Source of the DNA: Anolis carolinensis
Taxonomy: Eukaryota
Length of the DNA stretch: 64,000 nucleotides
Direction: 5' to 3'
Assembly: GCF_035594765.1 (NCBI RefSeq)
Contig: NC_085842.1
Span: 128,601,036-128,665,035 of the forward strand
Position 1 is the stretch's first letter, and each line of letters starts with the position of its first letter. A model generated the notes under the pieces. The model ran no database searches and was not told where the DNA came from. It worked only from the letters and a program-made list of their open reading frames with translations. Of the stretch, positions 1-64,000 are shown piece after piece. The translations under genes and the position numbers were made by a program.

Positions 1-95
1 TGCTATAGCGTCCACTTTGGGAATCACTCGTCTAGTGCCTTTGTGCTGCTAGTGTGTTCTCACTACATTTCTCTTTCTGACACTTTTTAAGGCTT

Positions 96-170
96 TCTTT
101 GGAAGTGATGAAGTTGACGTTTGAGCATTGCAGTGATGTGTCTTGTGTTCGTACTGTCTGATCCAGAGAA
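96..170 (+). ncRNA. SNORD41: Box C/D snoRNA SNORD41 (U41) orthologue in TNPO2 intron
   Basis: C box GTGATGA 105-111, D box CTGA 158-161, terminal stem TTCTTTGGA/TCCAGAGAA, guide GTGTTCGTACTG upstream of the D box complementary to the recalled 28S rRNA segment CAGTACGAATAC. Ends match the recalled U41 (GGAAGTGATGA...TTCGTACTGxCTGATCC), which is hosted by TNPO2 in human. Confidence 0.88.
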
Positions 171-323
171 ATGCCCTGGTTTTTCACCTCAGAGGGTGCA
201 CTTAAGTTTATAATTAACCCAGTTTTATTTTTAAGTTCTGTGGGAGAAGATACGATAGACATGTTTAATATTGCTTTCATTTTGGCGCAAGCCCATTACT
301 TGTATTTTTGTAATTTTCTTTAG

Positions 324-11039
<10,716 letters not shown>

Positions 11040-11062
11040 GCGAAGCAGCAAAATCATAATCG

Positions 11063-11680
11063 GTGAGTCCCCATGCATTTGGAATTGCCTTATACTGGGA
11101 TCCTTGAATGGTAGAAAATGGCATGGAAGGATATAAAGTTAATTCATGTGTGGAACAAAGAAGGAGGGGATAAAATGAACAGCAATTGAAGCAGAAAACG
11201 GTCAATTTGACACTCAGTTATTTGAAGAATAAAAATAAGGAAATTAAGCAGTGAATATCATATCATGCCCGCAGTGTGGTTCAAGGAGATGGCCTAATGG
11301 AGCCATTTACTTTAGGTAGTGAGCACAGGTTCTGTCTACAGTAATTCCTTCCATCCTGCTATTGTTCATAATTCAGGCCTTCCATATACATGATTTGGTC
11401 CTGAAGTGATGTGGTAGTGCAGTAATACAAAATCTGCCATATCCCAAGGGTCTGTAAGTACTGCTGCAGAATTACAGTCAGTTTGTACAAATTGGCTGTG
11501 GTTCTGCTTTGCAGTGGAAGCAGAATAATGGAAGTACACTCCTGGACTGTGTGAAGAATCCTGTGACCAAGCTAGTTTCTGCAGGGTGGTTTGACATGTC
11601 GCTCAAATATCTTCTGGCTGCTTTTGATTCTACACACACACACATATATGTGTGTAATACTGCTTTTTCTGTTTCTTTAG
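11063..11680 (+). other. TNPO2: Probable 3'UTR intron of TNPO2; terminal exon starts at 11681
   Basis: Donor CG|GTGAGT 23 nt after the stop; pyrimidine tract plus TTTAG acceptor ending at 11680. Confidence 0.65.
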
Positions 11681-14587
11681 GTTCCTGTGTATGCTGGGAG
11701 GGATACTGGTAACTCGTCCACAACCCAGTGTTGCAGATCCCTGTTAATGGGGGGTTAGGGAGGACGGGCAGAGCATTGTGGGACATAAAATGACTTCGCT
11801 CCCCATCTCCTGAAATTTACAAAGTTGGGGGGAGGGTGGGCCTCCGTGACCAATTTAAACAAAAACCAGGGTATCTCACTGGCAGAAGGAAAGGTCTCTA
11901 CGCAGAGGCTATTGTTGGTGGAGAGGGGTGGGTGGGACTCGGCCCTAGGCTGAGAAAGGGGAGCAAACTTAAACTGCAACACTCTTGAGAAGGGGATCTA
12001 ACTAGGGGCCATCATAAAGGACTAGCTAATAATAATAAAGGGTAGGGTTTAAGATGTTAAAACAGGATTAAATGCTCTAATGGTTTAAAACCAGCTGATG
12101 AAGAGGGGTTAAAACTCAATTCAAGGGGGTTATACTACTGTATATTTCCAGTCACCGGTATTCAAGAGATCAGCTATTCTTCACCTTTTCAAGACTGCAT
12201 GGTGACCAAGAAGTAGACTAGCAAATCTGTGAGGTGCCCATAATGACTAAGTGTAAGCATTTTCATCTAGGAATCTTAAGGAAACCCACAAACCCTTTTT
12301 GCCATAGTTGCCATGGCACTGTGTGATGGATGTGATGCTCAGAGCAGGAACAGGCTCTGAGCTTATGGGGATCTGCCAGCCATATAGGCAGCAGTCCTTA
12401 TCATAAGAAATACTGTTGGAGAAGCATGTCTTTGTTTTTAAAGAAGACGCCACAGTGCAATGAATCTGTTACCCTGTTGTTCAGCTGTTACTTTGTGACA
12501 CTGCTATTACATTATGTGAGCTGTAGGAGGCAGTAGAGAGCAAGGAGGGACACTGAATTCCAACAGAGTGACCACATGGGCCTGGGCCAAAGGTGGGCAG
12601 AAACCACTGTGTACTTGATTCTTGTATGGCACATGGTATGTTCAGTGCTGCATTCTTGTGGCCAGAGTGGCATTAGTCCATTATAGTAATTTGCAGTTTC
12701 TGCTTTAAGGGAGATAATATGCCACATTGACCACTTCGGTTTACGAAAGAAGCAGTAAACGTAACCAAGTGTAGAGGAATTAATAAACTAATGCCCTCCA
12801 TGCATGGCTAGTGGAAGCTTGTGGCTCTTGCTGCATGCTTAGTGGAGTTGCTGTCTTAAGGAATTCTCATTAGACCCAAATCGGTTTAGTCCCCAGAAAG
12901 AGAATCTGGGGTTTGCTGAATGCATTTGACTTAGTGAAGCCATAGCTTTTTAATAGTAAATGAAGCAGTTGTGAAATAGAAACCAGCTTATTTTCCCAAA
13001 GGCAGTTAGGATGTGTGGGGAAGGAGACTGCATCTGAGGAAAGCAGTGTTTATGGAAGAGAAGACTGTTAGGGAAAAAGGCACCAGAACATTCTGCAGAA
13101 TGTGCACAAGGACGTGTTTGCCAGCAGGCAGGATGCCGAGAAGAGAGGACTACGGGAGCTGAGCCACATCCGCAGCTGTATTCTAAGCATATCCTGGTGG
13201 AACTTCGGCATCATCTGGGCTGGTAGCCGAACAACCAGGCTGACTGCACTACATATCCTGTATTGCTTAGTTGGTTGTAAAGCAAAATGGTGGGACTGCA
13301 TGAGTACTCAAGATGCATATGGCAGAGAACGGACATCCCTTTTCTGGGTTAAGGAGATGCTATTTTGACAGCAATTGATGGTGACACTCTGGACACTGTG
13401 AAGCGAATGTTTGAAAGTGTATTGAGATTGCTCAGTAACTTAAACTTTGTGATAATCACCTGCTTGTTTTTCTTTTCATCCTTGGCCTCTGTTTCACATG
13501 ACAGCGCTTGCAGTTCCTGGAGCTTTCTCACAAAACTTGCTGGGGCATTACAATACAGGCTCTGGGGCCCTGAAGCCCCTTTTTGGCTTGGAAACAGCAC
13601 ATGCTCAAGTGAGTGCTGCCATTCTGCTGCTCTTTTTGGTTCAGATGGTTGGGGCACACTCCTGCACTCTTCCAGAATAACGTTTTTCAAAGAAATGATA
13701 GTATACTTGCAAATGCATTCCTTATTTGTCTTTTTTAATGGTGTGGAACTTGAGCGGGTCTCTGAAAGCAATGAGCTAGTTCTTTGCATTTTAATGGTTT
13801 TATTACAAGTGCTCCCTTACGATTCACTCTAAACTTTTCCTATCATGGGAGGAGTGAAAACAGAGGGTTCTCTTTGAGCAACAGTTTGTTTTTAAATGCA
13901 TGAGCAAGAAATGTGCACGGATAGCAAGTAAGGTCCAGTTGTGCTTCTAAACTATGTGCCTAGGAATACAAAAAGAAGGCTGTGAACACTTCATCCAGTG
14001 AAGTTTAAGCTACTTGGCCTGACTGCCCCTTGAAATAGAATTTCTTTTGTACGAGTGCTTCTAGTATTGCCTCCTGTTTGTTAATCCTGGATTTGTATAT
14101 TTGTAAATGTGCCGTAATGTTTCCAGTGGTGGAACTGCAGTGTACCTAGTGTTGAAGCAGCTGCTTGCACCTTGCTCAAATGAGATTTTTCTCATTTTCT
14201 GTACAATTTTTTTGTCAACTAAAGAAGACCTTGTGACTCAAGTTTCTGTGTTTCTGGCTATTTTCTTTGTCTCAACGGGATGTAATGTTTTGTATTGTCC
14301 ACAAGTTACAAACAACCGACTTAAAAATGACTCATAGTTAAGAACGGGAGAGAGACAACAGAAAGTGAGAGAAATCTACCCCTCGGAAGGGAAATTCACT
14401 CCTGAAAAAGTTACAATGGGAGGGAAGTGTCTCTTGAAGCTTTCTCTCCTAGCCTTATTTCCACAAGCCAAATTTTTCAAAATCCAATTATCACACGGAC
14501 AGAAAATGAGGTGAAATCTTCTGAACAGGGATGCAGACAGCAAAACAAACACCACAGGGGTGCTAACTCCTCCCTATACTATCCAAA

Positions 14588-14750
14588 ATAGTGGCGCAAT
14601 GGGTTAAACCCTTGTGCCGGCTGAACTACGGACCTGAAGGCTGGGTTGCTGACCTGAAGGTTACCAGTTCAAATCTGCAAGATGGGGTGAGCTCCCGTCT
14701 TGTCAGCTCTAGCTTTCAGGGACATGAGAAGCCTCCCAGCTAACACATTC
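14588..14750 (+). mobile_element. Sauria-type SINE 5' fragment
   Basis: GTGGCGCAATGGGTTAAACC A-box head and GCTGACCTGAAGG...GAGCTCCCGTCT body as in the other copies. Confidence 0.65.
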
Positions 14751-14754
14751 CAGC

Positions 14755-14935
14755 TTCTCCATGGTGTCCGTGAAATCGCACATATGGGTTTACTTTGCAT
14801 GTGTGCAATGCAGTTTGGAACCTTCTAGATCTTTTCTATTGAAACATCTTGATGTTCCGCCGACTCTCCCAGAGAGTATACTGTATATGCCCAAAGGCGG
14901 GGCTTCAGCCTCCGTTCTCTTTTTCCGCATTGACC
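14755..14935 (+). mobile_element. DIRS left-ITR fragment (related subfamily); GC-rich decayed sequence to ~15830 may be its ORF1 remnant
   Basis: GAAATCGCACATATGGG...TTTGGAACCTTCTAGA...GAGTATA...GCCC...GGCGGGGCT is collinear with the ITR at 55661-55840. Confidence 0.7.
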
Positions 14936-15919
14936 AGCTAGGAACCTTCAGTTTGTGCCTTTTTAACTTTTTCTCTAACAGCTTCTGGACTTTGTTTTTG
15001 CTACCTCTTTCTATTCCTGACTCTATGCGCTGTTTTTATTATGCCTGGGGGAGGGCGATGTTGCTCGGGCCTGTGCCATCTGCCAGGCCTTTACCCCCTA
15101 GGCAAGGCGCATGAGAGAATCCATTTTAAAAGTGTTCTTCTATGAGCAATCTTTGGTGCCAATAGCCGCGCACCAGGCCAAGTGCCTGGCTCCAGACCTT
15201 TCTGCCCTGGATGGCATGCCCCTGTGAGGATTGAGCCCCCTCCATCCTCCATGGGTCAGAAGGCCTGGGGCAAGAAGCTTTGGCGCCAAACGGCAGTGCG
15301 TCCAGCTGAGTGCCCAGCATCAGACCGTTCTTCCCAGGAGGACATGCCCCTGCAAGGCTTGGGCCCTCCACACTCCCATGGGTTGGAAGGCTCGGGGCAG
15401 TGGGAAGGAACCCCTGTGCGGAAGTGGGGACCCCCGCAAGAGCCAGCTGCACAAGCGGCAAAACAGGCTGATGTGCCATGCCCAACGTCACTGGCAATCT
15501 GGGGGAAGAACAGAAGAAGTGCAGAAAAACAAGCCACTGGCTGGCTTAAGATCTAAGGGCTCCTCCCTCCCGGAATGGCAAATAGCCCAAATGCTCACAT
15601 ACTACCAGCAGCATTGCCCTGTTTCAGCGGCCTAAGATGCTACAACCTATCCCAGCTGAGTCCCAGCGACACCAGGGCCCCAGGAACATGGCTGCCAACC
15701 GCATGGCAGAGCCCATGCAGGCAGCACCGTTGGAGCTTGGTGAAGAGGGCCCTGCTCACACCCTGCTGCCTTTGTATATGATTGCAGCCTCAGCGGGAAT
15801 ATACCATCCCATCTTTATATGGAGAGGAAAAGTAGGATATGAATAATAATAACTACTACTACTACTGTCCCGATCCCACTACAGGGGCCACTCACTGTCA
15901 CGCTATTCTCTGCGTCAAG

Positions 15920-16760
15920 ACAAAGATCCACCCAGAGGAAAGGTGTTCTTATCATACATCAAGGGAACCACTGACTGCATAGGCAAAGTGATGAAGCACG
16001 ACCTACAAACCATCTACAGACCCACAAAGAAAATCCAACAAATGCTACGGTCAGCGAAGGACAAGAGGGATCCTCTCACCTCTGCAGAAGTCTACCGGAT
16101 ACCATGCAGCTGTGGACAAGTATATATAGGGACCACCAAACGCAGCGCCCAAACAAGAGTCAAAGAACATGAAAGGCACTGCAGACTAATTCAACCAGAG
16201 AAATGAGCCATAGCAGAGCACTTGATGAACCAACCTGGACACAGTATATTATTTGAGAACACAGAAATGCTTGACCACTCCAACAACTATCATGTCAGAC
16301 TACACAGAGAAGCCATTGAAATCCACAAGCATGTGAACAACTTCAACAGAAAGGAGGAAACCATGAAAATGAACAAAATCTGGCTACCAGTATTAAAAAA
16401 CTCAAAAATCAGAACAGTAAATAAGAAGCAACACTCTGATACATGGGAACTAGGGGCAGTTAACAAAGAATGCCCCCAGGCAGAAAGTACCTAGATGTAC
16501 CTAGATTCAATGCAAATTAGGGTGATTAACTGGAACATTTAAGCTGGCTTCCAACTGACAAGAGTTCTTTCCTCACCCTGGGCTTCCCACAGATATATAT
16601 AAACAGTCCTTGCTTAGTTTTTCCCTACCTAACAACCTCTGAGGATGCCTGCCATAGATGTGGGTGAAACGTCAGGAGAGAATACTTCTGGAACATGGCC
16701 ACACAGCCCGAAAGACATACAACAACCCTGTGATCTCGGCCATGAAAGCCTTCGACAACA
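15920..16760 (+). mobile_element. Penelope-like element 3' part (GIY-YIG endonuclease plus pLTR with hammerhead motif)
   Basis: ORFs read VYRIPCSCGQVYIGTTKR...RVKEH and HREAIEIHKH...NFNRKE (GIY-YIG); in-frame stop at 16204-16206. Confidence 0.9.
16636..16677 (+). ncRNA. Minimal type-I hammerhead ribozyme motif in Penelope pLTR
   Basis: CCT-CTGAGGA-T-GCCTGC-CATAGAT-GTGGGT-GAAA-C-GTC-AGG: CUGANGA core, stem II, GAAA, palindromic mini stem III, GUC cleavage triplet, stem I CCT/AGG. Confidence 0.7.
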
Positions 16761-17609
16761 AATTATGGGCTTTGCTGTTGCCATGCATGCCACCAAGACT
16801 ATGGACACTATGGGCAATATGATTCTCTTTTTTGATTCCTCCCCCATCAGTCACACTGTCGTGCCCTTTGTCACTACCAGTGCTCAAGGATCAGTGACCC
16901 CCAATCTCTTCCCTCAGCTTCCAACTACAGAGTAGAAGACCACAACTCAGAGGCGTCTGGGGATGCCCAAGGGGATCTTCCCCCTGCCGATTTTCAAGGG
17001 GACTTAGAGCCACCCTCTTTGGACAGCCCCTGAAACTTCTCAGCTCTGCTGACTTGCTTGGCATGGGCATTTCTACGCATTCCTCAACTGTTAACTGTGG
17101 TAGGGGATCCTGTGTTTCCTCTCAGCAGCTAATGGCAGTAGCTGAAGCGCCCCCCCCCCTTTGTCTTTTACAACTGAAATTCTGTAGTGTTGGATGTAAG
17201 CCAGCCTCATTCCTCTAAAAAAAGGTGGAAAAAAAAGGTAGAGTTAGACTTACATACAAGTTCAACTTAAGAACAAACCTACAGAACCTATTGTATTTGT
17301 AACTTGGGGACTGCCTGTAATGAACATCATTAGTGTAGTATGCCAAAAACGTTCAACTATTTACCTATTCTTCAGTGAGATAAATACTTTTGCTATTATA
17401 CTGCTTTGTTTTGACTCCACTGTCTTCCATAGTATCAGCAGTTATCCATTTATTCCATTTGTGGGGGCTCTTTCTCCCAGACAAAAACAGCAAGTTAAAA
17501 GCCTGTTGTACACAATGTTAAAAATCATGTAATACATTTTAAAATCAATTACAAAATTCCCCTATCTACAGACCCACTAAAAATCCAATAAATGCTACAT
17601 TCCGCAAAG

Positions 17610-18072
17610 GACATGAGGGATCCTCTCACCTCTGCAGGCCTCTATCCTATACCCTGCAGCTGTGGACAAGTCTACATAGGGACCACCAAATGTAGCGCCC
17701 AGACACTAATCAAGGAACAAAATCTGGCTACCCGTTTTTTAAAAACGCTAAAATCAGGACAGTAAATAAAGAACAACACTCTGAAAAAGAGGAATTCCAG
17801 ACATGAAACCAAATCAGGGGCATTCCCCCTGGCAGGAATCAGCCAGCCTTTGAAGCTACAAGGCTTTTCAATGCTAATCAAGGTGGCCAATTGCAACATT
17901 CACACTGGCGTCCAACAGACGAGTTCTTTCTCCAACCCTTGACCTTCCACAGATTCCAGTTTTCAACAGACCTTACAACCTCTGAGGGTGTCTGCCATAG
18001 ACGTAGGCGAATGGTCAGGAGAGAATGCTTCTGAAACATGGCCATACAGCCCGGAAAACTCACAGCAACCCA
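17610..18072 (+). mobile_element. Deleted Penelope fragment
   Basis: GAGGGATCCTCTCACCTCTGCAG...CAGCTGTGGACAAG and the pLTR match the 15920-16760 copy. Confidence 0.8.
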
Positions 18073-18089
18073 GCCTACCGGCTGTTAGG

Positions 18090-18610
18090 AATGGTGGGAG
18101 TTGGAATCCAAAACAGCGGGAAGGCCCATGTCTGCACCAAATGAACGCGGGCTTTGTTTTGGCGGAATAGAAGTGGCCCCAGGTCGCCTCGCCGACGGAG
18201 GAAGCTTCCCATAAAGGGCTGCGTCGCCATGGAGCAGCGAAGCCTCAGAGGAAGGACGGGCTTGTGTCGTCATCGCCTTGCGCCGGAAGTAGATTTTCTC
18301 TAGGCGACGGGACGCGGAAGGCGCTGAGGGGCGGAAGCGTCTTTTCCTTGAAGGCTGTCGTGCCGGGATGAGCAGAGGGTGAGGCGTGCGGTTGGCCGGG
18401 CCTCGCAGCGAAGGACTCGAGAAAGCCGGGAGAAGAGGAGAGGCAGAGAAAGAGTAGAGAAGAGAGGATCTGCTTCCGCCTCCCCGCAACAAGCCTTGCC
18501 GTTTCTGTCAGTCAGCATCGCCTTGGCTTTCAGTAGGTCTCCAGTGCGTGTGTGTGTCTGTCGGGGGGGGGGGGGGGGGTGCTTGCTGTCGTGAGGCGGC
18601 CCTGAGTCTG
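18090..18610 (+). promoter_or_regulatory. FBXW9: CpG-island promoter and probable non-coding first exon of FBXW9
   Basis: CpG-rich tract; ETS-type CCGGAAGT at 18283-18290; YY1-like CGCCATGG; candidate donor GAGG|GTGAGG near 18378. Confidence 0.7.
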
Positions 18611-18656
18611 CAAGATCTGAAGAGGACAAGAATAAAATAACTTGATTGATGGCCAA

Positions 18657-19430
18657 GATCCTGACGTTCCGCCCACATCTATGACAGGCATCCTCAAAGG
18701 TTGTGAGGTCTGTTGGAAACTGCGCAAGTAGGGTTTATATATCCGTGGAATGCCCAGGGTGGGGAAAAGAACTCTTGTCTGTTGGAGGCAAGTGTGAATG
18801 TTTCAATTGGTCAGCTTGATTAGCATTGAATGGCCTTGCAGCCTCAAAGCCTGGCTGCTTCCTGCATGTGGGAATCCTTTGTTGGGAGGTGTTAGCTGGG
18901 CCTGATTTTTTTTTTCCTGTCTGGAATTCCTTTGTTTTCAGAGTGTTGTTCCTTATTTACTGTCCTGATTTTAGTGTTTTTGAGTGCTGGTAGCCAGATT
19001 TTGTTCATTTTCATGGTTTCCTCCTTTCTGTTGAAATTGTCCACATGCTTGTGGATTTCAGTGGCTTCTCTGTGTAGTCTGACATGATAGTTATTAGAGT
19101 GGTCCAGGATTTCCGTGTTCTCAAATAATATCTATGTCCAGGTTGGTTCACCAAGTGCTGTGCTATGTCTGATTCAATGCTAATCAAGCTGGCCAGTTGC
19201 TACATTCACACTTGCCTCCAACAGGAAAAAGTTCTTTCTCCCACCCTGGACATTCCACAGGTATATAAACCCCACTTGTCTAGTTTCCAACAGACTTCAC
19301 AACATCTGACGATGCCAGCCATAGATGTGGGCGAAATATCAGGAGAGAATGCTTCTGGAACATGGCCAGACAGCCCGGAAAATTCACAGCAACCCAGTGA
19401 TTCCAGCCATTAAAGTCTTCAACAACACAA
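18657..19430. mobile_element. Penelope fragment with inverted pLTR (minus 18657-19168, plus 19170-19430)
   Basis: Reverse-complement match to the Penelope endonuclease end and pLTR, followed directly by a forward pLTR copy. Confidence 0.8.
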
Positions 19431-19687
19431 CTTTATTGTCATTGTAGTATTTCACAATGAAATTAAACGCCTTCCCCAGCACACACCACAAAACAACACA
19501 CTCATCCCTCTACACCCCACCACCACCATACAGTTCCCAATGCCACATCAGTGCAAACCCATGGAGTTTAGTATAGCCACAGTATAGCAAGGATAAAAGC
19601 TCTCTCAGTCAGTCTGTCCTTGTCTTTCTCACCCTGTACTGTCTGCCAGGTGGCAATTTTTTAAAAAAGAACATGCAATTGAGGGCA

Positions 19688-19881
19688 GGGTGCTTCTACA
19701 CTGGAGAATGAATGCTTTAACTGCCTTGGCTTAATGCCATGGAATCCTGAGAGCTGTAGTTTGGTGAGGCGCCAGCACTCTTTTAGCAAAGAAGTCTAAA
19801 GACCTGATAAAACTACAGCACTGAGCCATGACAGTTAAAACGCTGTCAAACTGCATTCATTCTACAGTATAGATGCACCCC
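19688..19881. mobile_element. Small MITE with terminal inverted repeats
   Basis: GGGTGCTTCTACACTGGAGAATGAATGC ... GCATTCATTCTACAGTATAGATGCACCC. Confidence 0.6.
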
Positions 19882-21555
19882 TGGAGACCTCCAATTCATA
19901 GGGTTGCCTTTAGTTGAACTCAACAAGAAACTTATCTGAGTCTCGGTGGCTGTGTAGATGAAACTTCTCAGAAGAACACATTGCTTGTTCTTGAACTAAC
20001 TTCACTTCTCATGATTTTAGAAGCATCCACTTCTAAAAGTTATGGATAAGGAAGGAATCGTGTCCACGGTCTTCATTTTTCTTCCAGCCACAGGTTCTTT
20101 TGAAGGTCTGAGCAGAGTCTGTGTGAAGACATCTTGTTCCCAGTGACTAAGGATGTGAAATTTGCAGCCGTTTGGAGTTTTCAGATCTGTCACAAGATAT
20201 GCCACTGCCTAAGGCCAAAGAGAAGCAAGTGTTCCCCTCTTGTCTCCATAGAGAACCAAACTGGACAGTCTTTTTAATCTTCAACTCTCGCAATTAGGTA
20301 GGGCCTTCCACTTCCTAACCTGAGCACAGCAAGGATAGCTCTGGTGCAAAGAAGCATGTGGTCTTTCTGAAGAGTGAAGTTCCCAGACATTTTTAGAATA
20401 AACAGTCTCCAGAATTCCCCAAAGTGACTCATGACTATACATACTGGTTTGTGGATTCTGGGAAATGTAGTCAAGAATAGGGATTTTTGCAGGTGCTGTA
20501 CTATATCTGATGGTATGATTGTCCTTTCGAGTTCTGCTTAAGTAGGATTGTTTCTGACCTTCAGAGAGAAACATATGGAGGCCAGAACAAAACTGATGTG
20601 CAATCTCACTCTTGCCCTTATTGCCATTCACATATACTGTAACAATCGGAATAGGAATAAGGTCTGGTGAGAGCCTCTGAATTGCTTTTCATGACGTCAG
20701 ACTCTTGTCTGTTTATTTTTTTTTATATTACTTGTTTGTAAATCTTCCTAAGAAAAGCCTAAAGGTTGTTCTTATGAATATTTTTGTTTTAAAACTTTAG
20801 TCTTGATGCCTAATAATAATAATAACAACAACAACAACAACAACAATAAGAATCATTTTATTTCTTACCCACCTCTCCCCACGGCTTGAGGCGGGTCACA
20901 TCAGTTAAAAACACACAAATACTATAAAATTCTACAAACTCACATTAACATTCATTTCCATAAAAGATAAAAATCAAATAATTTATGTTAAATACACATT
21001 AATCACACAAGACAGAGACCAAAACACATGACATGAGTTTAAAATCCATGCTTAGAGACTGGCTGAGTAGGCCTGCTGGAAAAGATGGGTCTTTACATGG
21101 TTTTTAAATTTTGGCAGCCGATCTAGTTGTCGGAGGTCTACTGGCAGGTCGTTCTACAGTCTTGGGGCGGCTGATGAAAATGAGCACAACCAGTGCAAAA
21201 ATGTTAGATATCACTTATATTTCATAGGGTATATTGCCTTGTGAAAGATGCAGAAATTTATACTGATACCAAAACACTATACAGTATCTGCTGGGGTTTG
21301 GTTCCTGGAAATCGCCCTCCTCCCCAATGGATACCCAAATCCATGGATTATTCAGTTCAATTATATACATTGGCATAATATAATGAGTCCCTTGCATAAA
21401 ATGGCAAAATCAAGGTTTGCTTTTGGGATTTTTTAAATCTGTGGATGCAACATTTTTGATGCTATGGATGAAAGAATCCATGGATATAAGGGGCTGGTTG
21501 TATGCTTCTAGTTGTACGTTTTCTTAACAGTACTCTTTCTATTTTGCATGTAGCT

Positions 21556-22318
21556 ATGAATCCTGAACCAGATTTGGATACTGAAGAACAAGGCTCTGAG
21601 GATGACTCTGACACAGAAAATAGTTCCGATCCAGACACCCAGGCCCAGGAGTATGTTGACCGTGTTCTTAGGTCTTCAGACCAGCCCAGTCAAGCATCTA
21701 AGTGTCTGCCTCCTGAATCTCTCTCAGTCGAAGAGGGATCACAGGACGTGGAGAAGAAGTCTCTTCCTTTGGACCTAAAAAAGTCTCCTGTTACCGATGA
21801 GGCAGCTTCAAGGCTATTATCTCTTCCTCTGGAGCTTATCTTGAAAATCTGTTCGTACCTTCAGGCCAGGTTTGTCTTGGGTGTCCTTCCTTTGGTCTGC
21901 AAGACACTAAGGGACATTGTGCAGGATGACATCACTTGGAGAATTCGTCTGCTAAAGAAGATTGGCAGCTGCTATCCAGTTGTGAAAGGTGAGTGGCCTC
22001 TTAGTCTTTTATCTAGTCTCTCACTAATGTAAATACAATTTAGCTTTTCCAAAATAATGTTTCTTGTGTTTGATAAGATTTTGACTCTAGTTGGCCATGT
22101 CCACTCTGAAGCTCTGGTCATTGGTATATTGAAATCTTTGATGGAGCATATTGAAACTGGATTTTAACTTTTGTGGATTGTTTTGAACTGTATGTTCTTG
22201 GTTTTTTTATGTTTATTACTTTTATTATGTTCACGTTGTTGTATGGTCAATTGAATGTTTTGCTTTATGTTGGAAACCGCTCTGAATCCTGAGGAGATAG
22301 GGCGGTATATAAATAACA

Positions 22319-22361
<43 letters not shown>

Positions 22362-22429
22362 ACTAGTTGGAGAGCTGGTATTTGTGTAGGAGATTTCATG
22401 TTGGGAGAAACAAACAAGAATAAGCTTCC

Positions 22430-22486
<57 letters not shown>

Positions 22487-25400
22487 TTTATTCTTATATC
22501 CCGCCCCATCTCCCCGGAGGGACTCGGGGCGGCTTACATGGGGCCATGCCCAGACATGACAGCACAAATCAGATAAAACATATTCTTTTCCTTTTGGGGG
22601 GGGGGGAGGTCATGGGGTAATACAGTTGGCTAAATTGTTGGAAACTACCAATCATGAGGTCGTTTCTTGCTTATGTAACTAAAGCTGGGATAGAAGGTCG
22701 ACAAGCATATGTATGGGATACACTTTTGATTCTGTTTCCCTTTTCACTGTGCTTTTCACTTTCAGAAGGTTGCAGTTGGACTCAGTAATGTTTGCAAGGT
22801 GATAGTACTGAGTGCTTCTCTGGAGTTTAAAGATAAAGTATTTTCAGTCTTCAGAGTAAGCAAGACTAGAACTCATAGTAAGCTTTGAAGTTATCTAACA
22901 GCTATGATCTTTTTTATTACAGTGTGGAAAATTGGTATATGAATGTAAATTCAATCTATAAACTGCCCTGCATTGCTTGAGATGGTTCTACCTTAATGCC
23001 TTAATGCTCCTTTCATGTCTCTTACTTACTTACTTAGGCGATCCCTCGTAGTTCGAGGAGGATTGTCTTCCATCTTTGGTGTCTTGGGGGTGGGTTCTTA
23101 GGTGGCTGAAGAGACCTATTCTTGATTTGCATGTTCTCCTACAGTGAGGACATCGGTTTCCAGGTGGAAGGCGGTTCCGGTCAGGGTTGGCTTGATGGGC
23201 CTTCTTCTTGGCACATTTCTCCCTCAAGCCCTCCGTTCGTGCCTCTTCGAACTCTGCAGCACTGCTGCTCACATCTGATCTCCAGTTAGAGCGCTCAAGG
23301 GCCAGGGCTTCCCAGTTCTCAGTGTCTATGCCACAGTTTTTAAGGTTGGCTTTAAGCCCATCTTTAAATCTCTTTTCCTGCCCACCAACATTCCATTTTC
23401 CATTCTTGAGTTGGGAGTAGAGTAGCTGCTTTGGGAGACGGTGATCGGGCATTCAGACAACGTGGCCAGTCCAGAGGAGTTGATGGCGTAGGAGCATCGC
23501 TTCAGTGCTGGTGGTCTTTGCTCTTCCAGCACGCTGGCATTTGTCCGCCTGTCTTCCCAAGAGATTTGCAGGATTTTTCTGAGGCAACGCTGATGGAAAT
23601 GCTGCATGAGTTGAGTGTGACGTCTGTAGACCGTCCACGTTTTGCAGGCGTAGAGCAGGGTTGGGAGAACAATGGCTTTATAAACAAGTACCTTCGTATC
23701 TCTACAGATGTCCTGATCATCAAACACTCTCTGCTTCATTCGGAAAAATGCTGCACTCAAAGAGCTCAAGTGGTGTTGTATTTCAGCGTCGATGTTGACT
23801 TTCATGGAGAGGTGGCTGCCAAGGTAGCAGAAATGGTCAACGTTATCTAATGTTACACCATTAAGCTGTATTCCTGGCATTGCAGAGGGGTTAGCTGGTG
23901 TCTGTTAGAAGAGCACTTTGGTTGGTTCAATGAGAGGCCGAGCTTCTCGTATGCTTCTGCGAAGGTGTTTAGAGTGGCTTGTAGGTCTTCTTCTGAATGC
24001 GCACAGACTATGTTGTCATCGGCATATTGGAGTTCTATAAAAGATGCTGTGGTGACCTTGGTTTTGGCTCTCAGTCTGCTGAGGTTAAATAGCTTGCCAT
24101 CTGTCCGATACATGATTGCCACTCCGGTCATCATGGAGGAGCTGAAGGATGTTCACAAATTTGTCAGAGCATCCGATTTTTTGGAGGATGGTCCAGAGAG
24201 CACTGCAATTCACTGTGTCAAATGCCTTTGCAAGGTCAATGAATGCCATGTACAGAGGTTGGTTTTATTCCCTGCATTTTTCTTTCATGTCTCAGCAGAT
24301 GGTGACTTTAATTGGCCAACCGCATGCATTGAGCTAGAGGAGCACCTCCAGAAATGGGCAGAAAATGGCAGAAATATAGACTACTTTTCCCTTACTGAGG
24401 GACACTTTGCCTCTGTTGACTCTGTGCTGCTCCTTCAGGTAAAGACTATTCTGTTTCTGTACTGCTTTCATTTGTACAATATTGTGTTTTAACAGAGAGG
24501 TGTTTGACTGGCCATCTGTTGAGTCTGATGGCTAAGTGTTTCTTGTCTCTTTTTGGAGCACATCCTAATGATAAACCATAAAATATGTACAATAAAATGG
24601 TTGGCTGATGATCCTGTGTTTGTTTTATTTTGGATATCACAGAAGGGAATATTGATCCTATCTCCTGTAACAGTATGTCCTAGGAGCAAAGCATCAGCCA
24701 TGACACATGGTTTGATTCATTGTTTTTAAAGATGTTACTACTTATGCTTGCCATGGTTGATTTGAAAATTATCCAGTCAAGGTGTGCTGCAAGCTGCACT
24801 GTGCCTAGTAATGCTCCCTCTCCCTACACTGCCCCTATTAGTTTTCCTTGATCGGTTGCTGCCCAAGTTCAAACCAAATTAATCCAACCACTACGTTTAG
24901 AATAGGTGATATGGATATATGCATACTGTAATTTCACTTCTGGCAGAGTTTGGTATTTGAATGCTCACTTTACCTTACAACCTCATTCCTTCAGTTTGTG
25001 ATTTCACCTAGGGTGGAGAGCTATGTGTGTCTGGTTCTCGGGACCGAAATGTTGTATTGTGGGACCTGAGACAGCTAGGCAGAGCACATGAAAAGGTGCT
25101 GGTGAAGACACTGGGAACAGAGCGCAATAGCACACATAAGGTAACCCAAAGCCTGTGGTTTCAGTGCGCCCAAAGTGGCACCACTGCTATTTCTAACTGT
25201 TGTGCCCCCCCCCCAAAAAATAGATGTGAACCCAAGAGGAAAACAGGGTTTAAAGTTGCCTCTATTGAAGAAAACAAATCCTAATGTGGTATGAGACAAG
25301 ATAAATGCCTCATGGACAAAATGTAGTACACTTGTTGAGGTAATTTTTGACCCTGCTTTTTATTTTGTTTTGTTATTAAAAATATACATGGCGGCTGGCT

Positions 25401-28400
25401 GAAATCCAGGCACATTGTTTAAAACTGTTGAAGTGACAGTACCATAAAAGGCCGGTTTTGTTCATTTGTTCTGTGAGAACTTGGCAACAAAACATAGCTC
25501 TAGAATATTAAAATTTCCCATTTGCTAAGATGAATATTTACAAAAATGACTTGCAGAAATCCTATAATACTAACCCTCAGTGAATGAAGGGGCTGCAGTG
25601 GCGCAGAGCTACAGAACTGGCTGACCGAAAGGTTGGTGGTTCAAATCCGCAGAGCGGGGTGAGCTCCCATCGTTAGCCCCAGCTGCTGCCAACCTAGCAG
25701 TTCGAAAACATGTAAATGTGAATAGATCAATAAGTACCACTCCAGTGGGAAGGTAACAGCACTCCATACAGTCATGCCAGCCACATGACCTAGGAGAGTT
25801 GGACTTAATGTCAAGGGGAAACCTTTACCTTTACCATGAATGAGACCTGACTCTCCCTGATTGAATATGTTCTCTTAAATGGATTTGACACGCAGGGTTT
25901 GTCATTTCTCCTATTGTATATTTATCCATTCATATGTGTATGTTCAATATACAAAAGCACAATATTCTCAGCTCTTGAATATCAACAACTATTTACAGCA
26001 TGAATTATCTTTAGATCCAGGTTTCTGTTATCCTCCCATCTTTTTTACAAAGCAGAGTGCATGAATCAAGTAAACATGTGTAGAAAGTAAAGCAGCCAGT
26101 CTAAACCAGTGCTGCTTGGGCCCAGGAGTATAAAATAGATATAAAATAGATTATACCCCAGGAGTATAAAATAGATATAAAAACAAAACATTTCCTGAAA
26201 ATGAATTGACATTTGCAAGGCTTGATAAACAGGCTGTTTTTCCTTTTTATGGAGTACCGCTGAAACATTTTCTGCAGAGTAGAGAGTCTACTGTATACAC
26301 TGTACATTATTTCTAACAGATTTGTGTAAATGGGTAGCATTTAGAAACCTTTGATCTTTGCCAATTTTTGTGACCCCCAACATTGAGTGGGATGCCATTT
26401 GGGGTTGGGACTCACAGTTTAAGGAGGAGTTGTGGGAACTACCTCCTCCAATGGCCTTTGTAGTAAAAGCTAAAGCAAAGAACAAAAGAGGATAAGCTGA
26501 ATATATGTAAGTCTATTTGACACCAAACTGGCCTATCTTGTCCAGGGAAAGGCATAGAGACTGGAGCTGTTCCTCCTCTCTCTTCTGACTTAAGAACAGT
26601 GAGTCCCTATGAGCAGGGAGGGGATGTTGCGCCACTTTCACAGCCTAGTTGACTCATTGTCTTCCCGGGCCATAAACGCTATGAAATCAGCACCGCCTCC
26701 ATTTTTCACTTCGGCCTCCTTCCTGAGCTAGGGCAATCTACTTTCTCACATCCATCTAGACAGGGATCAGAATTACCTGCCTTTAGAGGAAAAGAAATCC
26801 CAGAATCTCCCAGTTTCCATGCTTGCTGATTTAACAGTAGCCACCATTACAGGAACAGAACAGTGAATTAAAGTTTTGGTTCTTCTGGCAGTGGTTAATT
26901 AATCACCTAGGTCTGTCCTCCACTAAAACTGACGTTGCAGAAGTGAATTAGAACATGTTTCTGGAATGATAATTCACTGTTGCTAAAGATGGAAGGCGTT
27001 CTGAAGCCTGGTGATAGGCCTTGCTCCCTTTTCTTCCCTCTGTCTAGGGCTGGGTGTGGTCACTGGCTGCAAGAGAGGACCGTGTGTGTTCAGGCTCCTG
27101 GGACAGCACAGTGAAGCTGTGGGACATGGCTGCGGAGGGGCAACAATTTGATGAAATCAGGTACTAGTGTCTCATTGCCCTCTCCTAAAGCATTCAACTA
27201 GAGCAGCAGTTCCCACCTTTGGTCCTCCAGGTGTTTTGGACTTCAGCTCCCACAATTTCTAACAGCTGGTAAGCTGGCTGAGATTTCTGGGAGTTGAAGT
27301 CTAAAAAAACTGGGGGACCAAGGGTTGGGAACCATTGAACCTAGAGGCTGAAAATAGGAATTTTAGAACTTTGGTAACAAACATATTGAATATGAAGTCA
27401 AAGCCTTGTGAGCTTTCATGAACACTTGTCTCTGTGGCGTTCATGTAAAAGATGGTGCTAAATTACTATTTTTTTTCAATCTGAAACACACTTTTTTCCT
27501 ATATAAACATCTTAAAAATGGGGAGCGTCAGAATCGCAGGTGTATCTTATGTATTTTTGTTGATAGCAGTTGTACTGATATTAGGGTTCATCTTAGAATT
27601 GATGGTGTCTTGCAATTGAAGAAATATGGTAGATCAAAGGCAGGGTTGGTAAGGGTATAGAAACTAAATTCTTTGAGCAAAGAAAGAGCAGAATCATTTA
27701 GAAGTCCACTTAGCCATTTAAAAGGCTGAAGATACGTAAGTAGTTTAGTCTTGGAGACAGAATCAAGTACCAATGGGCTTGAATGATATTCCAAATTACT
27801 ATATGTCAATGATCCATTGAAAAGACTAGATACAGAAACTTAGAAGGAAAAATAATGAGGATAAATTGTGTTACAGTAGAGTCTCGCTTATCCAACGTTC
27901 TGGATTATCCAATGTATTTTTGTAGTCAATGTTTTCAATACATCGTGATATTTTGGTGCTAAATTCGTAAATACAGTAATTACTACATAACATTGCTGTG
28001 TATTGAACTGCTTTTTCTGTCAAATTTGTTGTAAAACATGATGTTTTGGTGCTTAATTTGTAAAATCATAACTTAATTTGATGTTTAATAGGCTTTTCCT
28101 TAATCCCTCTTTATTATCCAACATATTCGCTTATCCAACATTCTGCTGGCCCGTTTATGTTTGATAAGTGAGACTCTACTGTATTTAGCTATAAAAATAA
28201 TTCTAAAAGACTCAATTAATCTTTTTATTGAAGACCTACACTACCTAGGAATTTAGTAATACATTTCTGTTACTTTCTCATCCTAGTGCAACAGCAGCTG
28301 TGTTATGCCTTGCTTACCTCCCTGACATCCTGGTGACAGGAACCTATGACAAGAAGGTGTCAGTATATGACCCACGAGGTTAGTAACAGCTCCTTCTTGT

Positions 28401-31400
28401 GAGTATTAGTGCCCAAGTAGCTGTTGCCTTACACAGATGCAACAGAAATGCTCTGAGTAGTTAAGGCTGTATGGATAAGCTCCTTGGTGGGAAGGAGAAG
28501 GGACAGGGCAAGCAGATAGAAAGCGGGGACGGGATCCTTCACACCAAATTTCTACCAGTTGAAATCTCTTAATTGACAATTGATTCATATTGTACAATAA
28601 AACACTGCATGCTAGTGTTAGCTAGAAAAAATTGAATTGCTTAAAGGCAAAGAGTGTTTCCTACTCTATAGATGGGTTAGTGGGGACACAATAGGGAGAG
28701 ACTAGTCAGAGAACTTCAGAGAAAGAAGGCGAGAGCTGGCCATGTTTGGTTCCATTTACTGCCTAATCACAGGAATCTCAAGTGAACAATTGAGCATGCA
28801 AGGCGGATAGCACATGTCTGGGAAGTATTACTTGAATGAATTGCCTGTACTTTGAGATCTGTCTTGTGTAAGTAGCTGAGTTTTTGTGGATCATCTCTTG
28901 GCCGCCTTCTGCAGCTGCTCAAGCCCTAGTGAAAATGCGCAAGCTTCATTCCAGTGCAGTCCTATCCCTTGCAGCTGATGAGCACTTCATACTCTCTGGA
29001 AGTGAGGACCGGACACTCGTGTGTTTTGACAGGCGAACCAACAGTGTCCTGCAGAGGCTGCCGGTGAGTTACAGCCCTTGAGTCTCCTTTTCCTCACAAG
29101 GGTGGGCAAACATTCCCTGGAAACAAGTAAAGATTGGTATATGAAATCAGTAATTTGTCTAGGTACTTTCTCGTTGAGTTTCTGAATGAAAATCCTTATT
29201 TCATCAATTGTCTGTTTAAGTACTTGTTATTTTTGGGCTGGTGTAAAGACCCTGCTAAATCGACTGGCTTCAGTTGGGAGGTTGGGGTTTATATATCTTG
29301 TGCTTGACAGCACCCAGAGGCTCAGTCAGCTGAATGTTTTAGAATTAAGGGATTTTTGCTATTGGGACCTATACATATGAAGTTTTTACTGAATTTTAGA
29401 AATATAAATTCACCCTTCTAAAGGAAAAAAAAGGAAAAATGCCTCCTAAATTTAATTTTATAACAGACCCACCTATGTGGCAAGTGATGAAGTTGGATGG
29501 CTTGTATTTTCAATTTAGTGAATTCAAATATTATATATGGAATAATTAATTTACTAAACAATGGTTTCCCATTAAACCTTGATTTGTCCATAAACAATAG
29601 ATATTGTTAGGGGCCAGATTAAAACTGATTTGGAAACAGCAGTTCATGCTAATTATGGCTATCCCAAAATTCTCAGGCAGTTAACAACTTGGCTCAAGAG
29701 TCTGCTATATCATAGACATGAGAGCAGTTCAACTTCAGCAGACTGTTCAGTGAATGACAAAGCTGCGTACTGGCACATGGGAAACAAAAGCAACAAAGCT
29801 GTTGGTCCTAACCAATAGGTCCATGCTAAATCTGTGTCTAGCCCCTGGTGTTGCTGAGTTCCACATTAGATTTAGAAATTTCCATGCAGGTTGTATTTAT
29901 TAGTAAGTTATTAGCTAGGGCATCTAATCTGCTTGCTTAAACTCAGTCTTTACTAAGTCAGTCCTTACCTGCAGGCAAGTATGTGTCTTGGAAGCATCTT
30001 GCTTACTCCTCTCACTGTCAGTGACATTGTTTTCTTTCCTTCCTTAGCTGGATTCCTACCTCCTTGCCATGTCATATCATGGCAATCAGCTGTGGGCTGG
30101 AGACAACTACGGGCTGGTGTATGTCTTTGAGAACAAAGGAGGGGGCTTTCAGCGCATCCGGGTATGCCGAGAGACGTTGAATCATGGAGAAACAGAGAAA
30201 TAGGGTACTTCTCTAATCTCCACCCACAAAACAATGTGTGCTTTTGAAATTATAGCATCAAAATGTTGCTTATGATAGGTTGTAAAGACATGTTTAAAAC
30301 ATCTGGTATTCACCTTTGAAATCTCATGTGCATTGACTATTTTGATCAATTTTTCTTGCCCATGAAATCAAACCAGTATTTTTCTCTGAATTAGTTTTGA
30401 AGTAGTCAGTGCTTGAGTATGTAAGACCCAAATGCTGTAGGTGACAAATGCACTTTCATTGTCTCCATGGTACATTCTCCAGGCCTCACTGTTTGCTCTT
30501 TCCTTAGCATTTCAATGTGGGCCATCACTCCCAGATCACTGGAGTCCAACAGTCGCTGGGAGCCCTGTACACAACTTCCACTGACAAGACGCTACGTGTA
30601 AGAATTGTCACATTTAAATTACCATTCTAAATTAGAAATGAACATGTCAGTTTGATTCAGATCTCTGTTTCGTGTGTGTTCATTGAGAAGTTTGCTATGT
30701 TTTCTGCAAAGGCAATGATGTTTCATGCCATTTTGAAGTTCTACATGTAACAGCCAGAACTTTTGGATTCTGTCACCAACCTTAGGAGGATTGCCTAATC
30801 CTTAGTTTAAGAATGGATTGCAAGGGCCACATGTGATCTTTTCACACCAGGTTACATTGAGCCCCCAGATGGCGTAGTGGACTAAGTGACTTGAAGGTTG
30901 GGTTGCTGACCTGAAAGCTGCCAGGTTCGAATCCCACCTGGGGAGTGTGTGGATGAGCTCCCTCTATCAGCTCCAGCTCCATGCTGGGACATGAGAGAAA
31001 CCTCCCACAAGGATGGTAAAACATCAAAACATCCGGGCGTCCCCTGGGCAACGTCCTTGCAGACGGCCAATTCTCTCACTCCAGAAGCAAATCCGGTTGC
31101 TCCTGACACGAAAAAAACCCAAAAAAAAACCAGGTTACATTGCCATTTTTCTATCAGTCTCGTGGGTTATAGTTAAGCCATATAGTTCCATTGGAATAAC
31201 CATCTTGCAGTTCTGGGCTCTTTTTTTCTCAGCCCTCTGATGTTTGTTGTTTGACAAAGTCAATGGTTTCAGTTTATTAGCCTTTCAGCTTCCAGGACTA
31301 AAGCAGTTGTATTTCTCTTCCAGGTACATCTTCCCACAGACCCACCCAAAATCATTGGTTCACGGACACATAATTGTGTATTAAACGGGGTAAGGGCAAC

Positions 31401-32333
31401 AGGGCTGCAAAAAGCTTGTCCCAGGCAGTTTGTACAGAGCTTTGAACATTACTTTAAAAAATGCATCCCAATAACCTGTTACCATTGTCATTTAAGGAAA
31501 AAATAATAACTTGTTGTACTGCTTATGGCTTTTTCACTAGTTTCTTTGGGGGGGGGGGGGGAGTTTGTCTATCTAAAAAGTAGCCACTGGGCCCAAATTT
31601 GAAGGGGGCCCTCAAAAATGGCCCAAGAAAGCATTTTATCCACTAACAAGTAACAAGAAAAATTACTTATTACATGGGAAATAAAATGTCACTAACAGTC
31701 ATATTCTTATTTACAAAAATAACAAAAATGTTTCTTACAACATGTTACCTCTAAGCTCAGAGTTTGTATTGAGGAAAGGAATGCTAGAGCAGGTGAAGGA
31801 AGAAGCACCCGTAACTACTCTGCTGTGTGGGGTTTGAGGGTGTAATTCAGCTTTGCACAGCTTTGCACTTATCCCCTTCCTGTCCGATCTTTTGCAGCCT
31901 GGCCATGTTTACAGTAGCTTACTGCCACTGGTTGAAAAATGCTGTTGTAATTGAGTTTTTATGTTGTTGTTTAGTATGTCTATATGTTTTTTCAACTATA
32001 TTTTTAAATTGTGTTGTATCGTTTGTTCTGTTTTTGGCACTTGGTGCTGTGTGTAAGCAGCCCCAAGTCCCTTCAGGGAGATGGTGGCGGGATACAAGAA
32101 TCAAGTTATTATATTATTATTATTCTGTAAGGTGTGCTTAGTCTACTTGGAGAGCCCTGCTGGGTGAAAAAATATTGAACAAATTACTTTTTAAAAACCC
32201 AAAAATACTGGGTTAACATCTCTCTCACCCCATATCACTGCCCTGTCTTCTTTTGCAGATCAGTGTTGCAGGAAACATGGCAGTGGCTGCCTCTGGTGGT
32301 ATCTCTTTGGAAGTCTGGAGGTTCGGCATGTGA
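21556..32333 (+). CDS. FBXW9: F-box/WD repeat-containing protein 9 (~466 aa); exons 21556-21988, 24299(or 24296)-24438, 25012-25140, 27048-27160, 28287-28378, 28915-29063, 30048-30161, 30508-30597, 31324-31389, 32259-32333
   Basis: F-box [16 protein letters not shown]...[19 protein letters not shown]; WD repeats [37 protein letters not shown]...[25 protein letters not shown]; all exons are GT-AG and phase-consistent; syntenic with TNPO2. Confidence 0.95.
22321..22486. repeat. (ATT)n and (AAT)n microsatellites forming tails of two tail-to-tail retroposon 3' ends
   Basis: Direct reading; each tract abuts a GGGCGG...ATAAATA-type 3' end. Confidence 0.7.
23022..24281 (-). mobile_element. 5'-truncated RTE-clade LINE with (TAAG)n tail and 12-bp TSD
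   Basis: Minus-strand RT motifs [34 protein letters not shown] and a C-terminal [16 protein letters not shown] finger; TSD CTTTCATGTCTC at 23010-23021 and 24282-24293. Confidence 0.92.
25589..25835 (+). mobile_element. Sauria SINE with (ACCTTT)n tail
   Basis: tRNA-like head GTGGCGCAG...GGTTCAAATCC and 3' GGGGAAACCTTTACCTTTACC. Confidence 0.8.
27203..27342. mobile_element. Short palindromic hAT-like MITE
   Basis: GTTCCCACCTTTGGTCCTCCAGG...GACTTCAGCTCCCA / TGGGAGTTGAAGTC...GGGGACCAAGGGTTGGGAAC inverted arms. Confidence 0.55.
27874..28181. mobile_element. Tc1/mariner (Tigger-like) MITE with TA TSD
   Basis: TA|CAGTAGAGTCTCGCTTATCCAAC ... TTGATAAGTGAGACTCTACTG|TA. Confidence 0.85.
30860..31128 (+). 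mobile_element. Sauria-type SINE with 14-bp TSD
   Basis: Pol III A/B boxes (TGGCGTAGTGG, GGTTCGAATCC), A-rich tail, TSD ACCAGGTTACATTG at 30846-30859 and 31129-31142. Confidence 0.85.
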
Positions 32334-33233
32334 TGAGAAACTTCACTTTGATCCCCACTGAAAGTCATGCGTCCCAGGTGATCGCCCCTCGGAGTCTGAA
32401 GTGCCACTCCCTGCTGAGTTGTTGGTCTTTTGTTTTGCATGTGTTGTGAAGTTAGGGGGAAGGGGTGAGTTTCAACTTGAATTAGTCTCATGTAAGTACA
32501 CCACAGGCTTGGACAGAGTGGTGAGCCAGTGTCCATCCCAGCCTCTTCCCTGGCAGTTCTCACATCTTCTCAGTGGGTACACGGGCACACACAGAGGTTA
32601 CACTCATGCCATCCTCTGTTCCCTTGGCCAAGCCTAACACACCTGTCTTCAGTGGCATAGTGACTGAGAGCTGGTCATTCAAAGAAATGGGTATGACAGT
32701 GGACAAGTGCCTCTGAGCCCAAGATATGTCAACCTGAGGAAGAGGAGTAGTGGGCAGAAGGAAGAGAGGGTGGTAAAAGTGCCTCTCACTAACCTGTTCT
32801 GATAACTATTTACAATGTAATTAAAGATGTTCTACAATGATGACTGATCTGGAGTGATATGATTCATTAAAGTCTCATGGCAATAGCATGTATTGTTAAG
32901 CACAGACTCTCCTGTATTTGTTTCAGAAAAAAATGCAATTTACCAAGCAGGACAATATGGATGACTCTTTATAATAGTTCATAGAAACTGCAGTTCTGCC
33001 CAAACACTGCAGTTGCTGTTTTATTTGCCCGTTTCAGGTTGGTTCCTTTTCTAGCTCAAGAGCACAAGGTTGGTCCTCTGCCTAACTCTATGTGACAGTT
33101 TTTGAATTACATAGCAAAAGCAAATGCTATAATAAGATTTTGCTTTCTAAATTTACAGACAGTCTGGTATAATGGCAAACAGACAAAACTATAATCCAAG
33201 ACCTCTGTAGTCCAAATCTCACTACTACTACCA

Positions 33234-33284
<51 letters not shown>
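33234..33284. repeat. (TAA)n microsatellite, target of R4/Dong insertions
   Basis: Direct reading. Confidence 0.9.
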
Positions 33285-33286
<2 letters not shown>

Positions 33287-34147
33287 TAAAATTGCACAGA
33301 CAGACTACAAACAGAGGCACAACTATGTGGCCCAAATGATTCATTGGAACTTATGCCTCAAGTACCACCTCCCAGCAGTAAAGAACTGGTGGGATCACAA
33401 ACCTGCAAAGGTAATGGAAAATGAACATGCAAAGATACTGTGGGACTTCCGAATCCAGACTGACAAAGTTCTGGAACACAACACACCAGACCTCACAGTT
33501 GTGGAAAAGAAAAAGGTTTGGATCATTTATGTCGCCATACCAGGTGACAGTTGCATTGACGAAAAACAACAGGAAAAATTCAGCCGCTATCAGGACCTCA
33601 AGATTGAACTTCAAAGACTCTGGCAGAAACCAGTGCAGGTGGTCCCGGTGGTGATCGGCACATTGGGTGCTGTGCCAAAAGATCTCAGCCAGCATTTGGA
33701 AATAATAGACATTGACAAAATTACGATCTACCAACTGCAAAAGGCCACCCTACCGGGATATGCACTCATCATCTGAAAATACAAAACACAGTCCTAAACA
33801 CTTGGGAAGTGTTTGACTTGTGATTTTGTGATATGAAATCCAGCACATCTATCTTGTTTGCTGTGTCATACAACGTCGTTGTGTCAATAATAATAATAAG
33901 CCAGTCAAGGTGGTCCCAGTGGTGATCGGCACACTGGATGCACTGCCTAAAGACCTTGGCCTGCACTGAAACACAATTGGCACTGACAAAATTACCACCT
34001 GCCAGCTGCAGAAGGCCACCTTACTGGGATCTGTGCGCATTATTCGCCGATACATCACACAGTCCTAGACACTTGGGAAGTGTCCGACGTGTGATCCAAT
34101 ACAACAGCCAGCAGACTGTCTGCTGTGGACTCATCTTGTTGTGTTTC

Positions 34148-34179
<32 letters not shown>

Positions 34180-34693
34180 GCCTCAAGTACCAACTCCCAG
34201 CAGTAAAGAACTGGTGGGATCACAAACCTGCAAAAGTATTGGAAAATGAGCACGCAAAGATACTGTGGGACTTCCGAATCCAGACTGACAAAGTTCTGGA
34301 CCACAACACACCAGACATCATAGTTGTGGAAAAGAAAAAGGTTTGGATCATTGATGTCGCCATCCCAGGTGAGTCGCATTGACGAAAAACAACAGGAAAA
34401 ACTTAGCCGCTATCAGGACCTCAAGATTGAATTTCAAAGTCTCTGGCAGAAACCAGTGCAGGTGGTCCCGGTAGTGATTGGCACATTGGGGGCCGTGCCA
34501 AAAGATCTCGGCCGGCATTTGGAAACAATAGACATTGACAAAATCACGATCTGCCAACTGCAAAAGGCCACCCTACTGGGATCTGCACGCATCATCCGAA
34601 AATACATCACACAGTCCTAGACACTTGGGAAGTGTTCGACTTGTGATTTTGTGATACGAAATCCAGCATATCTATCTTGTTTGCTGTGTCATA
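33285..34693 (+). mobile_element. Three 5'-truncated R4/Dong-clade non-LTR retrotransposon 3' ends (33285-33886, 33900-34147, 34180-34693)
   Basis: Restriction-like endonuclease: RHNYVAQMIHW...ILWDFRIQTDK...NTPD...VWIIDVAIP...EKLSRYQDLKIE; every piece is bordered by TAA repeats. Confidence 0.85.
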
Positions 34694-34859
34694 ATAAAAT
34701 AATAATATCACATTTTTATCTCTGTGACTGAAATGTGAAATGGCTCACATCAATTAAAAATACAATTTAAAATCTCCAACATATGAATATTAAAATAGAA
34801 TTAAGCATGTACACTTGTTAAAAAAATTAAAATACTATACAGTACTCCCCTGGCTCACT

Positions 34860-35640
34860 CTTAACAACTTTATTCTTTAGAAACCTGCCTAAAAATGAAA
34901 GGTTTTAGCCTGCCACCAGAAGGACAGCAGGAGGGGACCATTCTGGCTTCCCTATGCAGAGCTTTACAGAGATGAGGGGCAGCCACAGAAAAGGCCCTCT
35001 TTTGTATCCCCCCAAATGCCTTCTCCTGAAGATCTCGGCCTGAGCAAATTTGTAAAGGGAGATACAATCTGCCAAATAACCTGGAAATGAGCCATACAGC
35101 ATTTCATACGTCAAGATAAAAGGTAAAGGATTTCCCCTGACATTAAGTCTAGTTGTGTCCTACTCTGTGGGTTGTGCTCATCTCCATTTCTAAGCTGAAG
35201 AGCCGGCATTGTCCATAGATGTCTCCAAGGTAGTGTGGCTGGCATGACTACATGGAGCGCTGTTACCTTCCCGCAGAAGCAGTACCTATTATATTACTCA
35301 CATTTGTATGTTTTCAAATTGCTAGATTGGCAGAAGCTGAGGCTAATAACAGGAGCAAACCCTGCTCCTGGATTCGAACCATTAACCTTTTGGTCAGCAA
35401 ATTTAGCAGCTCAGCAGTTTAACCCATTGCTCCACCAGGGGCTCCTTCATAGGTCAAACCAGCACTTTAAATTGTACGTGGAAACACACTGGCAGCCGGT
35501 GGAGCTGCTGCAGTGGGAGTTGCGCAATACCTATAGCTAGCCCCAGTTAGCAATCTGGCAACAGTTCTTTGGACCAGCCAAAGTTTCCAAATACTTTTCA
35601 AAGGTAACCCCAAGTAGAGCGTGTTGCAGTAATCCAGGAT
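34860..35640 (-). mobile_element. Decayed L2-type LINE fragment interrupted by a SINE
   Basis: Minus-strand LDYCNTLYLGLPLK...VQRTVARLLTG and RAFSVAAP motifs. Confidence 0.7.
35112..35445 (-). mobile_element. Sauria SINE (antisense)
   Basis: AAAGGTAAAGG tail complement; GGATTCGAACC B-box complement. Confidence 0.8.
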
Positions 35641-36228
35641 GTGGCTAAGATATGGCCAGATCGTGTGTTTCTCCACCTGAACATAAGGAAGAATTTCCTG
35701 ACTAAAAACAGTTCTGCCTTGGAGTTTGGTGGAAACTCCTTCCTTGGAAGTTTTTAAACAGAGGCTCGATGGCCATCGGTCAGGGGTTCTTTGTGATTTT
35801 TCTGCATGGCAGGGGATTGGACTAGATGGCCCATGTAGTCTCTTCCACCTATTCTATGAATCTAGGATCACTTGGGCGGTTTAGGTAAGCCCTTCTTTAA
35901 TCACCTAGCTGCAATATGGAGGTACCATGTTATATTTGTCTTGAAGAATAATGTATGCTCAAGACAGGTAGTTTCCTGAGCATACATTATTCACATTGAA
36001 AGGGAAGACAGCAACCATATATTCTAACAAAACCAACTAGTTGTTGATTATAGCAGCCAAAACAAGCTATATTCAACACCTCAAACCTTGATTTAAGTTG
36101 CAAGTCCCTGGTCAGTTATTGATAAGCAATTTAGAATAGCATAATTTCCATTGATCTCTGATTTGGAGCAGTTCTGGAAGAAGCTATAGGTCTTCTCAAA
36201 CCCAGTGGCTCTTATGAATCCATTATAC

Positions 36229-36318
36229 ATTGATCTTCCTTCTTTCCAAGGGAACTAACAGCTGTTCCACAGCCCTGAATCCCTGATTGATTGTGCAGCT
36301 GGCTGCTTCTCCAGACAT
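36229..36318 (-). pseudogene. GNG14: Degenerate G-protein gamma subunit (GNG14-like) first coding exon
   Basis: Minus strand ATG at 36318 gives MSGEAASCTINQGFRAVEQLLVPLERRKIN then GT, resembling G-gamma N-termini (I-x-Q-x-x-x-AVEQL); upstream acceptor TAATGCAG; position and strand match human GNG14. Exon 2 not found. Confidence 0.5.
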
Positions 36319-36609
36319 AAAGCCAGACTCCAACAGGGCAGAAAGCCTGCATTAGCAGCAAGGGACAACAGAAGTAAGATAGCCCCTTCAAGAAGCCCTC
36401 TGATTGACAGATGAAAAAGAAGTAGCTAGACTCAGGGGAGGTGGGGGAACAGTTCTGCAGTGGTGGACAATCGGTCACAGATATTGTTTATAGCTCTTTC
36501 TCAAGGGCTTAGCTTTGTATCATGATTTTACAACACACTCAAGTGTGATAATTTGTGCCGGAATTGCAACACTATGGAGTCTTTCACAAGACAGACCTGA
36601 TAAATAAAG

Positions 36610-36893
36610 TAAAGGTTTCCCCCTGACATCAAGTTCAGTCATGTCCGACTAGGGGTGCTCATCTCCATTTCTAAGCCGAAGAGCCGGCATTGTCCATAGA
36701 CGCCTCCAAGATCATGTGGTCAGCATGACTGCATGGAGTGCTGTTACCTTCCCGCCCGAGTGTTATCTATTGAACTACTCACATTTGCATGTTTTGAAAC
36801 TGCTAGGTTGACAGAAGCTGGGGCTAATGGGGGAGCTCACCGACCTTTCAGACAGCAAATTCAGCACCTCAGCGGTTTAACCAGCTGCGCCAC
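36610..36893 (-). mobile_element. Sauria SINE (antisense)
   Basis: Nearly collinear with 35112-35445. Confidence 0.8.
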
Positions 36894-39464
36894 TGATAGT
36901 GGGCATAAAATAACACTTCATCTCAGGTCTCAATACATATTAACCAAGACTGGGCAAATTAGTAGAATTACATGAAGTAGAATATCCCAAAAGTACTTAT
37001 CCCTGGAAGTTGCAATAATGAAGTTACACTCCACTGCTAGGAAACAGATGTCACTCACCTGGACAGCCCCTGGTCGTCTATATTTAGCCTTTTGTCTGTA
37101 TGAACTCTGAAATTGAAAGTGATGTTCTTCCATCTAAGCTGCTGAGCCCTTTTGTTCTGATTGTCACTTGTCCTCAAAAGCAGCTGCATCTATCAAGTGA
37201 TCTCACCATCTCCTTTAATTGGCCAGTGCCTATTGATTCCTTTGAACCCTGCTGCTGTTTACAAATCAAAATGTCACACAGCATTGGAACACAATGAAAG
37301 CCAGGCTAAAGTAAAGGATCAACTATTAATTTGGGTCTTATCACCTCCTGCCTCAGATAATCTACTGCTGGGTGAAGAGAAGGGTGATTAAGGGTCATCT
37401 CTGACTCTGGCTTCAGTACCATGTGCCAACAGACTGCTGCTTTCCTGTGCAACATGGAAACAGTTTTCAGCCTGTGTTTCCCTCAAAGTGGTTAGCATAG
37501 TGGGTCTAAAAATTTTTCTGGATCATAGACTTCTTTGAGAGACTGATAAAATTGATGGACCCAGATAGCAAAAATAAAATTTGCTACAATATGCTGCCTC
37601 GGAGTGTGATCGGGTTTCCTTGCTGAAGGCTTTTAAACAAAAGCTGGATGGCTCATCATTTGGAAGTACTTTGATTGTGTGTTCCTACATGGGGCTGGAC
37701 TGGGGTTTCTTCCAAATCTATAGTTTTGTAATATCACATCAGTAAACAATTTTGCATAAGCCTAAATTTTATTGTATTGGAAATTAGCTGGAATAAGATG
37801 GTGAACTGGCCTCCAACATCCAGTTCATGTCAGCCTTTTATTTAAATAACAATAAGCACGACTAAATCTGACTCACAAAGGTATGTAATAGCAAAAAGAG
37901 CTCCCATGGACACTCCAGAGGTTTATGGCCAGTTCAGATTGTCCAGAGTAGCATGAGAACCCAAATGCAAAAAGGAAGATGCTACCCCTGCTTTGAAAAG
38001 AGCTCTAAAACGTAAGTAATGCTAATTCTATGCACCTATGCCTCTACTCCCTCATACATTTATTGCAGAGATCAGACTCTGTGAGAACAGACTGTTGGTT
38101 TCTCAAACGTGTAAAACCAGTTGAAATAATGTGGCAAAACAAGTACTTCTTACCAGGATATGATGTAATAAGCTAAGCTGCCCAGTTTGGTGACCTATGG
38201 CTGAGTTACTCAAAACTATCATCTCGGTGTTGAGAAACAAAAAGGCAACATGAAACATTGACCAATATTAAAGCAAAATGGGTTCAATCATCCAACCAAT
38301 CAGAATGCTAAGCAACTGAAAGAGAAGTGCAACTACTTTATACAGTGTGTTGTTTAAATAATAATAATAGAAGTATGAATGGTTACTAATAGGGTAAATA
38401 TACATGCTCCAGTGTCAATTAACGTATGTCTCTCAATAGCAGGGATTGTGAAATTAGCACCAGCACAGTGCTGAGGCATTCCTTGTTGTTCGTGGCCTTT
38501 CCTTGGGCAACTGACTGGCCACTGTGTGAGCACAAGGACTGCACGGATCTATGGTCCATCCAACCCAGCAAAGCTCTTTTGGACTTAACATGATGGAGAG
38601 GAAAAAGGGAGTGCCGGGCAGTGGACTTGGATACACAGGCTAGCAATTTAGGTTGCACACAGTTAAGTAAACACTGCAAAGGTGAAAGGAGGTATGTTGA
38701 AAATTGTGGCCCGATAGAGCACTCTGATTGGATAGTCCCAAACATGCACAAGGGAAAGTTTGTATAGAACACCACTTCTCTTGTCCCCAAACCTTTTAAT
38801 CAACTATTTCTTGTCCAAATAATTTTTTTGGCTTTTCCTTATAGCACAAGGAATCTGATAGTAGCAGTATCTTGAAAGAAAACTTAAACGAATGCTAATT
38901 CTTTCAAAATAGGCTGAACTGACTGAACTCACACACCTTGCAACAATACAAGGGCTCATATGTGTGGCAAACAGTGCTTCTTTTATCAGAGTTGGGATAA
39001 GTAAGAGGTATGGATGGTCTGTGTGAAAGGGAGTGGAAGGTTGAAGAATATATTAGTAGTATATGAGTGAGTGTTGTGCTTATATTCTCTTGTACAAATA
39101 GGACTTGCTAGCAGCAGAATTGGTTATTCAGACTTCCAAGCCATGTAATAGTTTGAAAATCCATCATAATTTTTTACAAAAACTGTTTGTAAACCAATAC
39201 ACTGAATTAAAAATGCATTAGGAACACTGTGTGTTCTGCCACCTTAGAGATGGTCCAGATGGCAACACTGTTGGGTCTTCTTAACATCAGAATCAGGTTG
39301 GTCCTGATCAAGTCACAGAGTCAAAACTGGTTATTTCTGGTCCAGTGCCACACTCCTCCCTGAAGGTAGCACACACCTTCTGTGTGTTTCGGAAGAGAGA
39401 AATGCCAGAGAGAGTCCTCTCTCTCTGTAGCTCAGGCCATCTGCTTAGGAAAGAACAACGAAAT

Positions 39465-42400
39465 TCAGGCAGGTACTCCTTCCTCAGCAACGTAAGAGTC
39501 TTCCCTCCAAAGCTGGACCAGACCCTCAGCAGCAGTCAGCAGGCAAGTCTCAGTGGGATGGAAGGATAGAGACTGAACTGCACTTTTGCTCACCGGTAAA
39601 GCAAGGGTCAGGGATCCCTATGAAGAAACAAGTCAAACTTGTAAAGATTAGAAGAACACAAGACCTATCCAGAGATAGCATGTACCTTAGCAGCACTACA
39701 ACTGCCACTTTCTTGAGTACAAGAAGGGGACTACATGACTAATTCCCAGACTCTCTTGTCTTTTGCCTGCAGTCAAAGATCTTCCATTCGATTAAACTTT
39801 CAGCGAGGAACCTGGAGATAGTAGCTTAATCTGCAGAGGTCTTTAATGGGATAGTGTCTTTGTTACCCCATCTTATATTGGTGCGTTACTAAACTATGTT
39901 TTATTTTGGTGCTTTTGTGTATTTGTTTTAGTTTACTATCAGCTGCCTTGATGTCTTTTCATGGAAGAAAGGCAGAACCAAACAAAGAAGAAAATAGGTT
40001 CAAATCAGGAGGGGCACTCATCAGGGCAACTACTTCCCATTACCCTTGAGATAATGATGCCTCTCTAATCAGCAGGGGCTCAGTGACATAGGAAGGCAGC
40101 AGTGCCACAGTGCTGTTCACAGGAAACTCTCCAGGGAATTCTGCTCACCTCAACCAGGTCCCAGAAATACACCTTCCCATCCTCAGAACAACTCCCAACA
40201 TGTGTGTCTCTCTCACTCATGCAGCAGTCCATCTTGTATGTTACATTTTTGTGGCCAGTATATCTGCAGAGAAATCAGAGGAGAATTCAGAGAAGACCTG
40301 CTCATCTCAGCCAGGCTTTCCTCATTCATCCACCACAGTTGTTACTAGGTTAGAAAAAGGAAATAAAATGATCCTAGTTAAAGAAACAGTGACTGGCCCT
40401 TACAGCGCATTTACTGAATGTATAAATATAAAGATTGATATTGCATGAGTCTCTTGTTTGCTTTATGCTCTCTTACATGAAGGCATTCATTCACAAATAG
40501 CTGAATAGAATTCTTAGCAGTAAAAAAACAGCTACCCCTTTCTAAGTGCTACTGTTAGGCTTTAAAGGATAGGAAAGAATAATTATACTGCTTACTCTCC
40601 TAGTAGCTCGCCTGTTTCCTTGTCTAGCAATCGCAGAGTAGAATCCAAACTAGCCACCAGCATACACTGGCCATCTTTGCTGAAACACACGCAGGTGATT
40701 GGGCCTGCAAGAAAAACACAGTTGGGCTGTCTGGGTATCTGTATGAAGGGCAAAGTGAGGATGGAGAACCATGTGGCCTTCCAGATATCATGGGAGCACA
40801 ATTCCCGGCTGTCCTGACCAACATGACCAATGCTGAGGAATGCTGAGAGTTGTAGTTCAGTGACACCTAAATGGTGCAGAAATGTAAATGGCTGTGCAAA
40901 GCCTTTCAGAACCTGCTGCTTCTAGAATGCTGACATTTTCCTCAGAACTAAAACTTCTAAAGGGAGAAAAACAAGGGATGGTAGTTTATAGGAATCAAGA
41001 AAACTACACTGTAGTTTAGTGGATTATATAGTCTGAGTATAGAGGCTGGCAAAAAAGTTACAAGAGATTCCTTTGTAGGATGTAATAGACTTGAACCTGA
41101 GGAACAATCATTGATGAAAAAACACATCGCTTCTCAAAAGCAACAGAGCAAAAGAAATGTACCAAACAACTGAAGACATAATTCTAAAAACTGTGATGGT
41201 TGCACCAAATCTCCTGCACTTACTTCCAGTGTAATCTGAGTAAAGCTCCCCAATACGGAGGTCATAGCGCCGGACACGCCCATCCACAGAACTGAGGGGG
41301 GGGAAAGGCAGGGGAAGTTAGGAATGCGACATTTGTTGGAAAGGAAGTACTAACATATCTGCAGCACAAGGTCTTCAAATCACTTGATACAAGGAAAGAA
41401 CCATACAGTCCCCTTCGCTATCGGAAAGTGGATACCATGTATACGTTTGCATGGGTCACCAATATCGGCCTACAGAAATGACATAAATGGGGCCATCTCT
41501 GCTCTCTAAAATGAAATGGCAGTAGGATCCCTCATATATGCGCGAGGAAATCTTGTTATCTAAATATAAAACCCAGGCTACTCTCCCAAAAACAAAACAA
41601 ACAGAAAGAGAAAAAAATTAAAAGGAACTGTATTGTCAAAATAAAAGGAATTGACTGAACAGAACAAAAACATCACGAGAGACAGAAAAACAGGCTGCAC
41701 AGACAGGAATATTTAGCAAGCACTATCATAATTTCTGAGTGGGAAAATAGTTTTTTACTTTTATTACAGCCACAGGAGTTATTTGAGCTGTTTTCTGTTA
41801 TTTATTGAAAATTGAGAGATGAATCAAATAAACAGGAATGGACTGGGAATCCTTATAGGTCCCATGATGATCTGGACCAAGCAGACCAAGGAATTTACCT
41901 TTATTATCATCATCAACTTTGCTTATAATCTGCTTTATAATCTGCCAGTGGGATTCAAATTTTATCTTTAACACCAACTTCAATCCATTTTTTCCTCACC
42001 CTGTAAGGATTTCATGGTCGGACACCTTCAGACTGGAGACACCATCCTTGGCCTCATCTAGTATCTGGATGGGATCTGATCTGCGTGAGCGACAGTCCCA
42101 GCAGCGGACACTGGAGTCTATGGAACCTTCATGAGAATGAGGGAGTATGGTAGACATGGCTCAAACCAAAATCTTTGGGGGCAACAGGGAAGCAGGTGAT
42201 ATGGAAAGAGGTTCTTACCAGAAAGGATCACAGTGGCCTCCTCATTGAACTGGACACAATTTACCTTCTGCTCAGAGGAAGAAATAAAGAGTTTAGTTTG
42301 TTGCCACTTTCTCCCAGTCTACAATCTACTTTACCATCCTTAGGACTTGATTCATGGGTGGAAGCTGACACGCCCTTTCTTCATTTCACATCAAGCATCT

Positions 42401-45400
42401 CCACAGTAATCATATGAACCCCTGGAATCTCCCTTCTATCTCTAAATCCCTTGTAAGTCAAATAGTCACATTTACACCTTAGAGACTAACATACTTTCTT
42501 TAGTTTGAGCCTTTATTGGCTATATATAATTCACTTCATCAGCATGTGTATTATGTGCAATGTATTTATGTATGAATACATGTACGTACATCTGTACGTG
42601 CACATGTATGTCAATAAATTAATTGTAGCATGAGATTTCTCAGGTAATGGCCTACTTCATCAGATGGGGAATTGTTTGGAATTTAATGTATTTCTCTCTG
42701 ATGTCAGTGTCTACAATTCCATCCAAAACTAACCAAAGCACTCCATTGGATGAAATGGGCTATAGCTATGAAAGCTCAAAGTACAATTAAATTGTTTTTG
42801 GGTGCAATAGACTACCATGGGCAAATATTTGTTAATGCCTTTTTTTGACACTCTCCCAGAGTTTATTCTCTTGTCCAACGACACAACTGGTTTCTTAAGA
42901 TAGAGAGAGCAAGAGCTAAGCTCCAAAAACTTCATTTTCTTGATCCATGCCTCTCATTCTGCTATGGTAATTATCATGAAGCTCTGAGGATTTCATTGCA
43001 CCCCTAAAGGAGAAAACAGCAACCCATAAGGGTCAACACAGACCTTACCCCTGCATGGCCACGGAACTTGCGGATCACCTGCCCTGTAGAAACATCCCAT
43101 AGCACCACTGTTTTATCTGCTCCACATGAGCAAAGCTGGCTGTTATCAAACGACCTGTGCAAGAAAAAGAAACTGATAAAAATTATATATGGGCAAAACA
43201 ACATGAATAACATTTCCAGGCAACAAAACTTTTTATTTTAATTCCCTAAAGTTCATTATCAAAACTGCATATGCAATTCCCAGACTTCTCTGTGTAAAAG
43301 CAATATATTAGTATGGAGAATCTATCCTTTGGTTTTTTTTTTCAGAAGCAAGTTTGTACTCATTGGGATGAAAATAGGACTAATAATATGGGCTACAAAA
43401 ATTGGAGTGAGGATTGAGCAGGATTTGTTGGTTACTTTGCTCTTTACTGCTTTGAGACTCTTTCAAAACAAGAATTTATATTTCAGTTTCATGTACTACC
43501 AATACTTTCATGGAGAAATTAATTTGCCGTAATTGTTACAGCTTTCATTTGTTGGGTTGTTTGCATTATGAAACAAGAGTAGTCAATATTTTGCTTTTAT
43601 GGTGAAACTGTGTTCTACATATTTATTTATTTATTTATTTCCAACATTTATATCCCGCCCTTCTCACCCGAAGGGACTCAGGGCGGCGTACAAAATTGGC
43701 AACAATTCGATGCCTACACATAATTAAAACAGCAATGAAAATCCAATTAAAACAATATAAAAATATATAACATATGATTAAAATCCATTCATCCAAAAAC
43801 CTCGTGCTGTAGCCGTAAATCAGTCCGGGTCGTCTTTATCATTTAATCTTCGAAAGCCTGGGCACATAGCCATGTTTTCAGGGCTTTTCTAAAACTCAAA
43901 AGGGTTGGGGCTTGCCGTATTTCTCTGGGGAGGGTGTTCCACAGCCAGGGAGCCACCACCGAGAAGGCCCTGTCCCTCGTACCCACCAGCTGCGCTTGTG
44001 AGGCAGGTGGGACCGAGAGCAGGGCCTCACCAGATGACCTTAAGGATCTTCCTGGCTCATAGGAGGAGATAAGTTCGGAAAAGTAGATTGGACCAGAACC
44101 GTTTAGGGCTTTATAGGTCAAAACCAGTACTTTGAATACATAGCACAGTATTGCAATAAAACAACTTTTTAAGAAAGCAATTTAATTAACCTAACTTCCA
44201 TTTATTACTCTGCTTATAGCAATGTCCCCAAAATAAAACAATTCTGGTGCATACACCATCATCTAATCTTATGACCATCTCAAATTCTATGAAGGTGCAT
44301 CACAAACCGTCCCCTCTTTTTAAAATAGATCCCCCTTACCCTGCTGCATCCAGGACTTCATAGCCATGGCCACTGTATGTTTTAAGAAGCGTCCCTTTGT
44401 GGGGGTTCCACAGCTTAAGCGATTTGTCACTACCGCAGGTGAGGCAATAATTTCCATCCACTACATTAAACAAAGGAAACATAACTGACTAATCTTTGTT
44501 CAGTCCACTAGACACAATAGTCTGTTATATTTCATCATAATTTGCCCTACAATCACAAAATTTCTTCCCTAGCAGGCTCAATTCCTCATCTTATTGTGTT
44601 TATTTTCTTGATTTAACAAATGATACAAGACTTACAATTACATACTAGACTTTATTTTCATACTAGGGAATTGCCTCTTCATTTCTCCATCCCTATCAGC
44701 TAAAGATTGGCATTGAGATCCTACAGGAGCACACAGAGCATAATGCTTTGCCTACACAGAAAGGGCCGGTGTTTGCCAATGGGGAGGAGTGCGGAGGCAA
44801 TTTAGATGATCAGAGAGCAATTGATTTCAGATTGGTGTAGGGAAGAAATGATGGTGAGCTCATATACAGAACACAATATCTTCTTACTTCCTCGGAAAGC
44901 TCAGAATAGCTGCATCTTTGCTGTCCAAATTGCCTCTCCCTTTTTTCATTTGTAAGGAGCAACAGAAATGGAGAGATTTTGCTGTGCATGCAAAGGATAG
45001 TCTGCTGCTCTCCATCTAATAAGAGACAATTGCACATATAAACCACATTTATGTAAAAGTGATGTCAGTATGCATATTATATAAAATTTTACTTGAGTTG
45101 ATCATATGGTCCATTACCAGCTATCTGCACAGAGTATTTTTCATTTCATTTTACACTCTTCAGTACTGAAAATGTTAAGCTTTTCTTCTTTCTAACATTG
45201 CACGCTGTCTGTCTATCCTGCTAAATAAAAGCTGGATATTTGTATCCTGCTTTTAGCTCTTGATTGAAATGTAAAGTATCTTTCTTATTCCATTTTAAGG
45301 ATGACTCCCTCATTATGCCACCTTATAGGACAAAGGACACACTCACCATTGAATCTCACTGCTCTGACAGCTCCCTGTTTACATTCCAGTGTAGCAAACA

Positions 45401-45449
45401 GTTTCTTTGGAAGTTCAGGCTTTTTGGGCTTGGGCTCTGGAAAGGCCAT
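39465..45449 (-). CDS. WDR83: WD repeat domain-containing protein 83 (MORG1), 316 aa; exons 45449-45347, 44460-44340, 43154-43049, 42267-42219, 42126-42000, 41291-41224, 40704-40596, 40263-40149, 39617-39465
   Basis: MAFPEPKPKKPELPKK...CKQGAVRAVRFNVDGNYCLTCGSDKSLKLWNP...SGHGYEVLDAAGSFDNSQLCSCGADK...FRGHAGKVNCVQFNEEATVILSGSID...; 951 nt, all GT-AG and in frame to TGA. Confidence 0.96.
43621..44135 (-). mobile_element. L2-type LINE 3' end with (TAAA)n tail
   Basis: ORF TYKALNGSGP...RAFSVVAPWLWNTLP..IRQAPTL.SFRKALKTWL. Confidence 0.85.
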
Positions 45450-47170
45450 GGCAAATACAAGTAACTTCTGGTAAGCAAGAAAGTATTCTCCTCTATTGTT
45501 GATGATGCAGCTACACTCACAGCATGATCTCAGACACCAGGAATATCCAAAATTGATTGATGCAATGCGATTGCTTCTGTTTCTGGTTATTTATTATCTT
45601 CAGGGTGACACCACCTTGTTGCAGAATAACAAATGCAAAGAAATCACTTTCCAAGCGCCATACTATTCAAACAACTAGCTTCCTCATAATGGTGAAACAG
45701 ATGGAGAATCCATTCTGATTACAAAGTCTGATCATCATGTAAAGGTAAGCATCAATTGCCTAAGTTGGTGCCATTCTTACAGCCCACCACACACTGCAAC
45801 TGTTCTGATTTGGCAGAGGCAGCCCTGATTAATCCTGTTATCCCATTTTCAGTTATTTTTTTAAATAAATTTTTCTTTCTCCTCCTTCTACTTTTCTCCT
45901 TTGTCATGACAAAGTTCAAACTGCATAACTATGTAATTTGCACACAATTCACTCAGAGGAGGGAGAAGCGTTAGAATATGCCCCTTTGGAGCCTTTTTAT
46001 TATAAATACTCTGAACACAAAGTTTTGATGAAGCAGCAAATTTTATAAAAAACAAAAATAGACAAAGGTGCACACACACAATACAGTGAAGTTCATATTT
46101 AAACCCCCCTTTCTCCATGATGTCTCCCCCTTGGATCACATCAGAAGCACTGTCAAAAGCACATTTGACCAATCACATTTCCCCTAACAAAGGGCCAGCC
46201 TACTGCCGTATATGGAGTTCCTTCCTTCAAGTGTCCTTTGGCACAACTGTACATCTGTCTCTCTTACCCCTTAGTATGCTTTTAATTATTTCAACTTTAT
46301 GGGGCTGAGTCCATTGGTCCCTTAACTTTGAGTGACCAATCTCATCAGTCCTTGAATCTTCAACTCTTCCAGCATTAACAGCCTGCTTTTATCCAAATCG
46401 AATTTTTCCTTTGCTTCACCTGCATTTAGCATCAATTATGCTCAATTATTCCCTTTTCTGTAGATTGTCTGTGTAACATCTGCTGCTCCTGTATCTATAC
46501 TTAAGTTGTCAGCGACTCTACAGGCAGACTAAAAGTACTTTAATGTAAGTTCCTTCTCTATAGATTGCCTTATCTTTTCTATTGATACCTACTCTATTCA
46601 TAATTAAAAAAAACCCAGCATTAGGTCTGTTTCTTATAAGAAAGAGAGGCAGAATCTTGTCCTTTCAGTTGGGAATGGACAAGCCATTAAGCTCTAATCA
46701 CCCTCTTTATGAGGTAAATTCCAATTAGAATAGAAGAGTAAAAATTGCAGCAGTGAGACTTACACAGTGCGAGTTTTGGAAGGCCTCTGTGTCATCAGGA
46801 AGGCAAAGGGATGCAAAGTTAGCTTTAAAGTTTAAAAGCATTTATTGAGGTAAAAAGAAATCCATTCATGGATAGAAAAGGTTTGGAGCTAACTATCTAA
46901 TCTATCCTGTTCTAATACACATAGACGGATTAAAATAACAAAGGTATAGGTAGCTAATAGAGGGCAGAGGTGTGTCCTCTCTGGAACAAAGCAGGAAGCA
47001 GGAATGGCAACCAAGCCTCGTGGGTAGCTTCTTCTCTAGGGCCATAAACATTCCAAAGGCCAAATTGGGGAAGTTACATGAAAGCCCTAGGAGAGATCAC
47101 ATTTTCTAGAAACATCAAAGGGTGGGCTGACCTAAATAGGACGGGAAGCAGGAAACAATGGTGAATCCTA

Positions 47171-47640
47171 TCTATTTATTTATTTATTATTTATTTCCAG
47201 TATTTATATTCCGCCCTTCTCACCCCGAAGGGGACTCAGGGCGGATCACATTATAACACACATAGGGCAAACATTCAATGCCCATAAACACATCAAACAG
47301 AGACAGAGAGACACACGCAGAGGCAAGTTAACGTTCTTCTGAGGGGATGTTCGATTCTGGCCACAGGGGGGAGCAGCTGCTTCATCATCCACACTGACGG
47401 CACTTCCTCATAACAGGTCGTAAATTAGTTAATCTTGCCTCCCCACTTTTTATAAGTGGTACCTTATCTCCTACTTGATAGATGCAACTATCTTTCGGGT
47501 TGCTAGGTCAGCAACGAGCAGGGGCTATTTTTTATTTTTAATTGACGGGTGCTCACCCCGCCACGGGCTGGCCTCGAACTCATGACCTCATGGTCAGAGT
47601 GATTTAAGGCAGCTGCTCAACAGCTGCGCCACAGCCCGGC
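47171..47640 (-). mobile_element. Young tRNA-derived SINE with LINE-type tail
   Basis: Minus strand GCCGGGCTGTGGCGCAGCTG...GAGTTCGAGGCC head; tail GCCCTGAGTCCCCTTCGGGGTGAGAAGGGCGG...(TAAA)n similar to the 43621 L2 tail; CpGs retained. Confidence 0.75.
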
Positions 47641-47879
47641 ATGCTTTGGAAACGGGAAAGGATTCCCTCAATCTAACTCTATCATCTATCTGACTACATT
47701 TAGACTTGAGTAGTCCAGGGTGATTCCCAACATTTTCCAGCAGGAACAGGCAAAAACAAACTGCTGCAGTATCTCCTGGCTTGTCTCTTTCTCTCATTAA
47801 TGACTTTGCCACCTTCACCACACTTTGATGCTGCTCAGCCAGGCGCATCCCAGTTTCTGTGAAATGTTAGAATGTGTAG

Positions 47880-48860
47880 GGAACATAACCTACATACACG
47901 AATAGATACCTACATAAAAACTCCAACCATCACCCAAGTCAAAAAATTAAGCACAATTAATGCTCTGGCAGACTGTGGGAAAAAAATATGCGAACCCCAC
48001 CTCCTCCACGATGAACTGAACCACCTAAACATGTCAATGGATACTCCACCACAGACATCAGAAGAGCTGCAAGGCCAAGAACAAGCCACGAGAGGAAAAG
48101 TATTCTTACCAGACATCAAGGGAACCATTGACCGCATAGGGAAGCTGATGAAGAAACACAACCTACAAACTATCTACAGACCCACTAAGAAAATCCAACA
48201 AATTCTACGTTCATCAAAGGACAAGAGGGATCCTCTCACCTCTGCAGGAGTCTATCGTATACCATGCAGCTGGGGACAAGTCTACAGATGTACCACCAAA
48301 CGCATAATAGCGCTACACGAATCAAGGAACATGAAAGGCACTGCAGATCAACTCAGCCAGAGAAGTCAGCTATAGCAGAGCACCTGATGAACCAACCTGG
48401 ACACAGCATATTATTTGAGAACACACAAATGCTGGACCACTCTGACAACCAACATGTCAGACTACACAGAAAAGCCATTGAAATCCACAAGCATGTGGAC
48501 ACTTTCAACAGAAAAGAGGAAACCATGAAAATGAACATAATCTGGCTGTCAGTATTTTAAAAACTCTAAAATCAGGACAGTAAATAAAGAGCAACACTAT
48601 AGGAATTCCAGACAAGAAACAGTCAGGGCCAGATAATCACTTCGCAACAAAGGATCCCCCAGATAGGAAGCAGCCATTTACCTTCAACAGACAAGAGTTC
48701 TTTCTCCCACTCTGGACCTTCCACAGATACATAAATCACACTTTGCCTAGTTTCCAACAGGCCTCACAACCTCTGAGGATGCCTGCCATGTATGTGGGTG
48801 AAACTTCAGGAGAGAATGCTTCTGGAACATGGCCATACAGCCCAGAAAACTCATCGCAAT
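47880..48860 (+). mobile_element. Penelope-like element fragment (RT end, GIY-YIG, pLTR)
   Basis: GVYRIPCSWGQVY; RIKEHERHCR...EKSAIAEH; pLTR with hammerhead motif at 48770-48810. Confidence 0.88.
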
Positions 48861-49119
48861 CCAATATATCCTCCACCAGGCCTTTAAAAAAGCCTTTTCT
48901 ACTTTCTTTCTTCATTTTAATTCCTTGCGTCCATTACAGGGTCACCTTCTGTAGCACTTCTAGGCTCCTCAAACTTCAGGGTTGTCCCCCCCCCCCCCCA
49001 AAAAAAATGGCTTTTCCTGACTGATTTAAAATGCCACTGTTAAACATTCAAGCGTGTCTACGTTACTCTTCCTATTAAGCCTCCTCCACTCCACTCCACT
49101 CCACTTTAGCTTTGAAATG

Positions 49120-50000
49120 GAGGGGAGGCAGCGAGTCGATAAAGCTCCTTGCATTTCCCCAGGACTTGGCTCCGTTATATCTCACCCCTTTCTGCAAATA
49201 GTTTCCTAGTGAAGGGAAAGACATATACCAGGAACACACGCGTCCCTTCTCGGTATATTCCCCGCAGCACAGCGACGTCCACCTGGGTTCCGATCTCTCC
49301 CGATTTGGTTTCCCTGAAGGGCGAGCGGTCAATCGGGGCACGTCTCCGTCCTGTGATGCCTCTCCGGGGGAGAGAAGTCTCCGAGCCTCCCGTACCCACT
49401 CGGAACACGAACAGGCAGGGCTCGGGGTGTGACATCCTTAGTGCTCCCCCGTGAGGGGAAGCGGAAGCTGGAGGGGTGGAGGAAACCCGCCTTCCCCGAG
49501 GAGCCCTGAGGCGGGCCACGAGTGGGGGATGTCCAGCAACAACATGGCGGACCCGCGGCGGCCCAACCGCGTCCTAAGGTCAGTTGTTGGGGGGAGAGGT
49601 CAGGGGTCGCCGAGTCTCGAAAGGGTTTCCAGTCTCTCGGGAGGGACCGCTGAGCCTCGCGCCACCCGTCCCTTTCCGGCCTTGCGCGGCAGGCCTGAAG
49701 TGTCGCTATGGCAACGCTTGGGCGCGCTCGGCCTCTTCTCTTCTGCCAAAACAATGCTGGCAGTGGGAAGTCACGCCGGGCAAAGTGCGGAGCGCCATGG
49801 TGGGCGCCAAAGGTGGCGGGCGCCTGGGCCGAGCCAGAGGGCCGAAGGACAGCCCCACCACCAGGGAGCGTGGCCAGCGATTCTCAGGGGTGCTCTCGAG
49901 CACAAGGCCTTGTCGCGTGCGAGTGTTTTAAACTGCCCACACTCCCACACACTGGTCCTCCAGGTTTTGGACCTCAGCGCCCAGGGGCCTCAGCTGCTTT
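49120..50000. promoter_or_regulatory. CpG island; bidirectional WDR83/WDR83OS promoter
   Basis: High CpG density between head-to-head genes; RFX X-box-like GTCGCTATGGCAAC at ~49701-49714; candidate minus-strand donor GG|GTGAGA near 49186. Confidence 0.75.
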
Positions 50001-53000
50001 GGCCAATGAGCGGGGACTCTGGGAACCAAAGTCCAAAACACTCCGAAAAACCAGAGCTTGGGAAACTGCTTCAAAATACAAAGTGTTTCAGCAAGATGGA
50101 CCTGGCTTGATTTGGCTATATCTCGGCAACCACGAACCGCCCCTGAATGACACCCTTAGACCTTGAAGGGGTGGGGCAGAGAGTTTCAAAGGATTACCGC
50201 TAGAATCATAGCGTTGGAACACCCAGCCAATAAGCAGGAAAATTGCATTCAAAGCACCCCCGACAGATGGCCATCCAGCCTCTGCTTAAAAGCTTCTAAA
50301 GAAGGAGCCTCCACCACACTCAGGGTCAGAGAGTTCCACTGCTGAACAGCTCTCACAGTGAGGGAGTTCTTCCTCATGTTCAGGTGGAATCTCCTTTCCT
50401 GTAGTTTGAAGCCACTGTTCTGTATCCTAGTCTCCAGGGCAGCAGAGAACAAGCCTGCTTCCTCCTCCCTATGACTTCCCCTCACATATACATGCATGGC
50501 TATCATGTCTTCTCTCAGCCTTCTCTTCTGCAGGCTAAACATGCCCAGCTCCTCATAGGCCTTGTTCTCCAGACTCTTTATCATTTTAGTTGCCCTCCTC
50601 TAGACACATTCCAGTTTGTCAACATCTCCCTTTAACTGCAGTGCCCAGATTTGGACACAGGATTCCAGGTGTGGTCTGACCAAGGCAGAACAGAGGGGTA
50701 GCATGACTTCCCTGGATCTAGACACTATACTCCTATTGATGCAGGCCAAAATCCCATTGGCTTTTTTTGCCACCACATCACATTGTTGGGTCATGTTTCA
50801 CTTGTTGTCCACGAGGACTCCCAAGATCTTTTTCACACGTACTGCTGTCGAGCCAGGCGTCCCCCATTCTGTATCTTTGCATTTCATTTTTTCTGTCTAA
50901 GTGGAGTATCTTGCATTTGTCCCTGTTGAACTTCATTTTGTTAGTTTCGGCCCATCTCTCTAATCTTTTAATATCATTTCGATTGCTAGATAATATCCTC
51001 TTCTTGTGAGGAGAGCAATGACCAATCTCGATAAAATAGTGAAAAGTAGAGACATCACACTGACAACAAAGATCCGCATAGTTATTTATTTATTGTATCA
51101 GAAGCAAAACAAGGGTACAGTTGTAATGTATTTAAAAACACAAACAAAATAAAAAACTTGGCATTATACTAAATGTTGTCTGACCACTAGCTGGCCACTT
51201 GGAGTGCCTCTGGTGTTGCTATAAGAAAGTCCTCCATTGTGCATGTGGCAGGGCTCAGACTGCATTGTAATAGTGGTCTGTGGTTTGGTCTTCTCCACAC
51301 TTCACATAGTTAAATCAGTGGTATTCCCTGTAGTAACCTATGGATGTGAGAACTGGACCATAAGGAAGGCTGAGCAAAGGAGGATAGATGCCTTTGAACT
51401 GTGGTATTGGAGGAAAATTCTGAGAGTGCCTTCGACTGCAAGAAGATCCAACCAGCCCATTCTCCAGGAAATAATGCCCGACTGCTCACTGGAGGGAAGG
51501 ATATTAGAGGCAAAGATGAAGTACGTTGGCCACATAATAAGAAGACAGGAAAGCTTGGAGAAGATAATGATGCTGGGGGAAAAGGAAGGAAAAAGGAAGA
51601 GGGGCCGACCAAGGGCAAGATAGATGTTATCCTTGAAGTGACTGGCTTGACCTTGAAAGAGTTGGGATGGCAACTGATGACAGGGAGCTCTGAGGTCACA
51701 AATGATTCCTCTCCCAGCACTAGCCTCAGTCATTCGTGAGACAGCAACCCCACAACATAAGTCCTAATGAGATATTCTCCATTTACAGAGTTATTTTTTA
51801 GATTTGTTTCTGGTTCAAAATGGTTAGTAAAACTTGATAACTCATTCCCATTAGTAACTTTTTGTGTAATTGTAACATGTTGCCATTGTGGAATATACTG
51901 CTTTGAAATTGGGTCCATCGGTTTTGAAATATCCTGTAAAATTGGGAGCTCTGTCCTTGTTAAACTTGTGGCATAGCAGTGGGCTGTTGCTGATGTGATC
52001 TACAGGGGAGGCCTTCATAGAAATGAAAGAAGGGAATTGGTTAGTCCCGAGATGGGCAGCTCAGGATCCCTTGGTGTTTAGGTGCTACTCTCTACTAGAT
52101 GTGTTGAATTTAGTTGGCAATTCAGTGATATATAGGGCAGCCGGTGCCCCCCCATATCTTGCTCAACCCACTGCTCAGTGTGGGTTCTTCAGTGCAAGAT
52201 GCCATACAGTAATACTGATAGATGGCCGTTCAGCCTCTGGCATGTTCACTTTTGTTGGCTTTTTATAAAAACATTCCAGTTAAGTAAGGTAGCTAACTTT
52301 CTGTAAAATAAAATTTCAAAGAGTTTGCATGTGAACAATTTGTGTTGCTGTTCATTAATCATAGAAATAATAGTACAGTATAAATAAGAAATGAGTGTAA
52401 TGTAACAGTGTCATCCATACACACACAAACAATGTTATGAAATCCTATTATTAGCAGAGAATGTGCTATTGATGGCTTGGTCTTTAGTTCAACATTGTTG
52501 CAGATAACGTTAATATTTTATTTTCCAATCTAATTTAATGCTTTCTCTCCCACTCCATAATTTCATTTGCAGATACAAGCCTCCATCCACAGAGAACAAC
52601 CCTACTCTGGAAGACCCTACACCTGACTACATGAATCTTTTGGGAATGATTTTTAGTATGTGTGGCTTGATGTTGAAGGTGAGTAGTGATATCCTAGGCC
52701 AGCAGTAGCAAACCTATGGCATGCGTGCCAGAAGAGGAATGCAGTGCCCTTTTTCCTGGCATGCACTCTGTTGCCCGCCCTGCGCTCGCCCATCCACTTG
52801 CTCACCTATAGGACATCATATTCTAGTAATAAGATCCATAGCATGTCTTCCTTTACTGTTTTTAATTTGAAATGTATATCGCAATTTAGGACTTCTCAAT
52901 TTCCGTGCCATTTTCAGAGCATTCCTTATAACACTAGAATGATAGAATAGTATAGAGATGGTATAGAGTGCCAGCATGGTATAGTTATTTGAGCATTGGA

Positions 53001-55101
53001 TTTTGACTCTGGAGACCAGTATTCAAACCCATGCCTAACTATGGAAGCCTAGTGCATGACCACGGGCAGGTCACACTCACCAACAGAAAAAGACAAAGCT
53101 AAATCAATCTCTGAACAAATCTTGCTACAAAGACCCATGACAGGCTTGCCTTAGTGTCACTATGTCAGAAACAACTTGAAGTCATGCAATAATAACAACA
53201 CAAAAATATAGATATATTTCTAAATTCCAGTGACTGATCTGTTATTCATGGAATACTGAGAAGTAAATCATTATAATGCTTCAGTTCCTTTTAATGCTAT
53301 TATAATGAAGACACATAAGCTACTGTAACTGTATTTGTGAGCAAAAATGACTTCAGAGGATAGATGCTAAAGTCTGCAAAAGGAATTGTAATACACTATG
53401 GAAGATGCTGTATATTCATGCTGCAGAAAATACTTTAAAAACTGTTAATGCTATGGTGCTTTCAATGAGTCTTCATTTGGTTCTGCCAAAACAGACTGGT
53501 TTGCAATTAGTTGTAAAGATCTCTGACTCAGAGTACTTCGCTTTTCTACTAAAAAAATAATAATGCTTATTCATTCAAGAAGAAAATTTAAATAACAGCA
53601 ACATCTATAATTGGTATTTTCGGTTAATAATTTTCACTTGATCATGAAAAACCTTGGGATGACCTTGGGCAAGTAACACTCACTCTGTCTCAGTGGAAGA
53701 CATAGGCAAATCCCTTCTGAAAAAAAAAGAAAACCTCATGATGGGTCGCCTTGGTTGGAAACCTTGGTTTGAAGGTACATGACAACAACAGTTAATATTG
53801 TCAGCTATTAGAGGGCTTCTAAGTAGTGATGAATCGCAAAATGCAAACCTGTTATTTTAGAAAGACTTTAAAAACTTGGAGTAGTTTAAGATGAATAGCA
53901 ACTTGAAAACTTCAAAAATGAGTCACTATTACAGGATTCTGTGTTTTTATGTAATCATCTACATTTTTAACATTTATATTGATTATATACATGTGATGCA
54001 ACCAGAAGAAATAACAAAGTAATTGTGACCTTTGTGACCTGTTCAGATTTTGATGTGGCGGAAGTATTTCTCAGCTTGCTGAGAAGCACACCTATTCCCA
54101 CTAGTTGTTTTCTTATACACTAGAAGCATAAGAAAACTATTGGTGCCCCTAAAATACCATTCAAACAGCATGTTCTGAGGGAACCTCAGAATCAAAGTCT
54201 TCTTGATTACCCAAGATTGTGTATTCATCAGTCCTGTTAACCCGAAGACCATGTGGTTAGTTCATCTTCCATTGAAAAGGTTGTTTGTTTGGTCTTGTTG
54301 TTGTTGTAAAAAACATGCCAGAGTGCTAGAAAAGGATGGGGTGGAGAAACCTTCTCTACCTTTTATTCTAGCTGAAGTGAGCCAGCAGTTTTGGAAATTG
54401 CCACCATACTGCCCTAATTCATTTCATTTTGCTCACTTGGTCCCATTGAATTTAGTAAGGCTTCCATCCAAGGGGAAGCTTGTATCTAGGGAATGTTGGC
54501 CTTATTTTATCTTATACGTTGGCCTTACATAACATTTGTTTGAATTTGCCTTTCTTTTTCTCACATAACATAAAAAGAGCCTTGTTCAACCAGACCAGAG
54601 ATCCATCTAATCCATAGTTCCATTGAAACAATGGCAAATTGGTTGTAGGTAAAAATACTCCATATATTTTTCATACTTGTGAGAAAGTTTTAGGGAACTC
54701 CAGTGTCACTTAGTTTGACTTCAAAAAAGGGGAGTTCTCTAAAATGCAGGAAATGGTAAAAAGAAAGTTGGTGAAAAAAGCCCCAAGAGTCATATTTCTA
54801 AAAGATATTAGAGACTGAATCAAAAACATATTAACAGAGACTCAGTTAGAATGCTATAGGACAGAAAGGAGAGTATAAGGTAATTTCTGTATTCACTGAG
54901 GATGCAGGATGGTGTGCTTATAAATGTGTTAGTCTTGCATTAGCATCTGATAGGATTATTTAACCCATTGCATCTCTTATTAAATTACTCCATGGTGTTT
55001 CAGTTAAAGTGGTGTGCCTGGATTGCTGTCTACTGTTCGTTCATCAGCTTTGCCAACTCTAGAAGTTCAGAAGACACCAAACAGATGATGAGCAGCTTCA
55101 T
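49529..55101 (+). CDS. WDR83OS: PAT complex subunit Asterix (WDR83 opposite strand), partial; exons 49529-49578, 52573-52678, 55004-55101; last exon beyond window
   Basis: [17 protein letters not shown]|[35 protein letters not shown]|[32 protein letters not shown]; 50/106/98-nt exons with GT-AG. Confidence 0.95.
50200..50985 (-). mobile_element. CR1 LINE 3' fragment
   Basis: [28 protein letters not shown]...LVRPHLE; [16 protein letters not shown]...[19 protein letters not shown]. Confidence 0.9.
51000..51690 (+). mobile_element. BovB (RTE) LINE fragment interrupted by a short antisense non-LTR 3' end (Vingi-like, ~51085-51303)
   Basis: [25 protein letters not shown] | [31 protein letters not shown]; the insert is flanked by a CATAGTTA duplication. 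Confidence 0.8.
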
Positions 55102-56052
55102 GTGAGTCGGGTTCTTCTAATTTTTCTTCCATACTTTTACTGGCCCTTGGATCCTTTTATTACATCCTGTATCTTACCACTGCTGTCTGACAACACTTTG
55201 GTTAAAAAACTGGGAATGGTCTATGTAGTATCCTAAAGGTGTCAAATCTTCTTTTTAAATAAACAATGAAGCAAAATACTTATTTACAAATCATCCCCCA
55301 TATCCCCAGATTCTGCATCCAATGATTCAACCATCTATGCTTTCATTTTGTTGTAATCCAACAAGTAAACCTTAATGTTCCTCCTATTTTATATAACGGA
55401 CACAATTTTATTATGCCATTGCATGTAATGGGACTTGAGCATCCAGGGGTCTTGGTATCCCTGGAGGTCCTGGAAATGAACCCCATCGGAGGCCAATGAC
55501 TCACAGTAATGTTATTGTACATGGAAAGTCTGACTTCCTCTTTCAGTATATGCCATTTTTTTTTTACGTAGATAATGTCTATTCATGCTCCCACTTTCTT
55601 CTGTATTTATTGTGCTAATACCAAAGCGGATGGCTTGGCTTTTCCCTTCTTTTGAATAGTTCTTCTTCGTGGTGCTTCTGTGGAAATCGCACATATGGGA
55701 TTTTTTGCGCCTGCGCAGTACAGCATTTGGAACCTTCTAGAACTTTTCAGTGAAACATTTTGGCGGAAGCCCCGCCCACTCTCCCCAGTAGAGTATATAA
55801 GCCCAGTGGGCGGGGCTAGCCCCAGTTCCTTCTTTCTGCCGCTCAGTCAGCACTGTAGGAACTTCTCTAGAATAGATTGCGTTTTACCATCAGCTAGACC
55901 TCGGCTTGTTTTAGACTTTGATATTCTCCTACCTTTTGACCCAGACTGGCTTTGGCTATAGCAAATTTCTCCTGCCTCGACTTGGACCGTCTTCTGACTC
56001 AAGTTTTTTCTGTTGGCAACGACTAGCTTTGGCGCGAAATCAGGCCAGTGTG

Positions 56053-58590
56053 ATGGCATCATTTTTCAAAAAATGCACTACCTACGGGGGGAAGCTCCCA
56101 GAGGCAGATAGCCATTCCAAGTGCTTGCTTTGCCTGGGAGAGGGGCATATTCATCAGTCCTGCCACGTCTGTCAGGGGTTTACCCCTCAGGCAAGAAAAA
56201 ATTGAGAATCTAGACTAAAGGCCCTCCTGTACGAGCAGGCCTTAGCCCCAAGCCTTCCCGGCCTTTCCCCCTCCCAATCCCGGCCAAGCCTAACGGCCGA
56301 GGAAGATTCTGGCTCTGCAGGCCCTTTAAATCCTCCATTATCGGAAATGGCCCAGGCCGATGCTGTGATTATGCCGCTCTCAGGGGACACACAGCCTAGC
56401 CCAAGGGGACGATCAACTGCCCGTCTGAAGGAAGGCCGCAAAAAGACTAAAAAGTCCAAGCACTCTTCCAGGGCTCCCCGCCTGCAGCCCTCCCCTCCCC
56501 AGTGGTGGGAACCCTCGGTACGATCCCCAAGGAGGAGTGATCCTCCTACCCCGACACCAGTCAAGCGATGGAGCTCGGAAGCGCTTTGCCCGTCCGGGCA
56601 TGTCCCTGTTAAGCCAACAGTCGCATTGCCGAGTGAACAGCAGGAGGCACGGGACCGAGGGCAGAGGATTGAGAGAGAGGCCTCAGCATCGAATTCGGCG
56701 AGTTCCTCTCCTCCACCAAAGAGATCCAGACGGGGCCGAGGCTATCCGTCTAGGCAACGGCACTCCCCATCCTCTAGCTCGGGAGCGTTTAGATCCCCGG
56801 AAGCATATCGCCTTACCGCCAGGGCTCTGGCAGCCGTTTGCGTGAACCCCGCTTCCCATTCTATCCCTATGGCCAAGTTTTTCCACCTTACCCGTTTCCT
56901 CCTTCGCCTGGATTCGAGGCCTTCCCACCTAGTGGTCCATATGGTTTTTATGCAGCCTCTTCAGGTTCAAATCATACCCAGGCTGCTCGTAGCCATGCCT
57001 CCCTGGCTCCATCCCCGTTCTGGCCTGGCCCTAGCCATGCCCCCCAATCGCACGCAATGGACGCGTCTTTGAGGGCTCCCTCTACCATTCGGGCCTTGGA
57101 CCCGGCACTCAGCGCTGAGGGGGGCCGGGCTGGGAACGCTCTTCAGCCCCCACCAACGGGGCAGGCTTCTACAACACTGATAGCGGCCCTCACCGACTGG
57201 GTGCTGCAATACAACCACCGGAAAATGGTGAAACTTTTCCTATGGCTCCTGTAGCCATTGTAGGCCCCCATGACGACTTAGACCCTCCCTCAGCTGAGGA
57301 CATTAAAACTTTTTCTGCATTGCTGATTCACCTGTCTAAGGCCCTTAACCTACCCACACAAAAACCAACCAAGGTGGTAGAGGATCCAGTTTATCCTTCC
57401 TCTAAACAACAGGGCCCACTTACCACAGCTCTACCATCCTTGCCTTACCTTACAGAGATTGTTAAAAATGAGGGAGTTTCTCTGGCAGCACTCCCAGCAA
57501 CACCAAGGAGGGCTGAGTACTTGTACAAAATTGACCTTTCAAGGGCCCCTTGGCTAGCTAAGCAAGCCAAACTGAGCTCACACGTTTTATTCTTCAGCAT
57601 GTCTCTTTGCCAGGATGGCTCACTACGGCACCTACACAGGAGCATACCAGACTTACCTATGGGAAAAGATGGCTCCTTACATACCCTGTTGCCCCTAAAA
57701 TAAGACATCCCCAGAAAATAAGACCTAGTAGAGGTTTTGCTGAATTGCTAAATATAAGGCCTCCCCCGAAAGTAAGACCTAGCAAAGTTTTTGTTTCAAA
57801 GCATGCCCAATGAACAGAACACCAGAGCATGCAGGATAGGTAAATGTACCTACCATAGAATGTTTTACATGGAAATAATGGTAGTAACAAGAAATTCTTG
57901 ATAGGATTCACAGTTTGTCTGGTTATGCTGGTTTGTGATGACAACTACTGTACAGTATATAATAAATGATAATTTTTTTGTTCAACAATAAATGTGAATT
58001 CTTCTTCATGGAAAAATAATACATCCCCTGAAAATAAGACCTAGAGCATCTTTGGGAGCTAAAATTAATATAAGACACTGTCTTATTTTCGGGGAAACAC
58101 AGTAGATCTCCTTCCACCCCAGGACCAAGGCATGGCCAGAGCTTTCCAACAGGAAGCATGCCTCCTCTCAGAGCTTCAAAAGGATTTAGCAAAGAACGTG
58201 GCTGATGCTTCGGGAAAGTTGTTGGCAGGAGCCATTTCATTGCGCCATGCATGGCTAAGGGCAGCCAATCTCTCTCCATCCGCGAAGGCTGTCATCGAAG
58301 ATCTTCCCCTGGATGAGGCAGGCATCTTCAATCCAGAGACTGACGCCCAAATTAAAGATACTCATGAGGTGACACAGGCCGCCCACAAATATGGCGTTCA
58401 ACGGGCTTACCAATACCAAAGGCATCAATGCAACCCGTATTACCGCAACAGGAGATCCACCTCTCTGTCCTACAAGGGAAAACAGAAGCCTTCTTTTCGT
58501 CCCTTTGCTGCTAGACAAACCTCTTTCCCCTATAAGGGTCAACACCGCAGTGGGGGAAAGCAGGGTGAGAAGCAAAGGTGTCGCTTCTAG
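56053..58590 (+). pseudogene. DIRS ORF1 (gag-like: N-terminal Cys/His zinc finger, LAP2alpha-like region), disrupted
   Basis: MASFFKKC...DSHSKCLLCLGEGH...CHVC; later SAEDIKTFSALL..LSKALNLP and AISLRHAWLR...IEDLPLD...IFNPETD; stop at 56203-56205, frameshifts and a MITE insertion. Confidence 0.8.
57684..58102. mobile_element. Tc1/mariner-type MITE nested in DIRS ORF1
   Basis: TA|CCCTGTTGCCCCTAAAATAAGACA ... TGTCTTATTTTCGGGGAAACACAG|TA; excision restores WEKMAPYI-DLLPPQDQGMARAFQQE. Confidence 0.88.
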
Positions 58591-58729
58591 TCACCTGGCT
58601 AGGGTCCCTCCCCTTGAGTTTACTCCAAGTTTACATTCCCAGGCTCCCCGCTTGGATGCCGTTAGTTCTCCAGTTTCTGTTACCAATTCGAGTTGGAAGT
58701 TGTCCCACTCTGTTACCCCTCGGCAGGAC

Positions 58730-60950
58730 CAGCGTGTGTTTTATAATAGGTTAGCCTCATATCTTCAGGCATGGGAGGAGATAACGTCTGGCAGATGGGT
58801 CTTAGACGTCGTCAGGAAGGGGTATGCTATCGAATTCACCTCGGATGGGGATCATCCGTCTTACTGCCCCGTCAGACTGCCTCCAAGAGGAAGTATCTAT
58901 CCTTCTGGAAAAGGGGGCTATCTCTAGGATTCTCTTTAGGAGGACTCAGTCATGTTTCTTCTCTAGGTACTTCCTTATTAGGAAAAGAGGTGGCAGCTTA
59001 CGCCCGATCCTTGACCTAAGGGGTCTCAATAGACACATAAGGGCCCGTAAGTTTCGGATGGTTACGCTGACATCCATCCTGCCTCTTATCCAAAAGTGAG
59101 TATGGTTTGCAACCATTGACCAGCGCAACACATATTTTCATATTTCAGTACGGCATTCGCATCGCAGGTATTTGAGCTTTTTAGTTGGGGAGTCGATCTA
59201 TTCTTTCAATGTGTTGCCGTTCGGCTTAGCCATGGCGCCAAGGGTATTTACCAAATGCGTAGCTGTAGTAGCAGCGTACTTAAGACAGAAAAGCATAATG
59301 CTTTTTTCATATATTGACAACTGGCTTTTTGTAAGCGATACTGCAGCCCACCTCCGGGCTGATGTGTCTTTCACGCTCCTTCTGTTGCAGGAACTCGGTC
59401 TCATCGTAAACGGGGAGAAATCCCACCTGATTCCCTCACAACGTATTGAGTTTATTGGGGCGGTTCTAGATTCCCGGTTGGGAAGGGTCTATCTGCCAGA
59501 AGACCGTTTTCATTCCATCCGTTCAGCTATTTTACAACTCTGCACCCGGGGACGGGCCTTGGCCTGGCATATTCAGTCCATCCTGGGTCATATGGCCTCC
59601 ACTACTGCAGTGGTAGGCTTGGCAAGACTCAGGATGAGACCTCTCCAAATATGGTTCCTGGGCACGTTCAACCCGCTCACTGACAGCCAGTGGGTTACTC
59701 TGAGACCCCCCCCAGCTGACCTCTTACGATCCATAAGGTGTGGACAAAGAGACACACTCTACGGGCAGGCCTGCCATTCCATCCTCCAGCACCGACGTGC
59801 GAATTGACGACAGATGCATCCCAGGATGGCTGGGGAGCGCACCTCATCAACCTGGTGATCAATGGCCGCTGGTTGAGCCATGATCACACAGCCCACATCA
59901 ACATATTAGACCTCCTAGCAGTAGAAAGGCGCTCCATGCTTTCGAACGCCTGCTTCGGGGCGCCACCGTAAGGATTGTAACAGACAATACTACCGTAAAA
60001 TACTATATCAACAAACAAGGCAAGACTCATTCGAAGCGCCTGTTGAACCTCTAGCTTCGACTGTGGAATTGGTGTGTGAAGAACCGTGTGACACCGCAAG
60101 CGATCCATCTACCGGGAAAGGACAACACTCTTGCAGAAGCCCTCAGCCAATCGAGGTAACTAAACACCAGGGAGTTCTGGCTCCTGGCACGTCGATGGGG
60201 ATGGCCAGTAATAGACCTATTTGCATCCCCGGAGAACACACAGTGTCCCACATTTTACGCGCGTCTTCGCCCCCTCTCGACCTCGGGATGTTTCAGGGAC
60301 ACGTTCCGGTTCCAATGGACCGGGGACTTGCTATATGCGTTTTCCCTGCTGCCCCTGATAGGCAGGATGGTAGCGAAGATCCTACGCGACAACTCGGACT
60401 GCATCATAGTAACCTCGTGGTGGCCGCGCCAACCGTGGTTAGCGCCTCTCTGGCGGGCGGCCAAGGGCAACTACATCAGGCTTGAGAGCTTCCCCGACCT
60501 TCTCACACTTCACAAGGGGGCGCGTCCTCCACCCAGACATGTCGACACTGAATCTAACCAACTGGAAGGTCAAGCCCCGCAAGACCTCTCCGAGCCGGTA
60601 AAAGCCATTCTTCGGGCATCTTTGCCCCCTCTCGACCCCGGGGTGTTTCAGGGACGCGTTCCAGTTCCAATGGACCGGGGACTTGCTATACGCGTTTCCC
60701 CCGCTGCCCCTGATAGGCAGGATGGTAGCGAAGATCCTACGCAACAACTTGGACTGCATCGTAGTAACCCCGTGGTGGCCGCGCCAACCATGGTTTGCGC
60801 CTCTCTGGTGGACGGTCAAGGGCAACTACATCAGACTCGAGAGCTTCCCCGACCTTCTCACACTTCACAGGGGGTGCGTCCTCCCCCGGACGTGTCGACC
60901 CTGAATCTAACCAGCTGGAAGGTCAAGCCCCACAAGACCTCTCCGAGCCG
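58730..60950 (+). pseudogene. DIRS ORF2: reverse transcriptase, RNase H and DNA adenine methyltransferase-like domain (frameshifted; MT duplicated)
   Basis: LLEKGAI...FFSRYFLIRKRGGSLRPILDLRGLN; LPFGLAMAPRVFTK; YIDN (from YIDD); LTTDASQDGWGAH; TDNTTVKYYINKQG; HLPGKDNTLAEALS; IDLFASPEN; YAFPPLPLI...VTPWWPRQPW. Confidence 0.9.
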
Positions 60951-61943
60951 GTAAAAGCTATTCTTCGGGCAGCCCAGAAGGCCTCCACCAAGCAATCATA
61001 CCGGTACAAACGGACGAAATTTCAAGACTTCGCTCTCTCCAGAGGTATGGACCCAGTAACAGCCCCAACATCGGTCATCCTGGATTTCTTGGTCCACCTA
61101 TCCATGTTGGGCCTCTTCCTCGCCTCCCTAAAGTGTTATTTGTCCTCTCTGTCCTGGTACTGGAGAGGCCTCACGGGGCAGTCTTGCTTCCAAGACCCTT
61201 TAATCAGACTTTTTCTCAAAGAACCCCCACCCTCCGGTGACACCGCCAACACCATCATGGAGCTTGGAACTAGTTCTTTCCCAACTCTCTAAACCACCCT
61301 TAGAACCCATGGGGTTTTCTGAGATTTCTTACCTATCATGGAAAATGCTTTCTTAGTGGCCGTCACGTCTGCGAGGAGGGCCAGTGAATTGTGCGCCCTC
61401 AGGGTGAATCCACCATTCCTGAGGTTCCACAACAATAAGGTTGTCCTAAGGACAGACGTCACCTTCTTACCGAAGGTAGTCTCCAAATTTCATATGTGTC
61501 AGGACATTACGTTGCCGGCCTTCTTTCAGAATCCTTCCTCACCTTTGGAGGTGGCTTTGCACTCCTTAGACGTGAAGAGAGCATTGGCATATTACCTCCA
61601 AAGGACTAAAGACCATAGGAAGTCTCCTCGGCTGTTCCTGAAGTATAGGTCTAACGCACTAGGGACTCCTGTCTCCTCCCAGCGCCTGGCCTCATGGATA
61701 GTTACCACCATCCGCACAGCTTATGCACTTGCAGGCCGAGGTCCTCCTCATCAAGTACTAGCTCACTCAACTAGAGCCTTGTCGACGTCCCAGGCATTCC
61801 TAAAGGGAATGCCTCTGGAAGACATCTGCAGAGCAGCGACATGGTCATCCTCGCTCACCTTTGCCTCCCACTACAAGCTGGACGTCATGGCAAAGAGAGA
61901 TACAGCGTTCGGGAGAGCGGTCCTCTTCTCATGCGTGGCATGA
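60940..61943 (+). pseudogene. DIRS ORF3 tyrosine recombinase (frameshifted; catalytic C-terminal half open 61338-61943)
   Basis: TSARRASEL (R), HSTR (HxxR), ATWSS (W), FASHY (Y). Confidence 0.9.
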
Positions 61944-63510
61944 CCCACCGCCTCTGGTGAGTAGCTTGCTAATCTCCCATATGTGCGATTTCAACAGAAG
62001 CACCACGAAGAAGATATAGTTGCTTACCTGTAACTGTGTTTCTTCGAGTGGTGTTCTGTGGAATTCGTACAACCTGCCCATCCTCCCCACTGTGATCATG
62101 CCACAGTGCTTCAGCTGCTTCCTGGTGGCTGGGAATTGGGGCTAGCCCTGCCCACTGGGCTTATATACTCTACTGGGGAGAGTGGGCAGGGCCTCCACCA
62201 AAATGTTTCACTGAAAAGTTCTAGAAGGTTCTGAATGCTGTACTGCGCAGGCAATCCCATATGTGCGAATTCCACAGAACACCACTCGAAGAAACATAGT
62301 TACAGGTTAGCAACTATATCTTTTGAATAGTTTCCCAGAATCCCTGCTATGTAATACTGCTGCTGAAAAGAGCCTTTCCCTCCCCATCATTACTAGAAGA
62401 GAAGTTTTGCATGTCTGTGGCAGAGTTGTTACAGCAGCTGCCAATACTTGTGCTTACTTTGACCTTTCTACTATATATGTGCCCCCAAGAGGGCAACATG
62501 GTAGATCACAGCTGAAGCAAAAATGGCCACAGGGTAGAAGTGATGGAGCAGAGCTTTTAATATATTGTGATGTGGCATTGTAGAGTTGTGCACAGTCTTT
62601 AAAGCTTTGGGTGCTTTTATCAGCAACTGCGCAAGAACCCTGGTTTCCCAGAGTCATAATTTGTTTGTAAGAACCCATATGTGTATTAAAGAGCCTTCCA
62701 TTGCAGCAGAGATGAGATTGTACTAGAATCAGACTAATAGAGTAGTGGAGATCCTGGATATACTGGTCTAGTCTCTTCTCTGTACACATGCTATGCTGCC
62801 AGTTATTGACAGTACCAAAATTCTCAAGGTCCTTTGTGATTGTCCATCCTAACACTTGCTCACTTGTGAAGCTTCTATCATCTCCTTTCAGTAATCTGTC
62901 CTAGGACCTCCGCTACTGTTATCTTGAACATTTTGGGGCAGTGGCTTTCCCAGTGGAATCAGTCCTTTCTCTTTTCCTACTACCTTCAGCTTTACCTAGC
63001 ATTATTGTCATTTTTAAGTGAGTCAAATTGTCTCATGGTGTGTCAGTTTAGTAATTTCTAGAAAGACATTTGATTTGCTGTAAAAACAATTTCTAGAAGT
63101 TTGATTTGCTTTAGAAGCAATTTCTAGTAAGGAAGATTTGACTTGCTCTAGAAACAAATTTGCAAAGAAGAAAATAAATTCTATAAATGTTTAATTTGTT
63201 CTTGTTGTTGCTGTCATTCTGTATCTTCAAGTCACTTTGGACTTATTGTAACCCTGAAGCAAACCTATCACAAGGTTGGGGGGGGGGGGGGGTCATGGCC
63301 TTTCTCTGAGGTTCTGAGTGTGAGTGTGAGTTGTCCAAAGTCACCCAGTGGGTTTCCATGGCCAACAGGGATTTTAAATAAACATAGGTAAACATTCAGG
63401 ACATACAAAATGAAGTAATGTAATTATTGAAACTATTAAAAACATAAACTATTTAAATGAAAACAGATAATAGAAAATTGAACACATTGTGCAAGGTGCT
63501 TTCCCACCAT

Positions 63511-63771
63511 CCTCACCAGTACATCTGGTGGGAATATGGAAGCGGGCCTTCTCAATGGCTGCTCCCAGGAACTCCCATCTAAGAGAATCTAAACTAGCAC
63601 CCTCCTTGCTATCTTTTTGCTATCTTCAAAGGCCTTTCAAAACAAAAATGGTATTTCGTCTGCCTGCAAAAAGATAGCAAGGAGGGTGCTAGTTTAGCCT
63701 GAGATAGGAGCTCCTGGGAGCAGCCATTGAGAAAGCCTTCTTCCATATTCGCACTAGATGTACCAGTGAGG
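63511..63771. repeat. Inverted repeat (~110-bp arms, ~45-nt spacer) of an L2-like fragment
   Basis: 63511-63620 is the reverse complement of 63666-63771 with few mismatches; the inner ~30 bp are perfect. Confidence 0.85.
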
Positions 63772-64000
63772 TACATCTGGTGGGACAGAGAGAAGGGCCT
63801 CCCCAGAGCCTCTCAAAGCATGAGCAGTCTATGTAAAAGTGCTGTTGAGCACTTCTTCCTCTCCTGAAGCAATTTCCTAGCCTTCTCAGGAAGGCAAAAA
63901 GACGAATGGACTACCATGGGCTGATCAAGACAGGAGATCTAATTTTAAACCATTTCATTCATTGCTCCCTTTTCTCTTTCCAGTTTTTAGTTTTCTATAT

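Follow-up and report, generated by a model that had tools for sequence, protein, structure and literature searches.

Target-site duplications are produced by DDE integrases and by target-primed (LINE-type) insertion. For DIRS retrotransposons, passages in three papers state that no target-site duplication is left (PMC3266345, PMC5941688, PMC8969392), and the relevant part of another reports TTT ends and leaves duplications unmentioned (PMC9210276). A search of mainly non-subscription literature brought up no DIRS copy with a long duplication. The cDNA of these elements is described as single-stranded in a section of PMC7192593, and how they join host DNA is treated in part of PMC5941688 as proposed, not demonstrated. 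In the model outlined in passages of PMC3266345 and PMC7192593, a 3-bp junction recombines with an identical host triplet. For tyrosine recombinases, an account in PMC3212892 places the cuts 6-8 bp apart.

Anatomy and ends of the element

The window (the whole stretch of Anolis carolinensis DNA that was analysed, 64,000 nucleotides) contains a decayed DIRS1-like retrotransposon with inverted terminal repeats (ITRs), an internal complementary region (ICR), a reverse transcriptase (RT) and a tyrosine recombinase (YR), all read on the forward strand. The left terminus with its ITR (55660-55829) was recognized by the inverted repeats and the left end of other copies, and the right ITR with the right terminus (62132-62320, ending GCAAC-TATATC) likewise by the inverted repeats. 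The pair 55709-55829 and 62132-62252 is 94% complementary, with 8 of 160 bases differing between the left and right ITR. The ICR (61975-62071) is complementary to the left end in its first part (61975-62014) and to the right end in its second (62011-62071), at 98% for the left end and 95% for the right.

All reading frames of this copy are broken. A gag-like ORF1 region in several frames (56206-58590) has no Pfam match, but a visibly similar protein lies at the same position in copy L032. It is split by a later insertion of 419 bp, a high-copy, MITE-like sequence with terminal inverted repeats (57684-58102, no strand assigned) and a TA duplication (57682-57683 and 58103-58104), which is absent from copy L068 and has a very high contig depth. 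The broken pol ORF retains an RT piece (59100-59807; Pfam RVT_1, E 2.8e-15). Both RVT_1 and RT_RNaseH match in L032, whereas Pfam detected no RNase H in the broken frames of the window copy, and for the methyltransferase-like domain at the end of pol there is no Pfam match in the window pieces and a weak one in L032 (PCIF1_WW, E 0.0028). Further downstream lies an internal tandem duplication of 355 bp (60251-60971; its halves differ at 30 of 366 aligned bases, and 16 of these differences are of CpG type), followed by the C-terminal part of the YR ORF with an HSTR motif (61323-61943), which is 81% identical to the L032 protein. This YR piece has no direct Pfam or PDB match; the L032 YR protein weakly matches Phage_integrase in Pfam (E 0.0011, below the curated cut-off), and there is a weak PDB match to Tre recombinase (E 0.12). 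Without its two later insertions the element measures 6661-421-355 = 5885 bp, and other copies span 5.93-6.05 kb. As for its decay, the ends differ from the ICR at 4 positions in 101, and the halves of the internal duplication show 3.8% non-CpG divergence.

The initial annotation held that the 13-mer TCTTTTGAATAGT flanks the element on both sides, and this is borne out: exact matches lie at 55648-55660 and 62319-62331, with none elsewhere in the 64-kb window even when one mismatch is allowed, while at that stringency 1 of 100 shuffles gave at least two matches. The full direct repeat is in fact 14 bp long (55648-55661 and 62319-62332, both read on the forward strand, at a spacing of 6671). The reverse complement of the copy's own ICR does read GCAACTATA TCTTCTTCG, the circle junction that had been predicted from it. 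By the end rule derived from other copies (a start with TT and a stop 6 nt after GCAAC), the element extends from 55660 to 62320, so that the TT at 55660-55661 in the left copy of the repeat are its first bases and the TC at 62319-62320 in the right copy its last. The TC and TT at the margins of the 14-mer are letters common to the host and the element ends, and the host DNA duplicated on balance comes to 10 bp (55650-55659 and 62321-62330).

The length of 13 bp given in the initial annotation fares less well than the 13-mer itself. The ICR of the window copy lacks one TTC that is present in the left end of this copy and in most ICRs of its group, and if it is read literally, 3 nt short, a 13-bp duplication without any loss of sequence follows. 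Judged by the family ends, however, a net host duplication of 10 bp is most likely, because three TTC stand in the left end of L128 and L130, the closest relatives on the 5′ side, and because the shortening of the ICR recurs in L059 and L148; L057 carries two TTC in both places, which leaves some room for 13 bp. Both junctions obey an N/TT rule, and the host shares TCTT with the circle junction on the right, as had been noticed before, and TT on the left. The microhomology of 4 nt lies in a T/C-rich tract and is weak, which speaks against reading the duplication as a one-off accident.

Organism A was compared through three runs, among which X9 has pieces listed without junction coverage. Run X7 bridges the right junction (62278-62759, with 43 letters on the element side) and reaches 28 letters into the element on the left, under the 31-letter rule for a bridged joint, and run X2 matches 55413-55667 with zero differences. 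Since X7 and X2 agree with the assembly, the structure is not peculiar to it and an assembly artefact is unlikely; we give the duplication next to no chance of being an artefact.

Other DIRS insertions and their junctions

Other DIRS copies of the same genome (G000) were gathered by DNA and pattern searches, and the 194 stretches obtained were reduced to 123 independent insertions with both ends; stretches were left out that ran in the wrong direction, had no left end within 8-10 kb or represented a repeated locus. L048 (an inverted duplication with a false left end), L176 (a mis-called right end) and L137 (with the same flanks as L136) were dropped before counting. Small indels made it necessary to shift seven left ends by hand (L035, L059, L070, L103, L148, L192 and L193), three of which were given TT as their first two bases, as read from the sequence. 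The sample is partial, given that 632 end/ICR pattern matches exist, with contig C1 and well-kept ends overrepresented in it; the search pattern that brought up at least ten of the copies requires a host-side TTCT, so that this motif is inflated.

When the flanking repeats were tabulated by exact flank comparison, none of the 123 insertions had a duplication of 8 bp or more, which by the rule of three bounds the rate of such duplications below about 2.4% (95% bound). Lengths of 0 to 7 bp occurred in 48, 56, 13, 1, 2, 1, 1 and 1 insertions, where shuffled flank pairs lead one to expect 49.7, 57.3, 12.8, 1.6, 1.3, 0.2, 0.07 and 0.03, and the spectrum matches this expectation up to 4 bp. Three of the five copies with 4-7 bp, namely the 5-bp, the 6-bp and one 4-bp case, sit in microsatellites (L065, L066, L143). 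The 7-bp duplication of L216, on contig C1 near 114.81 Mb, lies outside a microsatellite and compares with an expectation of 0.04 from shuffled pairs and 0.09 from host-DNA tandems, but its repeat is built of preferred left and right target letters and is therefore a lead only.

The copies surveyed accordingly lack the fixed or narrow duplication length at most copies that marks a family with target-site duplications; the family leaves none, in the manner of DIRS1-like elements, and the window copy departs from it. With 0 of 123 insertions at 8 bp or more, duplication is not a family mechanism, and the suggestion in the initial annotation that the family produces staggered duplications of 13 bp finds no support, with the caveat that the genome holds no near-identical sibling of the window copy: the best match is 76% over the YR region, and two 5′ fragments reach 82-84%. 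Its nearest relatives with both ends (L128, L068, L059, L058 and L067) have no duplication. The duplication in the window is a scar left by the insertion of a single copy and does not belong to the element sequence itself.

The same survey reveals a junction pattern that we regard as more useful than the window duplication. Among the 121 copies with an ICR, TT opens the left end in 119 and the right end terminates 6 nt beyond GCAAC, a rule that holds for 36 junction types. The 6-mer at the right end is identical to that of the ICR in 108 copies, one base off in 9 and two bases off in 4; it is kept on the right in 121/121 and is never complete on the left (best 5/6, once). The right side is other than TT in 26/121 copies as against 2/121 on the left (one-sided binomial, calculated by hand, 407/2^28, about 1.5e-6). 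On the host side, positions +1 and +2 are TT in 95/121, position -1 is mostly T whatever the junction base, with C in 14/76 copies with a C-type junction, and positions -9 to -7 show an excess of A over 30% (p 9e-4 to 5e-6). Identity of a 3-bp junction with the host trinucleotide is thus not seen family-wide in this genome.

With cuts 6-8 bp apart, as made by tyrosine recombinases, an exchange of both strands would be expected to yield mixed products when the spacers are unlike. The one clean crossover across 121 copies would fit a single-strand exchange that is resolved by the host, although biased mismatch repair in place of single-strand exchange would give the same junction pattern. Off-register resolution after such a single-strand exchange would offer a route to a rare duplication. 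Taken together, the single crossover, the lack of 3-bp identity, the variable 6-mer kept on the right and the A-rich -9 to -7 make the question of strand exchange testable in the existing Dictyostelium insertion assay.

The empty site and the origin of the duplication

The orthologous site was looked for in related species by a left-flank search of sequencing runs, which led to organism A and four other organisms. Four runs of other species were then compared with 55495-55684. Run X14 (organism E) matches the window gap-free up to and including 55661, after which its sequence resumes at 62333, and X10 (organism B) and X11 (organism C) show the same join with their own deletions of 3 nt and 2 nt inside the repeat. 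X13 (organism D) gave no contig, so that the site is empty and single-copy in 3/3 informative runs (B, C and E, from two studies). These sequences place the origin of the duplication on the lineage that received the element, and they refute an ancestral tandem; of the option in the initial annotation that the 13-bp tandem existed beforehand, what is left is a tandem specific to the lineage and formed shortly before insertion. In two of the three empty sites the deletions of 2-3 bp hint at an indel-prone spot, which would favour a tandem that came first over a one-off accident. The flanks of organism A and organism B diverge by 4%.

What survives best is the remaining option of the initial annotation, capture at a break by repair, in the form of a repair-completed event and with a length that is more likely 10 than 13 bp. 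We consider it somewhat probable that a duplication of about 10 bp arose in this one insertion, when the two junctions formed 10 nt apart and repair finished the join at the TCTT/TT microhomology. The element is precise at both ends, the repeat is present once in the ancestral state of the site, and no such duplication occurs at the 123 other insertions. The recombinase would have engaged a site at the left junction; the right end would then have been joined 10 nt upstream, where the host and the circle junction share TCTT; fill-in would have copied the 10 nt twice, and host repair would have completed the join. The order of these events is not recoverable from sequence alone, a point against the one-off reading. 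A repair step is assumed because standard tyrosine-recombinase chemistry offers no simple route to a duplication. On the target profile, the top score (5.62) among 220 positions and strands (110 bp) around the empty site goes to a cut that follows 55660 and lies 1 nt away from the left junction, and the right junction ranks eighth of 220. Against a one-off accident, the exact junctions score moderately when set among the other insertions (right rank 33/123, left rank 10/123 from the bottom).

An unlikely but chemically undemanding history has the tandem come first, by a 10-bp slippage duplication on the lineage of this species, with normal integration following at the G/TT joint between the two copies. 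The joint fits the N/TT rule (T at +2 in 118/123 targets), slippage is favoured by the TTT that comes after the unit, small deletions are seen at this spot in two outgroups, and the microsatellite cases L065, L066 and L143 again make up three of the five other copies with 4-7 bp. However, organisms B, C and E have no tandem, and of 895,436 random host positions with T at +2, 178 (2e-4) fall on the joint of a tandem of at least 10 bp outside microsatellites, which translates into 0.025 expected among 124 insertions; as a single case picked for looking odd, the window copy does not turn this background into a p-value. The tandem would also have had to form after the species split and before an insertion of about equal age; since the decay of the window copy is comparable in size with the 4% by which the flanks have diverged from organism B, a separate duplication preceding the insertion would have had little time to arise. 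It is quite unlikely that the duplication came later instead, through a normal insertion at one of the two sites and, while this was still polymorphic, an out-of-register repair from the empty homologue that added 10 bp at TCTT(T). After such an insertion at the left site, the right junction would have TCTTT in common with the host 10 nt upstream, and the element has undergone other later changes (the MITE-like insertion and the 355-bp duplication), but a second rare event exactly at the junction is required, no allele with the element and a single copy was seen in the three runs of organism A, and the right-hand copy is seen next to the element in X7, the left-hand one in both X2 and X7.

That a subfamily with a changed mechanism routinely leaves 10-13-bp duplications we regard as very improbable. 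The lack of a close sibling means that this subfamily is not directly sampled, yet the nearest both-ended relatives named above are free of duplications, the YR piece shares 81% identity with its counterpart in a duplication-free copy, and all 36 junction types obey one rule. A hybrid would likewise yield precise ends and a 10-bp duplication, if two insertions 10 bp apart on different alleles had recombined so that the left end of one was combined with the right end of the other, and the ICR and the left end do differ by one TTC. We find this scarcely credible, given that this mismatch recurs in L059 and L148, that the ITRs differ at just 8 of 160 bases, that a rare subfamily is unlikely to have hit one site twice, and that L068, L059, L058 and L067 lead in all internal segments without a switch, a weak test at 70-80% identity. 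A chimera of two subfamilies was rejected by the same weak test, as no switch among the nearest relatives occurs along the element. The nick motif of LINE-type insertion is a pyrimidine run followed by a purine; target-primed insertion at such a nick was rejected as well, since this form occurs at neither junction, whichever strand is read, and a poly(A) tail is lacking.

The window element, whose ends are precise and whose target is truly duplicated, is an exception to the rule of no target-site duplication that is used in the curation of DIRS elements. Exceptions constrain mechanism, but as a single accident the window case carries little weight.

Relation to known systems

With the insertions made by DDE integrases or by LINE-type elements, the window copy shares a short host duplication around the insert. 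It differs from them in having neither a DDE integrase nor an endonuclease nor poly(A), in its precise DIRS ends, and in that the duplication is no trait of its family.

For the integron integrase, the parts of Escudero et al. 2016 (PMC4792948) bearing on the comparison describe a tyrosine recombinase with a single-stranded partner and replicative resolution, and a one-point crossover without 6-8 bp of identity would fit such a system; the integrase is bacterial and acts on attC hairpins, so that the likeness is an analogy, drawn on the DIRS side from junction sequences. A doubtful extension of the analogy is that DIRS elements integrate like integron cassettes: the single-stranded cDNA would have its ends paired on the ICR, one strand would be exchanged at the edge of the free 6-nt spacer, and the host would resolve the rest. 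Resolution would normally be in register and leave no duplication, but might slip in at most a percent of events and leave a duplication of 7-13 bp, of which the window copy, and perhaps L216, would be a fossil.

The closest described relatives are DIRS1-like elements such as AcDIRS1 and AcDIRS2 (Table 3 of Piednoel et al. 2011, PMC3266345). As far as the descriptions in that paper used here go, the window copy resembles them in its ITRs and an ICR complementary to both ends, in the order gag-like/RT/YR with an HSTR motif, in a length of about 5.9 kb once the later insertions are subtracted, and in its NTT-type ends and CTT/TTT junctions. It differs from them in its host duplication of 10 bp (or 13 bp).

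Junction pattern across DIRS insertions

Across 121 DIRS insertions in G000, the genome surveyed for further copies, the crossover falls at a single clean point, and the variable 6-mer that follows GCAAC (36 types) is retained at the right end in every case. Counted from the crossover, the host letters at these targets are A at -9 to -7, G/T at -2/-1 and T at +2, and 3-bp identity is not required there.

Later changes inside the window copy

ORF1 of the window copy, a decayed DIRS1-like retrotransposon, holds a MITE-like element of 419 bp (57684-58102) that occurs in very high copy number and has a TA duplication; a related element interrupts the G000 copy L123 in its internal complementary region (ICR). 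The pol/YR region contains a 355-bp tandem duplication (60251-60971), in which 16 of the 30 differences are CpG-type, a share that is consistent with decay after insertion.

Rearranged and duplicated copies in G000

In L048, the right end is inverted and duplicated together with its flank; L131 has an ICR and lacks the right end, and L121 and L163 each comprise two elements, nested or adjacent. Two further copies span ~19 kb (C1:15087843-15106722) and ~12 kb (C2:164555822-164568002) from left to right end, lengthened by putative insertions.

L044 and L068 lie centrally in host inverted repeats with arms of 18-23 bp, which are probably small palindromic repeats. L136 and L137, on the small contigs C25 and C23, represent one insertion with identical flanks, reflecting either a segmental duplication or a duplication in the assembly.

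Flanking duplications

Among 5′ relatives, L128 (G000:C15:5666500-5674999) is nearest to the window copy (86%). This 600-bp internally deleted DIRS derivative retains both ends, lacks an ICR and has no duplication at its flanks. L216 (G000:C1:114808500-114816499) is not in a microsatellite and sits between exact 7-bp repeats, and judged from these repeats it is a possible candidate for a second DIRS insertion with a true duplication, beside the window copy.
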